Below, piece after piece: positions 1 through 64,000 of a stretch of DNA of 64,000 bases. The first letter of the stretch is position 1, and the number at the start of each line of letters is the position of its first letter. Source of the stretch: Actinomycetes bacterium. Its GTDB lineage: Bacteria; Actinomycetota; Actinomycetes; JAHEKZ01. The notes under the pieces were generated by a model. That model did not search any database, was not told the DNA's origin, and worked only from the letters and a program-made list of their open reading frames with translations. The stretch covers positions 3,596-67,595 of the forward strand of contig JAJAYZ010000015.1 in assembly GCA_027118455.1 (NCBI GenBank), given 5' to 3'. The position numbers were made by a program, and so were the translations under genes.

Positions 1-163
1 AGCCGCTGGTTGTCCAGCTGGCCGAGGACTCGGTCTCGCGTCACCGCATCACGGTGTCACAGACGAGCGGACACCCCATCGATATAGGGGTGTGTCCTGG
101 TCCAGAAGGTGGGGATCTGGCCAAGTTCCGGCACGGAAGGCTGCTGTGTGATTCCATTTCATC

Positions 164-1165
164 ATGTCTGATGACGTCTTCTCCCTGGGTGATGTCCTGG
201 CTGCCACCGATCGCCGGCTCGAGGCCGGCCTGACAGCGGCGGCACGAGTCACCCCCACCGGTTTTCATCCGCTCGACACCTACCTAGCTGGTGGGCTCCG
301 AGCTGGCGAACTGACACTGCTCGGTGGTCCGCAGGGGCTCGGCAAGACCACGATGGCGCTGCAGATGCTGCGGAATGTCGTGGTCAGCGGAGGAACCGGG
401 CTCTACTTTTCCTTCGAACATGACCCGGCCACGGTCCTCGAGCGCTTTGTGGCGATCGAGGCGTCATCCAGGTATGGGATCGATGCCGTCCCTCTTCGCC
501 GCATTCGCGAAGCGATGGAGAGCCTCGATGGTCACAGTGGGGGGCTGGCTGATCGTTTGGCAAACACTCCCGGCGGGGGCGAGGCTGTCGACGCCGTCGA
601 GAAGTACGCATCGCGCCTGCACATCCAGCGGGCCAGCGGTGGGGCCACTGATCTGACGACGATCAAAGCAACGGTCAACCAGGTGATCGCTGAGACCGGG
701 TCCGCACCTGTTGTCGTCGTTGACTACTTGCAGAAGGTGCCCGTCCTCGATCGACAGCTCTCCGAGGAAGACAGGATCACCACGGTGGCCCAGGGGCTCA
801 AAGACCTCGCGCTGGAACGCGACGTTGCAGTTTTCGCGGTGGTTGCATCCGACAAGGAGGGTATCGTCAGTGGGCGCCGCATGCGGGTGCACCACCTGCG
901 CGGTGCAGCGGCGTTGGCGTACGAGGCTGATGTCGTTCTGGTGATCAACGACAAGTACGACGTGGTGGCGCGACACCACTTGGTCTTCGATGTCGGAAAC
1001 GCCGAACGCTTCCGTGACTTCATTGTCGTAACCATCGAGAAGAACCGCACGGGGATCGACCGCATCGACTTAGAGTTCCGCAAGCGTTTCGAACAAGGGC
1101 GATTCGAGACCGAGGGTGCACCCGTCGCTGAGCAGTTGGTAGACGAGCGCGTCTTCGTCGAGTAG
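164..1165 (+). CDS. DnaB-like C-terminal (RecA/KaiC-superfamily) ATPase lacking the DnaB N-terminal domain
   Basis: Walker A GGPQGLGKTT, FSFE catalytic Glu, Walker B VVVDYLQ, EADVVLVI, IEKNRTG; begins at TPTGFHPLDTYLAGGL after about 30 aa. Confidence 0.8.
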   Translation: MSDDVFSLGDVLAATDRRLEAGLTAAARVTPTGFHPLDTYLAGGLRAGELTLLGGPQGLGKTTMALQMLRNVVVSGGTGLYFSFEHDPATVLERFVAIEASSRYGIDAVPLRRIREAMESLDGHSGGLADRLANTPGGGEAVDAVEKYASRLHIQRASGGATDLTTIKATVNQVIAETGSAPVVVVDYLQKVPVLDRQLSEEDRITTVAQGLKDLALERDVAVFAVVASDKEGIVSGRRMRVHHLRGAAALAYEADVVLVINDKYDVVARHHLVFDVGNAERFRDFIVVTIEKNRTGIDRIDLEFRKRFEQGRFETEGAPVAEQLVDERVFVE

Positions 1166-1167
1166 CG

Positions 1168-2451
1168 CTAGGCGGTAGGCGTCTGGTCCTGGTTCAAGTG
1201 CTCGGCGAGTAGTCGCGCGAGCGTGCGGAGATCCACGGCTTGCTCGATTAGCGGCCCTGCCTCGTCAGCCAAGTCGACGAGGGATGACAGAGAGCGTTCG
1301 GTGAAAGGCTCCGAGCCGTCACGCGAGAGAATGAGTACCGCTCGCACAATTGGAACGGGGACGGCCATCAGGTGGTTTCGACTTGCGAGTGGGGTCCCGC
1401 GCAAGTCAAGGCGCGCGACGTCACTGTCTTGAATTAGCACTCCCTTTCCTGCCGTCGCAACGTTGTCGACGATCCAGGCCTCGGGCAAGAGCTGCAGCCG
1501 GTGTTCTAGGGGGCGGAGGCCGACACCTGCCGCCACTCGCCACAGTGCGCCATCGGGGACCAGCAGGGCGCCGGCATCAGCGAGACCACGGACGACCGCG
1601 TCCTCAACGATGACTTTGGCGATCTCCTCAAGGGTGTAGTAGCTCTCGGCTTCCTCCAGGAGCCAATGCATCGGGTCACCGGCGCTGAACTCACTGATCG
1701 GTTCCGGCTCGGGTTCGGGGGCGGCTGGCGCGACTGATGGGAGCGGTTCAGAGGGGTCGAGCCGGATGCTCGAGACCGGGTGCTCGTCGGAGGACTTGAG
1801 GGCGCTGTGCTTGTGCAGCTGCGCGCTCCTGGGCTTCCTCGGCGCGTGGGCGGGAACCGGGACGGCCGCGGGTTCGCTCACAAGGAAGGGTTCTGGCGCC
1901 TGCTCTGGCTCGGGTTCCGGGTTGGGCTCGGTGACCAACTCGGGCTCCGGCTCGAGGAGCCGTTCCCGTTCAGGTGACGGAACCGGTGGGGTGGATTCCT
2001 CCTCACGAAGCAGCTCGGGCGCTGGGGCAAGGTCGAGCTCGGGAACGTCTTCCAACAGTGGGTCACTGGGAGCAGCGGTCTTGACCGCGGGAGGGGTGCG
2101 GGGGTGCCGGAGAGCAGCGGCGAGGGCGATCTTCAGACGCTCGGGGTCCAGGGGCAGCGGAAGCAGCTCGACACCGGGGAGGCTGGTGACGCCGGACTCG
2201 CTCCATGCCGGGTCAGACGCCGCCACCAGCAAGACAGGCACCCACCGGCCTTGGGCCCTCAGGTCACCGACCACGCGTTGAGCGTCCTTCGGCGAGCCGA
2301 GATCGAGAACGAGAACGTCGACGCCGACGTCCTCGCCGCCTGCCAACCAGTCATCGAGGCCAGATGGCCGGATCTCCGCAACGCTGTGGTCGCTGGCCGA
2401 GAAGGCCATCGACATGTCCGGGTTGCGCGAAACGAGGGCTACGCGCGCCAT
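1168..2451 (-). CDS. Pseudo-receiver + Pro/Glu-rich linker + GAF-like domain protein, last gene of the Tad operon
   Basis: N-terminal REC-like pattern (RVALVS..VDVLVLDL..VPVLLV..LPLPL), EPEPE linker, C-terminal GAF-like pattern (ADAGALLV..HLMAVPV..VLILSR..EPFT); starts 3 nt after the tadC stop. Confidence 0.65.
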   Translation of the reverse strand: MARVALVSRNPDMSMAFSASDHSVAEIRPSGLDDWLAGGEDVGVDVLVLDLGSPKDAQRVVGDLRAQGRWVPVLLVAASDPAWSESGVTSLPGVELLPLPLDPERLKIALAAALRHPRTPPAVKTAAPSDPLLEDVPELDLAPAPELLREEESTPPVPSPERERLLEPEPELVTEPNPEPEPEQAPEPFLVSEPAAVPVPAHAPRKPRSAQLHKHSALKSSDEHPVSSIRLDPSEPLPSVAPAAPEPEPEPISEFSAGDPMHWLLEEAESYYTLEEIAKVIVEDAVVRGLADAGALLVPDGALWRVAAGVGLRPLEHRLQLLPEAWIVDNVATAGKGVLIQDSDVARLDLRGTPLASRNHLMAVPVPIVRAVLILSRDGSEPFTERSLSSLVDLADEAGPLIEQAVDLRTLARLLAEHLNQDQTPTA

Positions 2452-2454
2452 GGC

Positions 2455-3393
2455 CTACTGCCCGACGACTATCGCGTCGTAGATGTTGATAGCGGCCGGC
2501 CCCAACACCACGATGAACAGACACGGCAGGATGCAGAAGATCAACGGGAAGAGGATCTTGACCGGCACCTTCTGAGCCTTCTCCTCCGCGCGTTGTGAGC
2601 GCTTGATGCGCATCTCTCTGGCCTGAATTCGCAGAACGTTGGCGATTGGGATACCAAAAGCGTCTGCCTGGATCATGGCGGTCACGAATCCTTGCAGCTC
2701 TTCGACGTCAGTGCGCTCGCCGAGTGCCCGCATGGCTTCGCTGCGTCCCATTCCGATCTGCATCTCTTGCAGGACACGGAAGAACTCCTCAGCGAGGGGT
2801 CCGTGCGTGTTTCGCGCCACCTGAGAAACGGCGGCGTCGAAGGCAAGCCCGGCCTCGACGCTGATCGTCAGGAGGTCGAGGGCATCGGGAAGATCCTTGA
2901 GAATCTGATCGCTCCGGTTGTAGGCGGCCTGGTGCAGGGCCATGTTCGGCGCATAGAAGCCAGCCAGCGTGAAGCCGATCGCGCAAGCAAGCGTTGGTAG
3001 AAACCCGCCGATGAGCGCCCCAAAGAGCAGTCCAACGATCAGTCCGGCGAAGAGTCCAAGAACCTTGAAGGCGATGACCCGGTCGACGTTCCAGTTGGGC
3101 GGGTTACCAGCCAGATCGAGTTTCCGCTTGATCCGATCGGTCTGGTCTCCCGCGGTGAACCGATGGCCGAGCCCGGTAAGACTTCCCATGGCTGGGGCTA
3201 AGACGCGGTCGCCAAAGGGCCTGTCCAGTTCGGCCCTCATCTGATCGGGCGCGGTGTCTATCGCCCGAACGGCTGCCAGTGAGCGATTGACGGCCTGGCG
3301 TTCTGACGTGATGGTGCCGATGGTGGTCAGCAAAATGACGATCGCCACGAAGACGGCGATAAGCCCAAGCGCAAGCACGAGTTCGGGCGCCAT
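2455..3393 (-). CDS. tadC: Tad pilus platform protein TadC (T2SS F family)
   Basis: LPDALDLLTISVEAGL, RAEEKAQKVPVKILFPL motifs; transmembrane segments; operon context. Confidence 0.9.
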   Translation of the reverse strand: MAPELVLALGLIAVFVAIVILLTTIGTITSERQAVNRSLAAVRAIDTAPDQMRAELDRPFGDRVLAPAMGSLTGLGHRFTAGDQTDRIKRKLDLAGNPPNWNVDRVIAFKVLGLFAGLIVGLLFGALIGGFLPTLACAIGFTLAGFYAPNMALHQAAYNRSDQILKDLPDALDLLTISVEAGLAFDAAVSQVARNTHGPLAEEFFRVLQEMQIGMGRSEAMRALGERTDVEELQGFVTAMIQADAFGIPIANVLRIQAREMRIKRSQRAEEKAQKVPVKILFPLIFCILPCLFIVVLGPAAINIYDAIVVGQ

Positions 3394-3394
3394 T

Positions 3395-5347
3395 TCAGAC
3401 CTCCACCTTCACGACTTTGCGGAGCCACAATCCACCGACGGTCAGCAGGACCACGCCCGTGCCCAGCAACAGCCAGCCGAACGCGGTGGTGATCAGAGGC
3501 TGAAGGTACTCAGGACGAACGAGCACGAGGTAGAGCGCGAAGACCACGGGCAACAGTCCGAGGATCCACGCTGACAACCGACCTTCGGCTGACAAGACCT
3601 GTACTTGGCGACGAAGCCGCTCACGTTCACGAAGCGTTGCCGACACTGTCGTCAGCACCTCGGCGAGGTTTCCGCCGACCTCGCGCTGGATGCGGATGGC
3701 CATGACCACCCATTCAAAGTCGACGCTCTGCATTCGCTGGGCGATCCCGTCGAGGGCATCTTCAAGGTCGACGCCCAACCGTGTCTCGACGAGTGCACGG
3801 TTGAACTCCGTCGAAATCGGGGGCTTACCCTCGCGGACCACAGTGTCGATCGCCTGTGGCATCGAGTATCCCGCCGAGAGGCTGCCAGCCATGAGCTGCA
3901 GGGTATCGGGAAGGGCGGCCATGAAGTCCTTGCGCCGCTTGCCAGCCTTGTACGACAGATACGTCCAAGGAAGCACAAGGCCGAGGACCAGGGCTACCAG
4001 CGTCATCAGTATTCGGCCGTTGGTCAGCAGGAAGGCAACGAGGCCAGCCCCTAGCATGATTCCGACGTGAATCAGAAGCCACTCGGCTGGCTTGAGCGGG
4101 ACCGCTGCCGACTCGAGTTTGGCACCCAACGTCGACTCAAAGTCTCGGTGGGCGACCACGCGGCCGGCGAACTCGACCGCACTTCTGGCTACCTTGGTGT
4201 CGCCGAGGACCGTCGTCTCCTGCTCCTTGACGGGCGCCTTTCCACCGAGCGTGTAGATCGACAGGCGGCGCCGGACGCCGCCCCCTCGGCCGCGCTCAGG
4301 ATCGGTGCCGGCTGAGATGGCCACGTAGACCAGGATCAGCAGGGCCACGAAGAGCGCACCGATGGCAACCCAGATCAGGTTGTCAGCGACATTTGCAATC
4401 GGTCCGGGCTCAGGTGCAAGGGAAGGGGTCGGAACGTTGTTGGATCCGTCCCCGCCGGTATCACCGAGTACCACCTGTGCTTCGTCGGTGAGGGGAACGC
4501 CGTCGACCGGGATGGTCGCCGACAGCGTGCCGGAGGTCTGGGTGTAGCCATCTGGCAGGTCTGCAGTGATGAGGAACCGGTTGGACAGGGTGTTTGCTGC
4601 TTGGTCGAACGCCTCGATCAACTGATCGGTGTCCGCTGCTTGGTAGACCGTTCCCTCGGTTGCCCCGGCAATATCGGTGAGTGCTGCGACCTGTTCGGTG
4701 CTGTCGCCGAATGAGACCACATCAAACCGTGCATCAGACTGCTTGGCGGCCTTGGTTGCTTCTGCCAGCGTGGCCGAGCTGCCTCGGTCGGCGCCGTCGG
4801 AGAGCAACAGGGCAGAGCCGACGTCAGCCGACGACAACTCGTCGGCGGCCAGGGCGACAGCGTCGTACAGCACCGTCTGCGGCGCGGTCGTCAATCCGTC
4901 GATGGTATCCAGCAGGTTGACTCGGTTGGTGGTCGGAGCGACCTGAAGCTCGGCAACGTTGGCGAAGGTCACGAGGCCGATCTCCACCTCGCTGGGGACG
5001 GCGCTGACGAACTGCCGTGCAGCGTCCTTGGCGGCTGTGAGCTTGTCTCCAGCCATGGAATCGCTGGTGTCCATGACTAGCAGCGCCGTTTGGGTGACGT
5101 CGCTGGCATCCGACAGTGACTGAACATCGGGGTTCAGGGCCTGCCCCTCGAGCGACGCACTGGCGTTGCCCGTGTCAATCGAGGCATCGGCGGGAATGCC
5201 GTCCAAGGTGACAACGAAGCTCACCTGCCCGTCGGCGACATCGACCTCGCCGATCGTCGAACTCTCGGCGGCGAAGGCCGACCCAGGAGTGGCAAGCAGG
5301 AGCAGCGCGGCTGCTGCGGCGCCGGTGATGATCCGACGCACGCTCAT
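3395..5347 (-). CDS. tadB: VWA domain fused to TadB (T2SS F family)
   Basis: Signal peptide (AFA|AE), MIDAS DTSDS, LLLSDG, then LPDTLQLMAGSLSAG and QREVGGNLAEVL TadB motifs. Confidence 0.9.
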   Translation of the reverse strand: MSVRRIITGAAAAALLLLATPGSAFAAESSTIGEVDVADGQVSFVVTLDGIPADASIDTGNASASLEGQALNPDVQSLSDASDVTQTALLVMDTSDSMAGDKLTAAKDAARQFVSAVPSEVEIGLVTFANVAELQVAPTTNRVNLLDTIDGLTTAPQTVLYDAVALAADELSSADVGSALLLSDGADRGSSATLAEATKAAKQSDARFDVVSFGDSTEQVAALTDIAGATEGTVYQAADTDQLIEAFDQAANTLSNRFLITADLPDGYTQTSGTLSATIPVDGVPLTDEAQVVLGDTGGDGSNNVPTPSLAPEPGPIANVADNLIWVAIGALFVALLILVYVAISAGTDPERGRGGGVRRRLSIYTLGGKAPVKEQETTVLGDTKVARSAVEFAGRVVAHRDFESTLGAKLESAAVPLKPAEWLLIHVGIMLGAGLVAFLLTNGRILMTLVALVLGLVLPWTYLSYKAGKRRKDFMAALPDTLQLMAGSLSAGYSMPQAIDTVVREGKPPISTEFNRALVETRLGVDLEDALDGIAQRMQSVDFEWVVMAIRIQREVGGNLAEVLTTVSATLRERERLRRQVQVLSAEGRLSAWILGLLPVVFALYLVLVRPEYLQPLITTAFGWLLLGTGVVLLTVGGLWLRKVVKVEV

Positions 5348-6735
5348 CGCCCCGCGAACTTCTCGAACGCGAAGATCGACGCGTCTACCTGCACGCCACC
5401 TGCCGCGAGCTTGTCGAGGAACTTGGGGCGCAGCCCGGTGGACTTCAGGGCGCCGAGTGAGCGCCCGTTGTCGTCAAAGCCGGACCCGTGATCGAAGAGG
5501 AAGAGATCCTGGAGGGTGATGACGTCACCCTCCATACCGACGACTTCGGTGACATGTGTGATGTGACGCGTGCCGTCCTTGAACCGAGTTTGCTGCACGA
5601 CGACGTCGATGGCGCTGGAGACCTGTTCACGAATCGCCCGCACTGGCAGGTCGATCCCCGCCATGAGCACCATGGTCTCGACACGGGCGAGCACATCGCG
5701 GGGAGTGTTGGCGTGGACCGTGCAGATCGAGCCGTCGTGCCCGGTGTTCATGGCCTGGAGCATGTCGAGAGCTGCAGCGTCACGGACCTCACCAACGACG
5801 ATTCGGTCGGGGCGCATACGCAGGGCATTGCGGACGAGGTCGCGGACCTTGACCTCACCCCGACCTTCGATGTTGGGTGGGCGAGCCTCGAGGCGAAGCA
5901 CGTGGTCCTGGTGCAGTTGAAGCTCTGCGGCATCTTCAATGGTCACGATGCGCTCATCTTCTGGGATGAAGGAGGAGAGCACGTTGAGTGTGGTGGTCTT
6001 CCCTGCGCCGGTTCCACCGGAGACCAAGATATTGAGCTTGCCGCGGACGCAGGCGTCCAAGAAGTCGGCAACTGTCCGCGTGACGGTTCCGAAGCCGATG
6101 AGATCCTCGATGCGGTACGGGTCAGCCGCGAACTTACGGATGGTGAGGAGTGAGCCGTCGAGAGCGAGTGGCGGGACGACGGCGTTGACGCGGCTGCCGT
6201 CGGGCAGGCGCGCATCAACCATGGGGCTTGACTCGTCAACGCGTCGGCCGACTCTGGCGACGATCTTGTCGATCGTGCGGCGCAGGTGGTTCTCGTCGGT
6301 GAACTCGCCCTCAGTCTTGTAGATGCGGCCGGCACGCTCGATCCAGATGTCAGAGCTGCCGTTGACCATAACCTCGGTGATGTCCGGGTCACGCAGGTAC
6401 GGCTCGAGCGGCCCGTAGCCGAGGATGTCATCGGCAATCTCTTGCGAGAGGCGGGCTCGGTCGGGGGTGGTCAGCGGGGTGTCCTCCTGGCTGAGCACCT
6501 CCTGCAGCGTTTGTCGCACCTTCTGCTCGAGCTCACTTTGGGTCTGGCGTGAGTCGTAGAGTTTTGGGCCGAGGTTGTCCAGAAGTGCCTGATGAACCTG
6601 GCGCTTGAGATCGGCGAACGGGTCGCTCGTCTTGCGCTTGGCTGCCGGTTTTCCGGTGAGAGTGTCGTCGGCCTCGACGTGTTCGGTCGGCGCCTTCTGT
6701 CGGCGCGCTTCAGCGAGGCGATCTGCCAGACTCAT
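5344..6735 (-). CDS. cpaF: Tad pilus assembly ATPase CpaF/TadA
   Basis: [39 protein letters not shown]. Confidence 0.95.
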
Positions 6736-7943
6736 GAGGTCTTGGCCTTCCTGCGTAGGAGACCGCGGCGATCACTGCGGAGCTCGGGCGGGATGGATGA
6801 GTCGGTGTGGTGGCCGGTCAGGACGAACTTCTCGGCGAACTGCCGGATCGCCACGCTGACCGGGTGCTTGGGGTTGTCGTAGATGATCGGCACACCACGG
6901 TTGATGGCTGCCGGAACATCTCTCGAACTGGGTATCTGGATCGAGATCGGCACCCGAAGGGTCTTCTCAACCTCGTTGAGGGCGAGCCCCACTTTGGAGT
7001 CTGAGCGGTTGAGGACCACTGCCCACTTCTCCCGCGGGAAGTTGATCTCTTCGAGTGTTTCCAGCGTCAGTTTGAGGTTTTTCAGAGCCGGGATGTCCAA
7101 CGTGGCAATCAACGCGATCAGGTCGCTCTGGTCGAGTGCCTCGAGTACCTGTTCGTCAAAGGCCGGGGGAGTGTCGACCACGACGTAGTCGAACTCCTGC
7201 CGCAGGATGTTCAAGATCTGACGCACCAAGTCTGCGGTGATCCCGCGGTTCGAGCCTGGGTCGAGTGGGGCGACCAAGGTGAACAGCCCGGGCATGTTGC
7301 TGTGCGGGGTGAGGAGAGCCTGCACCGAACCGGAGTCGATTCCGTCGCCTAGAGCGACGGCGTCGGCGATGGTGTGCGCGGGGAAGAGCTGAAGTGCGAT
7401 GGCGACGTCCCCGAACGAGAGATCGAGGTCGACGAGGCAGACTCGGTTGCGGCCACCCTCGGTGAGTGCGACAGCAAGGTTGGTCGACAGCGTTGTCTTG
7501 CCGCAGCCACCTTTGGCCGAGAAGACCGTGACCAAGATGCCGTGGTCGAGGTCGTCCTCGGGAAGCGAAGCCCCTGGCACCGTCTCGCGCATGGACTGCG
7601 CCAGTGCTTTGACCCGTGCGACCGCCGCATTGATACCGGGGAGGTCGCGCTCCTCGACGACCTCGCGAACGCCAGCGCGCAGGGCGTCGGCGAGCACCGA
7701 GGTGTCCACCCTGCGGCGCACCAGGACCACACCCAGGCTCGAGCGAGTGAGCCGCATGGCGGACGCGAGATCCAGTGCGCTTTCGAGGTCGACTGAACCT
7801 CCGACCACGACGGCGTCCTCACCGAGGTGGGTGTCAAGGTGTCTCCGCAGCGCGTCAACGGTGGGGATGACCACCGTTTCCGCACCAAGGGCCGAGCGGA
7901 GGGTTTCCGCGGCGCTTGGGTCGTAGTCGAGGATCGCGGTCAT
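6732..7943 (-). CDS. cpaE: CpaE/TadZ pilus localisation protein (receiver-like + MinD/ParA ATPase)
   Basis: ALRAGVREVV receiver tail, FSAKGGCGKTT, VDLDLSFGD, VVVDTPP. Confidence 0.9.
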   Translation of the reverse strand: MTAILDYDPSAAETLRSALGAETVVIPTVDALRRHLDTHLGEDAVVVGGSVDLESALDLASAMRLTRSSLGVVLVRRRVDTSVLADALRAGVREVVEERDLPGINAAVARVKALAQSMRETVPGASLPEDDLDHGILVTVFSAKGGCGKTTLSTNLAVALTEGGRNRVCLVDLDLSFGDVAIALQLFPAHTIADAVALGDGIDSGSVQALLTPHSNMPGLFTLVAPLDPGSNRGITADLVRQILNILRQEFDYVVVDTPPAFDEQVLEALDQSDLIALIATLDIPALKNLKLTLETLEEINFPREKWAVVLNRSDSKVGLALNEVEKTLRVPISIQIPSSRDVPAAINRGVPIIYDNPKHPVSVAIRQFAEKFVLTGHHTDSSIPPELRSDRRGLLRRKAKTS

Positions 7944-8659
7944 TAGCGCCTCAGGTCCTGCGGTGTCGTAATGACGCCGGTGCGCGTGGTGGTGCCAGGT
8001 CCGAGCAGGCCGAAGTAGAGGGCGCCATTCGCCTGACCGTTGATGATCCGCTGAGCCTGATTCTGGTCGGTCTCAAGAGTCAGGATCGTCTGCGGAATCT
8101 CCTCGGTAGTCGACCCGCCCGTCTGGTCGGTCGTCACCTGCGTGCTCAGAGTGGTGGCACCGGTGGCGAGCACCTCGACCTTCGGAATGATGACCATGGT
8201 GTCGGTGTTATCGGTCCAGAAGATGGTGACGTCCGAGCCCGGTGCCACGAAGCCCGCGACTCGTTCGGGGTCGCCGAGCTGGACCGACATCGCCAACTTG
8301 TCCTTGGGAACGCTAAGGCCCGACGCGGCGGCTCCCGGTGGCCCGAACATCTGCGCCAAGATCTGTTGCCCCGGGAAGATCGGGGCCAACGCCACCTGGT
8401 CGGAGATGATCGTGATGTCGGACAGCACGCCTTGTGGAGCGGCCGAGGCAGGCACCGTCTGGATCTCGAAGGCACCGTCGTTCGACGCGTCAGTTGCGTT
8501 GGTGCCCGCGGCGACCTGTTGCGTCGCGACCAGCACGTCGACTGGCGCAGCGTCAGCCTGCGCTCGGTCGTCGGCGTTCGTGACGTACACGAAGATGAGC
8601 ACCGTGCCGAGCGCGGCAACCACCAGAGCGGCAATGAGCAAAAGTGTTCTACGTCCCAT
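7943..8659 (-). CDS. cpaB: Flp pilus assembly protein CpaB/RcpC
   Basis: N-terminal TM, SAF-like VLVATQQVAAGT, VAGFVAPGSDV; start moved to ATG at 8659 (MGRRTLL). Confidence 0.9.
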   Translation of the reverse strand: MGRRTLLLIAALVVAALGTVLIFVYVTNADDRAQADAAPVDVLVATQQVAAGTNATDASNDGAFEIQTVPASAAPQGVLSDITIISDQVALAPIFPGQQILAQMFGPPGAAASGLSVPKDKLAMSVQLGDPERVAGFVAPGSDVTIFWTDNTDTMVIIPKVEVLATGATTLSTQVTTDQTGGSTTEEIPQTILTLETDQNQAQRIINGQANGALYFGLLGPGTTTRTGVITTPQDLRR

Positions 8660-8721
8660 ACGACCTCTATCGGAGTGTGGAGCCCACGGTTGAGGGAACA
8701 AGGCGGACAATTTCCAACACA

Positions 8722-8757
8722 GCGACAACGAAGGCGTCGTGACGCCTTAGTTGTCGC
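8722..8757. promoter_or_regulatory. 36-bp near-perfect inverted repeat upstream of the Tad operon
   Basis: gcgacaac-g-aaggcgtc-gt-gacgcctt-a-gttgtcgc; 16 of 17 positions pair. Confidence 0.55.
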
Positions 8758-8890
8758 ATGGCTAGTCCCCGAGTTCGCAGAGTTCCCCTAGGCGACATCT
8801 GCCGCTATGACCGAATCGTGCCATGCGCGTTGTTCGTTACGTCGGGGGCATGCCAACTTGTACCTAGTAGTTAATGACTAGTTCTCACGC

Positions 8891-10419
8891 CTAGCCACCT
8901 GCGACCGTCAGCACGACCGAGGCGCGGACGTGGGGATGCGCCCACGCTTGACCAGTGCGGTACCAGTGCAGCGCGCTCAGCAGGAGCACCGGAACGGCCC
9001 CCAGGAGTGGCATCCACCACAGACCGGAGTAGGCGAGCATGAGGAAGTAGAGGCTGGTGAAGGCGGTCACGAGGGCGAAACGCATCGACTGGGCGGCCAT
9101 GACTCCCGGTGTTGCCGGGGTGTCCCGTGGGCCCTGAAGGTCGGCGCGATGCGGGTTGCGCAGTGATGAGCGCATGCCGAGGGCGACGACGATGGCCGCG
9201 CAACTGAGCGCAGACATCATCGCCCCCGTCACCTCCGATGCCGCGTTCGGCGGGTGAGCCCGAAGTGACCCGCCGATGAGCGCGGAGAGCACCGCGCCCA
9301 TGGCCACCTCGAGAAACACCAGGGACTTCGCCAGGAAGGCGGGAGACGCCCATCCAGGCAGAGTCGAGAGCCAGACCGAGCCCGTTGAGTCCAGGGTGAA
9401 GGCGTTGATCCCGAAGAGCAGCCCGGCCCCAGCAGCGATCAGCCCCGGAACCAAGATCAGCGACTGCCAGCTCATGCCGGCAAGGGCCGAAACGACACCG
9501 GGAACGATGACCAGCACCAGCACTCCGCGCCGGAGTGGGGTCGACCGCCACACGCTCGCATGATCGACAGCAAGCAGTGAGTACAGGACGCTGTGCGACC
9601 AGCGACGCCGAGGGAGCGCCCGTGAACTGGTTCGGTCGGCGTGGTCGCCAGAGCGCCGCAGCGCCCAGCCGGTGACGGCATCTCCCATGAGCAGAAGGAC
9701 GGCTCCGCCTGCTACCAGGACCCCGACAACTATCAGCCAAGGGCCGTAGTTGCCTTGGTAGCCGTCGAATGCGGCACTGAGGACGTACCTCGTCGGCGAG
9801 TTGTCGAGCAGCGGGATCACGTTGTCGGTCCAGAGGATCAGCAGCCCCGCTGTGACAGCGAGGGCGCCGGCTGCATTGGTGGCGAGGCGTCCGCGATGCG
9901 TTTGTCGGATCCCCATCACCAGCCAGCCGATGGTGTGGCCGGCGATGGTGACGGCCCCGATGAAGGCGCTGACGGTCAGCAACGAGCGCGAGGTGCCCCC
10001 CCAGGCCAGTTCTCCGGTGGCAAAGCCGGTGATCACGAAGAGCGCGACCACGTTGATCATCCACGCCAGGTTGACGGGAGCAGCACCAGCGTTCCGCGGA
10101 ACACCGTCGAGGGCTTCACTGAGTAGGCCACCAGCTGGTCGGGCGGGTAGAGCTCGTAGCCGCCACCAGACACCAGCGGAGCGAGCACTGCGAGCACCAG
10201 GAATCCGACATAGAACGTTGGGGTGGCCAGGGACAGATTGAAGGTCTGGTCGTCAGGAAGGGGTTGCATACCGAACAAGCCTGCGACGACCAGGGCGGCT
10301 GGCAACAGCGTAATCGCGGCAATAGCCGCTCGCAGCGGCCGCGACCGGATCATCCTCCAGCGAAGGCGGAGCAGGGCGAGCAGCTGTCGGCTGGACCCGA
10401 CATCGCCAGGTGGCGTCAT
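8891..10419 (-). pseudogene. Putative ABC permease split into ORFs 10057..10419 and 8891..10060 (frameshift or coupled split gene)
   Basis: Both halves are polytopic membrane sequences; inserting one base near 10080 gives continuous GTLVLAPVNLAWMINVV; directly downstream of an ABC ATPase. Confidence 0.6.
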
Positions 10420-11126
10420 GAGGTCAGCAATGCGCGGTAGCGCTCGGCGCCTGCTGTACCGGCGAGTTCTGAGGCTGGAGCTGCTGCGACAACTTGCCCG
10501 CGGCGCAAGACGACGGCTTGTTCGCAGGCCTCGACGGCCAGGTTGAGCAGGTGTGTCGAGACCAGCACGGCTGATCCAGTTGCCCGAAGTTCGGCGATGA
10601 CATCCATCGTTGCCTCGACGCCAAGAGGGTCAACTCCGTCGAAGGGTTCGTCGAGCAGCAGCACCTCTGGTTCATGGAACGCCGCGAGTACGACCGACAT
10701 TCGTCGACCCATCCCGTGCGAGAAGCCCGCAGTGATGCGGTCGGCCACCCCGAGCAGGTCAAAGCGGTCGAGAAGGTCTTCGGCGCGCTTCTCCCAGTCG
10801 GCACCCATGTTGCGCATGGTCGCGGCCAGCTGGAGATGCTCCCAGGGTGTCGCGCGCGGAATGAGTCCGCCGACGTCCGGGCAGTACCCGACCCTCGTAC
10901 GTGCTTGGTCGGGATGGCGGACGGCGTCGATCCCGGCCACCCGCACCGTTCCTGTGGTGGGGGGGAGGACCCCTGCGAGGACCTTGAGCGTCGTTGACTT
11001 GCCCGCTCCGTTGCGTCCCACCAGTGCCAGCGTTGCCCGGGCCGGCACGCTGAGGTCGAAGCCGTCCACCGCGACGACGGGCCCAAACGACACTGTGAGT
11101 CCTCGGGCTTCCACGACTGCGCTCAT
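10416..11126 (-). CDS. ABC transporter ATP-binding protein
   Basis: GRNGAGKST, FSHGM signature, LLLDEPF, STH; start ATG 11126 after GAAGGGGG. Confidence 0.92.
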   Translation of the reverse strand: MSAVVEARGLTVSFGPVVAVDGFDLSVPARATLALVGRNGAGKSTTLKVLAGVLPPTTGTVRVAGIDAVRHPDQARTRVGYCPDVGGLIPRATPWEHLQLAATMRNMGADWEKRAEDLLDRFDLLGVADRITAGFSHGMGRRMSVVLAAFHEPEVLLLDEPFDGVDPLGVEATMDVIAELRATGSAVLVSTHLLNLAVEACEQAVVLRRGQVVAAAPASELAGTAGAERYRALLTS

Positions 11127-11238
11127 CGTCCCCCCTTCGGCCACTCGGACCCCTAGGTTGATGGGCCTGTCGGGGCGTTCGCAACTGGAGAGTGCTTTTG
11201 CCGTCAAGGCCCGACCCGACGGTGCCGAGGAAACCTTC

Positions 11239-11712
11239 GTGAGTACCACCTTGTCATGCGGTCAGTGCGGCGCTCAGTTGCGCGCGGAGCAGGACTGGTG
11301 CTCGCTCTGTTACGCGGGCGTTGAACCGTCGTTCGATCCCTTGACCGCGCCTTTGGAGCAGGTGGTTGGGCGCTCTGAAGCACCAGAGCCCCCCGTTGCT
11401 GACCCCGTCATCGAGTCGGCCCCAGCCACACCGGTAGGCGATCTGCGGTTGGACCGGGCCAGCAACCATCTGGCTGTGTCATCTCCCGAAGAGCCCGTCG
11501 ACACCACTGACGACAAGTCGGCTGTCGAGGTCAGCGACCTTGATGTCATGTTCTCGATGCTCGCGGCAGAGCATCGGCGCAGCGACGTGACGGCCCAGAT
11601 CGTTGACCGGCTGGAGGACAGGTCGACTCGCATTGCGGTGATGGTCGGCGGGATGGTGCTCGTCGGCGCCGTCAGCTTCTTGGTTCTGACCGTGCTCGGC
11701 GCCATCTTCTAG
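11239..11712 (+). CDS. Hypothetical zinc-ribbon protein with C-terminal TM helix
   Basis: CGQC..WCSLC; hydrophobic C-terminus; GTG start after GAGG. Confidence 0.65.
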   Translation: MSTTLSCGQCGAQLRAEQDWCSLCYAGVEPSFDPLTAPLEQVVGRSEAPEPPVADPVIESAPATPVGDLRLDRASNHLAVSSPEEPVDTTDDKSAVEVSDLDVMFSMLAAEHRRSDVTAQIVDRLEDRSTRIAVMVGGMVLVGAVSFLVLTVLGAIF

Positions 11713-11761
11713 GGCCGATACGCTCGGTGTGTTCACCGCTGACGCACGGCCTGGAGCACCC

Positions 11762-12199
11762 ATGAGCGAGCAGACGTCCTCGACCATCGTGATCGAGGCG
11801 ACTCCCTCTGTGGTGATGGGCGAGATAGCCGCTCTCGAGTCGTACCCAGAGTGGGCCGGATCGGTCCGCTCGGTTGAGGTGCTTTCTCGGGATGACGAGG
11901 GCCGACCCTCTCGAGCGACGTTCGTGCTCGACGCCGGCGTTGTCAAGGACACCTACACGCTGCAGTACACCTGGCGCGGCGACGAGTCGGTCAGCTGGAC
12001 CTTGGTCGAGGCTCAGATGCTGACCGCCATGGACGGCAGCTATCGGTTGACCGACCAGGGCGAGGCGGGGACGGTCGTGGAGTACGTGCTGACGCTCGAC
12101 CTGAAGATGCCGATGATCGGCCTGTTGCGCCGCAAGGCGGAGAAAGTGGTCACCGATACCGCGCTGAGGGAGCTCAAACGCCGCGTCGAAGGCGCCTGA
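11762..12199 (+). CDS. SRPBCC/polyketide cyclase family protein
   Basis: YPEWA..DAGVVKDTYTLQY..GSYRL..RKAEKVVTDTALRELKRRVE pattern. Confidence 0.85.
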   Translation: MSEQTSSTIVIEATPSVVMGEIAALESYPEWAGSVRSVEVLSRDDEGRPSRATFVLDAGVVKDTYTLQYTWRGDESVSWTLVEAQMLTAMDGSYRLTDQGEAGTVVEYVLTLDLKMPMIGLLRRKAEKVVTDTALRELKRRVEGA

Positions 12200-12258
12200 C
12201 GATCGCTGCAAAACACCTGTGGGGCCACGACTAGGCTGCGCCGACAAGGAGGTGCTCC

Positions 12259-13455
12259 GTGCGAGTAGTGCTCTTCACCGGCAAGGGCGGTGTGGGAAAG
12301 ACCACCCTCGCGGCAGCCACCGCGGCCACGGTCGCTGCTAACGGCCGCAAGACCCTCGTGCTCTCGACCGACCCCGCCCATTCACTGGCTGACGCTTTCT
12401 CCTGTGGGGTCGACGCAGAACCGACCGAGGTGGCGTCCGGGCTCTACGTCGGTCACGTTGACACGCAGCGCCGACTCCAGGACTCCTGGGGCGATCTGCA
12501 GGGTTACCTGACGTCGTTGCTCGGCTCCGCTGGCTTCGACAGCCTGCGCGCTGAAGAACTGACCGTTCTGCCGGGCGCTGAAGAGCTGCTGGCCCTGATC
12601 GAGGTACGTGACCACGTACGCAGCGGTCGGTGGGACGCGGTGATTGTCGACTGCGCCCCCACGGCGGAGACGCTGCGGCTGTTGGCGCTGCCCGAGGCTC
12701 TCGACTGGTACCTGAGCAAAGCACTACCGGCTGAGCGTCGCGTCGTGCGTGCGCTCCGACCTCTGCTCGGTCCTGCGGTGGGTCTTCCCGCGCCGAACGC
12801 CGAGGTGTGGGCCGCTGCCGAGCGCCTGCAGGGTCAGTTGCTCGACGTGCAGCAGGTGCTGCGCGCACCTGAGACCACCGTGCGTTTGGTTCTGACTCCT
12901 GAGTCCGTCGTGGTCGCCGAGGCGCGTCGGACTCTGACGCAGCTGGCGCTGTATGGCTATCGCGTCGATGGGGTGATCGCGAATCGAGTCTTCGATGGCG
13001 GTGACGACCCATGGCGTACCGGCTGGGCCCAGACGCAACGCCGTCAGCTCCGGGAGGTCGTCGACTCGTTCGAACCCTTGCCGATGTACACCGCCGGATA
13101 CCTCCCGGCTGAACCAGTCGGAGCCGAGGCCCTGGCCAGTCTCGGGGCGATCGTCTACGGGAGTGCCGACCCCCTTGCGACAGTTGCGGCCGCTGACTTC
13201 CTGCAGGTGCGGCAAGTGGGCAGCGGGTTCGTCATGACGCTCGCGCTTCCGTTGGTCGACAAGGACTCGCTTGACCTCACCCGAGTGGGCGACGACCTTG
13301 TCGTCACGGTGTCAGGGCGCCGACGAGTGTTGGCGCTGCCTAGCGCGCTGCGGCGTTGCCACGTACGCGGAGCCCACGTCGAGGATGGGCGTCTGGAGAT
13401 CAGGTTCCAACCAGACCCTGACCAGTTTCCTCGAGGCTCGGAGGTACACCCATGA
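12259..13455 (+). CDS. ArsA/Get3-like ATPase with C-terminal alpha-crystallin-like domain
   Basis: GKGGVGKTT, STDPAHSL, VDCAPTAETLRLL; C-terminal beta-rich tail. Confidence 0.9.
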   Translation: MRVVLFTGKGGVGKTTLAAATAATVAANGRKTLVLSTDPAHSLADAFSCGVDAEPTEVASGLYVGHVDTQRRLQDSWGDLQGYLTSLLGSAGFDSLRAEELTVLPGAEELLALIEVRDHVRSGRWDAVIVDCAPTAETLRLLALPEALDWYLSKALPAERRVVRALRPLLGPAVGLPAPNAEVWAAAERLQGQLLDVQQVLRAPETTVRLVLTPESVVVAEARRTLTQLALYGYRVDGVIANRVFDGGDDPWRTGWAQTQRRQLREVVDSFEPLPMYTAGYLPAEPVGAEALASLGAIVYGSADPLATVAAADFLQVRQVGSGFVMTLALPLVDKDSLDLTRVGDDLVVTVSGRRRVLALPSALRRCHVRGAHVEDGRLEIRFQPDPDQFPRGSEVHP

Positions 13456-13757
13456 GTGAACGGGAGCCATTGGGGAGTGCTGCGCATGAGGCCGGAAGGT
13501 TGATGGATGCGCTGCGCGACTGGCTCGACGCGCGCGGCGTCCCGGACACCCCGATCGCCACGGGCAGCGCCGAGTGCCAGGCGTGCCCGGTCTGCCTCAC
13601 GTTGAGCGCCGTTCGCGAACACCACCCAGAAGTCGTTGAGCAGCTCGGCAAGGCCGCCGAGTCGATCCTGGCTGCCCTTCGGGCCGCGGTCGCCGACCAA
13701 GAGAAGCGTTGGAGCGACCCCGGCCGTCCCGATGTTGAACGAATCGACATCGACTGA
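13452..13757 (+). CDS. Small conserved actinobacterial protein with CxxCPxC motif
   Basis: ECQACPVC, terminal VERIDID; overlaps both neighbours. Confidence 0.75.
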   Translation: MSEREPLGSAAHEAGRLMDALRDWLDARGVPDTPIATGSAECQACPVCLTLSAVREHHPEVVEQLGKAAESILAALRAAVADQEKRWSDPGRPDVERIDID

Positions 13758-14662
13758 TGGCTGCCTACACCGTTGGTGTCGACGTTGGCGGAACGAAGGT
13801 GGCTGCCGTGCTGGTTGACGACGCCGGCGCCATCATGCGGCGCAGTCGAGCTGAGACCGAGTCAGCCGACTACGCGGGGTTGGTCGCCGGGATCGTCTCG
13901 GCGGTCACTGAGGTGCGCGAAGGCGTGGAGATGTCGGGCGTCGGGCTGGCGATCGCCGGGAACGTCGCAGCTGATGGTTCCAGTGTTTTGTTCTCGCCGC
14001 ATCTGCCGCTGGCCGGAGAACCGCTCGCTCAGGATCTCTGCGGCGCACTGGGCACTCGGGTCTTCATCGATAACGACGCGAATGCCGCTGCCTGGGCCGA
14101 ACACGAGTGTGGAGCTGGGCGTGGTGCCGGCGAGATGCTCTTCGTCGCGTTGGGCACTGGCCTGGGTGCCGGCCTCATTCTGCGAGATCGGATGTACCGG
14201 GGGTACCACGGTTTCGCCGGCGAGGCCGGCCACATCACGGTCGTGATCGATGGGCGTGCGTGTCCCTGCGGATCCCGGGGCTGCTGGGAAAGATATGCCA
14301 GCGGCACGGCGCTCGTATCTCACTACGTCGAGCGCGGGGGCGATCCGGAGGTCGGCGGGCCGGGTATCACGAGGGCGGCCGCGAAGGGAGACCCCCTGGC
14401 GCTCGCGGCGCTGGAAGACGTTGGGGAGTGGCTCGGTCGGGGGTTGGCCAGCCTGGTTGCTGTCTTGGACCCCGAGCTGATCGTGGTTGGCGGGGGAGTG
14501 AGCGAGTCTGGCGACTTACTACTCGACCCAGCGCGACGTGCGTTGGCCTCGTCGGTGATGGGTGCAGGCCGCCGTCCGCTGCCGCGGGTCGTGGCTGCTG
14601 AGCTCGGCAATGCAGCAGGCGTGGTCGGGGCCGCCATGCTCGCCCGCCATGACGGCCAGTAG
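13757..14662 (+). CDS. glkA: ROK family glucokinase
   Basis: GVDVGGTK, DNDANAAAWAE, AGEAGH, CPCGSRGCWERYASG. Confidence 0.9.
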   Translation: MAAYTVGVDVGGTKVAAVLVDDAGAIMRRSRAETESADYAGLVAGIVSAVTEVREGVEMSGVGLAIAGNVAADGSSVLFSPHLPLAGEPLAQDLCGALGTRVFIDNDANAAAWAEHECGAGRGAGEMLFVALGTGLGAGLILRDRMYRGYHGFAGEAGHITVVIDGRACPCGSRGCWERYASGTALVSHYVERGGDPEVGGPGITRAAAKGDPLALAALEDVGEWLGRGLASLVAVLDPELIVVGGGVSESGDLLLDPARRALASSVMGAGRRPLPRVVAAELGNAAGVVGAAMLARHDGQ

Positions 14663-14794
14663 TAGAGCGTCACTCTCCGTAGTATCCATGCTCTGAGCAC
14701 GGGGGACTTGGCTTCGCGAATCTCAAGAAGACGCCAAATCCTGCCGATGGCGCCTCTGGGACGGGCGCTGTTGGGCTCCCGCGCGGAGGGAATC

Positions 14795-15313
14795 ATGAAG
14801 CGACTGAGAAGGACGATTCAGGGACGACGAGACCACGGGGCTACCGCCGTGGAGTTCGCCCTTGTTGCACCTGTCCTGCTGCTCCTGGTCTTCGGCATCA
14901 TCCAGTACGGACTTTGGTTCTCCGACTCACTTTCCACCCGTCAGGGTGTTCGCGAGGCGGCCCGTCAGGGTGTCGTTGCCAACTTCGGTGACACCACAAG
15001 TTGTGGCTTGACCGGTGCAACCGGTGATGACAACTCAAAGAAACTCATGTGCACTGCCCAGGACCGGATTAGCGGAATCACCGGGGACCCAGCGGTCAAG
15101 GTGATCGCTCCAGAGGGCTGGTTCCGTGGCAAGCCGCTCATCGTCTGCTCGCAGTTGAAGGTGGGGATCGGGACCGGGATCGTCCCGCTGCCCAACGACC
15201 GCATTATTCGCAGCGAAGTCCAGATGTCGATCGAGAACGCAACCCCGGCTCCGCTCTTCACCGGTGGTGAGGAGACCGCGCCGGCTGGAGCGGACTGGAC
15301 GTGGTGCCGATGA
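14795..15313 (+). CDS. tadE: TadE-like minor pilin
   Basis: Prepilin site RRDHG|ATAVEFALV, hydrophobic helix, REAARQG; ATG 14795 after GGAGGG. Confidence 0.88.
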   Translation: MKRLRRTIQGRRDHGATAVEFALVAPVLLLLVFGIIQYGLWFSDSLSTRQGVREAARQGVVANFGDTTSCGLTGATGDDNSKKLMCTAQDRISGITGDPAVKVIAPEGWFRGKPLIVCSQLKVGIGTGIVPLPNDRIIRSEVQMSIENATPAPLFTGGEETAPAGADWTWCR

Positions 15314-16695
15314 TGTCGCGCATCCGAGAGGATGGTGGGGCTGTTGCGGTCTTGACAGCCGTCCTATCCGTGATGCTCTTTGGGATAGCCGCGCTGGTCG
15401 TCGACCTCGGCATCGCCCGCGACAATCGTCGTCAGGCGCAGAACACCGCGGACTCAGCTTCGCTGGCCGCCGCGAACGCCCTCTATGCGACAACGGCCCC
15501 GAACCTCAACAAGCCCGGAGATTTTCAGGCGGCCGTAGATGCAGCCAAGTCCTACGCAGCCAAGAACTACGGAACAACCGACGCGGAGTGGGCAGGCTGC
15601 GTCAACAACGAGCCGTTGCCCTTCCAGTTCCCTGGGACTGGGAGCAGTTGCATTTCCTTCGACTCCTTCCTATATCCCAAGCAGGTACTCGTCGTCGTGC
15701 CGTTGCGCAAGCAGCCGTCGATGTTCGGCGGTGTCTTCGGTTACACCGGCGTCAGCATCGGGGCTTTGGCTCAGGCGAGGCTCGATCCTGGAGGCAAGAA
15801 CATCTGCACCTTCTGTGTGCTCGGTAGCGGAACTCAGTCGATCCAAAACGGCAACCTGACGGTCTCCGGTGGGAACATGTGGTTCAACGGCAACGTCAAC
15901 ATCAAGAACAACGGCTACGCCGGGTCCCTTGCCGGGTATGTCACCGGCGATGACGGTACCCAAACACTCGACGGCGGGAACGCGTATGTGTCAGGGACGG
16001 TGAAAGGAAGCATCTCGAGTTTCCAAGGAGGGAAGGGTCAGACCGGGCAACCTAAGATCGTCGACCCGCTGGCCTCCTACCAGCTCCCGTTTGCGACACA
16101 ACAGACCCTCAGCCCGAAGGTGAACCCCTGTGCCGACGGTCCTGGGATCTACGCTGGTTACAAGAGCACCAGCAGCGCCCCGTGTGTGATGCAGCCAGGG
16201 CTTTACGTCTTTACCGGTGACTTTGAGCTGGCCGGAAACGCGGGCCAGCTTCAGGCCAACGGTGTGACGTTCTACTTCACCTGTGGATCGGGTACGACAC
16301 CCGCGGCTTGCGGCCCTGGCACCGTGACCAGCCCCGGGGAAACGGGCGGTGGGATCAAGATCTCTGGAAATGGCGGCTATGTGATCACCGCGCCCTCGAA
16401 GGCCACTGTTCCGACGCAGCCGGAGGAGCTGTACGGCTGGGCCATCGTCTATGACCGATACAACAACGCCGACATGCGGCTGACCGGAAACGGTACGTCA
16501 ACGGTCTCCGGCACCATCTACGGCGTCAACGCGACCTTGGACTTGCGCGGCAACGGTGGAAGCGATGTGCCGTTTGCGTCCTTGATTGTTGTGGGCGGGC
16601 TCAACTTCGACGGCAACAACGCCACCATGAACGTTGCCTTCGACTCGTCGAAGAACGTCAAACCTGGTGAAGGGGCACGCGGCCTGGTGCGGTAG
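15310..16695 (+). CDS. tadG: TadG-like pilus tip protein
   Basis: DGG|AVAV, VVDLG..AQNTADSASLAAA; Gly/Asn-rich C-terminal domain. Confidence 0.85.
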   Translation: MMSRIREDGGAVAVLTAVLSVMLFGIAALVVDLGIARDNRRQAQNTADSASLAAANALYATTAPNLNKPGDFQAAVDAAKSYAAKNYGTTDAEWAGCVNNEPLPFQFPGTGSSCISFDSFLYPKQVLVVVPLRKQPSMFGGVFGYTGVSIGALAQARLDPGGKNICTFCVLGSGTQSIQNGNLTVSGGNMWFNGNVNIKNNGYAGSLAGYVTGDDGTQTLDGGNAYVSGTVKGSISSFQGGKGQTGQPKIVDPLASYQLPFATQQTLSPKVNPCADGPGIYAGYKSTSSAPCVMQPGLYVFTGDFELAGNAGQLQANGVTFYFTCGSGTTPAACGPGTVTSPGETGGGIKISGNGGYVITAPSKATVPTQPEELYGWAIVYDRYNNADMRLTGNGTSTVSGTIYGVNATLDLRGNGGSDVPFASLIVVGGLNFDGNNATMNVAFDSSKNVKPGEGARGLVR

Positions 16696-16698
16696 CGG

Positions 16699-17883
16699 CT
16701 AGCGGTAGAGGCGCACCGCGCGCGTACCAAAATCGCACTTCGGATCGCCAATACGACAGCCGGCGCGCGGGTCAACCACACCAGAAGTAGCGTACGAGAC
16801 AGGGACGACCCAGAGGCCGCCCTCGTTGTTCTTGTACCCCGTCCAGGTGGCGAGATCGAGGCTGCCAGGCGGCGGTAGCCAACGCCCTGAGCATTCGGGC
16901 GGGAGAGTACCTTGGACAACGCTTCCGCCACGGTTGGCTGAACACACCACCACGGCCACGACTCCGGTGACGTTCAGGCGGTCAATGCCCGGGCCATCGG
17001 TATACCTATCAGCGACAGGTAGCAGGATCGTCTTGTTCACGAGGTCGTCGAAGGATGCACGCCACGTGGAGGAGTTCGCCAGGCCTGTGTTGCCGCCGAG
17101 CGCCGGGTTCGGAAAGTACACCGGGCCGCCATAACCATCCGCTGTCCAGCTGCTCTGGCAACCCGCGTTACCGCCGCTGCTGGGGCTGCCTGGCGTGCAT
17201 GTCTCGTTAGGGTTGTACGCAGGCGCGCCCGCGTCGTTGTACGTACCGAACGAGCCTTGGTCGAGAAAGTTGGTGAATCCCCATTGCCCTGGCGCGCCAG
17301 CGCCGCAGATCGCGGAGTCATTGGACACGTTGACAAGAAAAGCATTGGCGACGGGCGGTGTCTCGCCTGGCTTGTAGTTGTTCAACACCGTGGCCTGGCA
17401 CGCTGCAATGGGCCGCAGACCGGAGACGCCTGCCGGTACGTAGAGCTGCGCAGTCGCCGATGTGTTGGGGACATAGCCGTTGGCGCCGAATATGCCGCCA
17501 AAGAAGGTTTCCACCGAACGTTGGTTCTTGACCGTCACTTCGACGATCCCTTCGGGGGTGCAAGCCACTTCCACCGACGTGACGACCGAGTCGCCCCTCA
17601 AGTCGTTCTCGCTGTTCGCGGACCTCGCAGCGCTGTCTGCCGTCGCTTGGAGGGAAGCGGGATTACACGAACCTCCGACGGGGATCTTGGCGTTGACCGC
17701 GCGAGCTGCTGCGAGGGCTGAGGCATCCGCAGCGACAGACAGCTGACGCTTGTTCGCGAATACATTGCCGAAGTCGACAGCGAAAGCGGCCATTCCGAAA
17801 AGCAGGACGGCGCAGATCGCCACAACTATGGCGATCGCGCCTTGATCACGCTGGTGCCCCGTGGTCAGCTGCTGAACTCGCAT
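16699..17883 (-). CDS. tadG: Second TadG-like pilus tip protein
   Basis: DQG|AIAI, AVDFG..LSVAADASALAAA. Confidence 0.85.
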   Translation of the reverse strand: MRVQQLTTGHQRDQGAIAIVVAICAVLLFGMAAFAVDFGNVFANKRQLSVAADASALAAARAVNAKIPVGGSCNPASLQATADSAARSANSENDLRGDSVVTSVEVACTPEGIVEVTVKNQRSVETFFGGIFGANGYVPNTSATAQLYVPAGVSGLRPIAACQATVLNNYKPGETPPVANAFLVNVSNDSAICGAGAPGQWGFTNFLDQGSFGTYNDAGAPAYNPNETCTPGSPSSGGNAGCQSSWTADGYGGPVYFPNPALGGNTGLANSSTWRASFDDLVNKTILLPVADRYTDGPGIDRLNVTGVVAVVVCSANRGGSVVQGTLPPECSGRWLPPPGSLDLATWTGYKNNEGGLWVVPVSYATSGVVDPRAGCRIGDPKCDFGTRAVRLYR

Positions 17884-18380
17884 CGATACACCGCCGTTGC
17901 TGTCAGAGTGAAGGTGGGTGATGTCATGAAAGGAAGCCCGGTAAGCAGCTTCGTTTCGTACTCAGATGTAGCTTTGATGGAGGCTTCAACTCCGGTCCCC
18001 TCCGCGCACACGCGTTTGTTGATGTTCGCGCCCGTGGCAGTCTTGGTGGCTGCGGTGAAACAGTTGAAGGGGGGGCCCGTGGACGGGACCCGCTGCACTT
18101 GCACCTTTACGTCACCGGTCGACATTCCAATCGTTGGCCCACTTGCCGACTGGATGCTGGACAGCACCTGGCCGCAGGTCTGCTGCGTTATGTTTCCGGC
18201 TACGACAGCTGAGCGAACCCCCTGGCGGACGCCGTTGTTCACAGCGAGTTGCTGGGCAAAGATGATACCGAAACTGATGATGCCGAAGACGAGCAGGAGC
18301 AGGATCGGGAGGACCAACGCCAACTCCACTGCTGCGGCGCCGTCCTCGGAGCGCCGCTTCGGTCGGAAGCGAGCGATCAT
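17865..18380 (-). CDS. tadE: Second TadE-like minor pilin
   Basis: SEDG|AAAVELALVLP, GVRQGVR; ATG 18380 after AGAGGGG. Confidence 0.88.
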   Translation of the reverse strand: MIARFRPKRRSEDGAAAVELALVLPILLLLVFGIISFGIIFAQQLAVNNGVRQGVRSAVVAGNITQQTCGQVLSSIQSASGPTIGMSTGDVKVQVQRVPSTGPPFNCFTAATKTATGANINKRVCAEGTGVEASIKATSEYETKLLTGLPFMTSPTFTLTATAVYRCEFSS

Positions 18381-18498
18381 CGGGCCCCCTCTGGGGCGAC
18401 ATTCGCCCATACGGTCTATCAAGGTGATCAGCGCAAGTGTCCTCTAGCGTTGAGCCATCGGTCAGGATACCCCCCACGTTCACCCGTTTGGAGCAGAG

Positions 18499-19182
18499 TT
18501 GTCTCACCCGCTACGCCTGATGACCTGGAACATCCGCTCTTTGCGGGACGACAGGTCAGCAGTCGTCCGAATCCTCCAAACCTGCGCTCCGGATGTCCTT
18601 TATGTCCAGGAGGCGCCCCGCTTCCTACGGGCCCAGTCCAAGCTCGCCGCCCTCGCTCGTGCGGCGGGGCTCGTCGTCGCTTCCGGCGGACGCCCGGCCG
18701 CCGGGGTCGCTCTGCTCACGACTCTGCGGGTGGAGGTCAATGCCCCGAGTAGCCACCTGCTCACCAAGACGCCTCGCCTGCACCAGCGTGGGCTCGCAAC
18801 GGCGGAGTTGTCGCTCGGTGACCGCAGGTTTGTGGCCGGATCACTCCATCTCGGCCTCGATGCGGATGAGCGCCAGTTGCACGCATCTGAGATCGCTCGG
18901 TGGGTGGGGGCTGGACCGTCGGTGATCGCCGGCGACTTCAATGAGGGCTCAAACGGCCCGGCTTGGCAAGCCTTGGCGACCGGGCATCAGGACGTCGGAG
19001 CAGCGGCGAACCTGGCGACCTTCTCGACGACCAACCCGCGGAGGCGGATCGACACGATCCTCGTTCCCGCCGATTGGCAGGTGACACCGGTCTCACCCCT
19101 CGAAATACTGCACGAATCGGACCTTCGCGCTGCCACGGATCACCGCCCGGTGATCGCCGATGTGGTGGGCTGGGGCCGGTAG
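18499..19182 (+). CDS. Endonuclease/exonuclease/phosphatase family protein
   Basis: MTWNIR, VQE, AGDFNE, RIDTI, TDHRPV. Confidence 0.88.
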   Translation: MSHPLRLMTWNIRSLRDDRSAVVRILQTCAPDVLYVQEAPRFLRAQSKLAALARAAGLVVASGGRPAAGVALLTTLRVEVNAPSSHLLTKTPRLHQRGLATAELSLGDRRFVAGSLHLGLDADERQLHASEIARWVGAGPSVIAGDFNEGSNGPAWQALATGHQDVGAAANLATFSTTNPRRRIDTILVPADWQVTPVSPLEILHESDLRAATDHRPVIADVVGWGR

Positions 19183-19231
19183 CCCGACCAACGAAGATCA
19201 CATCGCCACGGGGACGAAGGGGACGAGGCTG

Positions 19232-20548
19232 GTGCCGGACAGCTTTGCGCAGCGCGTCGCACAGGTGCCGCCGCGCTTGCTGCTGCCCCACGGCAGCGCG
19301 GCACCGGACCGGCTCACCCTTGTTGACGCTCTGCCACTGCCGGACGCCGTCCCGGCCTGCTGGCTGGCGCTGGCCGCCGACGACGAGGACCACTTCCACG
19401 TGCTGCCGCTCGTCGACGACGGGCAGCAAACTCGTCGGGCCCGTGCTGGCGACGGGTGGGCGACCGCCCTGGTCGCCCTCGGGCTGCATCCCGCTGGCGA
19501 GCGGGGATGGCAGGTGAGGGTGGTGGAGCCATTGGACGCCGCGTCGCTCCAAGGCTCCTTGATAGAGGAACCAATGTCAGCGTCCTCCTGGGCTGAGGCG
19601 CTCGAGGTCGCCGGCGCGTACCGCGTCCGGCTGATGCTGCGGCCCGATCGGCTCGGCACCCCATCGCCGCAGCCCTGGCGGCAGATCGGTCACACGGCCC
19701 CAGATCTCGTCGTCGGCGGCCGATTCGACGTTGCCTGGAGCTCGGCCGACAGTGCTGAGTCAGTGGCCTCGGTGGTGCTGGTCGCCGACGTCGCGTCGGA
19801 GACCTCGGTGGCCCAGGTGTTCAACCGAGAGGCGACCAGGCACCTGCGCGGTGCCGACACCGTCGACAGCACTCTCTGCCTTGCCACCACCCTCGGAGAG
19901 ACCCTCGCCCGAGCCCACCATGCTCTTGCTACGCCATCCTCTGAGATGCCCGAGCCGCTGACGGTGATGGACGCTGACGACGCCGAGTTGCTGGACCGCC
20001 GAGCCAAAGACGTGCTCTCCGCAGCCGTGGTGCTCACTGAACCTGATGTCCGAGAGACTCTGCGCTCGCACATGGATGATCTGCGCAGCTCATTCGCCGA
20101 GCTGGCGCACGCCACCGGGGCGTGGATGCTTCCAGCCGTGCCGTTGGGCAGCCTCGAGCAGTTTCTGGTGAGGGGCGACCGGCTCGTTCTTGACCCGCTG
20201 GCGGTTCGTGCTGCGGAGGGGCCACACTTGGCGGTGATGGACGTCGCCCGGTTGCTTCGCGAGGTGACGCATGTGGCGCACGGCGCGTTGCGACGCATGG
20301 TCGGCGGCGGCGAACACGTGCCGGCTGAACGGGTGCCGACCTGGGTGGGTGCGGTACGCGAGACCGTTCTCGAACGCTACGAGGCAACGCTGATCGCCTA
20401 CGGACAAGAGCCGCTGCTGGACGTTCGCCTGCTGCGGGCCTTTGAGATCGAGGCCGAATGCCGGGCGCTGATTTTCGCGTCGCGCGAGCTGCCGACGTGG
20501 AGCTCGGTGCCGGACGCTGGGCTCGTCGAACTGCTGAGCCCGTGGTGA
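19232..20548 (+). CDS. Maltokinase/glucosamine-kinase-like protein with degenerate catalytic motifs
   Basis: LGETLARAHHALA, DVARLL, LLRAFEIEAECRALIFA..LPTW; HGD and DFxG motifs absent; start uncertain (19160-19232). Confidence 0.6.
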   Translation: MPDSFAQRVAQVPPRLLLPHGSAAPDRLTLVDALPLPDAVPACWLALAADDEDHFHVLPLVDDGQQTRRARAGDGWATALVALGLHPAGERGWQVRVVEPLDAASLQGSLIEEPMSASSWAEALEVAGAYRVRLMLRPDRLGTPSPQPWRQIGHTAPDLVVGGRFDVAWSSADSAESVASVVLVADVASETSVAQVFNREATRHLRGADTVDSTLCLATTLGETLARAHHALATPSSEMPEPLTVMDADDAELLDRRAKDVLSAAVVLTEPDVRETLRSHMDDLRSSFAELAHATGAWMLPAVPLGSLEQFLVRGDRLVLDPLAVRAAEGPHLAVMDVARLLREVTHVAHGALRRMVGGGEHVPAERVPTWVGAVRETVLERYEATLIAYGQEPLLDVRLLRAFEIEAECRALIFASRELPTWSSVPDAGLVELLSPW

Positions 20549-20591
20549 GCCCGGGGCCAGTTTGGCCAACGCCAGCAGTGCCAAACTCGGT

Positions 20592-20981
20592 ATGAGGGTC
20601 AAGGGTGCTCCAGGAGCCTGGGCCTTCCTGGCCGGGTTCTTGACGCTTGCCGGGCTGATGCACTTCATCGCACCGCAGTTCTACCGGCCGCTCATCCCCG
20701 AAGCCCTCGGTGATCCTGGTGTATGGGTCTACGGCTCCGGCGTGGCCGAGATCGTGGTTGGCGCTGCCCTCATTCCGAGGAGAACCCGTCGGCCAGCGGC
20801 CCTTGCGGCGGTGGCACTCTTCGTCCTCGTCTTCCCCGGCAATCTTCAAATGGCATGGGACGCCCGTGATGACTCCGCGGTGCGTCAGGTGGCAACGCTG
20901 GCCCGGCTCCCGCTTCAGGCACTGCTGATCTGGTGGGCATTGGTCGTTGCAAGGGCAGCGAAAAGCGACGCGGACCGTTAG
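20592..20981 (+). CDS. DoxX-like membrane protein
   Basis: GLMHF..P, SGVAEI, VFPGN, RLPLQ. Confidence 0.8.
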   Translation: MRVKGAPGAWAFLAGFLTLAGLMHFIAPQFYRPLIPEALGDPGVWVYGSGVAEIVVGAALIPRRTRRPAALAAVALFVLVFPGNLQMAWDARDDSAVRQVATLARLPLQALLIWWALVVARAAKSDADR

Positions 20982-21493
20982 ACGACGGCGCCGTCGTCGG
21001 GTCCTTCGTCAACTCTCGGACCGGGACGCAGCCGTGAGATGAGGGTGCCGAAGCCGGCGAGGAAGGCGACGACGAGAGCGATGCCGGTCAGTCCGTCAAG
21101 GCTCCAGCCGAGAATCGGCAGCACGATCGCAAGGATCGGCGCCCCGATGGCACCCGCCCACGCCCAACGGCCGGCGGGGTCGCCCTTCGGTAGCGGGGGA
21201 GGCGGCGGGGGGACGTAGTGGCCCTCGTCCTCGTCGGCCGGCTCGACGGGAGGCTCGGCCGGGGGGACGCGGATGTCGTCCCATTCCGACCATTCACTTT
21301 GTGGCGTGCGCTGCGGAGTTGGGGTGACCGGTGGCGGCGGCGTTGGGTCGACGGTGGCTTCCTCGGCCGCTGGCCATGGCGCCGATGAGGCAGCGGTGCC
21401 TGGTCGGTCGATGTTGGCGACGATCTCGTCGAAGGCGGCATCGATGGCGTGCGCATCGTCCTGATCTCCGGTGTCGTCTGGGGGGTTGCTCAC
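20978..21493 (-). CDS. Conserved actinobacterial Pro-rich membrane protein
   Basis: EGHYVPPPPPPLP, two TM helices, terminal DDGAVV; GTG start overlaps upstream stop. Confidence 0.75.
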   Translation of the reverse strand: MSNPPDDTGDQDDAHAIDAAFDEIVANIDRPGTAASSAPWPAAEEATVDPTPPPPVTPTPQRTPQSEWSEWDDIRVPPAEPPVEPADEDEGHYVPPPPPPLPKGDPAGRWAWAGAIGAPILAIVLPILGWSLDGLTGIALVVAFLAGFGTLISRLRPGPRVDEGPDDGAVV

Positions 21494-22275
21494 GACTGCA
21501 GCCCGGTGGCGTCCCACGCGGTGGCCTGGTGCGTCGAGATCCGCTGCACGAATGCCAGGCTCTGCTCGAAGATCAGCGGGGCATCGTTGTCGAGGGTGGC
21601 CACGTGATAGCTGTTATGCAGTGGGATAAACGTGACGTCCTTCGAGTTGACCCCCTGCACGATCTCGACGGAGTTGCTCGGCTCGACGACATGGTCGTCG
21701 TCGCTGCCGAAAGCGATCATCGGGCAGTTGATGCGGCCGAGCCGCGGAGCGACGTCCTCCCACAGTTCGGTGAGGGAGTGCAGAGCTTGTAGCGGCACCT
21801 TGGGGTAGGCCAGTTCATCTTGGTTGGGCTTCTTGATGTCGTTGCGGATACCGGGGACGGTCGCCTTGACGTGGCGCAGCACGGGCAGCGCGCGCAGCGC
21901 CTGGTTCTTGGAGTGCACCGACGCATTCACCACGGCGATGCCCGAGACGACTTCAGGGCGCTCAAGTGCCAGCCGTAGCGTCAACGTCCCGCCCATGGAC
22001 AGGCCCATGACGAAGACGTGCTCGCACTGTTGCGCAAGGTCGAGCAGTTCACGCTCCAGGCAGGCGTACCAGTCGGGCCAACGGGTGATCTGCAACTGCT
22101 GCCACTCGGTCCCGTGACCTGGCAGCAGCGGAAGCCGCACCGACAACCCGGCGGACGCCAGATGGTCGGCCCATGGGCGCATTGACGCAGGCGACCCGGT
22201 GAAACCGTGGCAGAGCAGGGCGCCGACCGGACCGCCATCGTGACGAAACGGCTCGGCGCCGGGGCGAGCGACCAC
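21490..22275 (-). CDS. Alpha/beta hydrolase (carboxylesterase/monoacylglycerol lipase-like)
   Basis: HGFTG, GLSMGG, DHVV, SYHV; GTG after GGAGG. Confidence 0.9.
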   Translation of the reverse strand: MVARPGAEPFRHDGGPVGALLCHGFTGSPASMRPWADHLASAGLSVRLPLLPGHGTEWQQLQITRWPDWYACLERELLDLAQQCEHVFVMGLSMGGTLTLRLALERPEVVSGIAVVNASVHSKNQALRALPVLRHVKATVPGIRNDIKKPNQDELAYPKVPLQALHSLTELWEDVAPRLGRINCPMIAFGSDDDHVVEPSNSVEIVQGVNSKDVTFIPLHNSYHVATLDNDAPLIFEQSLAFVQRISTHQATAWDATGLQS

Positions 22276-22468
22276 GGATGCTCCTCCAGTGTTGGGACGG
22301 CCTTCATCGTGGCACGCCCAAGGTCGCTGAGGCACGCCCCGGCGGGTCCGGCCACCCGACCGGACGTTGCCCCGGCCGGCCCAAGGTCAATAGGCTGACC
22401 TGCACACACCCCCGACCCGCTCCTTCGGGGCGTACCCTGCTGGGGCTTGGACCGGGAAGGGAGCAGAG

Positions 22469-23197
22469 TTGCTCTACTGGCTGACCAAGTACGTGTTCGT
22501 CGGTTGGTGGCTGCGCCTTCTCTTCCGTCCCTGGGTCCAGGGAATCGAGAACATCCCTGATGATGGCCCGGCGATCCTGGCCAGCAACCACTTGTCGTTC
22601 TCCGACTCGATCTTCTTGCCCCTGATGGTTGACCGACGCATCACGTTCCTGGCCAAGAGCGACTACTTCACCGGCAAGGGGATCAAGGGTCGGTTCATCG
22701 CGTGGTTCTTGGCCGCGGCCGGGCAGGTGCCCGTTGACCGCACCGGAGGTCGGGCCAGCGAGGCTGCCATCGCCGCCGGTCTGCGGGTCATCGGCGGCGA
22801 GAGCCTGCTGGGGATCTACCCCGAAGGCACCCGTTCACCGGACGGACGGCTCTACCGTGGCAAGACCGGCGTTGCCCGCATGGCGCTGGAGGCCAAGGTG
22901 CCGATCATCCCGGTGGCCATGATCAACACCCGTCACATTCAGCCGCCCGGGAAGATCCTGCCGCGCATCGCTCGGGTGGGCATTCGAATCGGCACCCCAC
23001 TCGACTTCTCCAGATATGAGGGCATGGAGGGCGACCGGTTCGTCCTGCGGTCCGTCACCGACGAGCTCATGTACGAGTTGATGGAGCTGTCCGGCCAGGA
23101 GTACATCGACGTCTACGCCTCGCGCGTCAAGGAACCGCGTCCGGCACCGGCGCCACCTGAGGACGCCGACGATCGCGCCGCAGTCCCCGCGGCCTGA
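22469..23197 (+). CDS. plsC: 1-acyl-sn-glycerol-3-phosphate acyltransferase
   Basis: NHLSFSD, YPEGTRS. Confidence 0.9.
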   Translation: MLYWLTKYVFVGWWLRLLFRPWVQGIENIPDDGPAILASNHLSFSDSIFLPLMVDRRITFLAKSDYFTGKGIKGRFIAWFLAAAGQVPVDRTGGRASEAAIAAGLRVIGGESLLGIYPEGTRSPDGRLYRGKTGVARMALEAKVPIIPVAMINTRHIQPPGKILPRIARVGIRIGTPLDFSRYEGMEGDRFVLRSVTDELMYELMELSGQEYIDVYASRVKEPRPAPAPPEDADDRAAVPAA

Positions 23198-23250
23198 CGC
23201 CAGGGTGACGGACCGGACCGGGCCGAGCCCGAAGCAGCGCAGCGGAAGGA

Positions 23251-24729
23251 TCACGTTTCGAGCGCCCAGCCCTTGGCGCGTTCGACAGCCGCTCGCCAGA
23301 GCCGGTGCGCGGCCTCGTCGCGCCGCCCTGGGGTGAAGGTTCGCTCGATGCGGCGCGAGCCGACCAGTTCGGCACGCGACTCCCAGACCCCTGCACCCAG
23401 CCCGGCGAGGAACGCCGCTCCGAGGCCGGTGGTCTCAATTACCTCTGGACGAAGTACCGGGACGCCCAGTTGGTCGGCTTGAAGCTGGCAGAGGAGATCA
23501 CTGGCGCTGGCTCCGCCGTCCACTGCCAAGCCCGGCAGCGAGAGCGCGGCCTCGGCAACCATCAGGTCGACGACATCGCGTACCTGGAACGAGATGGCAT
23601 CGAGCGTCGCCCTGGCCAGATGAGCTGCCGTGGTTCCGCGGGTGATGCCGACAACGACACCTCGGGCAGACGGGTCCCAGTCAGGCGCGCCGAGGCCAGT
23701 CAGTGCCGGAACGAACACAACGCCCCCGGCATCGGCCACTGAGGCCGCCAAGTCGTTGACTTCGTGCGCAGCGTCGATGACGCCCAGGCCGTCTCGCAGC
23801 CATTGGATGGCTGCACCGGTGACGAAGACCGAGCCCTCCAGGGCATACGTGAGAGTGCCGTCGGGTGCACCGAAGGCCACCGTGGTGAGCAGGCCGGCGT
23901 GCGAATCGACGGCGTACTCGCCGGTGTTCACCAACACGAACGAGCCGGTGCCGTAGGTGCACTTGGCGTCACCCGGTTCGAAGGCGCACTGACCGAAGAG
24001 CGCGGCTTGTTGGTCGCCAGCGATCCCGGTGATCGGGAGATCGAGACTCAGGAAGCAGGTCGGGTCGGTGCGTGCGAGGTCTCCGTACGACGGGACGACC
24101 GCAGGAAGTGCATCCATGGGGACCCCGAACAATGAGCACAGCTCGGCGGACCAGGCGCCGCAGTGGATATCGAACAGCAAAGTCCGCGAAGCGTTCGACG
24201 CGTCAGTGATGTGCTGCAACCCGCGGCTCATCCGGGCGACGAGATACGAGTCGATGGTGCCGATGGCCGTCCGTCCCTCGGTGACTCCGGCCCAGATCTG
24301 CGGTTGGTTGTTCTGGATCCAGCTGAGCTTCGTCGCTGAGAAGTAGGGGTCGAGACGTAGCCCGGTGGTGTTGCGGACCATCCGCTCGTGACCGTCCTGC
24401 CGAAGCTGTTCGCACATACCCGATGTTCGGCGGTCCTGCCACACGATCGCGGGACGCGGCGAGTCGAGGGTCTCTCGGTCCCACAGGACGACGGTCTCCC
24501 GCTGGTTGGTGATGCCGACACAGGTCGGTGTCGATGGTGCGGCGGTGAGCGCGTCCTTGGCGGCCTCGAGTGTCGCCGTCCAGATCTGGTCTGGGCGGTG
24601 CTCGACCCAGCCAGGCTGCGGGAAGTGCTGAGGGAACTCGCGGTAGCCGCGTGCCTCCACCTCGGCGCCGGGTCCGACGATCAGCGCAGTCACCCCGGTA
24701 GTGCCCGCGTCGATCACCAGGACTGACAT
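23251..24729 (-). CDS. glpK: Glycerol kinase
   Basis: DAGTT, GITNQRET, DPYFSATK, GDQQAALFG, KCTYGTG. Confidence 0.93.
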   Translation of the reverse strand: MSVLVIDAGTTGVTALIVGPGAEVEARGYREFPQHFPQPGWVEHRPDQIWTATLEAAKDALTAAPSTPTCVGITNQRETVVLWDRETLDSPRPAIVWQDRRTSGMCEQLRQDGHERMVRNTTGLRLDPYFSATKLSWIQNNQPQIWAGVTEGRTAIGTIDSYLVARMSRGLQHITDASNASRTLLFDIHCGAWSAELCSLFGVPMDALPAVVPSYGDLARTDPTCFLSLDLPITGIAGDQQAALFGQCAFEPGDAKCTYGTGSFVLVNTGEYAVDSHAGLLTTVAFGAPDGTLTYALEGSVFVTGAAIQWLRDGLGVIDAAHEVNDLAASVADAGGVVFVPALTGLGAPDWDPSARGVVVGITRGTTAAHLARATLDAISFQVRDVVDLMVAEAALSLPGLAVDGGASASDLLCQLQADQLGVPVLRPEVIETTGLGAAFLAGLGAGVWESRAELVGSRRIERTFTPGRRDEAAHRLWRAAVERAKGWALET

Positions 24730-24823
24730 AAGGCAGACCCTAGGCTAGGGCGCAGGCGACAACACGGTCGCGCGGCCTCATCTTGTGAGTCCTGTTCCTG
24801 TGCGACAACCAAGGGAGAAGTCC

Positions 24824-25849
24824 ATGCGCGTCGGCGTCCTAACTGGTGGGGGAGACGCCCCCGGGATCAACTGTGTGATCAGGGCCGTGGTGCGGCGTGG
24901 CGCCAGCGACTACGGCATGGACTTCGTCGGATTCGCGGACGGGTGGCACGGGCCACTGACGGGGAAGACCAAGCCCCTCGACATCAATGCTGTCCGCGGC
25001 ATCCTTCCCCGGGGTGGAACGATTCTCGGGTCTTCACGAACAAACCCGTTCAAGCAGGAGGGCGGTTTGGACGCCGTGCGTGCCACGATCGCTGACCTCG
25101 GAGTGGACGCTCTTATCGCCGTCGGTGGCGAAGACACCCTCGGTGTTGCCGCCAAGCTCTACGAGTCCGGTGTGAATGTCGTCGGCGTCCCGAAGACGAT
25201 TGACAACGACCTCGCGGCAACCGATGTCACCTTCGGATTCGACACCGCAGTGCAGATCGCGACCGATGCCATCGACCGGCTGCACACCACGGCGGAGTCG
25301 CACAAACGCACCCTCATCCTGGAGGTGATGGGGCGCCACGCCGGATGGATCGCGCTGCACTCCGGCATCGCTGGAGGTGCCAACGTGATCTTGATTCCCG
25401 AGCAAAACTTCGACATGGACGAGGTCGTCGGGTGGGTCGAGACGCGCTTTGAGCGCGGGTACGCGCCGATCATCGTCGTGGCAGAAGGGGCGGTGCCCAA
25501 GGGCGGCGAGATGGTGCTCAAGGACGGTGCCACTGACGCGTTCGGTCATGTGCGGCTGTCCGGCATAGGCGATTGGCTGGCACGCGGGCTCGAGCAGCGC
25601 ACGGGACACGAGGCACGCACCACCGTGCTCGGCTACGTCCAGCGCGGCGGCACGCCGACAGCTCGTGACCGCGTGCTCGCCACCCGGTTCGGGATCAGGG
25701 CGATCGACGCGGTTCGAGACGGCGATTTTGGCCAGATGGCGGCGCTTCGCGGCAACGACATCATCCTGGTGCCGATCGCCGACGCGGTGGCCGAGCTCAA
25801 GACAGTTCCCCCAGAGCTCTACGACGAGGCCAAGGACTTCTTCGGCTGA
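24824..25849 (+). CDS. pfkA: 6-phosphofructokinase
   Basis: TGGGDAPG, GGEDT, PKTIDND, EVMGR. Confidence 0.95.
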   Translation: MRVGVLTGGGDAPGINCVIRAVVRRGASDYGMDFVGFADGWHGPLTGKTKPLDINAVRGILPRGGTILGSSRTNPFKQEGGLDAVRATIADLGVDALIAVGGEDTLGVAAKLYESGVNVVGVPKTIDNDLAATDVTFGFDTAVQIATDAIDRLHTTAESHKRTLILEVMGRHAGWIALHSGIAGGANVILIPEQNFDMDEVVGWVETRFERGYAPIIVVAEGAVPKGGEMVLKDGATDAFGHVRLSGIGDWLARGLEQRTGHEARTTVLGYVQRGGTPTARDRVLATRFGIRAIDAVRDGDFGQMAALRGNDIILVPIADAVAELKTVPPELYDEAKDFFG

Positions 25850-25854
25850 GCCGA

Positions 25855-25937
25855 CACGATGACCAGGTGACGTGGTCATCGCGCACTGAGGGGGCCGCCG
25901 AACGCCACCTTTGCCCCGTTACGGCCACCCCAGGGGG
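25855..25937 (+). repeat. 83-bp palindromic dispersed repeat, copy A
   Basis: 69/83 ungapped identity to the reverse complement of 34712..34794. Confidence 0.8.
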
Positions 25938-25973
25938 GCGACGGCGCCGCCGGGGCACCGTCCGTACCCTTAA

Positions 25974-27305
<1,332 letters not shown>

Positions 27306-27431
27306 CGGGCCAGCCGATGAATGCGTCGCCTGTTCCGCCAGGAGGGGTGAACGCGTCGTTTTTGGTGGTTGGGTGCCGCGGTGTCCGATTCCCGCTAGTC
27401 GCCGCCGGCGTAGGGGAGTTTGATGGTCCCT

Positions 27432-28895
27432 ATGAGTCACGCCACTCCTGCCGTCACGATCCCGGGCCACGACGCCGAGTCGCTCTACCGGGCTGTGGCA
27501 TCACGGGACCGTCGGTTCGACGGCCGATTCGTGCTTGGCGTGACCTCTACCGGCATCTACTGCCGACCTTCGTGCCCAGCGCGCACGCCGAAACCGGAGA
27601 ACGTCCGCTACTTCGTGGTGCCGGCGGCTGCCGTCGCTGCCGGTTTCCGATCCTGTCGCCGCTGTCGGCCCGACCGGGTGGCCGCTCGGCCGCATATCGC
27701 CGACGAGACGGGGTTGGTTGAGCGGGCGCTGTCCTTGATCGGCCAGGGTGTCGTCGATGACGCGGGAGTAGCTGGCTTAGCCGAGCGGCTCTCGGTCAGT
27801 GAACGGCACCTGCACCGACTCCTCGTGTCATCAGTCGGCACCGGGGCTCTAGGACTGGCGCAAGCTCGGCGCGCGCAGACCGCGCGTACCTTGCTGGAGC
27901 AGACGACGATCTCGGTGACCGACGTCGCCTTCGCCGCAGGCTTCGGCAGTCTGCGGCAGTTCAACGATGTGATGCGCGCGGAGTACGGTGCGAATCCCAC
28001 CGAGCTGCGGCGTTACCCAACGCGACCGGACCGACCTGCAGACGCAGGATCGTTGGCGCTCAGGTTGCCTGTCCCAATCCCTTGGGATGGGCGGCGGTTG
28101 TTGGAGTTTCTCGGCGCGCGCGCCATATCCGGAGTCGAGGCAACGGACGGCCAACGATACGTGCGCGTACTGGCGACACCCGCCGGGCCAGCGATCCTTG
28201 CGCTCGATCCTGGCGCGGACGCCGTGCACGTGCAGCTGACGGCGTCCGACCTCGCAGCGATCGGTCCGGCGATGGTTGCAGTCCGCCGCCTTTGTGATCT
28301 CGCGGCCGACATCGACGCCATCGAGGCAGGTCTGTCGCAAGTTCCGGCAACGGCGGCCATGGCGTTGGCCCGGCCAGGGCTACGCGTGCCTGGGGCCGTT
28401 GACGGCTGGGAGATCCTGGTACGCGCGATTGTGGGACAGCAGGTGTCGGTCGCCGCCGCCCGGACGTTGCTCGGGCGAATTGTGGAGCGATTTGGCTCCG
28501 AGGTTGACGGGATCGCTGCGCGCGATGGAGCTGTTTGGCGGCTCTTCCCGGCGGCTGAGGATTTGGCGGCGGGGGGCCAGGAGGGTCTCGGGCTCACTGG
28601 ACGCCGGTCGGCGACGTTGCTCGCGGCAGCTAGGGCCACGGCGTCGGGCCAGCTCCTGCTCGAGCCGGGAGACGACCTTCAGGAGGCGCGCCGCAGACTG
28701 TTGGCCCTACCGGGGGTAGGTCCGTGGACCGCGGAGTACGTGGCCTTGCGTGCCTTGGCTGATCCGGATGCGTGGCCAGGCACCGACCTGGTGCTTGCAC
28801 GCGTCGCGACCGGCCTTGATGTGGAACGCCTGCGCCCGTGGCGGGCGTACGTGGCTGTCCATCTGTGGACCCAATACAGCGAGGAGACGCCATGA
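27432..28895 (+). CDS. alkA: Ada zinc domain-AraC HTH-AlkA glycosylase fusion
   Basis: YCRPSC..CRRC, VAFAAGFGSLRQFN, RAIVGQQVS, LPGVGPWTA. Confidence 0.92.
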   Translation: MSHATPAVTIPGHDAESLYRAVASRDRRFDGRFVLGVTSTGIYCRPSCPARTPKPENVRYFVVPAAAVAAGFRSCRRCRPDRVAARPHIADETGLVERALSLIGQGVVDDAGVAGLAERLSVSERHLHRLLVSSVGTGALGLAQARRAQTARTLLEQTTISVTDVAFAAGFGSLRQFNDVMRAEYGANPTELRRYPTRPDRPADAGSLALRLPVPIPWDGRRLLEFLGARAISGVEATDGQRYVRVLATPAGPAILALDPGADAVHVQLTASDLAAIGPAMVAVRRLCDLAADIDAIEAGLSQVPATAAMALARPGLRVPGAVDGWEILVRAIVGQQVSVAAARTLLGRIVERFGSEVDGIAARDGAVWRLFPAAEDLAAGGQEGLGLTGRRSATLLAAARATASGQLLLEPGDDLQEARRRLLALPGVGPWTAEYVALRALADPDAWPGTDLVLARVATGLDVERLRPWRAYVAVHLWTQYSEETP

Positions 28896-29383
28896 AGTGG
28901 CAGGGTTGGAAGATCGAGACACCGGTAGCGCCGTGGAGCATCGTTGTGGATGGAGACGTTGTGGTGGCGTCGGGTTTCTGCTCGCTCGATGAGCTCGTCG
29001 AGCGGCTACCAGAGGCATCGGCGTCGGTCGCGGAAGTGCATCCGGCAGGTGAGGTTTCCCGCGCGGCTCGGGCCTATTTGGCGGGCGACGCTGCCGCGTT
29101 GGACGCGGTGTCCGTGCGTCAGCCGGGTGGCCCGTTCCAGCAGGAGGTCTGGCACGTCATGCGAGAGGTCCCGGCCGGGCAGACGTGGTCGTACGCCGAC
29201 CTCGCGACGAAGGCTGGGCGTCCGGCGGCGACGCGGGCAGCGGGCACCGCGTGTGCGCAGAACCTGGTAGCGCCGTTCGTGCCGTGCCACCGCATCGTGC
29301 GAAGCGACGGTGCACTCGGGGGGTACGCGTACGGACTGCCCGTCAAGCGCTGGCTGTTGGCGTTGGAGGGCGCCGTCCACTGA
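28892..29383 (+). CDS. ogt: Methylated-DNA-protein-cysteine methyltransferase
   Basis: PCHR active site; ATGA overlap with alkA. Confidence 0.93.
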   Translation: MKWQGWKIETPVAPWSIVVDGDVVVASGFCSLDELVERLPEASASVAEVHPAGEVSRAARAYLAGDAAALDAVSVRQPGGPFQQEVWHVMREVPAGQTWSYADLATKAGRPAATRAAGTACAQNLVAPFVPCHRIVRSDGALGGYAYGLPVKRWLLALEGAVH

Positions 29384-29438
29384 TGGTGATGGAGTCAGTT
29401 CGAAATGACCGAACCGGTGTGGCATGGCCCAGCAGGGG

Positions 29439-30311
29439 TTAGCGGAGGGACTTCAGCAGGGCCACGTCGGCGGCATGCTCGGCCTCGTTGCCTGGGGTCT
29501 CGATCACGAGGGGGACCTGCTGCATCGTCGGGTGGGAGAGCAGGTGCCGGAATGGCTCGGCACCGACGTGGCCAGCGCCGATTGCCATGTGCCGGTCCTT
29601 CTTGGCGCCCACGACGTCCATCGAGTCGTTGGCGTGGACCAGCCCGACCGGGACGGTGCCGCGCACCTTCTCGAGGTGGTCGAGGAAGTCGTTCATGCCA
29701 CCGTCGTCGGCGAGATCGTGGCCGGCGGCAAAGAAGTGGCAGGTGTCGACGCAGATGCCGAGGCGCGGGTGGTGCCCCAGCCGATGCAGGTACTCGTCGA
29801 GCTCGTCGAGGGTTGAGCACAGCGACTGGCCCTGCCCGGCGGTTGGCTCGAGCAGCACAGGGGGAGCGTTGTCAGGCAACGCGTCGAGGATCGGGAGCAG
29901 CAGATCGCGAGTCTGTGTCATCGCGTCGTCGTAACGTCTCTTGGAGACAGCTGAGCCGGTGTGCACGACGACGCCGCGCGCCCCGATCTGCCAGGCCCGC
30001 TCGATGGTGTGCGCTAAAGAAGTTGCCGACTTCTCGGCGATCGCAGGGTCAGGGCTGCCGAGGTTGATCAGGAATGACGCGTGGACGTAGGCGGGAAGCT
30101 GGTCGGTGACGATCCTGCGGAATGCGACGTCCTGCAGCGGGTCACCCTTGGCGGCCGCCCAGCCGCGCGGGTTGGTGACGAACACCTGAACGCACTCAGC
30201 GCCGATCTCGTCGGCGTAAGCGAGACCGCGTTTGGCCAAGCCGCCGCTCACCGGGACATGTGCGCCGACCAGGGGGCTCGTCGGCACGGTCGTTCGCCCT
30301 GAACTGGCCAT
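29439..30311 (-). CDS. nfo: Endonuclease IV
   Basis: GAHV, HAS..INL, LLEPTAGQG, DTCH, HANDS, DRH, IETP. Confidence 0.92.
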   Translation of the reverse strand: MASSGRTTVPTSPLVGAHVPVSGGLAKRGLAYADEIGAECVQVFVTNPRGWAAAKGDPLQDVAFRRIVTDQLPAYVHASFLINLGSPDPAIAEKSATSLAHTIERAWQIGARGVVVHTGSAVSKRRYDDAMTQTRDLLLPILDALPDNAPPVLLEPTAGQGQSLCSTLDELDEYLHRLGHHPRLGICVDTCHFFAAGHDLADDGGMNDFLDHLEKVRGTVPVGLVHANDSMDVVGAKKDRHMAIGAGHVGAEPFRHLLSHPTMQQVPLVIETPGNEAEHAADVALLKSLR

Positions 30312-32245
30312 CAGACCAAGCCCAGCCGAACGACGCTGCCCTGGGGTGCCTGTGTTCCACCCTCGGGGTCTTGCGTCGCAACCCGGTTGAGCGGGCTGAC
30401 ACCGAACAGGTCGTAGGTGCTGTACTTGAAGCCGGCGGCGGTGAGCTCGGCGATGGCCTCTTCGAGCGGCTTGTCCAGCACGTCGGGCACCTTAACCAGA
30501 GGTGGGCCGAGTGATACGACGACCGAGACAGTGCTGCCCTGTTCCGCGCTGGTTCCAGCTGCCAGATCTTGGCTGATGATCGCGCCCGCCGGAATCTTGT
30601 TGTCGTACTCCTCGCCGGTCTGGTCGTACTTGAGGTTGTGCTTGGACAGCTGCTGCTGTGCGCTTGCCGTGGAGTCGCCGGTGAGGTCGGGCACGGTGAC
30701 AGGACGTAGTCCCTTACTGACGACCAGGTCTACGGGGGTGTCCGGTCGAACCGAGGTACCCGACTCCGGCACGACGTTCATCACGATCCCGGTCTCAATG
30801 GTGTCGGAGTAACTACGGGTGGTCTCCCCTACGGCGAGGTTGCGCGCCTTGATCTGTTTCTTGGCGTCGGCGAGAGAGTCTCCAACTACGTTGGGGACTT
30901 CGTATCGCTCTGGCCCCTTCGAAACGGTCAGCATCACCGTGCTGCCGGACCGCACTTCGGCACCTTGCGCTGGGTCACTGCTGGTGACTTCACCGGCCTT
31001 GACGATCTCGCTGTACTTCTCGTCGGCGAACTCGACCGTCAGCCCTTCGGACTCGAGCTGCGCTTGGGCCGCTTCTGCGGTGAGTCCGGTCACCCGCGGC
31101 ACCGTCGTGTTGCGGCCGGATCCCAGCCACCAGGCGAAGGCCCCTGCGGCCACGGCGAGGATCACGACGACCGTGAGGGCGACCAATCCGCGCCGGCGAC
31201 TGCGCTTGCGATGGGCCTCGGGGTCGAGCGCCTGATCACCTGCCGTCGATGGGGTATCGCTTGGGGGAGGCGCTGCGGAGTCGTCGACGACCGGAGCTGC
31301 CACCACCGGAGCTGCTGTGACGGCCGTGTCGTGACGGCTGGCGGCAACGGCGACCGGAATCGGGACGACCATCGTCTGCTGCAGGTCGACCGGCGCTGCG
31401 GGCTTCGGCACGCCGCGCACCAGCTGCAGGAGCACTGCTGCGTCGGCAGGGCGCTGGTTGGGCTCACGGCGGGTGGCTGCGAGCACGACATCGTCGAGCA
31501 GGTCGCTGACCCCGGAGCCGGCATCGGACGGAAGCGGTACGTCCTCGTTCACGTGCCGGTAGGCGACCGAGATCGCCTCGTCTCCGGTGAACGGTGGTGT
31601 GCCGGTGAGCATCTCGAAGAGCACGATGCCAGCTGAGTAAACGTCCGAGCGCTCGTCGGAGACTCCGGGCTTGACTTGTTCCGGAGAAAGGTAGGCAACC
31701 GTCCCGAGCAGGAGCCCGGAGGTGATGTGCTGCGTCGACGAAGAGTTCGTTGCTCTAGCGAGGCCGAAGTCGGTGACGTAGACGTGGCCGTCATCGGCGA
31801 TGAGGATGTTCTCAGGTTTGACGTCACGGTGGACGACGCTCTCGGCGTGCGCTGCCGCAAGAGCCTGGAGCACTGGGTCGATAACAGCCAGAGCCTCCTC
31901 GACCGGCAGCTGCTTGCGCTCGTTGAGGACGTCGCGCAGCGTGCGACTCGGCACGTATTCCATGGCGAGGAAGATCGTGCTCCCGTCCTGGCCCTGGTCG
32001 AACACCTTGACGATGTGGGGGTTGGACAGACGAGCGGCTGCCCGCGCCTCGCGCGTGAAGCGTGCGACGAAGTCGGGGTCCTCGGCGAAGGATGGGTGCA
32101 TCACCTTGAGGGCGATCGTGCGGTCGAGCCGGGTGTCGGTTGCCCGGTAGACGGTGGCCATACCTCCGCGTGCAACCTGCTCGTCTACGCGATATCGCTC
32201 GTCGACGAGACGCCCGATCAACGGGTCGGCACCGTCGGAGTTCAC
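30311..32245 (-). CDS. pknL: PASTA-domain Ser/Thr kinase (PknL/PknB family)
   Basis: GGMATVY, HRDVKPEN, DFG, TM helix, four PASTA repeats; next to Rv2175c-like gene and aroG as in other actinobacteria. Confidence 0.9.
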   Translation of the reverse strand: MNSDGADPLIGRLVDERYRVDEQVARGGMATVYRATDTRLDRTIALKVMHPSFAEDPDFVARFTREARAAARLSNPHIVKVFDQGQDGSTIFLAMEYVPSRTLRDVLNERKQLPVEEALAVIDPVLQALAAAHAESVVHRDVKPENILIADDGHVYVTDFGLARATNSSSTQHITSGLLLGTVAYLSPEQVKPGVSDERSDVYSAGIVLFEMLTGTPPFTGDEAISVAYRHVNEDVPLPSDAGSGVSDLLDDVVLAATRREPNQRPADAAVLLQLVRGVPKPAAPVDLQQTMVVPIPVAVAASRHDTAVTAAPVVAAPVVDDSAAPPPSDTPSTAGDQALDPEAHRKRSRRRGLVALTVVVILAVAAGAFAWWLGSGRNTTVPRVTGLTAEAAQAQLESEGLTVEFADEKYSEIVKAGEVTSSDPAQGAEVRSGSTVMLTVSKGPERYEVPNVVGDSLADAKKQIKARNLAVGETTRSYSDTIETGIVMNVVPESGTSVRPDTPVDLVVSKGLRPVTVPDLTGDSTASAQQQLSKHNLKYDQTGEEYDNKIPAGAIISQDLAAGTSAEQGSTVSVVVSLGPPLVKVPDVLDKPLEEAIAELTAAGFKYSTYDLFGVSPLNRVATQDPEGGTQAPQGSVVRLGLV

Positions 32246-32340
32246 AACGCCTGAGTTTACGTTCGTGAATGCGGTGCGCCGTGCATCTAGGGCCGTGTGC
32301 CGCTGCCAGTTCTGGGGTGACCTGGCTCACGTCGGTGTCC

Positions 32341-32368
32341 GATTCGCTGACTGAGTAGTCAGCGAATC
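32341..32368. promoter_or_regulatory. 12-bp-stem inverted repeat in the divergent pknL/oxidoreductase promoter region
   Basis: gattcgctgact-gagt-agtcagcgaatc. Confidence 0.45.
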
Positions 32369-32383
32369 CAGTAGTATGACCGC

Positions 32384-33547
32384 ATGCAGAGGATTGTGAT
32401 CGTCGGTGGCGGCCTGGCCGGGTTTGAGGCGGCGCGGGCGCTGCGCACCCAAGGCTTTGCTGGCGAGGTCGTGATGCTGGCGGCCGAAGGGGAGCCTCCG
32501 TACGACCGACCACCCCTTTCCAAGGGCGTACTGGCCTGGCGTGACGTCTCCCTGCACTTCGATGTGTCAGCCGCCGCCGACGTCGACCTGCGTCTCGGGA
32601 CCCCGGCGACTGGCGTCAATGCCGGTACGGTGCTGACCGAAGCTGGCAGCATCGAGTGTGATGGCGTCGTACTCGCTGTGGGTGCTGACCCCATTACGCT
32701 GCCAGGGACGACAACGCTGCGTACCCTCACCGATGCGCACCAGCTGCGGGACTCGTTGGAGATGGGGGCCGAAGTGGCCATCATCGGGGCCGGCTGGATC
32801 GGCGCCGAGGTTGCCTTCGCAGCCGCAGAGAACGGCTGCTCGGTGACCGTCTACGAAGCGGCGGACTCACCGTTGTCGGCCGCCCTTCCCGCCGATCTCG
32901 GCCTTCGAACCGTTCAGTGGTACGAGCAGCTGGGGATCTCTCTGCGCCTGGGCGAACGAGTGGACGATGTCAGCGCGCTCGGCGCCGATGTGGTGCTGGC
33001 TGGGCTAGGTGCGCGCCCCGCAACGGGGTTTCTCTCCGACAGCGGCATCGAGATGCGGCCCGGTGATGGTGCCATCGTCGTCGACGACCGGCTGCGCTCG
33101 TCGACGCCAGGCGTCGTCGCGGTCGGTGACTGCGCGGCATGGTGGTCATCGCGCTACGACACGCGGCTTCGTATCGAGCACTGGGACACCGCCCTGCACG
33201 CGCCGGCCGTTGCTGTTGCAGCTTTGCTGGCTGGGGAGTCAGCGGTCAAGAGTGTCGAGCCCTACGACCCGGTGCCGTACTTCTGGTCCGACCAGTTCGG
33301 CCACACGATTCAGTGCGCAGGACACCGATCAGCGACGGATCGGCGCGTTGACCGCAGCGAGCAAGGTGACTGGGCAGTCGGATGGTTCGCTGACTCAGCC
33401 GATGGCCCGCAGCTGACAGCGCTTGCCGTTGTGGACCGGCCCCGTGACCTGACCCAGGCACGACGACTCATGACCGCACGGACACCGATCGACCCGGAGA
33501 AGTTCGCCGATCCGGCCAACCCCGTCAAGGCTTGCACCCTGGGATGA
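32384..33547 (+). CDS. FAD/NAD(P)-dependent oxidoreductase (ferredoxin reductase type)
   Basis: GGGLAG, YDRPPLSK, GAGWIGAE, VGDCA, PYFWSDQ. Confidence 0.9.
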   Translation: MQRIVIVGGGLAGFEAARALRTQGFAGEVVMLAAEGEPPYDRPPLSKGVLAWRDVSLHFDVSAAADVDLRLGTPATGVNAGTVLTEAGSIECDGVVLAVGADPITLPGTTTLRTLTDAHQLRDSLEMGAEVAIIGAGWIGAEVAFAAAENGCSVTVYEAADSPLSAALPADLGLRTVQWYEQLGISLRLGERVDDVSALGADVVLAGLGARPATGFLSDSGIEMRPGDGAIVVDDRLRSSTPGVVAVGDCAAWWSSRYDTRLRIEHWDTALHAPAVAVAALLAGESAVKSVEPYDPVPYFWSDQFGHTIQCAGHRSATDRRVDRSEQGDWAVGWFADSADGPQLTALAVVDRPRDLTQARRLMTARTPIDPEKFADPANPVKACTLG

Positions 33548-33578
33548 GATCGTCGTCCAGGCATGGCAGGGTGAGGGC

Positions 33579-33965
33579 GTGAGCACTCACGCAAGTATCG
33601 ACACTCCTGTCACTCCTGACGTCGACGAGCTCGTCGGCGAGTGGCTGACCGTTCCCGACCTCGCGGAGGCCCTAGGAATTGACGTCGTCAACGTCCGTCA
33701 GCACCTCAAGGACGGCTACCTGATCAGCGTCCGCCGCGGTGAACGAGCGGTCATCAGCGTTCCGGTCGACTTCGTGCAGGACGGCGTCATCGTCAAGAAG
33801 ATCCCTGGCCTTCTCACCCTTCTGCGGGACGCGGGCTACGACGAGAACCAGTCGCTGCGGTGGATCTTCACTCCTGACGACTCCTTACCGGGCACGCCCA
33901 TGCAGGCGTTGGTCGAGAACCGGCACACCGAGGTGCGCAGACGCGCTCAATCGCTGGCCTTCTGA
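33579..33965 (+). CDS. Rv2175c family DNA-binding protein
   Basis: WLTVPDLAEALG, LTLLRDAG, VRRRAQSLAF. Confidence 0.88.
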   Translation: MSTHASIDTPVTPDVDELVGEWLTVPDLAEALGIDVVNVRQHLKDGYLISVRRGERAVISVPVDFVQDGVIVKKIPGLLTLLRDAGYDENQSLRWIFTPDDSLPGTPMQALVENRHTEVRRRAQSLAF

Positions 33966-33967
33966 CG

Positions 33968-34312
33968 GTGGAGCGGTTCTCGTACCTCGGCGTCCTAGCC
34001 TTCATTGTGGTGGGCAGTGGGTGGCTCGAGTTCGGACTGCGCACCAAGGTTCTGCGACGTGGACGCCGCTTCGTACTCTCAGTAGCTCCGGTCGTTGCGC
34101 TGTTCTTGGTGTGGGACGCGTATGCCATCGCGCAAGGGCACTGGACCTTCGATCCGCAACGCACTACCGGCGCAACGGTCGGTGCCGGGATCCCGATAGA
34201 AGAGCTCATCTTCTTTCTCGCGGTGCCGTTCGCTGCGGTCCTGAGTCTTGAGGCGGTCCGGTCGGTGCGTGGATGGACGATTGGTGACGAGCCACCCGAG
34301 GAAGCGCCGTGA
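33968..34312 (+). CDS. crtYc: Heterodimeric lycopene cyclase subunit
   Basis: FLVWD..I..GHWTF, IPIEELIFF. Confidence 0.8.
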   Translation: MERFSYLGVLAFIVVGSGWLEFGLRTKVLRRGRRFVLSVAPVVALFLVWDAYAIAQGHWTFDPQRTTGATVGAGIPIEELIFFLAVPFAAVLSLEAVRSVRGWTIGDEPPEEAP

Positions 34313-34719
34313 CCTACACCGAACTGGCGCTGCTCGGCGTTGGGCTCACTGTGCTGCTCGATCTCGTCGTCCTGCGGACGCGGCTGCTGCTACGCCGTGC
34401 GTTCTGGGTGGCGTACGCGATCATCGTCTTCTTTCAGCTGCTGACGAACGGCGTCCTCACCGGGTTCGAGATTGTTCGGTACTCCGGCGATGCGATCATC
34501 GGGTCGGATTCGCCGACGTTTCTCGGTGACGGGCGTATCGCGTACGCCCCGGTTGAGGACCTGCTTTTCGGGTTCGCGCTGGTGGTGCAGACCCTGGTCT
34601 GGTGGGTCTGGTGGGGACGGCGAGGCGTCCAGTTCCGACCGCTGGCCGGTCCGCCGGTCTGGCGGGGTGCTCGTGGTTCGTCGGGTCAGGCGGCGTTCGG
34701 TGGCCAGGAGACCCCCTGA
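34309..34719 (+). CDS. crtYd: Heterodimeric lycopene cyclase subunit
   Basis: MTYT, NGVLT, APVEDLLFG; GTGA overlap. Confidence 0.8.
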   Translation: MTYTELALLGVGLTVLLDLVVLRTRLLLRRAFWVAYAIIVFFQLLTNGVLTGFEIVRYSGDAIIGSDSPTFLGDGRIAYAPVEDLLFGFALVVQTLVWWVWWGRRGVQFRPLAGPPVWRGARGSSGQAAFGGQETP

Positions 34720-34794
34720 GGTGGCGGTAACGGGCCTGAGGCGGCGGTCGAAGGCCACCTTTGTGCGCTACGACCACGTCACCTGGTCATCGTG
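34712..34794 (-). repeat. 83-bp palindromic dispersed repeat, copy B, containing the stop codons of crtYd and crtB
   Basis: Reverse complement aligns ungapped to 25855..25937. Confidence 0.8.
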
Positions 34795-35720
34795 GTTCGT
34801 GGAAGACGGCCGGCGCGGCGAGCCCGGATGGCACGGAACCAAGCCGGTAAGGCCACCTGGGCACGGCGGGGCACCGACACTGACGCCCGCTCGGTGAACA
34901 CCTGGTAGTCGATCTTCTCGACGGCATCGGCGATACCGCAGTAGAGAACGCGTGCTGCGTCGATGCAGGGCTGGCTGTCGGGGGCGAGCAGCGCGATACC
35001 GGGACGGGATGCCTGCTCCAGCCGGCGAACTCTGGCGATCTCGAACTTCAGCAGTTCGCGAATGGGTGCGGTGACGACGCGGCGCTCCAGATCCGCGCGT
35101 GTCAAGTCGAACTGGGCCAGATCGGCCAAGGGGAGGTAGAGACGACCACGATCGAGGTCCTCGCTGATGTCGCGGATGAAGTTTGCCAGCTGGAAGGCGA
35201 CACCGAGGTCCATTGCGTAGTTGTAAGCAGCGTCCGAACTTGGTTGGAGAATCGGCACCATCTGCAGGCCGATCACGGCCGCTGATCCGTAGACGTACTC
35301 GTAGAGCGCTTCGTAGTCGGCGTACTGAGTGACCGTGAGATCCATGGCCATGGAGTGCAGGAACGCCTCGAAGTGGGCGCGCGGGATGTTCCAGCGCTGC
35401 ACCGTGTCGATAACCGCACGGCAGATTGGGTCATTGCTGTGGCCGCCATCGAGGTCGACCAGGAACTGCTCGCCCCACTCGTGCAGATGCGCTGCCTTCT
35501 CGTCATCGGTGAGTGTGCTGGCGAGATCGTCGACGATCTCGTCGGCGTAGCGCGCGAAGCCGTAGAGCGCATGGACGAACGGTCGCTTGGCTGGAGGCAG
35601 GAGCAGGGTGGCCAGGTAGTACGTCTTGCCGTGAGCGGCGTTGAGCTGCCGACAGGCCTCGTAGGAGTCGCGGAGGTGCGGACCGGTGATTCCCGCCGAA
35701 TCCAGCTCTCGTTGGCTCAC
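34779..35720 (-). CDS. crtB: Phytoene synthase
   Basis: HGKTYY, ARYADEIVD, FQLANFIRDISED..RGRLYLP; GTG start 35720. Confidence 0.93.
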   Translation of the reverse strand: MSQRELDSAGITGPHLRDSYEACRQLNAAHGKTYYLATLLLPPAKRPFVHALYGFARYADEIVDDLASTLTDDEKAAHLHEWGEQFLVDLDGGHSNDPICRAVIDTVQRWNIPRAHFEAFLHSMAMDLTVTQYADYEALYEYVYGSAAVIGLQMVPILQPSSDAAYNYAMDLGVAFQLANFIRDISEDLDRGRLYLPLADLAQFDLTRADLERRVVTAPIRELLKFEIARVRRLEQASRPGIALLAPDSQPCIDAARVLYCGIADAVEKIDYQVFTERASVSVPRRAQVALPAWFRAIRARRAGRLPRTTMTR

Positions 35721-35844
35721 GTCGACATCCTGCCGCACGGGTATGGCACACCGCGCGCCGCTAGGACGAGTAGCGTGAGGCTGGTCAGGGAAGTATCGGC
35801 GGCGAGCCGATACCACCGGTCGAAACGCGTGAAGGGTGAGGGCA

Positions 35845-36345
35845 ATGAGCACGGAGTCGATGGAAGAGCCGGTCGACCCCAACGACCCCGAACTCTTCGG
35901 CTCACTGGAGGACGACGAGGTGCCGGTCTCGGTCCGGGAGGCCTTCGAGGGTCGACGCGGGGTTCACCTGCTGGAGGGCGAACCAGGGCCGGTCCGCCGT
36001 GAGGCCGCCGAGCAGGACTGGCACACCGTCACACTCGATACGTCCGGGGCGGACGATCGCGGAGGGTTCGTCGCCGCGCTCTCCGACGCCTTCGACCTTT
36101 CCGGTCTCGGCGCTGGTTCGTGGGATGTTCTGGACCAGCATCTGCGTGCACTTGACCTCGATGAGCCCAACGGGTTGCTCGTCTGTTGGGAAGGCTGGGG
36201 CTACTTCGCCGACGAAGACCCGGACAGTTTCGAGATGGCGATCGAAATCTTCCAGGACGCCTGTATTGCCTGGCAGTACGACAAGTTCCAAGCAGCTGTG
36301 CTACTGGTGGGCGATGGCCCGGAGACCGACGTCCCGTCCTGGTAA
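35845..36345 (+). CDS. Barstar-family protein (orphan)
   Basis: Acidic; ALSDAFDL..G.SWDVLDQHLRAL pattern resembles the barstar GxNxDALxDxL motif. Confidence 0.6.
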   Translation: MSTESMEEPVDPNDPELFGSLEDDEVPVSVREAFEGRRGVHLLEGEPGPVRREAAEQDWHTVTLDTSGADDRGGFVAALSDAFDLSGLGAGSWDVLDQHLRALDLDEPNGLLVCWEGWGYFADEDPDSFEMAIEIFQDACIAWQYDKFQAAVLLVGDGPETDVPSW

Positions 36346-36513
36346 GGACGACCATTCGCGGCGCCTGATGTAGCTCAGGGGTTAGTTGATAGTGCCGGGA
36401 AGGGTCCGCTCAGACGATCCAGTCCCAGATCTGGTTCGTATCGAGGGCGTTGGACGCGGCTCACGTGCTGGGATGGTTCTTGTGAGGGAGCTCGCTCTTC
36501 TTCCTGCCTGCTC

Positions 36514-37236
36514 TCAGCGAGGCTCGCAGAGCCAGGTGACGCGTCGGCCCTTCTGGTACGACTCTGCGGAGCGTTGATCGGGAAAGTTCTCTTCTAGGAA
36601 GGTCGGCCAGTCGAATTTTTTGACCACCTCGAAACCGTGTGCGTTGAGCATCAACTCAAGTGCCGACGGGGATGGTCGGCCAGTGATGAGGTGACCCTCT
36701 AGGTCGAACGTAGTGTCAGCCCCTGCGGCCTGCTTCGAGCTGTCCTCGACATGGACCCTGATGAAGGGCAGCTCATTGGCAATGACTCCGGAGTCGATGA
36801 GCAAGTACTTGGGGTTCAGTTTCCGGATGCCTGAGAACAAGTCCTGATAGCGAAGCGTGTGGTAGATGAAGCCAAGACACATCACGACCTCTGCATCCTC
36901 AGATTTCAGCTGGAAGTCCGAAGGATTCTGCAGGACCTCAAAAACGTCATCGTTGATGAAGCGGTAGGTGTCCTTCGGCACGCTGTACTCGGTGAAGTTC
37001 TCCTCGGCATGCTTGACCATTTCCGAGCGGAACTCGATTCCGGTGGTGAAGGTCGCCCCCATCTTGTTCGCGGCCATGGTCCAGCGTCCGTCGTGGCTGG
37101 CGATGTCAACGACGCGAGCCCCACGGAAGATGGCTGCGTTCGCCTCGAACATGGCGCGGTATCGGATGTGCAGCCGTAGAGGGTTGTTGGCGGTGGTGCT
37201 CGTCGTGAGAAACCGCGGATAATCATCAAAGAACAT
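36514..37236 (-). CDS. Class I SAM-dependent methyltransferase
   Basis: VVDIASHDGRW motif I, GIEFR, MCLGFIYH; ATG after AGGAG. Confidence 0.8.
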   Translation of the reverse strand: MFFDDYPRFLTTSTTANNPLRLHIRYRAMFEANAAIFRGARVVDIASHDGRWTMAANKMGATFTTGIEFRSEMVKHAEENFTEYSVPKDTYRFINDDVFEVLQNPSDFQLKSEDAEVVMCLGFIYHTLRYQDLFSGIRKLNPKYLLIDSGVIANELPFIRVHVEDSSKQAAGADTTFDLEGHLITGRPSPSALELMLNAHGFEVVKKFDWPTFLEENFPDQRSAESYQKGRRVTWLCEPR

Positions 37237-37350
37237 GCCGGGGCTCCTAGTCGACGTCTGGGTGGGATGCGGTCTGTAGTTTACACGCGGTTTGTCATGG
37301 CCGGTGCTCGCGAGGCGGCCAGACCGGGGCGCATCAAACGCCGCCAATGC

Positions 37351-38850
37351 TCAGCGCAGCGCCCGGGAGCGGTAGCTCGGATCCGGCCCGGTGATCCGTT
37401 CGGCTGCGAGGCGCCCCGAAATCAGCACCATCGGGACTCCGACGCCTGGCGTGGTGCCCGACCCGGCAAACACGATGTTCTCACCCCAGAGGTTCTTGGG
37501 TCGGAACGGCCCGGTCTGCAGGAACGAGTGCGCCGAGGCAAACGGAGACCCGTCAGCCATTCCCTGCCGCTCCCAGTCGGCCGGGTCGATGATGTGCTCG
37601 ACCTCGACGGCGTCACCGAACCCGACGTAGCCGCGCTCCTCCAGAACCGCGAGCACGTGGTCGCGGTAGCCCTCGCGCTCCTGGGACCAGTTGATGTCGG
37701 CAGAGGTATTCGGCGTCGGGAAGAAGACGTAGTAGATCTCGCGGCCGTCCGGGGCAAGCGATGGGTCGGACTGCGTCGGGTTGGACACCAAGAAGCTGGG
37801 GTCGCTCATCAGCTCGCCGCGGTCGATGAGCTGGTCGAAGACGCCACGCCAGGAGCGGCCGAAGTGGATGTTGTGGTGCGCAACCTTTGAGTACGACGCT
37901 GAGGAGCCAGCGAGCATGAGGAAGCAGGACGGTGAGGAGCGCAGGCGACGGACTGACCATGGCTCCTCACCGAGAAGATCGCGCATCGCAACAGGGAGGT
38001 CGGGGTTGACGACGACGGCGTCACAGGCGATCCGCTCACCATCTGCGGTGTGGACGGCGACCGCGCGCGCCCCGCGGCGTTCAATGTGGATTGCTTCGGT
38101 GCTGTAACGGAAGTCGACCCCGTGCTTGCCGGCCGCCGCAGCCATCGCTTCGGGGACGGCGTGCATGCCACCCTCTGGCGCGTAGACGCCGGCCACCGAA
38201 TCCATGTAGGCGATGACGCAGTAGAGGGCGAGCGCATTGAACGGCGACATGCCGGCATACATGGCCTGGAAGGACAGCACGCGCTGTGTTCTGGGATCTT
38301 TGAGGTACTGCTCGACCTTCGGTGCCATGCGCCGGAAGCCTCCGAGGGCGGCCAGGCGCGCCAGGTTCGGTGTGAGCAAGTCGAAGGGTGAGTCGATGTT
38401 TCGGTCGATGAAGTCGGTCATTTCATAGCGATAGAGCTGGGTGACGAACTCGACGTACCTCCGGTATCCGTCGGCCTCATCGGGTCCGCAGACTCGGCGG
38501 ATCTCCTCGACCATGGCGGACGGGTCGGCCTTGACGTCCAGCGAAGTGCCGTCGGCATACCATGCGCGGTAGAGCGGGTCGATCGGACGGAGCGTGAGCC
38601 AGTCGGCCATGTCTTCGCCCACGCAGTCGAAAGCGTCAGCGATCAGGTCGGGCATCGTCAGGACGGTGGGTCCGTTGTCGAAGCGGTATCCGGCGTCAGC
38701 GATGACGCCGGCGCGTCCGCCAGGAACAGCTGCTCGCTCGATGACGGTCACTTGGCGGCCGGTCCCGGCCAGTCGAAGAGCTGCCGAGAGTCCGGCTAGA
38801 CCAGCGCCGATGACGACCACATGGTCGGTTCGACCGCGAACGGTGCGCAT
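37351..38850 (-). CDS. crtI: Phytoene desaturase
   Basis: GAGLAG, FDNGPTVLTMP, FLQTGPFRP, PGVGVPMVLISG. Confidence 0.92.
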   Translation of the reverse strand: MRTVRGRTDHVVVIGAGLAGLSAALRLAGTGRQVTVIERAAVPGGRAGVIADAGYRFDNGPTVLTMPDLIADAFDCVGEDMADWLTLRPIDPLYRAWYADGTSLDVKADPSAMVEEIRRVCGPDEADGYRRYVEFVTQLYRYEMTDFIDRNIDSPFDLLTPNLARLAALGGFRRMAPKVEQYLKDPRTQRVLSFQAMYAGMSPFNALALYCVIAYMDSVAGVYAPEGGMHAVPEAMAAAAGKHGVDFRYSTEAIHIERRGARAVAVHTADGERIACDAVVVNPDLPVAMRDLLGEEPWSVRRLRSSPSCFLMLAGSSASYSKVAHHNIHFGRSWRGVFDQLIDRGELMSDPSFLVSNPTQSDPSLAPDGREIYYVFFPTPNTSADINWSQEREGYRDHVLAVLEERGYVGFGDAVEVEHIIDPADWERQGMADGSPFASAHSFLQTGPFRPKNLWGENIVFAGSGTTPGVGVPMVLISGRLAAERITGPDPSYRSRALR

Positions 38851-38853
38851 GAG

Positions 38854-39921
38854 CTACTCGGAGCGCCGCGTCGCGGCGAAGGTGAGGTCGTCGAGGACGC
38901 CGTGGGCCGGCTGCGACAGCATGGTGAGGGCACGGTGTGACTCGTCGACGAGGGAGACGATGAGCTCTTCGACGAAGCTGAGCGCGCCAGTCTCATCGAT
39001 CAGTCCGCGCAGCTTGTCGATGCCGTCGGAGGTCAGGTGTGGGTCTCCGAGATGTCGGTTGAGGAGAGCTTGCTGCGACGGGTTGCTGCGCTCTTCGGTG
39101 ACGGCAATCAGAACGGTGCGCTTGCCCTCGCGCAGGTCGTCGCCAGCCGGCTTGCCGGTGACGGCGGGGTCACCAAAGACGCCGAGGACGTCATCGCGCA
39201 GTTGGAAAGCCTCACCGAGGGGGATGCCGTAGGCGCTGTACTGCGTCAGCAGTTCTGGTGGTGCACCGGCCAAGGTGGCGCCGAGGTGGAGGGGGCCTTC
39301 GACGGTGTACTTCGCCGCCTTGTAGCGGGCCACCCGAAGGGCCCGCTCTACCGAGCCACCGCCCCTGGCCTGTTCCAGCAGGTCGAGGTACTGGCCGGCC
39401 ATCAACTCGGTGCGCATCCGGTCGTAGACGGGCTTGGCGCGCACGAGGACGTCCTGCGAAAGGTCGGACGAGAAGAGCATCTCGTCGGCCCAGGTGAGGG
39501 TGAGGTCGCCCAGCAGGATCGCTGCACCCGTTCCGAACGACTCTGGTGAACCGACCCACTGAGCGGTGCGGTGCAGTCCGGCGAACTTGCGGTGTGCGCT
39601 GGGATGGCCGCGACGAGTATCGGAGTCGTCCATCACGTCGTCGTGGATGAGCGCACAGGCTTGGAGGAACTCAAGGGCAGCAGCGGCCTGCACAATCTCG
39701 GAGCAGTCCGCACCTCCGGCACCCCGCCAGCCCCAGTAGGCGAAGGCCGGTCGCAGACGTTTGCCGCCAGCTAACAATGTGCGCGCGGCATCTAAGATGG
39801 GGAGCAGCTCGTCACCGACAGCGTCAAGCACAGGCTGCTGCCCCTCGAGGAACGTCTCGAGCTCTTTGTGCACCCGGACCCGCAGGTCCTCGGCATCGAG
39901 CGGGGAGCTCTGCGTGGGCAT
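38854..39921 (-). CDS. crtE: Geranylgeranyl diphosphate synthase
   Basis: GGKRLRP, HDDVMD..RRG, GQYLD, FQLRDD, DDLREGK. Confidence 0.9.
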   Translation of the reverse strand: MPTQSSPLDAEDLRVRVHKELETFLEGQQPVLDAVGDELLPILDAARTLLAGGKRLRPAFAYWGWRGAGGADCSEIVQAAAALEFLQACALIHDDVMDDSDTRRGHPSAHRKFAGLHRTAQWVGSPESFGTGAAILLGDLTLTWADEMLFSSDLSQDVLVRAKPVYDRMRTELMAGQYLDLLEQARGGGSVERALRVARYKAAKYTVEGPLHLGATLAGAPPELLTQYSAYGIPLGEAFQLRDDVLGVFGDPAVTGKPAGDDLREGKRTVLIAVTEERSNPSQQALLNRHLGDPHLTSDGIDKLRGLIDETGALSFVEELIVSLVDESHRALTMLSQPAHGVLDDLTFAATRRSE

Positions 39922-40038
39922 ACCCACGAGGCTATCCGCCCTTACTCGGACCTGCAGCCCGACACCGGTTCCAGAGGCTGGAGCGGCTCCCTGGGCACTC
40001 CCTTCCTTGGGCGCCGGGAATGCCTGCACTCGGCGCGA

Positions 40039-41541
40039 TCAGGCCGGGCCGATGAGGTCGGCAACGATCGCTGCTGACATCCCCACCAGCGGGAGCCCGC
40101 CGCCAGGATGCGCCGAACCGCCGACCAGGAAGAGCCCAGGAACTGGCGACCGGTTCGCTGCCCTGAGGAAAGCGGCCCTTGCCCCGTTGCTGGACGTGCC
40201 GTAGATCGAGCCCCCAGGGGATCGGGTGGTGCGCTCAAGATCGGCAGGGGTCCTGGTCTCGGCCCAGAGCAGGCGTGGCCGAACGTCGTAGCCGCGAGCG
40301 GCGAGCAGGTCGAGGATGCGCTCGCGGTAGTTGGCCACGAGTTCGGGGTCGCTCCAGTCCACGCCTGCCAGCGGATCGTGCCGCGGCGCATTCACGAGCA
40401 CGAACCACGACTCGTGGTCGTCGTCGGGGCGCATCAGTGAGTCGTCGGGGGCACAGATGTAGATCGTCGGGTCTTCCACCGGACGCGGTGCGCGCCCGAA
40501 GATCGCGGTGAACTCGGCGTCGTAGTCCGCGGTGAAGAGCACGTTGTGGTGCTGCAACCCTGGGGTGCGACCGCGGACGGCCAGCAATATCACGAATCCC
40601 GCGAGCGACGGCGTCGCCTTGCTGAGGCGACGCCGTGGATGTCCGGCGGCCTTGTCGTCGAGCAACTGTCCGTACAGGTGCCGGGCATCTGCATCGGACA
40701 CCACGACATCGGCGTCCAACCGCTCCCCGGACGCCAGCGTTACAGCGCTGACTCGGTTCGCCTCGGTGTGGATGCGTGTGACGTCGGCACCGAAGCGAAA
40801 TGTGATGCCACGATCCAGGCACCGCTGGTGCAATGCATCGGCGAGACGACCGATGCCGCCGCCGATGTGCCAGGCGCCGAAGGTCTGTTCGACGAATGGG
40901 ATGACAGCCAGGGCCGCCGGAGCCTTGCGGGGGTCCGAGCCGGTGTAGGTCGCGTACCGATCGAGAAACGTGACCAGGCGATCGTCATCGAAGTACTGGT
41001 GGGCGAGCCCGCGCAACGTCCGCCACGGTGCGACGGTGCGCAAGTCGGACCACTTGCGTAGATGCGGCAACAGGTCGCGCGGACCTGACAGCGGGGACTC
41101 AAGGAACGGCACGCGCGTCGCTGCCCACAGGTCGGCAGACCGCCTGCTGAACCGCTTCCAGTCGGCTTCGGCGGAACCGCCCAGAGCACTGCCGAGTGCG
41201 GCAGCCACGCGGTTGCTGTTGCTTCCCGGCAGCACCGCGCTGACGCTGTCGGCCCAGCGGTAGCCGAAGGCTGGGTCGAGCCCCCGCAGATCAACGTTGT
41301 CTTCTAGCGAAGCACCCTTGCGGCGTACCGGCGTTTTCAGGAACAGGTCGCGGTAGACAGCGGGAAGTGTGAGCAGTGACGGCCCGGTGTCAAAGGCGAA
41401 TCCGTCGCGTCGGTAGGTCTCGACTTTGCCGCCGGCTCGCTCGGACTGCTCGAGCACCGTGACGCTGTGCCCCTGAGCAGAGAGGCGTGCGGCAGCCGCC
41501 ATCCCGCCCATGCCCGCACCGATCACCACCACCGAAGCCAC
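40039..41541 (-). CDS. Second CrtI-family desaturase (CrtD-like hydroxycarotenoid 3,4-desaturase)
   Basis: GAGMGG, FDTGPSLLTLP, RYATYTGSDP, GSIYGTSSN, HPGGGLP; GTG start 41541. Confidence 0.8.
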   Translation of the reverse strand: MASVVVIGAGMGGMAAAARLSAQGHSVTVLEQSERAGGKVETYRRDGFAFDTGPSLLTLPAVYRDLFLKTPVRRKGASLEDNVDLRGLDPAFGYRWADSVSAVLPGSNSNRVAAALGSALGGSAEADWKRFSRRSADLWAATRVPFLESPLSGPRDLLPHLRKWSDLRTVAPWRTLRGLAHQYFDDDRLVTFLDRYATYTGSDPRKAPAALAVIPFVEQTFGAWHIGGGIGRLADALHQRCLDRGITFRFGADVTRIHTEANRVSAVTLASGERLDADVVVSDADARHLYGQLLDDKAAGHPRRRLSKATPSLAGFVILLAVRGRTPGLQHHNVLFTADYDAEFTAIFGRAPRPVEDPTIYICAPDDSLMRPDDDHESWFVLVNAPRHDPLAGVDWSDPELVANYRERILDLLAARGYDVRPRLLWAETRTPADLERTTRSPGGSIYGTSSNGARAAFLRAANRSPVPGLFLVGGSAHPGGGLPLVGMSAAIVADLIGPA

Positions 41542-41574
41542 GTCGGGAGCGTACGGGTGGCTAGTGTCGGAAGC

Positions 41575-43020
41575 ATGACCAACCCTGACGACCCGCTCGG
41601 TCTGCGCGACGATGCCCCCCTCCTCGACGGCTGGCTCAGCTACCGAGCAAGTGGCCCCGTTCCCTTCGGGACGCCAGGACACAAGCAGCGCCTCGATCTG
41701 GTGGGGCCGGTGGTGCGCGACGACATCCCGCTCTACGGCGGAGTCGACACCATCCGACAGCAGGCCGGTGCCATCGCTGAGGCCGATCGACGCCTCGCCA
41801 GGGCCTGGGGTGCTGATTGGGGGCGGATCTCGGTCGGTGGCTCGACGCACGGCAACCAGACGCTGATGCTTGCGCTCTGTCGTCCCGGTGACACGGTGGT
41901 GGTGACGCGCACGCTGCACCGTTCGCTGCTGCTTGGCATGGTCCTGGCTGGCGTCACACCGGTCTGGGTCCGGCCCGATGTCGACCCGACGACCGGCTTG
42001 CCTACGCACGTTCCAGTGGAACGTGTGCGTGCGGCGCTCGCTGCCCACCCGGAAGCGAAAGCCGTCTTCCTGGTCGAGCCGACTTACGTCGGAACCGTCT
42101 CAGACGTCGCGGCACACGCTGAGGTGGCGCATGCACACGGCATCCCTCTCGTCGTCGACCAAGCTTGGGGCGCGTACTTCGGCTTCCACCCTGACCTGCC
42201 GCGCCATGCGATCCAGGCCGGCGCCGACGCAATGGTCACGAGTGCGCACAAGACGCTGCCGGCCTACACGCAGGCAGCTCTGGTGTTGGCCCGCACGCAG
42301 CGGATCGACCCGCACCGCCTCGACCGGGCGTTCGACGCGACGGCCACCACCAGTCCGTCGGGAACCATCGCAGCGAGTGCTGACGCGGCGCGGGCACTGA
42401 TGGAACGGGACGGGCGGCGCCTGCTCGGACACTTGATCCGCATCGTCGACCACGCCCGCGAGCGGTTCCGAGACGTCCCCGGACTGGTTCTGCTCGACGA
42501 TGTCGTCGACCGGTCGGTGATCCTCGACCGCGTCAAGCTGGCCATCAACGTGTCCGGCACTGGCGCTACCGGGCTGGCGATCGAGGAAGACCTGATTGCG
42601 CTGGGCATGCCCGTCGAGCTCGCCGACCGCGACACCGTGGTGCCGATCATCTCGGTCAACGACGACCAGGGTTCGGTCGACCAGTTCGTCGACTCGGTCA
42701 TTGCGTCGGTCGAGCGGCAGCGGTGCGCGTCGCGTCCTGTGCTGCCGTCGATCGCCTGGACGGTGGAGCCAGATGTCATCCTGTCGCCGCGGGAGGCTTA
42801 CTTCGCCGAGCACGAGACTGTGTCTGCCGATCGGGCGATCGGACAGGTCTCCGCTGAGCTGGTCGCCCCGTACCCGCCAGGGATCCCGGTGCTCGCGCCC
42901 GGGGAGCGCATCACCGCTGCCGCTGTCGGGGGTCTGCGCGATGCCATGGCCGACGGGACGCAGGTGCGCTACGCAGCCGATCCGACCCTGAAGACCTTCC
43001 AGGTCGTCTCCCACACTTAG
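41575..43020 (+). CDS. Orn/Lys/Arg decarboxylase (PLP fold I)
   Basis: FGTPGHK, VDQAWGA, SAHKTLP, TTSPS, PYPPGIP. Confidence 0.88.
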   Translation: MTNPDDPLGLRDDAPLLDGWLSYRASGPVPFGTPGHKQRLDLVGPVVRDDIPLYGGVDTIRQQAGAIAEADRRLARAWGADWGRISVGGSTHGNQTLMLALCRPGDTVVVTRTLHRSLLLGMVLAGVTPVWVRPDVDPTTGLPTHVPVERVRAALAAHPEAKAVFLVEPTYVGTVSDVAAHAEVAHAHGIPLVVDQAWGAYFGFHPDLPRHAIQAGADAMVTSAHKTLPAYTQAALVLARTQRIDPHRLDRAFDATATTSPSGTIAASADAARALMERDGRRLLGHLIRIVDHARERFRDVPGLVLLDDVVDRSVILDRVKLAINVSGTGATGLAIEEDLIALGMPVELADRDTVVPIISVNDDQGSVDQFVDSVIASVERQRCASRPVLPSIAWTVEPDVILSPREAYFAEHETVSADRAIGQVSAELVAPYPPGIPVLAPGERITAAAVGGLRDAMADGTQVRYAADPTLKTFQVVSHT

Positions 43021-43026
43021 AGCACA

Positions 43027-43076
43027 CAACGTGTGAGTGAGCGGCCGCTGTGGCGTCCGCGGGTTCTCACACGTTG
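43027..43076. terminator. Hairpin between convergent genes (terminator or REP-like)
   Basis: caacgtgtgag ... ctcacacgttg 11-bp stem. Confidence 0.5.
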
Positions 43077-43082
43077 CGGGGG

Positions 43083-44201
43083 TTAGGGGAGGGGGCGGGA
43101 CTTCCAGGTGAGTGATCCGCGACGATGCCCCACCCAGGACCGCGCCGTCAGGTAGCCGAACCCGATCACCGATGCCGGGTGCAGCACGGAGTCGGGCCAC
43201 ACCCGACCGTCTACGCGGTGCGCTACCCAAGCGCGCCCGCCGACCGCACCGACGTACCCGATCGCACCGACGCGAGAGCCAAGAAGTGCGGCCACCGGTG
43301 GCACCACGTAGGCCAACGCCATGACGGAGACAAACGCTGTGGCACCCAGGGGAGACCCGGTCGCCGACCACAGCGACTTGCTGTAACCGTCGCGAAGGTC
43401 GCTCCAGTTCTGGTACATCCGGCAGGTCGCAACCTCAGTGCCGTCGGCGAGCGCGCCACGGAGTCCGTTTTGCTTCAGCTGTTGGAAGAGCGCTACGTCG
43501 TCGAGCACCTCATCGCGAATCGCCTCGTGGCCACCTACCGCGTCATAGGCATCGCGCGTGATGGCCAGCAGTTGGCCGTTCGCTGCCACGAGTGAGGGGC
43601 GCGTGCTGCGCTCGGCAAGACCAAGGGGCAAGAGGGTCGCCCAGGACCACTGCAACAGCGGCTGAATGATCCGCTCCGACCACGTGAGTGCGAGCTGACG
43701 GGGGTAAGGGCTCACCGCCTCGACCACGCCCGACTCCAGTAGCGCCACCATCCGACTGACCGCGTCATCGGACAGAGTGACGTCAGCATCGACGAAGACC
43801 AGGACCGAGCCGGACGCCTCGACCGACAGACGATGACATGCCCAGGTCTTGCCGAGCCATCCATTGGGGGGCTCACCGCTACCGACCACCTGACGAATCC
43901 GGTGGTCCACGAGATGGTGCGCGATCACATCCGTGGTGCCGTCGCTCGATCGATCGTCAAGCACCACGATCTCGAGGTCGGGGACGTCGACCTGTGCGCG
44001 CAACGACGTCAGGCAGTGGCCGATGTTGCCGGCCTCATCGCGGGCTGGGACCAAGAGCGATACGCGAGGTGTCCCGGCTCGCGTTCGGCTTGGCAGCACC
44101 CGCAGCTGCCGCAGGTTCCACCAGCTGTGCAGAGCGCCGGCCACCGCTATCGCCGTTCCGGTCGCAACAGCGGACCGGGCGACCCGAGGCCATCGACTCA
44201 T
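43083..44201 (-). CDS. GT2 glycosyltransferase (carotenoid glycosyltransferase, CruC/CrtQ-like)
   Basis: VPARDE, DDRSSDGT, GWLGKTWAC, FVDADV, ANGQ, CRMY; ATGA overlap with cruF. Confidence 0.85.
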   Translation of the reverse strand: MSRWPRVARSAVATGTAIAVAGALHSWWNLRQLRVLPSRTRAGTPRVSLLVPARDEAGNIGHCLTSLRAQVDVPDLEIVVLDDRSSDGTTDVIAHHLVDHRIRQVVGSGEPPNGWLGKTWACHRLSVEASGSVLVFVDADVTLSDDAVSRMVALLESGVVEAVSPYPRQLALTWSERIIQPLLQWSWATLLPLGLAERSTRPSLVAANGQLLAITRDAYDAVGGHEAIRDEVLDDVALFQQLKQNGLRGALADGTEVATCRMYQNWSDLRDGYSKSLWSATGSPLGATAFVSVMALAYVVPPVAALLGSRVGAIGYVGAVGGRAWVAHRVDGRVWPDSVLHPASVIGFGYLTARSWVGHRRGSLTWKSRPLP

Positions 44202-44992
44202 CCGCGGTCGACCCAGAGGCGCCAAGCAAAGGGCAGTGCGACAAGTCCCATAGCGATCCCGCCGACGACTGCCGAGCCTGACCGGTCGAAGAAGACGGCG
44301 CTGGCCAGCACCGATGATGCATAGACCCAGAGGTAGAGCGTGGCTGGCTGTGCGGGAGAGGCTCGCCGTGCCGGTATCGCCAGGAGCACGACCCCGATCA
44401 CCAACCCGACGCCGAACCATCCCGCGAAGTTGGTCATCGGGATGTCGGGGATTCCGGGGAGGTCGGGCGACGTCGTCGTCCATCGCCAGGCACCGAGCTT
44501 GACCATCATCGGGTCGAGGAAGAAGTCCCACGCCATCAGCGACCAGGCCGTCAACACCGGGACCATCCAGCGAGCGCGAGTCACCAGGGTGGATGCAGCG
44601 ACGTAGGCGGGGTAGCCCATCATCGCCCAGGCGAGCGGGACGACGACGGGGACGCCGCCCCAGAGTGGTCCAAGGACATCGGTGTACTCGTACTCGCCGA
44701 ACGGAACCCCCGTGGTCGAACCGATTCGTTCGGCCACCCACCCAATGGCAGGCACCACGAGCGCAACAAGGAAGAAGCCACGCCACCGGTGGTAGGCCGA
44801 TGCGTGGGTGACCGAGGCCAGGAAGAAGACCACCACCGTGAACGCAGCAAGGGTCGCTCGCTGGTCTTTATCGACGAGGGGGAAGACGATCTGGAGCGCG
44901 ATGGTCGCCACAACGAGAAGCCAGCCGACAGCATTCGCAACCGGCGCAGCCGGTGCGGCAGGCGCCGGTCCGGTGTACGTACGAAGGCTCAT
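44198..44992 (-). CDS. cruF: Carotenoid 1',2'-hydratase CruF family
   Basis: E.IG..TGVPFGEYEY, VP..VPLAW, WDFFLDP, NFAGW. Confidence 0.82.
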   Translation of the reverse strand: MSLRTYTGPAPAAPAAPVANAVGWLLVVATIALQIVFPLVDKDQRATLAAFTVVVFFLASVTHASAYHRWRGFFLVALVVPAIGWVAERIGSTTGVPFGEYEYTDVLGPLWGGVPVVVPLAWAMMGYPAYVAASTLVTRARWMVPVLTAWSLMAWDFFLDPMMVKLGAWRWTTTSPDLPGIPDIPMTNFAGWFGVGLVIGVVLLAIPARRASPAQPATLYLWVYASSVLASAVFFDRSGSAVVGGIAMGLVALPFAWRLWVDRG

Positions 44993-44998
44993 GGTTCC

Positions 44999-45577
44999 TT
45001 AAGTTGCCCGGCGTCGTTGTCGGGAGCGGCGGTAGCGGGCGATCGCCTTCCAGAAGAGGACGACCACCACGATACCCAGTGCCAGGAGAACGAAAGCGGT
45101 CGCGGCTGCAAGCCATGGAGCGATAAACGCCAACACGGTGACGACGAAGACAGCAACGTCCTCGAGCAAACTGACAACGACGTTGCTCACCGGCTCTGGC
45201 GACGTGTTGACCGCGATGCGGGTGCCTGCTTTGGTGGCGTGAGAAGCGAGGGCAGTCGTCCCACCCAACGCGGCGAGTGATGCCTGTTGCAGCGTCGTCG
45301 CATCTCCTGAGATCAGCAGGGAAAGAGCCACCCCGGCGACGGGACGAATCGCGGTGTTGACGGCGTCCCACGTGGAGTCGAGGTAGGCGGTCTTGTCGAC
45401 GACGAAGTCGATAGCGGTGAGGACGGCCGCCGCTACCAAGACGTCGGTGCGTATCAGGGCGTCCGGGACGGCGACGTCGGTGAGTCGTCCTGTGAGTCCG
45501 GTGAGCAGCACGACGAGATACGGGTTGATGCCGCTGGCCCAACCCCCGGTGAATACGAGCGGAATGAGCTCGGCCAT
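44999..45577 (-). CDS. DUF4126 family membrane protein
   Basis: GWASGINPY, DKTAYLDSTWD, SPEPVSN..SLLED. Confidence 0.8.
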   Translation of the reverse strand: MAELIPLVFTGGWASGINPYLVVLLTGLTGRLTDVAVPDALIRTDVLVAAAVLTAIDFVVDKTAYLDSTWDAVNTAIRPVAGVALSLLISGDATTLQQASLAALGGTTALASHATKAGTRIAVNTSPEPVSNVVVSLLEDVAVFVVTVLAFIAPWLAAATAFVLLALGIVVVVLFWKAIARYRRSRQRRRAT

Positions 45578-46314
45578 CACGTCACCTGGAGCGGCGCACC
45601 GTCGATGGTTCCATCGATGGCCAAGACGCTGAAGCGAGCGAACAGCTCTTCGGCGAACCACCCGGTTTCGCGGGTGGACGTGATGGCCTGTTGGTGGCAT
45701 GGGCTCTCGTAGGCAAACCGCCGAAGCGCGTCGGCATCGCGCCAGACGCTGAAGGTTCCCTGGAGCCCGATCGGGGCCTCGCCGATCCCTTTGGACCAGA
45801 TCAGTCCATCGGCAGCGGACAGCTCTGCTGCGACGCCAGGTACCGAGCGCCAGAAGGAGCGCAGCTGGCTGGGTTGGATCCGAGCTCGGGTGATCGAGGC
45901 GATCGGCCCGGCGGCGGCTGGGGCTGATGCCGGGGGAGCCGTGGGTCCGAACGGCTGCCGCTTCGACCAGTGGCCCATGCTCGAGAGGGGTCGCATGGTG
46001 ATGCGGAGACGCTCGGTGGCAGCGGCGTCCCATCGTTGGACGACGCTGGAGCGTTCGAAGGTGGTGGCTGCGTGGGGGGTGTCCCAGCAGGTGAGCAGGG
46101 CCCAGTGGTGCGGGTCGGCGTCCTGAGGGGCGAAGGTCTGCCCGCTGCCTGAGCCCAGGAGCTTGGCGAAGGTGAGCCCGGGGTACCCGCGTAGTCGGAA
46201 GCGGTCGACGGCCAGCCGCCCCACGGCCGAGGCGATGCCGGCCCTGGGGATGGTCCACACGTGCAGGCCGACCACTGCAGGGGTCGGCTCGGCTGCGGTG
46301 TGGGGTGTGGACAT
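45577..46314 (-). CDS. crtA: CrtA-like (spheroidene monooxygenase family) protein
   Basis: FAKLLGSGSG, GHWS, SITRARI, GIGEAP..QGTFSVW, WFAEELFARF. Confidence 0.8.
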   Translation of the reverse strand: MSTPHTAAEPTPAVVGLHVWTIPRAGIASAVGRLAVDRFRLRGYPGLTFAKLLGSGSGQTFAPQDADPHHWALLTCWDTPHAATTFERSSVVQRWDAAATERLRITMRPLSSMGHWSKRQPFGPTAPPASAPAAAGPIASITRARIQPSQLRSFWRSVPGVAAELSAADGLIWSKGIGEAPIGLQGTFSVWRDADALRRFAYESPCHQQAITSTRETGWFAEELFARFSVLAIDGTIDGAPLQVT

Positions 46315-46345
46315 GGGTTGACCTTAGAGCGCCGAAACGAGGGGG

Positions 46346-46374
46346 TTGACCTCGGACGTGGGGAGGGGTTTACT
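46346..46374 (+). promoter_or_regulatory. Putative housekeeping-sigma promoter of the SOS cassette
   Basis: TTGACC-17 nt-TTTACT. Confidence 0.5.
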
Positions 46375-46383
46375 AGAGCGTAT

Positions 46384-46399
46384 TCGAACACATGTTCGA
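46384..46399. promoter_or_regulatory. LexA (SOS) box
   Basis: TCGAAC-ACAT-GTTCGA, exact match to the actinobacterial consensus TCGAAC-N4-GTTCGA, upstream of dnaE2/dinB. Confidence 0.92.
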
Positions 46400-46506
46400 A
46401 CCCCAGCCGGTCGGGTGAGGCGCTGACCTCGACCCTCACCGCCTCACCCGACCGGTAGCCCCAACGGTTCCTCGCTGGGGCTACTCGACCCGCAGGAGGC
46501 AGCACT

Positions 46507-46842
46507 ATGCGCCGGATCGACGAGTCCATTGAGTCGTTGACCCCCGTTGCGAGCGGTGGGACGGCACCGCTGGCCTTCCGGTGGCGTGGCCGACGCTATG
46601 TCGTCGGAGCGGTGTTGGCGCACTGGGTCGAGACGGGTGCGTGGTGGCGCCGCACAGCGCCGCGCCCCACCTCCGGCTCCGGTGAGCTGCCCGACCCCGA
46701 GCGGTGGCTCTGGCGGGTCGAGGCATGCCGCGGGGCACAGACCGGAGTCTTCGACCTTTGCCTCGAGGTTGACGACAGCTCCGACGACAACCCCCGAGAT
46801 CGAGGCCTAGCGCGCTGGTCCTTGCACGCGATCTACGACTGA
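46507..46842 (+). CDS. DUF6504 family protein (ImuB C-terminal-like domain)
   Basis: PLAFRWRGRRY.V..V..HW....WW, WRVEA, GVFDL, WSLHAIYD; AGGAGG RBS. Confidence 0.8.
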   Translation: MRRIDESIESLTPVASGGTAPLAFRWRGRRYVVGAVLAHWVETGAWWRRTAPRPTSGSGELPDPERWLWRVEACRGAQTGVFDLCLEVDDSSDDNPRDRGLARWSLHAIYD

Positions 46843-46889
46843 CCTGCCCGACTGACCGGCCCGACCGACTGCACGAAGGGATGCCCCCT

Positions 46890-47366
46890 ATGTCCACCGA
46901 CATGTCCATCGACCACGCCCTGGCCCCAGCCCCCGCGCGCACCACCAGCTCGCGCGTCACCAGATCACCCCGTGGCTCGTCGGCCGGAGTCCTCGACCTG
47001 CTTGCTGCCGCGCACCGAGGTCTCACCGCGGCGGTGCTCGAGCCGCGGGCCGGCCGCCGCTACGCCGTCGCCCACTTGGCGGCGCTGCGGGCTGCCGCTG
47101 CCGTGCTGGCCACCCGTGCTCGTCCGACCGGACGCCGTGGCCCGCGCAGCGCCTGGGACCTACTCGGCCAGGCGGCCCCCGAGCTCGCCGAGTGGGCTGC
47201 CTTCTTCGCCGCCGGTGCCGGCAAGCGGGCGGCGGCCGAAGCTGGCCTGGATGCGGTCACGCCTCGGGAGGCCGACGACCTGCTCCGTGACGTTGAGACG
47301 TTCCTCGCGCTGGCCGAGACCACCATCGGTGTTCCGCACCAGACCTCGCTGCCCCGTGTCAGCTGA
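46890..47366 (+). CDS. SAV_6107 family HEPN-domain protein
   Basis: RYAVAHLAALRAAAAVLA, SAWDLL..APELAEWAAFFAAGAGKRAAAEAG, READDLLRD. Confidence 0.8.
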   Translation: MSTDMSIDHALAPAPARTTSSRVTRSPRGSSAGVLDLLAAAHRGLTAAVLEPRAGRRYAVAHLAALRAAAAVLATRARPTGRRGPRSAWDLLGQAAPELAEWAAFFAAGAGKRAAAEAGLDAVTPREADDLLRDVETFLALAETTIGVPHQTSLPRVS

Positions 47367-47415
47367 GGACTTCAGTGTCAGCTGATCGCCCGCGTCCTGT
47401 TCGGGTCTGCTCTCG

Positions 47416-50400
47416 GTGACCGGCTCTTCTTCTTTTCCGCACCTGCACGTCGCCTCCGGCTGGTCGCTGCGCCACGGCGCATCCAGCCCAGAGACGCTCG
47501 TCTCTGTTGCGGCTGATCGCGGCCTCTCGGTGCTCGGGCTGACCGACCGCGACGGGGTGCGTGGCGCTGTACGGTTCGCCCGCGCCACCCTCGCCGCTGG
47601 GATCGCTCCGGTCTTCGGCACCGATCTTGCCCTCGCGCCACCCCAGACTCCTGGTCGCGCTCCCGAGCGGGCCCGGCGTACCCCGGTTCGAGGAGGCCGT
47701 ACTCGCGATCCCCGACTGCCCAGGATCACGGTGCTGGCGCGCGGCCCCCATGGCTGGGCGGCGCTCTGCCGCCTGGTCTCTGCCGCCCATGCCCAGGCTG
47801 AGGCAGCCGGACGCCGGGGGCACCCGACGGTCGACGCCGACCTGGTCGCTCACTACGCGGCCGAAGGTGCCCTGGTGGTGCTGCTCGGCCCCGACTCCGA
47901 CGTCGGCCAGATGTTGGCGAGGCGCCGCCCCGACCTCGCGACGCGCGCGTGGCAGGGGTGGCGAGAGCGCGTCCCGGCGCTGTGGTGCGAAGTGGTCAAC
48001 CATCGAGGCGCTGGCCCGCTCGGTCGCTCGGCGCCGTTCGCCGGGCGGATGCTCGGCTGGGCGCACGAGCAGCAAGCAGACGTCGTACTCACCAACGCGG
48101 TGCGCTACGCCCGTCGCGAGGACGCCCCGGTCGCCGACGTGCTTGACGCCGCACGCCAGTTGGTTCCCCTTGACCTGCGCCACATCGATCGCCGCACCGG
48201 CGAGGGCTACCTGAAGTCATCAGCGCAGATGGCCGAGATCGCCGCTGAGGTCGCTCGCCTCTCTGGCGTCGGCACCGAGCGCTCCACCAGCCGCGCGTTG
48301 CTCGCCGCCACTGAACGACTCGCGCAGCAGTGCGTCCTGTCCCCGGTAGCCGATCTCGGTCTCGGCTCAGTGCACTTTCCCGAGCTCGAGGTGGTCGACC
48401 CGGCAGCCGCCGCTGCGGGACGTGCACCGGACGCCGTGCTGCGTGAGCGGTGCGCGGCCCGTTGGTCGGCCCGCGAGCTGCCGACCGGCGGGCCAGCCGG
48501 ACGCGAGGCGCGCGAGCGTCTTGAGCACGAGCTCGGCATCATCGCCAGCCTTGGCTACGCCACCTACTTCCTCACCGTCGCCGACGTCGTCGACCTGATC
48601 CGCTCGATGCAGATAAGGGTTGCGGCACGTGGCTCGGGTGCTGGGTCGCTGGTTACCTACCTGCTCGGCATCTCAGGGGTCGATCCGGTTCGGCACGACC
48701 TTCTCTTTGAACGCTTCCTCTCCCCGCTTCGTCAGGCGCTACCCGACATCGACATCGACGTCGAGTCAGCGCGGCGCCTCGAGATCTACACCCGAATCTT
48801 CGAGCGCTTCGGCACTGCTCGCGTCGCCTGTGTCTCCATGGCCGACACCTACCGCGTCCGACACGCAATTCGTGATGTTGGTGCGGCGCTCGGTCTGCCG
48901 CCCTCTGAGATCGACACGGTGGCCAAGGCGTTCCCGCACATCCGCGCCAAGGACGCACAGAACGCCTTGCGTGAGCTGCCAGAGCTGCGGGCCAGCCGGA
49001 TCGCCGACGACCCGCGGATGACGTTGCTCTTCTCGCTCGTCGAGCGTCTCGACGGCCTGCCGCGTCACCTTGCACTCCACCCGTGTGGCGTTCTGCTCTC
49101 CGACGCCACACTGCTCGACCGCACACCGGTCGAGCAGAGTGCCATGGGTTTTGCCATGAGCCAGTTCGACAAGGACGACGTCGAGCACCTCGGCCTGCTC
49201 AAGCTCGATGTGCTCGGCATCCGCATGCAGTCGGCGATGGCGTACGCCCTTGACGAGATCGAGCGAGTCGACGGCCCGCAGCAGCGCCCTGACCTCGACA
49301 CCGTGCCGTTCGATGATCTGGCGACCTTCGACCTCATCCGCTCCACGCACACCCTTGGGTGCTTTCAGATCGAGTCACCCGGGCAGCGTGAGCTGGTCGG
49401 CAAGTTCGCCCCCGAGACCTTCGACGACCTCATCATCGACATCTCGCTCTTCCGTCCTGGCCCGGTGAAGTCCGACATGGTCCGGCCTTTCCTGCATGCA
49501 CGACATGGCTGGGCTGAGCCGCAGTACTTGCATCCTGACCTCGAGCCGGTGCTGCGCCCCACCTACGGCGTCGTCGTCTTCCACGAACAGGTCATCGACA
49601 TGCTGCACGTCATCACCGGGTGCTCCCGCGCCGAAGGTGACGAGAAGCGGAGGGCTCTCGGTGATCCCGATGGCCAGGCCGAGACGCGCGAGTGGTTCTA
49701 CCGGTGTGCCCGAATGAGGGGGTACGACCTGCCAACGATCGAACGCATCTGGGACGTCCTGCGCGCGTTCGCCTCTTTCGGGTTCTGCAAGGCACACGCT
49801 GCAGCCTTCGCGCTACCGACCTACCAGTCGGCGTGGCTCAAGACACATCACACCGCTGGTTTCCTCGCAGGCGTCCTCACCCACGATCCCGGTATGTACC
49901 CGAAGCGGCTGATCCTCAACGACGCGCGACAGTTCGGCGTCACCGTTCTGGCACTCGATGTCAACGCCTCCCAGCACGGTTACCGGGTTGAACGGGTCGA
50001 GGTGCCCGACTCCGCAGATGCCCCAGCACCGCCGCCTCGCACGCTTCCCGTTGCCGACTCCGCGATGAGCAGGGCACGTGGCGTGCTCGACCATCCGGCT
50101 CTTCCAGACGCCACTGGGTACGGCATTCGCATCGCACTCGCCGAGGTCAAGGGCATCAGTGACGCCGAGGTCGACCAGATCGTGGCCGGACAACCGTTTC
50201 GCTCGCTCACCGACTTCTGGCACCGGGCCGGAGTCTCGCGTCCGGTCGTCGAACGGCTGGTGCTCGCCGGAGCATTTGACGCGCTGCACGGCATCGACCT
50301 CACCCTTCCAACCGCGTCGGCGCGGCGCCGGATCACTCGCCGAGACCTGCTGCTGCAAGTGGCTGAGCTCGACCGCTGGACGGCGATGCCCACGTCACGT

Positions 50401-51198
50401 CGAGGCAAGTCTGGTGCTCGGCCTTCAGGAGCGGCCGGGCTCGACACCCAGCTCTCCTTCCCGCTCGGCCCCAGCGACGAGCAGGTGGCCCCCTCCGGTC
50501 TGCCGGAGATGACCGGTGCCGAGCAGGTCAGGGCCGAGCTCGACGTCCTCGGTCTCGATGCCAGCCGACATGTCGTCGACTTCTACACCCCGTTGCTGCG
50601 TGCACTCGATGTCGTACGCTCCCGCGATCTGCTCACCTGTCGTTCCCGCAGTGAGATCTTGGTCGCCGGTGTCAAGGTGGCTACTCAGACACCACCGATC
50701 CGTTCCGGCCGGCGGGTCGTCTTCGTCACCCTCGATGACGCCACCGGCCCGGTCGATGCGACCTTCTTCGAAGATGCCCAAGGTCCCTACGCCACGACGC
50801 TCTTCCACTCGTGGCTCCTGCTCATCAGAGGTGAGGTGCGCCGGACCGGTCCCAGGGGTGTCTCGCTGCGTGCCGCGGGGTGCTGGGAGCTTTCTGGCCT
50901 GTACGACCTGTGGCAGCGCCGTGGCACGGCCGCCGTCTACGAGGTACTCGACACTCCTCCTCTGCTCAGCCCCTTGGGCACTGGCGCAGAGGACGTGCAG
51001 GCTCCAGCTGGTCCAGCCCGTGAGGAGTCAGACTCAGGGGGCACTGCAGGGGGAATGGGGCGGCGGCGCGTCCTGGTCCACCCCAGTGGCTTCCGCCAGT
51101 CGCCGTACGCCGACGTGCGTCCAGCAGGTGATGACGTGAACCGGGGGGTGCCGCCGCGCAAACTCTGGCACTCCAGCCCTGGGAGCTCAGGTGGCTGA
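47416..51198 (+). CDS. dnaE2: DNA polymerase III alpha subunit, error-prone DnaE2 type
   Basis: Degenerate PHP (TDRDG), RGSGAGS, PDIDID, FQIESPGQ, FGFCKAHA, OB fold; SOS box upstream. Confidence 0.9.
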   Translation: MTGSSSFPHLHVASGWSLRHGASSPETLVSVAADRGLSVLGLTDRDGVRGAVRFARATLAAGIAPVFGTDLALAPPQTPGRAPERARRTPVRGGRTRDPRLPRITVLARGPHGWAALCRLVSAAHAQAEAAGRRGHPTVDADLVAHYAAEGALVVLLGPDSDVGQMLARRRPDLATRAWQGWRERVPALWCEVVNHRGAGPLGRSAPFAGRMLGWAHEQQADVVLTNAVRYARREDAPVADVLDAARQLVPLDLRHIDRRTGEGYLKSSAQMAEIAAEVARLSGVGTERSTSRALLAATERLAQQCVLSPVADLGLGSVHFPELEVVDPAAAAAGRAPDAVLRERCAARWSARELPTGGPAGREARERLEHELGIIASLGYATYFLTVADVVDLIRSMQIRVAARGSGAGSLVTYLLGISGVDPVRHDLLFERFLSPLRQALPDIDIDVESARRLEIYTRIFERFGTARVACVSMADTYRVRHAIRDVGAALGLPPSEIDTVAKAFPHIRAKDAQNALRELPELRASRIADDPRMTLLFSLVERLDGLPRHLALHPCGVLLSDATLLDRTPVEQSAMGFAMSQFDKDDVEHLGLLKLDVLGIRMQSAMAYALDEIERVDGPQQRPDLDTVPFDDLATFDLIRSTHTLGCFQIESPGQRELVGKFAPETFDDLIIDISLFRPGPVKSDMVRPFLHARHGWAEPQYLHPDLEPVLRPTYGVVVFHEQVIDMLHVITGCSRAEGDEKRRALGDPDGQAETREWFYRCARMRGYDLPTIERIWDVLRAFASFGFCKAHAAAFALPTYQSAWLKTHHTAGFLAGVLTHDPGMYPKRLILNDARQFGVTVLALDVNASQHGYRVERVEVPDSADAPAPPPRTLPVADSAMSRARGVLDHPALPDATGYGIRIALAEVKGISDAEVDQIVAGQPFRSLTDFWHRAGVSRPVVERLVLAGAFDALHGIDLTLPTASARRRITRRDLLLQVAELDRWTAMPTSRRGKSGARPSGAAGLDTQLSFPLGPSDEQVAPSGLPEMTGAEQVRAELDVLGLDASRHVVDFYTPLLRALDVVRSRDLLTCRSRSEILVAGVKVATQTPPIRSGRRVVFVTLDDATGPVDATFFEDAQGPYATTLFHSWLLLIRGEVRRTGPRGVSLRAAGCWELSGLYDLWQRRGTAAVYEVLDTPPLLSPLGTGAEDVQAPAGPAREESDSGGTAGGMGRRRVLVHPSGFRQSPYADVRPAGDDVNRGVPPRKLWHSSPGSSGG

Positions 51199-51228
51199 GA
51201 GGATGCCCTGGTGAACCCTGAGCGGTAT

Positions 51229-51284
51229 TCGGTATTACGGTATTGGGCTGAGGCGATCGCCCCAGCCCAATACCGTAATACCGA
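51229..51284. repeat. 56-bp near-perfect palindrome between dnaE2 and dinB
   Basis: tcggtattacggtattgggctg-a-ggcga|tcgcc-c-cagcccaataccgtaataccga; 27/28 pairs, no loop. Confidence 0.85.
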
Positions 51285-51299
51285 GTGGGACGGGTCGCG

Positions 51300-52547
51300 A
51301 TGAGCAGGCAGCAGCTCGGTCGCGGCCAGGCCGGACGTGTCGAGCCCCCGGGTCGGTCAACTGTTGCCGACGACACCGGCTGCGAGGTCCTCCATGTCGA
51401 CATGGACGCGTTCTACGCCTCGGTCGAGCTCCTCCGCCATCCCGAGCTCGTCGGTACCCCTGTTGTCGTCGCCGGTGGAGGCACCAGGGGCGTCGTCCTG
51501 TCGGCCACTTACGAAGCCAGGGCGCTCGGCGTCCACTCAGCGATGCCAACGTCACGTGCCAGCCGGCTCTGTCCGAGCGCTACCTTCCTCGCCCCCCACC
51601 ATGAGGACTACGCCCGCATCTCATCGGGTGTCATGGCGATCTTCGGATCGATCACACCTGCAGTCGAGCCGCTCAGTCTCGATGAGGCCTTCCTTGACGT
51701 CCGTGGTGCCACCCGTAGGCTCGGTTCACCAGCGGAGATCGGTGAGCTGATCCGCACCAAGGTCCAGGACGAGCAAGGAATCACCTGCTCGGTCGGAGTG
51801 GCCTCCACCAAGTTCGTCGCCAAACTCGCTTCGGGGCTGTGCAAACCCGATGGTCTTCTCGTCGTCCCCGCCGACCACATCATCGACTTCCTCCACCCGC
51901 TCCAGATCGGGGCGCTGTGGGGAGTGGGCGACAAGACCGAAGAGGCCCTGCACCGCCTCGGCCTGCGCACGGTCGCAGATCTTGCGAACACCCCTGTCCG
52001 AACCCTCGAACGCGCCATCGGCCCTGCCGCCGGCCGCCATCTGTGGGAGCTGGCGTGGGGACGTGATGAGCGCATCGTCGTCGCCGATACGCAGGAGAAG
52101 AGCCTGAGCAGAGACCGCACGTTCGAGACCGACGTCGACGATGTGGAGGTGGTCTACCGCGAGTTACTCGCGCTGTCGCAGACGGTGGCTCAGCAACTGC
52201 GCAGCCGCGAACTGGCCGGCCGGACCATTGCGCTCAGGGTGCGGTTCGCTGACTTCACGACGATCACTCGCTCGCGCACTCTGGCCCATCCGACCGATGT
52301 CGCCCGCGACATCTACGCAACAGCCGTTGCTCTCTTTGATGCCTTGGGCCTCGATCGCGCCCGGCTGCGCCTGGTTGGCGTCCGGGTCGAGGGGCTGGTC
52401 GACGGGTCGGCCGTGGCTCACCAGCTCACCTTCGATGAGCGGCCGGAGGCCTGGCGCGAGGCCGAGCGGGCCGCCGACCGGGCCGCCGACCGGTTTGGCC
52501 GCGGGGTGGTCCGACCGGCGAGCCTGGTCGACTCGCCTGATCCGTAA
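51300..52547 (+). CDS. dinB: DNA polymerase IV
   Basis: LHVDMDAFYASVE, SLDEAFLD, AKLAS..CKPDG, clamp motif QLTF. Confidence 0.93.
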   Translation: MSRQQLGRGQAGRVEPPGRSTVADDTGCEVLHVDMDAFYASVELLRHPELVGTPVVVAGGGTRGVVLSATYEARALGVHSAMPTSRASRLCPSATFLAPHHEDYARISSGVMAIFGSITPAVEPLSLDEAFLDVRGATRRLGSPAEIGELIRTKVQDEQGITCSVGVASTKFVAKLASGLCKPDGLLVVPADHIIDFLHPLQIGALWGVGDKTEEALHRLGLRTVADLANTPVRTLERAIGPAAGRHLWELAWGRDERIVVADTQEKSLSRDRTFETDVDDVEVVYRELLALSQTVAQQLRSRELAGRTIALRVRFADFTTITRSRTLAHPTDVARDIYATAVALFDALGLDRARLRLVGVRVEGLVDGSAVAHQLTFDERPEAWREAERAADRAADRFGRGVVRPASLVDSPDP

Positions 52548-52737
52548 GAGTGCGGGTCGCACTCCAGACGCCCCGGGGCTATGCCGATGAAGAATCGGTG
52601 ACGGTTTGCAAGCGATTTGCCGGTGGAGTTTCGCCCTCGTCCCAGGGGACCTATCCTAGTTGTGAGGGATGACTGGATTCCCTCGTCCCCGGGAGGCCCC
52701 GGGGCCCCACCTGCAGTAGCCCAGCAAGGAGGAGGCC

Positions 52738-53115
52738 ATGCCGCTCTCAGAGCACGAGCAGCGCCTGCTCGAGCAGATGGAGCGTCAGCTCTATGCCGAC
52801 GACCCCAAGTTGGCATCGACGCTGCGTGGAAGTGGCCGATCACTTCGGTCGCGTCATCGGCTGCTCCTCGGTGTGCTCGGTGTCGCCAGCGGCCTCGCGC
52901 TCTTGGTGGCCGGAGTTGCCTCGCAGTTCTGGCCGCTGGGCGTCGCTGGCTTCCTGGTGATGTTGGCCGGTGGCTGGTGGTCAAGTACTGGCTGGCAAGG
53001 TAGGCCATCGGCCTCGGCACCCGCGCCGCAGCAGACGCCTAAGGGTAGCCAGCGCTCAGGTTTCATGAGTCGCATCGAAGAGCGCTGGGATCGCCGCCGC
53101 GACGGCGATCAGTAG
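52738..53115 (+). CDS. DUF3040 membrane protein
   Basis: MPLSEHEQRLLEQME..L..DDPK, FM.RIEERW.RR; strong RBS. Confidence 0.9.
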   Translation: MPLSEHEQRLLEQMERQLYADDPKLASTLRGSGRSLRSRHRLLLGVLGVASGLALLVAGVASQFWPLGVAGFLVMLAGGWWSSTGWQGRPSASAPAPQQTPKGSQRSGFMSRIEERWDRRRDGDQ

Positions 53116-53130
53116 CAGCCCCATCGTTTC

Positions 53131-55560
53131 CTAGCCCGTCGGCACTTCCTGCCGTGGCTTGCGTGTCGTCCACCGCTGCCATTGGTCGGAGGTTCGGTCG
53201 GCCACGATGTTCCAGCCGTTCGCAAGCGCGATTCGGCCAGAGGTCGGCCACCACGTGGCGTTGCGTCGGTCGCGCGGCGAGATCGCCGCGTAGAAGTCAT
53301 GGCGGATGTCCTCAGCTTGCTGCTTGATTTCTGAGACGGTCAGCGCTGTATCGACGGCACCGCGGTAGCGCACCAACTCGACCCAGCTCGCCAGTTGACG
53401 CAACTGCCTTTGCCGAGTGGCATGGAGTCCGGCGCGGGCCGGCAAGCGTTCGGCGAGGTCGCGCGGTGTCTCGGTTGGCCTTGGATGAAGGTCGACATCG
53501 GTCGCGGCATCGAGCACGTCAGCCCAAGCTGCGCCGATCGCGAGAGCCTGCGAGTCGGCAGCCGCCCATCGTGCTCGCCGGACTGTCACCGATGCGACCT
53601 TGGGCGCGGACGCTGCCGCCCCAGCTGCTGCAACGAGCACCAACCACAGGAGGAGAGTCGAACCGTTCCCCCTCTGGTCGTCACTGGCTGCAGCGCCCGG
53701 CCCGGTTCCTCGGCCGCTCCGGTTGGCCCGAAGCACCTCCTGGAGCTCAGGTGGGCGCCCGCCGCGCGGGCTGACCGGGCCGCCGCCACGGCGCAGGACG
53801 ACCTTGGGCTGCTCCTCGTTGCGCGGTTTGCCGGGGTTGGTGGTGCCCTGCGGCGCCGGGGCATATCCCGGGACCGCGCTGCCGTCGCCACCCCCTGGGG
53901 TTGGCTCGAACCGGACCCATCCGACGCCTTCGAACCATAGCTCGGGCCAGGCATGGGCGTCGTGCACGGTGACGACCCAGGTGCCGTCCGCTTGCTCGCC
54001 AGGCGTGAATCCAACCTGAACCCGGGATGGAATGCCGAGTGTGCGAGCCATCAGCGCCATCGTCGCAGCGAACTGCTCGCAGTAGCCGCTGCGATCCCGC
54101 AGGAAGTCGTCCAGTGCTCCGGTGGCGTTTCCCTCCACCGTGTCGAGGCTGTACGTGAAGTCGGTGCGGAACCAGTTCTGAAGGGCCAGTGCTCGGTCGT
54201 ACTCCGTTGTCGCATCTGCGGTGACCGTCTGGGCCAGCGGGGTGAGCCGCCCACCGACGGTGTTGGGGATGTCGAGCCACTGGTAGAGGGAGTTGTTGAC
54301 CGACGGGTCGATCTCGGGCGCGGCTCGCAACTGTGCGGCAGTCGGGGTGATCTCCAAGGCCGTCGCGGTGTACTTCTGACCAAAAGCCATAGCGTCTTCG
54401 GCGTTGAAGACATCGAAGGTCTGCTCGTCCCAACGCCAGTCCCCAGCAATGTCGACCTTGGAGACCGGGTAGGGGAGGGGCAGGCGGGGAGTGTCGAGAG
54501 CGCCGACCGTGATGTCGTAGCTGACGGTCGAGCGCGCGATCGCTTCGGAGAGCCCAGGAGGGTCGGGCAAACCACTCGATGCCTGCTGGTCGCTGCCGGC
54601 CGCCATCTCTTCGAGGGTCCACGAGGTGCCGTCGAACTGGTCAAGGGTGGCGATCCGGAGGTACTGAGGGGTCTGCGCATCGGTCGTGTAGAAGAGGACC
54701 GGGCTGTCGTCCTGCTGGGTGAGGTTGCGCTGCAGGTCGGTGATCGGATTGATGGTAACCACGGTGGTCGCGCTCGCCGACGAACTGCCGTCACCTCCGC
54801 TTCCATCTTGGTTGTCACCAGATCCGCCCCCGAACCTGCCGTCATCGAGGCTGGGAAGGATCACCGGAACGATGATGGCGATGGCCAGGGCTGCGGCCCC
54901 CAGCCTTCGTCCGGTGCCGCCGACCGCATGAACCTTGCTGTCGGTGCCGCCGCTGATGGACTTGCCCCAGCGAGTGAGCTCGACGCGTCCGTCCTCGAGT
55001 AACAGCATCAACCAGCCGACACCTGCCGCCAGGAAGAACTGCCAGGGGACACCGTTCGGCAGCACAGTCGCTGGGACCAGATAGAGCGCGAGGAGCGGGA
55101 TGCCGGCAAGGGCAGCCCGTCGACCGCTGACCGCTATGGCGTCAACAATCCAAGCGATCAGTCCCACACCACCGACCACGAGGAACTGAATCCCGGCCGT
55201 TGCGGTGACGGGGGCGATCTCCTCGACGATCACGACGTTGCCATCGCGGGCAAGGTCAGTGAAGGCGGTTATGACATCGCCGTCTGGGAGAATGCCGAAG
55301 CGCGCGGCGTCGCCGGCGAAGAGCAGCGTGAGAAGCAGCAGCAGACCAACGCCTTGGGCGGCGATGACCCCCCATGCTGGCACCGAGAGCGCCCGACCAA
55401 CCGCTCCGATCACCGCCACCGTTGCGATCGCCAACAGTGACTTTCCGAACCATGGACCGCCGGTCAACGTCGGCGAGAGCGCAAGCGTGGTCAGAACAAC
55501 AGCACCGGCTGCGGCCAGCGTCGGACGCAGCTGTTGTATGAACGAGCGTCGCCTGGTCAT
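53131..55560 (-). CDS. Membrane transglutaminase-like protein (TgpA/DUF3488)
   Basis: GYCEQFA, AHAWPE, FEPTP; multiple N-terminal TM helices. Confidence 0.9.
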   Translation of the reverse strand: MTRRRSFIQQLRPTLAAAGAVVLTTLALSPTLTGGPWFGKSLLAIATVAVIGAVGRALSVPAWGVIAAQGVGLLLLLTLLFAGDAARFGILPDGDVITAFTDLARDGNVVIVEEIAPVTATAGIQFLVVGGVGLIAWIVDAIAVSGRRAALAGIPLLALYLVPATVLPNGVPWQFFLAAGVGWLMLLLEDGRVELTRWGKSISGGTDSKVHAVGGTGRRLGAAALAIAIIVPVILPSLDDGRFGGGSGDNQDGSGGDGSSSASATTVVTINPITDLQRNLTQQDDSPVLFYTTDAQTPQYLRIATLDQFDGTSWTLEEMAAGSDQQASSGLPDPPGLSEAIARSTVSYDITVGALDTPRLPLPYPVSKVDIAGDWRWDEQTFDVFNAEDAMAFGQKYTATALEITPTAAQLRAAPEIDPSVNNSLYQWLDIPNTVGGRLTPLAQTVTADATTEYDRALALQNWFRTDFTYSLDTVEGNATGALDDFLRDRSGYCEQFAATMALMARTLGIPSRVQVGFTPGEQADGTWVVTVHDAHAWPELWFEGVGWVRFEPTPGGGDGSAVPGYAPAPQGTTNPGKPRNEEQPKVVLRRGGGPVSPRGGRPPELQEVLRANRSGRGTGPGAAASDDQRGNGSTLLLWLVLVAAAGAAASAPKVASVTVRRARWAAADSQALAIGAAWADVLDAATDVDLHPRPTETPRDLAERLPARAGLHATRQRQLRQLASWVELVRYRGAVDTALTVSEIKQQAEDIRHDFYAAISPRDRRNATWWPTSGRIALANGWNIVADRTSDQWQRWTTRKPRQEVPTG

Positions 55561-56840
55561 GCCGGCACATCAGAAGTAACAGTTGCTGACCCAGAGAACC
55601 CTCCGGAGAAGCCCAGCTGCGACCAGACGTCGGAGAGAAGCTCACCGCGGCACAGCGGGACGACGGCCCAGCCACCTGCCCGCAACAGCGCCCAGGCATC
55701 GGAGGTGTCTGAGGACGCCGAGCGCTCGCTCCACGAGGCTGTATCGAGGGCAACCGCGACGGTGGTACCCATGCCATGCCGGGCTCGGGCGAGCTGGTCG
55801 GCTTCGTGGACGGTGAGTGCGCCTAGGACCATCACGACGAGCCCGTCACTTCCATGACGAACCGAGGAGGTGAGTGAGTGGATGCTTGCAGAACGCGATG
55901 GCTCGGCAACGGCAAGGGCGTCCAGCAGCATCCCGGTCGGGTCGCTGCTGGCCGCGTCGTCGACCGCGCTCTTGGTGGTGAGCTCGTGCCCGTCAGCGAT
56001 CAGCCGGATTGCGTAGCCACGGTGCGAGAGGTGCAGGCCGATCGAGGCAGCCGCGCCGACCGCGCGTTCAAATGACCCCGAAAGTGACTCTCCGACGTGG
56101 GCATTCTGTCGGTCATCGAGAATCACCGTTGCGCGGCTCTCCCATGGTTGCTCCTCGCGGCGGACCATGAGTGACCCCGATCGGGCCGTCGCGCGCCAAT
56201 GCACTCGGCGCAGCTCATCGCCGTGTCTGTACTCCCGGACCGCGACGTCATCCTCCCCGGCTGCGGCGATCGAGCGTGCTCTGCTCTCACCTGTTCCTGA
56301 CCAGTCGCCGGAGAGCGGCACGGAGGGTAGGGGTTCGACTCGCGGGGTCACCAGGAGGTGATGTTGCCCGCTGAACGACCGGTCGAGCTGGCAGAAGCCG
56401 AAGGGGTCGGTGAGCCGCACCGACAGCGGACCGATGGGGTAGCGCCCCCGTCGGTCGGCGTGCACGGTGTAGGTGACTGACCGCACGCTGAGCGGTGCCA
56501 GCCGGTCGACGACGAACCTCGGTCGTGGGCCGAGCGAAGGGGGAACGGTGTCCTCCACCATGAGCAAGCCAGTGGGCAGATGCGCCACGTTCTCCAGACG
56601 CACGATGACCGCTGCAGACTCTCCCGCGGGGGTTCGCGCAGGTTCGACGACTCGGTCGGAGGCCAGCCGGAAGCGGGTGCGGGCCACGCTGGCTGCTGCC
56701 AGCAGCGGGAGTGCGCCCGCCAGCAGGCCCACCCGCATGATGTCTTGCTGGTCGAGCATCGCTGCGAGTGCGAAGGCGGTCAGCCCAGCCGCCAACAAGG
56801 CCCGGCCTCGGGGCGTGAGTCCTGCCAGAGCAGCTCGCAC
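55557..56840 (-). CDS. DUF58 domain protein
   Basis: DPFG, VREYRHGDELRRVHWRATAR. Confidence 0.9.
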   Translation of the reverse strand: MRAALAGLTPRGRALLAAGLTAFALAAMLDQQDIMRVGLLAGALPLLAAASVARTRFRLASDRVVEPARTPAGESAAVIVRLENVAHLPTGLLMVEDTVPPSLGPRPRFVVDRLAPLSVRSVTYTVHADRRGRYPIGPLSVRLTDPFGFCQLDRSFSGQHHLLVTPRVEPLPSVPLSGDWSGTGESRARSIAAAGEDDVAVREYRHGDELRRVHWRATARSGSLMVRREEQPWESRATVILDDRQNAHVGESLSGSFERAVGAAASIGLHLSHRGYAIRLIADGHELTTKSAVDDAASSDPTGMLLDALAVAEPSRSASIHSLTSSVRHGSDGLVVMVLGALTVHEADQLARARHGMGTTVAVALDTASWSERSASSDTSDAWALLRAGGWAVVPLCRGELLSDVWSQLGFSGGFSGSATVTSDVPA

Positions 56841-56841
56841 G

Positions 56842-57837
56842 TCAACCTGCCGGGATCGCCGTGCTGTCGACCAGCGACTCCACCACCGAGACGCTGGTCC
56901 GCCGCGCGATCTGCGCCTCGGCAGTCAACAGCAGCCGGTGCGCCAGAACGGGGACAGCGAGTGAGCGCACATCATCGGGAATGATGTAGTCGCGGTCGTC
57001 CAGAGCTGCCGAAGCCTTCGCGGCTCGGATCAGCTGGAGAGTGGCCCGCGGTGACGCTCCCAGTCGGAGGTCAGGGTGGTGTCGCGAGGCGACGACGAGG
57101 TCGACGGCGTACCGGTGCACCTCGGTGCTGACGTGCAGGCGGCGCACCTGCTCGATCAGCGCAGCGACGTCTGATCCCGTGGCAACGGGCGTGACCGCGT
57201 CGAGGGGCCGTCCTGATGCGTGAGCGGTGAGCATGTCCATCTCGGCCGCCCGTTCGGGGTAGCCCATGGAGAGCCGGGCCATGAAGCGGTCACGCTGAGC
57301 CTCTGGCAGCGGGTACGTGCCTTCCATCTCAATGGGGTTCTGGGTGGCCACCACCATGAAGGGAGTCGCGAGCGGGTAGGTCGTGCCATCGACGGTGACC
57401 TGCTGCTCCTCCATCGCCTCGAGCAGCGCCGACTGTGTCTTGGGCGACGCGCGGTTGATCTCGTCGCCAATCACCACATTGGCGAACACAGCTCCTGGTC
57501 GGAACTCGAAATCGCGGGTCTCCTGGTTGAAGACGCTGACCCCGGTGATGTCACTGGGGAGTAGGTCGGGCGTGAACTGGATGCGACGCACCGTGCAGTC
57601 GAGGGCCCGGGCCAGCGACTTGGCCAGCATGGTCTTGCCGACGCCTGGTACGTCCTCGATGAGCAGGTGTCCTTCGGCCAACAACGTGACCAAGGCAAGG
57701 CGAATGGCGTCCGGCTTGCCCTCGATGACACCTGCAACGGCCGCACCGATCAGGGCGCCACGTGCTGAGACCCCCGAGACCGAGGCCAGAGCGTCACCAT
57801 CGGTCGGTGATGGAGCGGAGCCGTCGACCGCCGTCAC
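56842..57837 (-). CDS. moxR: MoxR family AAA+ ATPase
   Basis: DVPGVGKT, RIQFTPDLLPSD, DEINRA, ATQNP, LPEAQRDRF. Confidence 0.93.
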   Translation of the reverse strand: MTAVDGSAPSPTDGDALASVSGVSARGALIGAAVAGVIEGKPDAIRLALVTLLAEGHLLIEDVPGVGKTMLAKSLARALDCTVRRIQFTPDLLPSDITGVSVFNQETRDFEFRPGAVFANVVIGDEINRASPKTQSALLEAMEEQQVTVDGTTYPLATPFMVVATQNPIEMEGTYPLPEAQRDRFMARLSMGYPERAAEMDMLTAHASGRPLDAVTPVATGSDVAALIEQVRRLHVSTEVHRYAVDLVVASRHHPDLRLGASPRATLQLIRAAKASAALDDRDYIIPDDVRSLAVPVLAHRLLLTAEAQIARRTSVSVVESLVDSTAIPAG

Positions 57838-58041
57838 AGCACGTCCAGGGGAGCGGGGTGGGGCACCAGGCCTCCTGTGGGTCGGCGGTGAGTGCGTCGG
57901 GACACCGCGGGGTCAGGGGCTTCAGCGTAAGCCGCGAGCGGGTCTGCGGCTGCGTCAAGGTATCCCTCCACTTCACTCCACCCTGATGATCTGCGGTTTC
58001 ATACCTCAAGTCAGAACTTCGAACCGTCGATGTGATTGACG

Positions 58042-58085
58042 GTGGGGAGAAGTGGAGTAAGGTGGCGCATCGTGGGTGAGAGCGG
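58042..58085 (+). promoter_or_regulatory. MraZ-binding direct repeats overlapping the dcw promoter
   Basis: GTGG at 58042, 58052, 58062, 58072 (GCGG 58082), 10-bp period; TTGACG at 58036 and TAAGGT at 58058. Confidence 0.8.
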
Positions 58086-58103
58086 AGAGGGGAGGCGGCG
58101 CCG

Positions 58104-58532
58104 GTGTTCTTGGGCACGCACTACCCCAAGTTGGACGACAAAGGACGCCTCTTCCTGCCGGCGAAGTTCCGCGAGCCCCTTCAGGGGGGCCTGGTGATCA
58201 CCAAGGGCCAGGAGCACTCGCTCTTCGTCTTCCCGCGCGAGGACTTCTTCGAGTACGCCCGGCGCTTTGAGAGCGCCCCGTTGTCGAGCAAAGGGGCCCG
58301 TGACTACGTCCGCGTCCTGCTTTCTGGAGCTTCGGACGAACTGCCCGACCGCCAGGGCCGAATCACGATCCCGCCAACGCTGCGTGAGTACGCGGGACTG
58401 ACCAAAGAGTGCGTCGTCATCGGTGCAGGTGCCCGCGTCGAAATCTGGGACTCAGCGCGATGGACCGACTACCTCGGCCCCAGTGAGGGTGCCTACGCCG
58501 ACCTCAGCGAGGAGGTGCTGCCCGGCATCTGA
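58104..58532 (+). CDS. mraZ: Division/cell wall cluster repressor MraZ
   Basis: [25 protein letters not shown]. Confidence 0.95.
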
Positions 58533-58552
58533 TCCCTACTTCCCCGCGGCGT

Positions 58553-58635
58553 GGTCTTACGCCGCTCTTTCCTCCGGGCTGTTCCTGGCGCACCTTCCCC
58601 GGTGCCAGGCCCCGAAGTTGGAGCGGAGGAAGACC
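58553..58635 (+). ncRNA. mraW RNA motif (actinobacterial cis-regulatory hairpin)
   Basis: Long hairpin ggtctt..ccgctc..cctggcgcac-CTTCCCC-ggtgccagg..gagcgg..aagacc upstream of rsmH(mraW), with the characteristic CUUCCCC loop. Confidence 0.8.
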
Positions 58636-58914
58636 AGGCCAGCAGGGCCGAACGATCTACTCCCCGTTCTTTCCAGTCCTCTCCAGTCCAGCCGCACGTG
58701 AAGGGTCGAGCATGAGTGGCACCTTAGGCATCGCCCCGATCCGTGAGGTCGGTGTGGTCGGCGTCTTGCGCCTTGCCCGGTCCGTCCGTGTCCACTTCGG
58801 GGTCGTCCACCGCCGCGGCGGCCTATCGGTTCCCGCGGCGGTTCCGATCGCCATCGTTGTCACCACAGTCGTTGTCTGGGTGACGGTCGCTGCTGCCACC
58901 GGCTGGGTAACGGC

Positions 58915-59862
58915 ATGAACGAGCCAACCCACGCTCCGGTGATGTGTGACCGGGTCGTTGCGCTGCTTGCGCCGGCCCTGCAACAGCCAGGTTCGATCCT
59001 GGTCGATGCCACCGTCGGACTGGGCGGGCACAGCGGCGCGCTCTTGCGCACCTGCCCGCAGGCGCGACTCGTCGGCATCGACCGTGACCCCGGCGCCCTC
59101 GCGATCGCCGGTGACCGGCTGGCTGACGTCGCTGGGCGCACCACGTTGGTTCATGCGATTTACGACGAGATCCCACGGGTACTCGCCGACCTTGGCTTGG
59201 CCGGCCCTCCGCGTGTCCAGGGTGTGCTGCTCGACCTCGGTGTCTCGTCCATGCAGCTTGACCAGCGAGAGCGAGGTTTCGCCTACTCGTATGACGCTCC
59301 TCTCGACATGCGGATGGACCCAACGGCAGGACTTACCGCAGCTGACGTCGTGAATGAGTACACCGTCCAAGAGCTGGCCCGCGTCCTTCGCGAGTACGGC
59401 GAGGAGCGGTTCGCAACGCGGATTGCTCGGACGATCGTCGGACGGCGTCCGGTGTTGACCAGTACCGAACTGGTTGAGGCGATTCGTGAGGCAGTTCCGG
59501 CTCCGGCTCAAAGGACGGGAGGTCATCCGGCCAAGAGGACGTTCCAGGCCTTACGCATCGAGGTCAACGACGAGCTGGGTGCGCTCCGCCGCGCACTTCC
59601 CGCCGCGATTGACGCGCTCGCCGTCCATGGCCGGATCGTCGTGATGTCGTACCAGTCCTTGGAGGACCGCATCACCAAACGGGCCATCGCCGCTCACCTC
59701 GTCGACGACGTCCCCGTCGATCTCCCAGTTCCCGGGCGCGGTCCAGAGCTTGCATTGCTGACTCGCGGCGCCGAGCGACCGACTCAGGACGAGGTTTCGG
59801 GAAACCCCAGGGCTACATCGGCCCGCGTGCGAGCAGCTGAGCGGTTGAGGGAGGCAGCGTGA
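58915..59862 (+). CDS. rsmH: 16S rRNA m4C1402 methyltransferase
   Basis: [42 protein letters not shown]. Confidence 0.96.
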
Positions 59863-60437
59863 GTACGGTCACAGCACCTCGGCGTCCAGGGCGTCCAGGA
59901 GCGGCTCCGTCCAGGAGCCCGGCAAGCCGGCCCCCGGTGCGAGTCGTCCGTGCACCAGCGACGACGCCGGCGCGGGCCCCGTTCGTGGTGCTCGTTCTTG
60001 TGCTGCTTTCACTAGGGCTGGGCGCGCTTCTTCTTCTCAACACGCTGCTGGCCCAGGGTTCCTTCACGCTGCACGAGCTCGACGCCAAGGTGGCCGGCCT
60101 CACCGACCAGGAGCAGGCGCTCCAGCAGAAGGCGGCACAGTTGGCCTCACCCAAGCGGCTTGCTCGGAGCGCAAGGGAGTTGGGGATGGTCGCGTCGGTG
60201 AACCCGGCCTTCCTGCGGACTGAAGACGGCAAGGTTCTCGGCGCGCCGGTCCCCGCTCCGACTCCACCGCCCGTGGTTGGATCGGTAGCCGAGCCCAACA
60301 CCAGCACGGCCACCGATTCGAGCACAGGCTCCGGCGCTGGAGAGATCGTCCGGCAACAGACGACGCAGGACATACAGGCTCAGCCGAACCAGCAGGGCGG
60401 AACGAACAACAAGGGCAACGGAGGGGCGGATCGGTGA
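59859..60437 (+). CDS. ftsL: Cell division protein FtsL-like
   Basis: TM helix + coiled coil, ARELGMV; position between rsmH and ftsI. Confidence 0.8.
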
Positions 60438-62197
60438 CGCAGGCACGCCGCCCCACCCGCCGGGCTCCCTCCCGACAGCGGAAGACCGGCGACCCCCGTC
60501 GTCGCCTGGTGACGGTCGGCATTCTCGTCGCGATGGTCATGTCGCTGTTTGCCGGACGGTTGCTGCAACTCCAGGGCGTAGAAGCCGCCGCGTATGCGGC
60601 CACAGCTGAGGCTGAACGGCTCCGCACCGTCACGATCCCGGCGACCCGAGGAACGATTACTGACGCCAACGGTGTTGCCTTGGCGACGACCGTCGACGCC
60701 GTGACCATCACCGCTGATCAGACGCAAATCGCCGACCCTGTGGCTGTCGCAGCTGCGCTGGCGCCCGTCCTCGGTGAGCCGATCAAGGCGATCTACAACC
60801 TCATCAACGGAGACCTTCGGTTCGCCTATGTCGCGCGAGAAGTCACCCCGAAGAAGTGGGACGAGGTTGCCGCCTTGCGCCTGCCCGGTATCTACAGCGA
60901 GCCAACGGCCAAGCGGGTTTACCCGCAGGGGTCACTTGCCGCTGCGGTGCTTGGGTTCGTTGGAAGCGATGGCCATGGGCTCGAGGGCCTGGAGTACAGC
61001 CTGGACTCCAAACTCGCCGGAAAGGACGGGCAGCTCACCTATGAGTCAGCAGCAGGTGGCCACCGGATCCCGAGTGCCGACTCGGTGAATGAGGCGTCCG
61101 TCCCGGGTGCAGACGTGCAGCTGACCATCGACCGCGACATCCAGTTCATCGCCGAAAGGGCTATTCGCGCCAAGGTGAAGGAGTCTGACTCCGATAGCGG
61201 CACGGTCGTCGCGATGGACCCCCGGACCGGCGAGGTGCTCGCCCTGGCCACGTACCCATCTCTGAACCCCAGAAGCCCGGAATCGGCGCCCGAAGCCGAT
61301 CGTGGCAATAGAGCAGTGACTGAGATCTACGAGCCGGGAAGCACCAGCAAGGTGATGACGATGGCCGCCGCCCTCGACGCGGGAGCTGTTACCCCCAACT
61401 CCAAGGTGGAGGTGCCGCCCATCTTGTACCGGGGCGGCGACAGCTTCCACGACCACTCACCGCACGGCACGTTGCACCTGACGGCCACCGGAGTCTTGGC
61501 CCAGTCGAGCAACATTGGGATGATCCTCATCGCCGAGCGGCTCGGGGACCAAGCGCTCTACGCCTACCTCCGTAAGTTCGGAATGGGATCCACCAGCGGG
61601 TTGGACTTCCCCGGCGAAAGTGCGGGCATCCTTCCCAATGTGAACGACTGGGGGCCAACCAACGCTGCGACGATCGCCTTCGGACAGGGGCTGTCGCTCA
61701 ACGCGGTCCAGTCGACGTCAGTCTTCGCGACCATCGCCAACAACGGGGTTCGTGTCGAACCCACGGTCATTGCCGGCACTTCGGCACCTGATGGATCGTT
61801 CACGCCTGCTCCGGCGCCACAGCGCCATCGAGTGGTGAGCGCGGAGGCTGCGATCACCACGCGCGAGATGATGGAGACCGTTGTTTCCGACCAAGGCACT
61901 GCGCCGATGGCACAGATTCCTGGCTATCGGGTGGCTGGCAAGACAGGCACGGCAGAGCGCGTTGATGAGAGCTGTGGCTGCTACAGCGGCTACACCGCCT
62001 CGTTCATCGGCTTCGCGCCGGCTGACAAGCCAGCCATCGTCGTCTCCGTCACCCTCCAGGATCCGAAGGGTGAGCACTACGGCGGAGTTCTCGGTGGTCC
62101 TGTCTTCAAACGTGTCACGTCGTTCGCTTTGCAGAGCCAGCAGGTACCTCCGACGGCAACCACCGTGCCTTCGATGCGCTTGACTTACCGACCCTGA
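60434..62197 (+). CDS. ftsI: Class B penicillin-binding protein FtsI
   Basis: RGTI.D.NG, EPGSTSK (SxxK), SSN, KTGTA. Confidence 0.93.
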   Translation: MTQARRPTRRAPSRQRKTGDPRRRLVTVGILVAMVMSLFAGRLLQLQGVEAAAYAATAEAERLRTVTIPATRGTITDANGVALATTVDAVTITADQTQIADPVAVAAALAPVLGEPIKAIYNLINGDLRFAYVAREVTPKKWDEVAALRLPGIYSEPTAKRVYPQGSLAAAVLGFVGSDGHGLEGLEYSLDSKLAGKDGQLTYESAAGGHRIPSADSVNEASVPGADVQLTIDRDIQFIAERAIRAKVKESDSDSGTVVAMDPRTGEVLALATYPSLNPRSPESAPEADRGNRAVTEIYEPGSTSKVMTMAAALDAGAVTPNSKVEVPPILYRGGDSFHDHSPHGTLHLTATGVLAQSSNIGMILIAERLGDQALYAYLRKFGMGSTSGLDFPGESAGILPNVNDWGPTNAATIAFGQGLSLNAVQSTSVFATIANNGVRVEPTVIAGTSAPDGSFTPAPAPQRHRVVSAEAAITTREMMETVVSDQGTAPMAQIPGYRVAGKTGTAERVDESCGCYSGYTASFIGFAPADKPAIVVSVTLQDPKGEHYGGVLGGPVFKRVTSFALQSQQVPPTATTVPSMRLTYRP

Positions 62198-62212
62198 TCC
62201 CGGTCTTCGGCC

Positions 62213-63751
62213 ATGTCACAGAACACCCCGCGCGCACCACGGCCGACTCCGCGTCCGATCTCCCTTGACGATGTGTCCGGAGCCTTGGCTCTTGATCCGG
62301 GGGCTGCTGCGCACATCGACGTCACAGGGGTGACGCTCGACTCCCGCGATGTTCGCCAAGGTGACTTGTTCGTGGCGCTCTCTGGCGAGCGAGTACACGG
62401 TGCAACATTTGCAGCCCAGGCGGCAGCTGCCGGGGCGGTGGCCGTTGCCACGGACGAGGGCGGGGCCGAGTTGGTGGGGCCCCTGCTGCCGTGCCTGGTG
62501 ATCGATGGTCTCCGTAGCAGGACGGGTGAACTGGCGGCCGAGATCTACGGCCGGCCCGCCGACGACCTGCTCTTGCTCGGCGTGACCGGCACCAATGGCA
62601 AGACGACAACAACGTATCTCCTCGATTCTGGGCTGCGCGCCGCTGGGCATCGGACGGGACTGGTGGGGACGGTTGCTACGTTGATCGACGGCGAAGCATT
62701 CGAGACGGTGCGCACGACCCCTGAGGCTCCTGAGCTGCATGCCCTCCTCGCTGTCATGCGCGAACGCGGGGTCACCGCCGTGGCGATGGAGGTCTCCAGC
62801 CACGCCCTGGCCATGGGTCGAGTTGACGGTTGTCTCTTCGACGTCGCGGGCTTTACTCAGCTTGGGGTGGACCATCTTGACTTCCATGGCAGCGAAGAGG
62901 CCTACTTCGCCGCCAAGCAGATGCTCTTTCAACCCCAACGCAGCAAGTCCGCAGTCATCACGATCGACGACGACGGTGGACGCCGCATGGCGACGTGTGC
63001 ACGCACCCCGTTGGTGACTCTCGGCACGGGCGGGACAGGTGACTGGGCCATCACCGACATCAAGGAACGTCGTGGTGGCGGCTATGACTACGTGCTCACC
63101 GATTCCGATGGGTCGGTGCGTCCAGGAGTCGTCCAGCTCATGGGGCGTTTCAATGTCGCTAACGCGGCGTTGGCGCAGGTGATGCTGGCCGTTGCCGGTG
63201 TTGAACAAGACGCCGTGTCCCGGGGAATTGGGGAGTGCCGCGGGGTGCCCGGCCGCATGGAGCGGGTCGGGCCCCCCGACGTCGCGCTCGTTGTGGACTA
63301 TGCGCACACCGCCGATGCACTGGGCCGGGCGATCGAGGCGGTAACACCAGAGACTGGGGGAGAGGTGATCGTGGTATTCGGCTGCGGAGGCGACCGTGAT
63401 CGGAGCAAACGTGAACCCATGGGAGTTATAGCGGCTGCCCGCGCCGCTGTCGTTGTGGTGACCGATGACAACCCTCGATCAGAACTGCCCGGCCTCATTC
63501 GGGAGGCTGTCCTGGCCGGCACAGCTCAGGTTCCTTCGGACCAGCGGGCCGACGTGGTCGAGGTAGGCGACCGATTGGCTGCGCTGGAGTTCGCGGTACG
63601 GCGCGCGCGACCGGGGGATGTCATCTTGGTCGCTGGCAAGGGTCATGAGAGCGGACAGGAGGTGGGTGCGGTGGTGACGCCCTTCGACGACCGCGTCGAA
63701 CTACTCGCCGCCTGGCGCCGCGTCCACGAAGCGACACCGGGTGGCCAGTGA
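62213..63751 (+). CDS. murE: UDP-MurNAc-tripeptide synthetase
   Basis: TGTNGKTT, MEVSSH, DYAHT, DNPR (DAP-type), GKGHE. Confidence 0.95.
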   Translation: MSQNTPRAPRPTPRPISLDDVSGALALDPGAAAHIDVTGVTLDSRDVRQGDLFVALSGERVHGATFAAQAAAAGAVAVATDEGGAELVGPLLPCLVIDGLRSRTGELAAEIYGRPADDLLLLGVTGTNGKTTTTYLLDSGLRAAGHRTGLVGTVATLIDGEAFETVRTTPEAPELHALLAVMRERGVTAVAMEVSSHALAMGRVDGCLFDVAGFTQLGVDHLDFHGSEEAYFAAKQMLFQPQRSKSAVITIDDDGGRRMATCARTPLVTLGTGGTGDWAITDIKERRGGGYDYVLTDSDGSVRPGVVQLMGRFNVANAALAQVMLAVAGVEQDAVSRGIGECRGVPGRMERVGPPDVALVVDYAHTADALGRAIEAVTPETGGEVIVVFGCGGDRDRSKREPMGVIAAARAAVVVVTDDNPRSELPGLIREAVLAGTAQVPSDQRADVVEVGDRLAALEFAVRRARPGDVILVAGKGHESGQEVGAVVTPFDDRVELLAAWRRVHEATPGGQ

Positions 63752-64000
63752 TGATCCCCACCAGCCTCCGTGACGTCGCTGATGCCGTCGATGGTCAGCT
63801 AGCTGGCGTCGCTGAACCCACAGCCTTGGTCGTTCACGTGTGCTCCGACACCCGAGACGTCGCGCCCGGGAGCCTCTTTGTGGCCCTTGCCGGAACCAGG
63901 GTGGATGGCCACGACTACGCAGCTGCCGCTGCGCAGGCCGGCTCGGTGGCGGTGTTGGGTACGCGACCGACCGCCGCGCCAACGATCGTTGTCCCTGATG
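63751..64000 (+). CDS. murF: MurF, 5' part truncated by the window end
   Basis: Manual translation MIPTSLRDVADAVDG..DTRDVAPGSLFVALAGTRVDGHDY. Confidence 0.85.
   Translation, partial: MIPTSLRDVADAVDGQLAGVAEPTALVVHVCSDTRDVAPGSLFVALAGTRVDGHDYAAAAAQAGSVAVLGTRPTAAPTIVVPD

Follow-up and report, generated by a model that had tools for sequence, protein, structure and literature searches.

A DnaB-like ATPase gene lies within a Tad pilus cluster

The window analysed here, a 64,000-nucleotide stretch of an Actinomycetes genome, opens within a Tad pilus cluster (Table 1). Profile matches to TadC, a VWA-TadB fusion, CpaF, CpaE and CpaB bear out the preliminary description, made from the DNA letters alone, which had recognised a Tad pilus operon here. 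Opposite to them runs a gene encoding a 333-residue ATPase, the central finding of this work. Its stop codon (1165) meets that of a receiver-GAF gene (1168) tail-to-tail, 2 nt apart, and the receiver-GAF gene begins at 2451, 3 nt past the tadC stop at 2455; these spacings are as originally described. The same description had set the pair at the end of the tad operon, which does not hold: the tad strand continues beyond it with a histidine kinase gene, an flp pilin gene and, between the two, a gene for a REC-GerE regulator, such that the ATPase gene lies antisense in mid-cluster. The GC content of the ATPase gene resembles that of the surrounding sequence. No sigma-70-type promoter was found around it, and the three weak terminator-like hairpins detected there fall inside coding sequence. 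An alignment of the kinase/ATPase intergenic region from 10 loci likewise revealed no convincing common operator.

Table 1. Genes and features at the locus, in window coordinates unless a contig position is given.
Feature	Position	Strand	Basis or remark
flp pilin gene	contig C15 992-1195, left of window	tad strand	
REC-GerE (LuxR-type) regulator	contig C15 1380-2021, left of window	tad strand	
HisKA_3/HATPase/GAF histidine kinase, 547 aa, first 14 codons	1..44	-	full gene contig C15 1996-3639
Divergent intergenic region, 119 nt, between kinase start and ATPase start	45..163	.	presumed shared promoter region
DnaB C-terminal-domain-only SF4-type ATPase, 333 aa	164..1165	+	ORF, Pfam, motif alignment, fold
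Receiver-like / disordered Pro-rich linker / GAF protein, 427 aa	1168..2451	-	
TadC, T2SSF platform protein	2455..3393	-	Pfam
Signal peptide + VWA + TadB fusion	3395..5347	-	Pfam
CpaF/TadA secretion ATPase (T2SSE)	5344..6735	-	TIGR03819 about 344-345 bits, cut-off 373.15
CpaE/TadZ, ParA/MinD-type ATPase with N-terminal extension	6732..7943	-	
CpaB/RcpC	7943..8728	-	

Structural modeling of the 427-residue neighbour agrees with its first reading as a pseudo-receiver-GAF protein, comprising a receiver fold of five β-α units (residues 1-115), a disordered linker (approximately 120-255) and a GAF fold (260-421). The receiver part superposes on the PhoP receiver 1mvo with a target-normalised TM of 0.72 over 121 columns, and no PF00072 match was found in the protein at E 0.01. 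Against the usual receiver phospho-acceptor pattern (an acidic pair, Asp, Thr/Ser and Lys), a reading of the sequence shows D50 kept, with SRN in place of the acidic pair, A77 for Thr and L99 for Lys, leaving the pocket incomplete. The GAF part matches 3ci6 (Foldseek E 1.3e-8) and many further GAF structures, and its GAF_2 profile match (E 1.6e-4) falls below the cut-off. The receiver-GAF family is small, numbering 57 proteins.

The ATPase is derived from DnaB and has lost the N-terminal domain

Pfam assigns the ATPase to DnaB_C alone (residues 31-310, 79.6 bits; threshold 27); the same search did not find the DnaB N-terminal domain, PF00772, and the start of the protein is equivalent to DnaB residue ~158-175. 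Aligned with the genome's own DnaB, it retains G58, G60 and K61 of Walker A, E85, D187 of Walker B and K293/R295/G297, of which K61, E85, D187, K293 and R295 vary little or not at all among 79 family members. Reading frame, Pfam and alignment thus agree with the original account of a stand-alone DnaB-type ATPase with intact Walker motifs and KNR finger. The two motif changes that it reported are equally visible against the genome's DnaB: in H3, SQLNR (SQL.R in that account) becomes VASDK, where the family consensus is AADR/K, and in H4, LRESG becomes LRGAA, the family showing RG[AS][AS] with the consensus LRGSS. Relative to DnaB, the protein also carries two insertions and, at its C-terminus, a conserved extension of 25 residues.

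The AF2 model (pLDDT 94.9) places the protein on the DnaB branch. DnaB structures occupy the top places in both fold searches (Foldseek E 1e-18; VIA Z 29-32), among them 4esv_D at Z 32.1 and rmsd 2.8 over 274 residues, and the linker of DnaB is matched by residues 2-28 of the model. T4 gp41, T7 gp4 and Twinkle match more weakly (Z 22.5-27), as does RadA (Z 22.7-24.2). The 50 structure matches listed are all DnaB, gp41, gp4, Twinkle, RadA or Rad51-type, and neither KaiC nor ArlH is among them, though either could still match further down. A sequence search of solved structures gave remote RecA, KaiC and DnaB matches only, while the ESM Atlas yielded nothing beyond members of this family and DnaB_C clusters from phages. 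These data show that the 333-residue protein is a DnaB-derived SF4 ATPase in which the N-terminal domain is gone but both Walker motifs, the linker helix, the catalytic Glu and the KNR finger that acts in trans survive.

Homologues at 40-95% identity were found throughout the phylum, and the gene is therefore no chance ORF. Our genome-locus search took in the best 80 of roughly 360 loci with relatives. Among relatives of 400-520 residues, P0208 and P0211 possess the DnaB N-terminal domain, and the rest feature unassigned extensions that may be miscalled starts; a search at E 1e-40 for longer fused forms (584-2000 residues) found none, which is only weak evidence of their absence. As the preliminary description had supposed, a full-length, true DnaB is encoded elsewhere in the genome (TIGR00665, 551.7 bits). 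The family is a distinct DnaB-like subfamily without a name, and the source label 'replicative DNA helicase' borne by relatives is misleading.

The ATPase gene resides in Tad clusters across Actinomycetota

A neighbourhood survey of homologues revealed strong tad linkage, in keeping with the association first proposed at this locus. In an even set of 401 genomes of the class, 68 carry the ATPase gene, and in 44 of these, from 15 families, it lies about 2.9-7.5 kb from an orthologous cpaF on the same contig; a further 6 carriers lack this linkage, and for 18 it could not be decided. In other classes, tad genes lie within 10 kb of the ATPase gene in 15 of the 19 loci fetched (5 more families), spread over at least six gene arrangements. 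The usual site is the junction of cpaB-cpaE-cpaF-tadB-tadC with the kinase-regulator-flp genes, where the ATPase gene is often divergent from the pilin-bearing operon and sometimes the last gene after tadC. Four loci (L111, L112, L115 and L116) show it co-directional and straight after tadC, with a gap that alignment offsets put at ~5-100 nt. Two others (L100 and L101) feature kinase, regulator and ATPase in order on one strand, and the regulator gene directly adjoins the ATPase gene in L098, L111-L114 and L118.

At least four deep lineages on the ATPase family tree include loci with the Tad context, and the cpaF tree has the same deep split. As a synteny control, we used the ABC-transporter genes beside cpaB; these were not found in the deep-branching loci that could be evaluated, three in number (L098, L100 and L101), where the ATPase gene is kept. 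Within the main clade this ABC trio is also syntenic, and related loci are not independent cases. Orthologous Tad loci without the ATPase gene, in which tadC runs into the kinase gene, were also found (L085, L086, L088-L090, L092 and L094); traced on the cpaF tree, its presence requires at least 6 changes, 3 of them forced. Since many orthologous Tad loci lack it, the ATPase is an accessory, probably dispensable for pilus assembly itself. Outside tad clusters the gene sits among ribosomal-protein genes in Nocardioides, by dxr/rseP in Pedococcus/Phycicoccus and by ftsH/ppa in Chloroflexota, each context forming a single derived clade in the ATPase tree; in L015, L018 and L021 it is flanked by genes for UvrD-like and XPB-type helicases. 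These data show that the ATPase gene is a facultative, phylum-wide resident of actinobacterial Tad/Flp clusters, and it is very probably a genuine accessory of them.

Comparison with known ring ATPases

DnaB (PF00772 + PF03796; 4ESV, 7T22) shares with the ATPase its RecA-type C-terminal domain, linker helix, catalytic Glu and KxR finger, and is its best structural match. The differences are nonetheless considerable: TIGR00665 reaches just 70.1 bits of a required 385.25, the N-terminal domain is missing, the H3 SQLNR and H4 RESG motifs are changed, and the gene sits in a pilus cluster rather than a replication locus. RadA/Sms (5LKM, 8RXC) is similarly a DnaB-like ring ATPase that acts outside replication, with a KNRxG-type motif, presumably KNRFG, that reads KNRTG in the window. 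Unlike RadA, the ATPase possesses neither zinc finger nor Lon-like domain, its 333 residues leaving no room for such flanking domains, and it scores 34.2 bits on TIGR00416 against a cut-off of 403; a separate RadA-like gene lies on contig C6.

DnaB_C-only ring helicases of ~280-340 residues, such as RSF1010 RepA and phage members, are active without an N-terminal domain. A PHROGs search with the ATPase retrieved generic DnaB-like helicase families, among them PHROG 19 (E 1e-35), but phage and plasmid members are 27-33% identical to it among the matches listed, and are located in replication modules rather than pilus clusters. A helicase-family gene conserved beside a Tad-like system in Actinobacteria also has a parallel in the 'helicase/secretion neighbourhood', a name by which TIGRFAMs presumably denotes the DEAH helicase TIGR03817 and the TadA-like ATPase TIGR03819. 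The helicase there, however, is of the SF2 DEAH-box type, the window CpaF falls under the TIGR03819 cut-off, and the genome's true members of both families are on contigs C56 and C62.

Like the ATPase, ArlH/FlaH is a RecA-superfamily protein whose gene accompanies those of a type IV filament machine, and CpaF is itself related to the ArlH partner ArlI (NCBIfam FlaI model, E 1.5e-65). The preliminary description had drawn on this KaiC/FlaH analogy, which fares poorly at the level of protein family. Fold matching favours DnaB (Z about 32), with neither KaiC nor ArlH among the 50 entries listed, and both Walker B and the arginine finger are canonical; the FlaH model NF004723 gives 19.6 bits against a cut-off of 194, and KaiC models 17-31 bits against 408-546. 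PF06745 (KaiC) covers residues 31-97 only, or profile positions 2-69 of 231. Moreover, ArlH is required in its system, whereas the ATPase is optional in Tad loci.

Candidate roles in the pilus cluster

The role that we favour, tentatively and with somewhat less than even confidence, is nucleic-acid translocation tied to the pilus. The ATPase would be expressed together with the pilin and assemble into a ring, as DnaB C-terminal domains do, hydrolysing ATP between ring subunits while a nucleic-acid strand is threaded past a basic, pore-type loop in the H4 region. This loop, RRxRxHHLRG, is conserved in the family (R239 97%, R241 85%, R246 75% and G247 91% of 79 members). Such a ring would serve a pilus-linked DNA transaction, most plausibly the handling of DNA taken up via the Tad pilus; replication is already covered by the genome's true DnaB. 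A link to DNA is also suggested by L015, L018 and L021, where the UvrD-like and XPB-type helicase genes adjoin the ATPase gene on either side. Tad pili drive natural transformation in Micrococcus luteus, for which the tad genes are required, yet the M. luteus tad clusters described in that work list no such ATPase gene, which counts against the role (PMC4322843). The replacement of the H3 glutamine and of H4 RESG further implies that coupling to DNA may be changed or lost, and the frequent position beside the kinase-regulator pair fits a signalling role too.

It is also possible, though we incline to doubt it, that the ATPase is a nucleotide-driven regulator or second ring that binds CpaF, TadZ or the kinase/regulator and has no nucleic-acid substrate, in the manner of ArlH on ArlI or of KaiC. 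Such a ring might, with the same reservation, set pilus assembly, retraction or pilin expression. The Tad linkage data count equally for this reading, and the loci in which kinase, regulator and ATPase genes are in series or adjoin suggest it, as do the altered H3 and H4 motifs. A precedent is set by ArlH, a RecA-superfamily hexamer that docks as a ring beneath the motor ArlI, and further systems with type IV filaments reportedly have no comparable partner (PMC12024892). Against these points stand the DnaB-like fold, the structure matches listed that hold no KaiC or ArlH, the partial KaiC and low FlaH scores, and the strongly basic pore-type loop. The gene is, besides, patchy among near-identical CpaF proteins, present in L099 and absent in L085-L087 at 79-81% CpaF identity to the window, which speaks against an obligate CpaF partner. 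Complex prediction of CpaF 60-463 (27 rows) with the ATPase (79 rows) scored 0.00 against a mark of 0.32 and, run with no controls, is uninformative on binding.

It appears unlikely that tad adjacency is merely inherited gene order and that the protein, a helicase-like ATPase, works in repair or housekeeping without a functional tie to the pilus. The non-tad sites, the unrelated ABC genes syntenic with cpaB in the main clade and the Tad loci that work without the gene would all accord with it, but the adjacency outlasts many rearrangements across 20 families, down to 30-45% identity, the ATPase gene comes last after tadC in four loci, and every non-tad context is one derived clade. The two-protein module of ATPase and receiver-GAF protein envisaged in the preliminary description is less probable still as a general arrangement. 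The pairing seen in the window recurs in six related loci (L005, L006, L009, L012, L013 and L016), and in L097 and L100 the gene after tadC appears, from the N-terminal sequence of its product and with no Pfam match, to encode a receiver-like protein. However, besides the small size of its family, the receiver-GAF protein is missing where tadC abuts the ATPase gene (L034, L038, L039, L096 and L099), and it occurs without the ATPase in L087. We regard a phage, plasmid or defence remnant that landed in the locus as highly improbable: DnaB_C proteins devoid of the N-terminal domain are common in phages, presence is patchy and PADLOC yields a weak mad8 match as its only hit (E 2e-4, 19 bits), but neither the locus nor the phage comparison showed a sign of prophage origin. 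No phage genes flank the ATPase gene, its tree tracks that of cpaF, its GC is like the surroundings, and among the matches listed seven other phage proteins are 28-29% and ten plasmid proteins at most 32% identical. The entry MT839844.1 ('UNVERIFIED Bacteriophage sp.', 6.8 kb, 45% identity) was set aside as phage evidence, having 73.6% GC and no recognisable phage or tad genes.

Tad/Flp pili serve adhesion and colonisation, and to our knowledge a RecA- or DnaB-type ATPase is part of no described Tad system; our search of freely accessible article texts turned up none that describes such an ATPase, DnaB-like or KaiC-like, at a Tad locus. A ring ATPase kept in Tad clusters over 20 Actinomycetota families despite many changes of gene order is a concrete, testable candidate, and may represent a new step linking the pilus with the handling of DNA or one that controls the motor. 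On a bolder and rather doubtful view, the DnaB-derived hexamer is a built-in cytoplasmic part of the Tad machine, either a motor for imported ssDNA or a second ring under CpaF. As a motor it would pull or process ssDNA, taking over the function of ComFA/RadA/ComM in a phylum about whose competence machinery little is known; as a ring it would be a bacterial ArlH analogue, a kind of partner that this filament family is said to lack. Overall, this DnaB relative in the Tad/Flp clusters of many actinobacteria suggests an undescribed extra motor or DNA-handling part of the pilus machine.

Gene organization around the DnaB-like ATPase

The ATPase and receiver-GAF genes lie tail-to-tail, as the preliminary description had it, with stop codons 2 nt apart, and the receiver-GAF gene starts 3 nt past tadC. 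The window (C15:3596-67595 of a 2.83-Mb assembly) is preceded on the left by 3.6 kb holding three more genes, a kinase, a regulator and flp. The cluster runs cpaB-cpaE-cpaF-tadB-tadC-(receiver-GAF)-[ATPase, antisense]-kinase-regulator-flp. Since these last three genes continue on the tad strand, the ATPase is the sole opposite-strand gene, in mid-cluster, and does not lie at the end of a Tad operon as previously described.

Features of the Tad gene cluster (window coordinates)
Feature	Position	Strand	Remarks
Flp pilin gene	left of window	tad strand	184 nt beyond REC-GerE regulator
REC-GerE regulator	left of window	tad strand	overlaps kinase gene
HisKA_3/HATPase kinase, 547 aa	start at 44	tad strand	weak GAF match
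ATPase, 333 aa	164-1165	+	ORF
Receiver-GAF protein, 427 aa	1168-2451	-	ORF
tadC	2455-3393	-	directly before receiver-GAF gene
VWA-TadB, 650 aa	3395-5347	-	domain search
CpaF	5344-6735	-	domain search
CpaE	6732-7943	-	domain search
CpaB	7943-8728	-	domain search
ABC-transporter trio	8891-11249	-	permease-like 389 aa, 120-aa protein, ABC ATPase 277 aa
TadE	14708-15313	+	
TadG-like	15301-16695	+	
TadG-like	16699-17883	-	
TadE	17865-18422	-	

The TadB protein carries a signal peptide and a von Willebrand A domain as fused parts, an architecture kept in related Tad loci within the class Actinomycetes and outside. A second Tad minor-pilin block, comprising two divergent pairs (14708-18422), lies 6 kb past cpaB. 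The ABC-transporter trio adjoins cpaB in many related loci, whether or not the DnaB-like gene is present, and may itself be part of the Tad cluster. The known other helicase-beside-Tad pairing of Actinobacteria, a TIGR03819 ATPase with a TIGR03817 DEAH-box helicase, also occurs in this genome, separate from the window's locus; the true TIGR03819 TadA-like ATPase and the helicase (C56:27458-28462, C62:977-3211) are on different contigs, whose ends would hide any adjacency of the two genes.

Catalytic apparatus and fold of the DnaB-derived ATPase

Pfam detects only DnaB_C in the ATPase (residues 31-310, 79.6 bits); the KaiC model matches partially (residues 31-97), and the NCBIfam DnaB model scores 70 bits, under its cut-off of 385. 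A full-length DnaB, whose presence elsewhere in the genome had been left for confirmation, is encoded on C17 (454 aa; 551.7 bits to TIGR00665), and C6 carries a RadA-like gene. We aligned the protein with family members and the genome's own DnaB, and 79 family members in a second alignment. Walker A (G58, G60, K61), E85, D187 of Walker B and K293-N-R295-x-G297 show little or no variation in these alignments. The motif changes noted in the preliminary description are confirmed for the window's protein, with VASDK for the DnaB SQLNR (H3) and LRGAA for LRESG (H4). The basic loop ahead of H4 is conserved across the 79 members (R239 97%, R241 85%, H243/H244, R246 75%, G247 91%). Two insertions and a C-terminal extension, the latter conserved (EFRKRFEQ...VDERVF), set the family apart from DnaB.

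AF2 modelled the protein with high confidence (pLDDT 94.9, pTM 0.92), and only DnaB structures head the Foldseek list (E about 1e-18). VIA-align gave Z-scores of 29-32 for DnaB (4esv_D: Z 32.1, rmsd 2.8, 274 residues), 22.5-27 for T4 gp41, T7 gp4 and Twinkle, 22.7-24.2 for RadA and about 22 for Rad51 paralogues; no KaiC or ArlH entry appears among the 50 structural matches listed. Residues 2-28 of the model align to the linker helix that keeps the ring together in DnaB. The window protein is a DnaB-derived ATPase whose catalytic and trans-acting apparatus is intact.

The receiver-GAF neighbor

The receiver-GAF family is small (57 proteins); its receiver-like N-terminus and its C-terminal domain are conserved, and the Pro-rich linker between them is variable. 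In the model of the 427-aa protein, residues 1-115 adopt a receiver fold and residues 260-421 a GAF fold, separated by disorder at about 120-255. Foldseek matched GAF domains (e.g. 3ci6, E 1.3e-8) and the receiver of PhoP (1mvo, target-normalised TM 0.72). The earlier label of pseudo-receiver with GAF fits, because the acidic pair, Thr and Lys of the pocket are absent and only D50 is retained. Its proposed partnership with the ATPase fares less well: in related loci compared by tblastn the two are not constant companions, the ATPase sometimes standing without the receiver-GAF gene and the reverse occurring in one fetched locus (L087). After tadC, deep-branching loci encode proteins of 400 aa (L097, 11864-13066(-)) and 288 aa (L100, 9033-9899(-)) with receiver-like N-termini and no Pfam match, which, judged by sequence, may be distant counterparts of the receiver-GAF protein.

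Conservation of Tad linkage

Both the ATPase (E 1e-30) and CpaF served as queries against one even sample of 401 genomes from the class. The ATPase is present in 68, spanning 38 of 174 genera. By hand comparison of coordinates among the matches listed, with kin among the genomes not independent, it lies 2.9-7.5 kb from orthologous cpaF on the same contig in 44 of the 68 (15 families), on opposite strands in 41 and on the same strand in three (G206, G066, G095). Six genomes have cpaF elsewhere (G331, G081, G376, G398, G326, G218), and the fetched Tad loci of the first three (L093-L095) have no ATPase gene; linkage is undecidable in 18, owing to contig ends or no orthologous cpaF among the matches listed. 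Excluding unpublished genomes (G372 and G035 among the 44, G023 among the 18) gives 42, 6 and 17. ATPase-free clusters (L085, L086, L088-L090, L092, L094) have all their genes on a single strand, cpaB-cpaE-cpaF-tadB-tadC-kinase-regulator-flp; as tadC here runs into the kinase, the ATPase is an insert at the tadC/kinase junction, dispensable for the cluster.

Across the phylum Actinomycetota, the ATPase was found in 36 of 301 genomes searched, 33 of them outside the class. We fetched 19 of these 33 loci, those with usable contig context and omitting two unpublished genomes, and 15 have tad genes within the fetched stretch. The ATPase gene is divergent from flp (L106, L108, L109, L118, L121), upstream of cpaB on the opposite strand and divergent (L104, L107, L113, L114, L119), directly after tadC and co-directional, with gaps of about 5-100 nt estimated from alignment offsets (L111, L112, L115, L116), or 4 kb after tadC (L105). 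Three loci without tad matches (L110, L117, L122) break off at a contig end about 1 kb or less from the ATPase gene; L120 has none in 9 kb either side, and only a kinase-regulator pair. The ATPase gene has a conserved place in Tad clusters.

Homologs number 2353 at E 0.001 (word-indexed search), the best 120 being 55-95% identical and about 333 aa long; those from an exhaustive search at E 1e-30 fall into 189 clusters of 50% identity. Among the best 80 of 359 confirmed genome loci, surveyed by tblastn with the window's proteins, the Tad arrangement recurs in L005-L007, L010-L014, L016, L017, L034, L038, L039, L042 and L043, and the short loci L008 and L009 fit it. Elsewhere in these 80, six Nocardioides/Marmoricola loci have the gene, frequently as two tandem copies, between rplJ/rplL and rplA/rplK/nusG; in ten loci of Pedococcus/Phycicoccus and kin it adjoins dxr/rseP/ispG; and in 41 Chloroflexota loci, at about 41% identity, it has ftsH/M20 peptidase on one side and ppa on the other. 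In three MAG loci (L015 7854-12959, L018 7720-12624, L021) it is flanked by UvrD-like and XPB/ERCC3-type helicase genes. The Nocardioides-type tandem copies (L026, L029, L030, about 10001-12150; L041, 1405-3420) are 45-52% identical to the window's protein and antisense between ribosomal genes. A 45%-identical homolog (L103, MT839844.1, 637-1629) comes from a 6.8-kb fecal record, 'UNVERIFIED: Bacteriophage sp.'; at 73.6% GC and lacking recognizable phage or tad genes, this probably represents bacterial sequence deposited under a phage label. L006, 94% identical in protein to the window but on a contig labelled Myxococcota MAG, is probably mis-binned actinobacterial DNA. Matches split into two overlapping pieces (L010 10001-11000; G339:C31:27068-28067; G151:C1:606915-607903) are frameshifts or assembly errors, possibly gene decay.

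The ATPase tree (57 rows; a quick search with SH-aLRT support only) places rows of Tad context in four or more deep lineages. Loci in the ribosomal context make up essentially one derived clade, as do those in the dxr context, and Chloroflexota branch separately with two relatives retaining the DnaB N-terminal domain. A cpaF tree (32 rows, quick search) has the same deep split (SH-aLRT 99); on it, ATPase presence takes at least six changes, three forced by well-supported branches. As a control for plain synteny, we followed the ABC trio beside cpaB, which is likewise retained in many main-clade loci and was not found in L098, L100 and L101, where the ATPase persists.

Possible function

Our literature search found no description of a DnaB-like ATPase in Tad loci. 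The main rival to a DNA-handling role, drawn by analogy from ArlH (PMC12024892), is that the ATPase might act as a regulator or second ring. The frequent adjacency of kinase and regulator genes and the altered H3/H4 motifs would suit such a role, but the fold is DnaB-type and the ATPase is patchy among near-identical CpaF proteins. That fold, the retained basic loop, the helicase-gene neighbors in three loci and the published tad requirement of M. luteus are the grounds for a possible role in DNA handling: PMC4322843 reports that M. luteus transformation requires tad genes and places tad-2 at Mlut_18150-18190. A table in PMC8467076 lists two hits there among competence-reporter mutants, a lead that concerns a helicase family other than that of the window's ATPase. 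The ATPase would be co-expressed with the pilin operon, its subunits assembling into a ring that may thread nucleic acid, and may serve pilus-linked DNA handling.

Follow-up and report, generated by a model that had tools for sequence, protein, structure and literature searches.

The locus raises the question of how an SOS-controlled operon that encodes a DnaE2-like polymerase and a DinB-type polymerase would work as a translesion machine in a genome where neither ImuA nor ImuB is found, and of what an additional HEPN gene and a structured leader bring to it. We analysed it within the window, that is, the whole 64,000-nucleotide stretch of actinobacterial DNA under study, within the assembly to which it belongs (94.59% complete, 100 contigs), and among related loci and genomes. 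As the sequence-only reading had claimed, a perfect LexA box at 46384-46399 precedes four co-oriented genes, all on the + strand, the last of which ends at 52547:

46346..46376, + strand: putative promoter-like pair, TTGACC (46346-46351) and TACTAG (46371-46376)
46384..46399, strand not assigned: LexA (SOS) box TCGAACACATGTTCGA, the sole exact TCGAAC-N4-GTTCGA in the window
46407..46456, + strand: leader hairpin, arms 46407-46426 and 46436-46455
46427-46435 (covariance-model register), + strand: apical loop CCUCGACCC of the leader hairpin
46455..46484, + strand: second, smaller candidate leader hairpin, arms of 12 nt, 92% complementary
46507..46842, + strand: standalone ImuB-C (DUF6504) protein, 111 aa; PF20114, 62.1 bits (cut-off 24.2), E 6.3e-17
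46881..47366, + strand: HEPN_SAV_6107 protein, 161 aa from the first ATG; PF18726, 114.5 bits, E 3.5e-33
47416..51198, + strand: DnaE2-like C-family polymerase, 1260 aa; PHP, DNA_pol3_alpha, finger, HHH_6 and OB domains
51285..52547, + strand: DinB-type Y-family polymerase, 420 aa from GTG; IMS, IMS_HHH and IMS_C domains

The intergenic gaps across the four genes are 38, 49 and 86 nt. We consider it probable that this is one LexA-repressed operon for an actinobacterial ImuA/ImuB-less mutasome of the DnaE2B-[ImuB-C]-PolY-RecA type, with a HEPN protein and a leader hairpin as further conserved parts.

When at most one mismatch was allowed, the LexA motif occurred at three sites in the window against 0.20 expected, and at least three were reached in 0 of 100 shuffles. 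The whole assembly holds five perfect boxes, one of them about 300 nt from a lexA match, and its recA is preceded by a near-perfect box; the motif is therefore the SOS box of this organism, in line with the LexA control proposed earlier. Of the best 80 of 562 HEPN-encoding loci, 74 include at least 700 nt upstream, and 68 of these have CGAAC-N4-GTTCG in the 1 kb that precedes the HEPN gene. A promoter scan with an E. coli-type consensus found none at the leader. The putative promoter has a 19-nt spacer and its TACTAG ends 7 nt before the SOS box; the pattern TTG[AC][CG]-N16-21-TAnnn[T/G], ending 4-14 nt before the box, is present in 53 of 70 box-bearing leaders.

The sequence-only reading also held that imuA and imuB are missing, and genome-wide profile and tblastn searches found neither, a result to be read as "not found" rather than as proven absence because the assembly is 94.6% complete. 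PF00817 matched once, at the operon dinB, and PF20114 likewise gave a single match. The ImuA' model NF058630 and the ImuA model NF033429 matched only RecA, both below cut-off, and tblastn with the ImuA' and ImuB of G019, a genome of the same class with a canonical mutasome, returned nothing except the operon DinB. In G019 itself, which served as positive control, imuA' (162.6 bits), imuB and dnaE2A (1440.7 bits on the error-prone polymerase model NF004225) were recovered.

The ImuB-C-like domain is free, as had been supposed, in that the PF20114 match lies in a separate 111-aa protein, whose gene has an AGGAGG 7 nt before its ATG; in 31 relatives, every DUF6504 match sits in an open frame of at most 285 aa. 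The AlphaFold2 (AF2) model of the protein is all-beta with six strands (mean pLDDT 78.9), and W26, W40, W46, W47, R70 and W104 are invariant in 49 orthologues. PF20114 did not match the ImuB of G019, and a profile of 49 ImuB-C proteins showed no significant likeness to the C-terminus of that ImuB (E 0.18-0.3), so the protein is called ImuB-C on the strength of Pfam and the literature.

The assignment of the second gene product to the HEPN fold was borne out by its Pfam match and by its AF2 model (pLDDT 82.5), whose top structural match is 2hsb (Z 15.1, rmsd 2.4 Å, 117 residues) and for which 26 of the top 28 matches bear HEPN-family names. The position of a GAAGGG ribosome-binding site favours translation from the ATG at 46890 over the first ATG. 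Residues invariant in 49 orthologues include H65, W92, R116, R129, E130, D133 and R136. At the canonical motif place given by Anantharaman et al. 2013 (PMC3710099), R116 is invariant and no histidine follows it, while the nearly invariant R60 and the invariant H65 form an R-x4-H in helix 2, a non-canonical place. The table of that paper lists the motif as not conserved in the SAV_6107 family, and the paper suggests an alternative histidine for the AF0298-like family, to which 2hsb belongs.

The HEPN gene is a regular, conserved member of the mutasome operon. Cassette conservation had been raised by the sequence-only reading, and gene order is mostly kept among the best 80 of 562 loci: ImuB-C lies directly upstream of HEPN in 59 of 74, and in one more (L052) outside the distance filter, HEPN is immediately followed by DnaE in 55 of the 79 that could be evaluated, and DinB lies downstream in 56 of 71. 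In an evenly drawn sample of 151 genomes of the class, HEPN is present in 125 and DUF6504 in 89; the 76 that hold both have them adjacent in 70 cases. Other arrangements occur. In G020 and G027, ImuB-C abuts dnaE with no HEPN between; G019 has an SOS-box HEPN-DinB locus besides its canonical mutasome; and five of the best 80 loci (3 Herbidospora, 2 Streptomyces) carry HEPN with no SOS box, ImuB-C, DnaE or DinB detected there. At the Streptomyces loci L033 and L081, the HEPN gene is accompanied by a methyltransferase gene only, with no SOS box, ImuB-C, DnaE or DinB nearby.

This placement would also suit a structural, non-catalytic polymerase subunit, for example an adaptor that substitutes for ImuA where ImuB-C meets PHP, with the hairpin as a generic 5' mRNA stabiliser. 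We regard this as possible but doubtful. The gene does lie between imuB-C and dnaE, in many loci (such as L034, L065, L077, L069 and L094) it ends right at the start of dnaE or runs into it, and the motif arginine is kept with no histidine after it; however, HEPN persists where DUF6504 gives no match (49 of the 125 HEPN-positive class genomes) and at loci lacking dnaE, being followed by a methyltransferase and DinB in 11 of the best 80 loci, and the invariant 7-9 nt loop of the leader hairpin exceeds the needs of a stabilising element. Two database proteins, P0017 and P0012, join HEPN to PHP or DNA_pol3_alpha domains, but each is known from a single member, and a frameshift or a mistaken gene call could account for them. 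It is unlikely that HEPN is instead an SOS gene in its own right, such as a damage-induced RNase or growth-arrest factor, that has its promoter and an ancient gene order in common with the polymerases but does not work with them. Its presence inside the operon in 70 of the 76 genomes that hold it together with ImuB-C and the finding of no antitoxin-like gene beside it argue against such independence, even though the single-copy gene is more widely spread than ImuB-C (125 versus 89 of 151 genomes) and still has its SOS box in 11 of the best 80 loci, where neither ImuB-C nor DnaE was detected, as well as at 6 of 7 HEPN-only loci. The R-x4-H could serve such an enzyme, given the alternative histidine suggested for the AF0298-like family, but it lies away from the canonical motif place.

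The leader hairpin did not figure in the sequence-only reading. It starts 7 nt after the LexA box, its 20-nt arms are 95% complementary, and the leader RNA has a predicted fold of -59.4 kcal/mol (z = -5.2) that 0 of 200 shuffles equalled. In 51 aligned instances, chosen for having a TCGACC core with nine or more flanking pairs, the loop has an invariant [A/C]CUCGACCC, with positions 23-29 invariant, and all 18 pairs of the 18-bp stem change on both sides. Cells changed on both sides number 279 versus 102 ± 7.5 in shuffled alignments, a count reached by 0 of 500, and the stem covariation score is 0.768 versus 0.239 when shuffled and at most 0.222 when slid. The 918 stem cells include 90 G-U versus 35 A-C, an excess that, like the percentage paired, arises partly by construction because the alignment was preselected on core and pairs. 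Because the loop is invariant and the stem covaries, we take the hairpin to be a structured cis-element of the transcript.

A covariance model of the element (R1) matched the genome once, at the leader hairpin (48.6 bits). It has low sensitivity when whole genomes are scanned, matching 21 of the 150 from the class, each exactly once and 23-191 nt upstream of DUF6504 (17 genomes) or of HEPN (the four without a DUF6504 match). Over 1.31 Mb of loci, it gave 43 matches, all on the operon strand and 42 in leaders. No Rfam family matched the leader hairpin at gathering score. The genome has 2096 CTCGACC sites, and at 55 of them the flanking stem reaches 8 bp or more; only two of these stems exceed 11 bp, the leader (20) and one other (18). 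After the smaller, candidate hairpin, CUCGACCC recurs unpaired at 46484-46491, immediately ahead of the AGGAGG ribosome-binding site; this hairpin is retained in the closest relative (L017) without being generally conserved. We hold it improbable that the main hairpin acts at the DNA level, as a palindrome bound by a protein or as a repeat dispersed through the genome, rather than as an RNA structure. Its distance from the LexA box makes a DNA role near the promoter conceivable, but, unlike in a protein-binding palindrome, the stem sequence varies by locus while pairing is kept (18 of 18 pairs), the single model match in this genome is not that of a dispersed repeat, and the loop always lies on the operon strand (43 of 43 matches).

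The third gene encodes a DnaE2-like polymerase, as the sequence-only reading had it, and its palm motifs are intact: all 39 of 39 full-length orthologues have both PD[IVL]D.D and K.D.LG. Compared with the canonical DnaE2A of G019, it is divergent: it reaches 636.5 bits on NF004225 (cut-off 939) versus 1440.7, is 31% identical to that enzyme, and has an extra C-terminal tail whose last residues are LWHSSPGSS. On the DnaE1 model, it scores 629.3 bits (cut-off 1002). Such a divergent type has been called DnaE2B (PMC12926913). That it is rather the replicative DnaE of the cell, an idea prompted by the single C-family polymerase in the assembly (one PF07733 match, no DnaE1 above cut-off), is scarcely credible, since 28 of 30 relatives have two such genes, genomes of the same genus or family carry a higher-scoring DnaE1-like copy (~340 bits) 35-40 kb from the HEPN-linked one, the place expected for dnaE1 is at about 87-92 kb on contig C15, which ends at 79,500, and the gene here has an SOS box and a PHP motif reading TDR, not TDH. 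The missing dnaE1 is best explained as an assembly gap.

DinB scores 374.7 bits on the DNA polymerase IV model NF003015 (cut-off 367), and its relatives start at the residue equivalent to an ATG at 51300. In 54 aligned orthologues, wherever a residue is present at the site, D39, D41 and D133 are always conserved (53 of 53) and E134 nearly always (52 of 53), so that the catalytic motifs noted earlier are intact; the QLTF clamp motif is likewise conserved as a site (Q380 in 54 of 54, L381 in 51 of 54, L or F at position 383 in 53 of 54). The claim of a RecA-N-terminus-like tail held in part: the tail, RFGxGxVRPAxL, is conserved (F404, V409 and L414 in 53 of 54, G405 in 54 of 54), but direct comparison with the RecA N-terminus of this genome gave no significant hit. 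From their motifs, both DnaE and DinB look active.

The alternative mutasome with two active polymerases put forward by the sequence-only reading matches, in composition and taxon, a class described computationally by Timinskas and Venclovas (NAR 2019, PMC6511836; 2026, PMC12926913), and is therefore correct but not a discovery. Their DnaE2B-[ImuB-C]-PolY-RecA module, with Tessaracoccus lapidicaptus as representative, is described from Actinobacteria only, in genomes without ImuA/ImuB; the conserved HEPN gene and leader hairpin are what sets the present operon apart from that description. HEPN has 0 occurrences in the main text of PMC12926913 and 0 in a portion of its supplement that holds no DnaE2B rows, and its searched text mentions no leader RNA element; neither feature is described in the searched literature. 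The canonical ImuA'-ImuB-DnaE2 mutasome (mycobacterial type, as in G019) is also SOS-linked and pairs a C-family error-prone polymerase with a Y-family-fold partner bearing a clamp motif, a RecA-NT motif and an ImuB-C domain; here the catalytic residues of the Y-family protein are kept, ImuB-C is a protein of its own and ImuA' was not found. The SOS-controlled lexA-imuB-C-polY operon of Geobacter sulfurreducens (PMC6511836), from another phylum, shares a standalone ImuB-C and an active Y-family polymerase but is described without DnaE2 and without a HEPN gene. In the Streptomyces DnaE2-DinB2 pair (DnaE2B-iPolY-RecA in PMC12926913), an actinobacterial DnaE2B also works without ImuA/ImuB, but its Y-family partner is inactive and ImuB-C is lacking. 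The HEPN protein shares the four-helix fold of AF_0298 (PDB 2hsb), and AF0298-like proteins have likewise kept the motif arginine and lost the histidine (PMC3710099). The table of that paper gives no gene context for SAV_6107, the same Pfam family, whereas here the HEPN gene sits in an SOS operon beside ImuB-C, DnaE2B and DinB.

In the mutasome that we propose, DNA damage would lead to RecA-stimulated LexA cleavage and free the promoter abutting the box. The transcript would start at or near the box, with a 5' leader bearing the long GC-rich hairpin, and the four proteins would then be made. The small beta-barrel ImuB-C is predicted to dock on the PHP domain of the DnaE2-type polymerase, as in published AlphaFold models (Timinskas and Venclovas), DinB would contribute motifs for the beta clamp and, at its C-terminus, for RecA binding, and the single RecA of the cell may stand in for ImuA. 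The hairpin may be a second, post-initiation lock on a mutagenic operon and could work by attenuation or by way of mRNA stability or translation; its loop would be read by a protein, for which HEPN, with its RNA-binding fold, is the obvious candidate.

The operon opens with a perfect TCGAAC-N4-GTTCGA box at 46384-46399, the sole exact copy within the window, where three boxes with at most one mismatch were found against 0.20 expected by chance. Since one of the five perfect boxes in the whole assembly lies ~300 nt from a lexA match, and recA is preceded by a one-off copy, we take this motif to be the SOS operator of the organism. Four + strand ORFs follow with intergenic gaps of 38, 49 and 86 nt, which confirms the claim of a sequence-only reading that a LexA box precedes four co-oriented genes.

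Genes of the operon (window coordinates)
46507-46842, + strand: DUF6504/ImuB-C, 111 aa (PF20114, E = 6.3e-17, 62.1 bits)
46881-47366, + strand: HEPN_SAV_6107 (PF18726, E = 3.5e-33, 114.5 bits against a cut-off of 27.2)
47416-51198, + strand: C-family polymerase, 1260 aa, with PHP, DNA_pol3_alpha, finger, HHH_6 and OB domains
51285-52547, + strand: DinB (NF003015, 374.7 bits against a cut-off of 367)

Judging from ribosome-binding sites and the N-termini of relatives, the HEPN gene and dinB more likely start at 46890 and 51300, respectively. The genes flanking the operon upstream (encoding a DUF4126 protein, a carotenoid-synthesis protein and a glycosyltransferase) and downstream (a TgpA-type transglutaminase) lie on the opposite strand and are not related to it. 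A -35/-10-like pair ends just before the SOS box in 53 of 70 leaders; a scan with an E. coli-type consensus found no promoter, and an E. coli-type terminator scan returned one terminator-like site, inside dinB, which is at chance level.

The same reading had noted the absence of imuA and imuB, and neither gene was found when the genome was searched, within the limits set by an assembly that is 94.59% complete and split into 100 contigs. The models NF058630 (ImuA') and NF033429 (ImuA) reported RecA alone, at 25.7 bits (cut-off 65) and 40.6 bits (cut-off 150), respectively, and the only Y-family (PF00817) match was the dinB of the operon. DUF6504, RecA and the C-family polymerase each had a single match in the assembly. 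As a positive control we used G019, a genome of the same class in which imuA' (162.6 bits, NF058630), imuB (41.8 bits, PF00817) and dnaE2A (1440.7 bits, NF004225) lie in a row; tblastn of its ImuA' and ImuB against our genome found nothing besides DinB itself. PF20114 did not match the ImuB of G019, so a DUF6504 search alone is a poor test for ImuB in this class. Two C-family polymerase genes are present in 28 of 30 relatives, and the DnaE1-like copy and the HEPN-linked dnaE are 35-40 kb apart in same-genus and same-family genomes. This spacing would place dnaE1 just beyond the end of contig C15 at 79,500, and an assembly gap is the best explanation for the missing replicative dnaE1. We therefore rejected the idea that the dnaE of the operon is the sole replicative polymerase.

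From the sequence, the operon had been credited with a free ImuB-C-like domain, a HEPN-fold protein, a DnaE2-type polymerase, and a DinB with intact catalytic motifs, a QLTF clamp motif and a RecA-N-terminus-like tail; all of these were confirmed here, with the RecA likeness of the tail seen by eye and not in a direct BLAST comparison. ImuB-C is encoded by a separate gene, matches PF20114 and is predicted to be all-beta, in agreement with the beta-barrel described in PMC12926913. Profile comparison by hhalign was not significant against either the full ImuB of G019 (E = 0.3) or its last 160 residues (E = 0.18), and the latter run aligned the W-rich stretch earlier matched by eye. In DinB, D39, D41 and D133 are kept in 53/53 and E134 in 52/53 of the residues present among 54 aligned orthologues, while the clamp-type motif retains Q380 in 54/54, L381 in 51/54, and L or F at position 383 in 53/54. 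The DinB tail (..A.D....RFG.G.VRPA.L) is likewise conserved across the 54 orthologues, and by eye it resembles the RQFGKGSVMRLG stretch at the N-terminus of the organism's own RecA. As blastp-short of the tail against that N-terminus gave no hit, its RecA-NT label rests on published profile work.

The 1260-residue polymerase scored below the curated cut-offs of both the error-prone model NF004225 (636.5 bits against 939), of which it is thus no member, and the replicative DnaE1 model NF004226 (629.3 bits against 1002). With the DnaE2A of G019, a canonical same-class enzyme linked to imuA'-imuB, it shares 31% identity. Both palm motifs are kept in all 39 full-length orthologues. The PHP motif of this enzyme is TDR, as in 31 of them, and none has TDH, the motif in a DnaE1 row of the NAR 2026 supplement (PMC12926913). 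The scores and the identity fit a divergent DnaE2, and the gene context suggests that the enzyme works like one. The low NF004225 score, set against the 1440.7 bits of the G019 DnaE2A, is indirect evidence for a place in group B of the DnaE2 phylogeny. The polymerase also has a conserved C-terminal tail (window 51040-51198, residues about 1210-1260) that reads VLVH.SGF..SPYAD..P.G, then a variable stretch, then KLWHSSPGSSG; LWH[SAR]S[PQ]G occurs in 35/39 orthologues, and neither the G019 DnaE2A nor the second DnaE of genome G021 carries it. The latter genome, which has no HEPN or DUF6504 match, holds a DnaE2B-like polymerase (locus L100, G021:C1:511000-526000; 615 bits on NF004225) with a gene for an SOS response associated peptidase (SRAP) 1.8 kb upstream.

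Unlike the canonical ImuA'-ImuB-DnaE2 mutasome, in which a dead ImuB with fused ImuB-C acts with ImuA', the operon encodes a Y-family polymerase whose catalytic residues are kept and a separate ImuB-C, and no ImuA' was found. It instead agrees with the published DnaE2B-[ImuB-C]-PolY-RecA module (Timinskas & Venclovas, NAR 2019, PMC6511836; NAR 2026, PMC12926913) in its standalone PF20114 protein, its intact Y-family active site and, as far as a 94.59% complete assembly tells, its lack of ImuA and ImuB. In PMC12926913, DnaE2B denotes the polymerases of genomes without ImuA or ImuB, the module is placed in Actinobacteria only, and AlphaFold models put ImuB-C on the PHP domain. Solo ImuB-C had already been tied to operons of DinB and DnaE2 by Aravind et al. 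2013 (PMC3765255). The proposal of an alternative translesion machine with two active polymerases is thus supported, and is already in print as a computational class of which this cassette is a new member. The cassette is a variant without the gene for a class-I SAM-methyltransferase of ~250 aa that most relatives carry. That gene was present in 50 of the 71 evaluable loci among the best 80 of at least 562 (range L019-L096; for example L023:13652-14410), where it lies between dnaE2B and dinB or, where dnaE is missing, directly after HEPN, as it also does in both Streptomyces loci. It is absent from the window, and the assembly holds no orthologue (best hit 39% identical over 120 residues, on contig C10).

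The second gene of the operon is not mentioned in the published descriptions of the module searched here. Its product belongs to the SAV_6107 family by its PF18726 match and its four-helix HEPN fold. In VIA-align comparisons of the predicted model (pLDDT 82.5), HEPN structures ranked first: 2hsb aligned with Z = 15.1 and an rmsd of 2.4 Å over 117 residues, the sacsin HEPN domain with Z = 12.8, and 26 of the top 28 entries bore HEPN-family names. Foldseek returned no match at E 0.001, its best being again 2hsb (E = 0.12). At the place of the canonical HEPN motif, taken from PMC3710099 and corresponding in the model to residues about 113-125, R116 is invariant and no histidine occurs within the next 4-6 residues, so the catalytic-HEPN RNase motif is lacking there. 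R60-x4-H65 in helix 2, whose H65 is invariant in 49 sequences, is a possible alternative active site.

A pattern scan of one genome per species gave at least 562 HEPN-encoding stretches among the 599 candidates listed, and we examined the neighbourhood of the best 80.

Neighbourhood of the HEPN gene in the best 80 of at least 562 loci, a set in which close kin of the query are over-represented
SOS box up to 1 kb upstream: 68 of 74 evaluable
ImuB-C directly upstream: 59 of 74 (60 with locus L052)
DnaE directly downstream: 55 of 79
DinB downstream: 56 of 71
DnaE and DinB both downstream: 47 of 71

HEPN and DUF6504 were each found in 28 of 31 relatives. Among 151 genomes sampled evenly across the class, each 90% complete or better, HEPN was present in 125, DUF6504 in 89 and both in 76; the two genes are adjacent in 70 of these 76, and two of the six exceptions lie at contig ends. 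The relative and class tallies include the unpublished genomes G024, G039, G044 and G050, and no claim is made on those alone. Together with the frequency of DnaE directly after HEPN in the best loci, this adjacency bears out the conservation of the cassette, and the HEPN gene is a regular operon member unreported in the literature searched. That literature, outside which most subscription journals lay, contained no paper joining HEPN with DnaE2 and no mention of DUF6504, and SAV_6107 appeared in the HEPN survey alone (PMC3710099), which lists the family without gene context and with its Rx4-6H motif not conserved. The word HEPN is absent from the main texts of PMC6511836 and PMC12926913, and from a part of the 2026 supplement that is without DnaE2B rows.

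Encoded between ImuB-C and the polymerase, HEPN could be a structural subunit of the complex, a reading we regard as possible though doubtful. Against a fixed HEPN/ImuB-C link stand the 49 class genomes that have HEPN without a DUF6504 match, and in genomes G020 and G027 ImuB-C lies next to dnaE and HEPN is missing there. So do G019, where the canonical imuA'-imuB-dnaE2A row (L101, G019:C13:399000-413000) and a separate SOS-box HEPN-DinB locus without detectable ImuB-C (L011, on G019:C2) indicate that HEPN coexists with a classical mutasome, and five of the best 80 loci (3 Herbidospora, 2 Streptomyces), where HEPN stands without a detected SOS box, ImuB-C, DnaE or DinB. On 48-49-row alignments, a three-chain prediction of ImuB-C, DnaE 1-345 and HEPN without controls reached a score of 0.00 twice (mark 0.32), which speaks neither for nor against binding. 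Fused HEPN forms accounted for 19 hits among longer proteins, two of them with a polymerase domain: P0012 (824 aa) and P0017 (412 aa), single-member database proteins that combine HEPN_SAV_6107 with DNA_pol3_alpha or PHP domains. Either they are rare fusions or they arose from a frameshift or gene-calling error where HEPN and dnaE abut, and they were not counted as evidence. An apparent ImuB-C-HEPN fusion at L052 was rejected because a stop codon separates the two genes. That HEPN is instead an independent SOS gene seems unlikely given its adjacency to ImuB-C.

Between the SOS box and the ImuB-C start lies a hairpin with 20-bp arms (46407-46455), which the -35/-10-like pair just before the box would place in the 5' untranslated region. 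The predicted folding energy of the leader is -59.4 kcal/mol (z = -5.2), and the leaders of relatives hold a hairpin in the same place whose stem sequences differ and whose loop, CUCGACCC, is the same. We aligned 51 distinct instances, chosen for a TCGACC core and at least nine flanking pairs; anchored on the loop, the alignment is gap-free, and the hairpins lie 35-111 nt after the SOS box. Positions 23-29 (UCGACCC) show no variation; for six of them the selection itself ensures this, for C29 it does not, and C22 occurs in 49/51. All 18 stem pairs vary on both sides, with 279 cells of both-side change against 102 ± 7.5 after shuffling (0 of 500 shuffles reached 279) and a covariation score of 0.768, compared with 0.239 for shuffles and no more than 0.222 when the partner was slid; the selection rule inflates the percentage paired but not this stem variety. 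G-U exceeds A-C among the 918 stem cells (90 against 35), a comparison that is biased by the selection rule and carries no strand test.

Genome-wide specificity of the hairpin is a stronger argument than covariation. A flanking stem of 8 bp or more is present at 55 of the 2096 CTCGACC sites in the assembly, and it exceeds 11 bp at two: the leader (20 bp) and one further site (18 bp). A covariance model built from the aligned hairpins (R1) had a single match in the genome, at the leader. Among 150 class genomes, R1 matched 21 at a genome-wide E of at most 0.01, exactly once each, 23-191 nt upstream of DUF6504 (17 genomes) or of HEPN (the other 4, which lack a DUF6504 match). Over 1.31 Mb of loci it gave 43 matches, all on the operon strand and 42 in leaders. 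Searches of Rfam 15 with the leader hairpin yielded 14 matches, all sub-threshold (best 22.1 bits, to a microRNA model with a threshold of 83), and none at gathering score in loci L019, L049 and L063. No paper joining ImuB with an RNA motif was present in the literature searched, most subscription journals lying outside the search.

Several further elements were observed around the hairpin. The other long-stem CTCGACC site in the assembly (contig C37, minus strand, near 8052 of the reverse complement) has 18 pairs, several of them G-U, and was not reported by R1 at E up to 1. The 43rd locus match (L070:1110-1172, Nocardioides marmoriginsengisoli; 31.1 bits, E = 0.025) is a weaker hairpin of the same kind, 7.9 kb upstream of the HEPN locus, where it follows a second SOS box and overlaps the beginning of a DUF222-HNH endonuclease gene. 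An unpaired second CUCGACCC at window 46484-46491 is separated by 3 nt from the AGGAGG ribosome-binding site of imuB-C that follows it; among relatives, the closest (L017) retains it and L018 does so in part, but it is not general. In 17 of 70 leaders (L019, L022, L024, L026, L040, L045, L047, L049, L059, L061, L063, L065, L067, L073, L074, L077 and L078), though not in the window, the first hairpin is followed by another that has GGGGAAGC in its loop or close by, and GCUUCCCC, which matches GGGGAAGC, occurs further downstream; long-range or pseudoknot pairing between the two is possible.

The hairpin was found at 0 of 15 ImuB-C loci without an adjacent HEPN, of which seven have an SOS box (five of the seven from one genus), and at 3 of 7 HEPN-only loci (G043, G054 and G130). 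Among the 150 class genomes, an R1 hairpin accompanied HEPN with ImuB-C undetected in G054, G096, G098 and G130. The contrast hints that the hairpin may track HEPN rather than ImuB-C, but it is confounded by kinship and we base no claim on it. This contrast and the presence in the operon of an RNA-binding and RNase fold set how we weigh the subunit and independent-gene readings and a third, in which HEPN_SAV_6107 and the leader hairpin form one regulatory pair, HEPN binding or cutting the invariant CUCGACCC loop of its own leader. We consider this last reading improbable at present.

In the working that we propose, LexA would hold the operon off, and DNA damage would lead to one transcript encoding ImuB-C, HEPN, DnaE2B and DinB. 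ImuB-C would dock on the PHP domain of the polymerase, as in the published models, and DinB would supply the clamp and RecA contacts, with RecA standing in for ImuA. The invariant loop of the hairpin argues for recognition by a factor, and a GC-rich 18-20-bp stem right after the transcription start could act by pausing or terminating transcription, by shielding the 5' end or by governing translation of the first gene.

By itself the window is unremarkable: it adds a further member, from an uncultured actinobacterium of freshwater type, to a class already described. Actinobacterial mutasomes without ImuA and ImuB are known through computation alone, and their published parts list (DnaE2B, ImuB-C, PolY and RecA) omits both a HEPN gene that lies inside the operon in most genomes and a leader element with an invariant loop. 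What our analysis adds is these two overlooked conserved parts, both directly testable. Should the hairpin gate expression, stress-induced mutagenesis would be subject to a second layer of control, bearing on how the cost of error-prone synthesis is limited in bacteria. If HEPN and the hairpin do form a pair, LexA control of a two-polymerase mutasome would be backed by a post-transcriptional gate throughout the Actinomycetes, and SOS induction on its own would not suffice for mutagenic synthesis; the hairpin would then be a new class of cis-regulatory RNA, and the SAV_6107 family would gain its first function.
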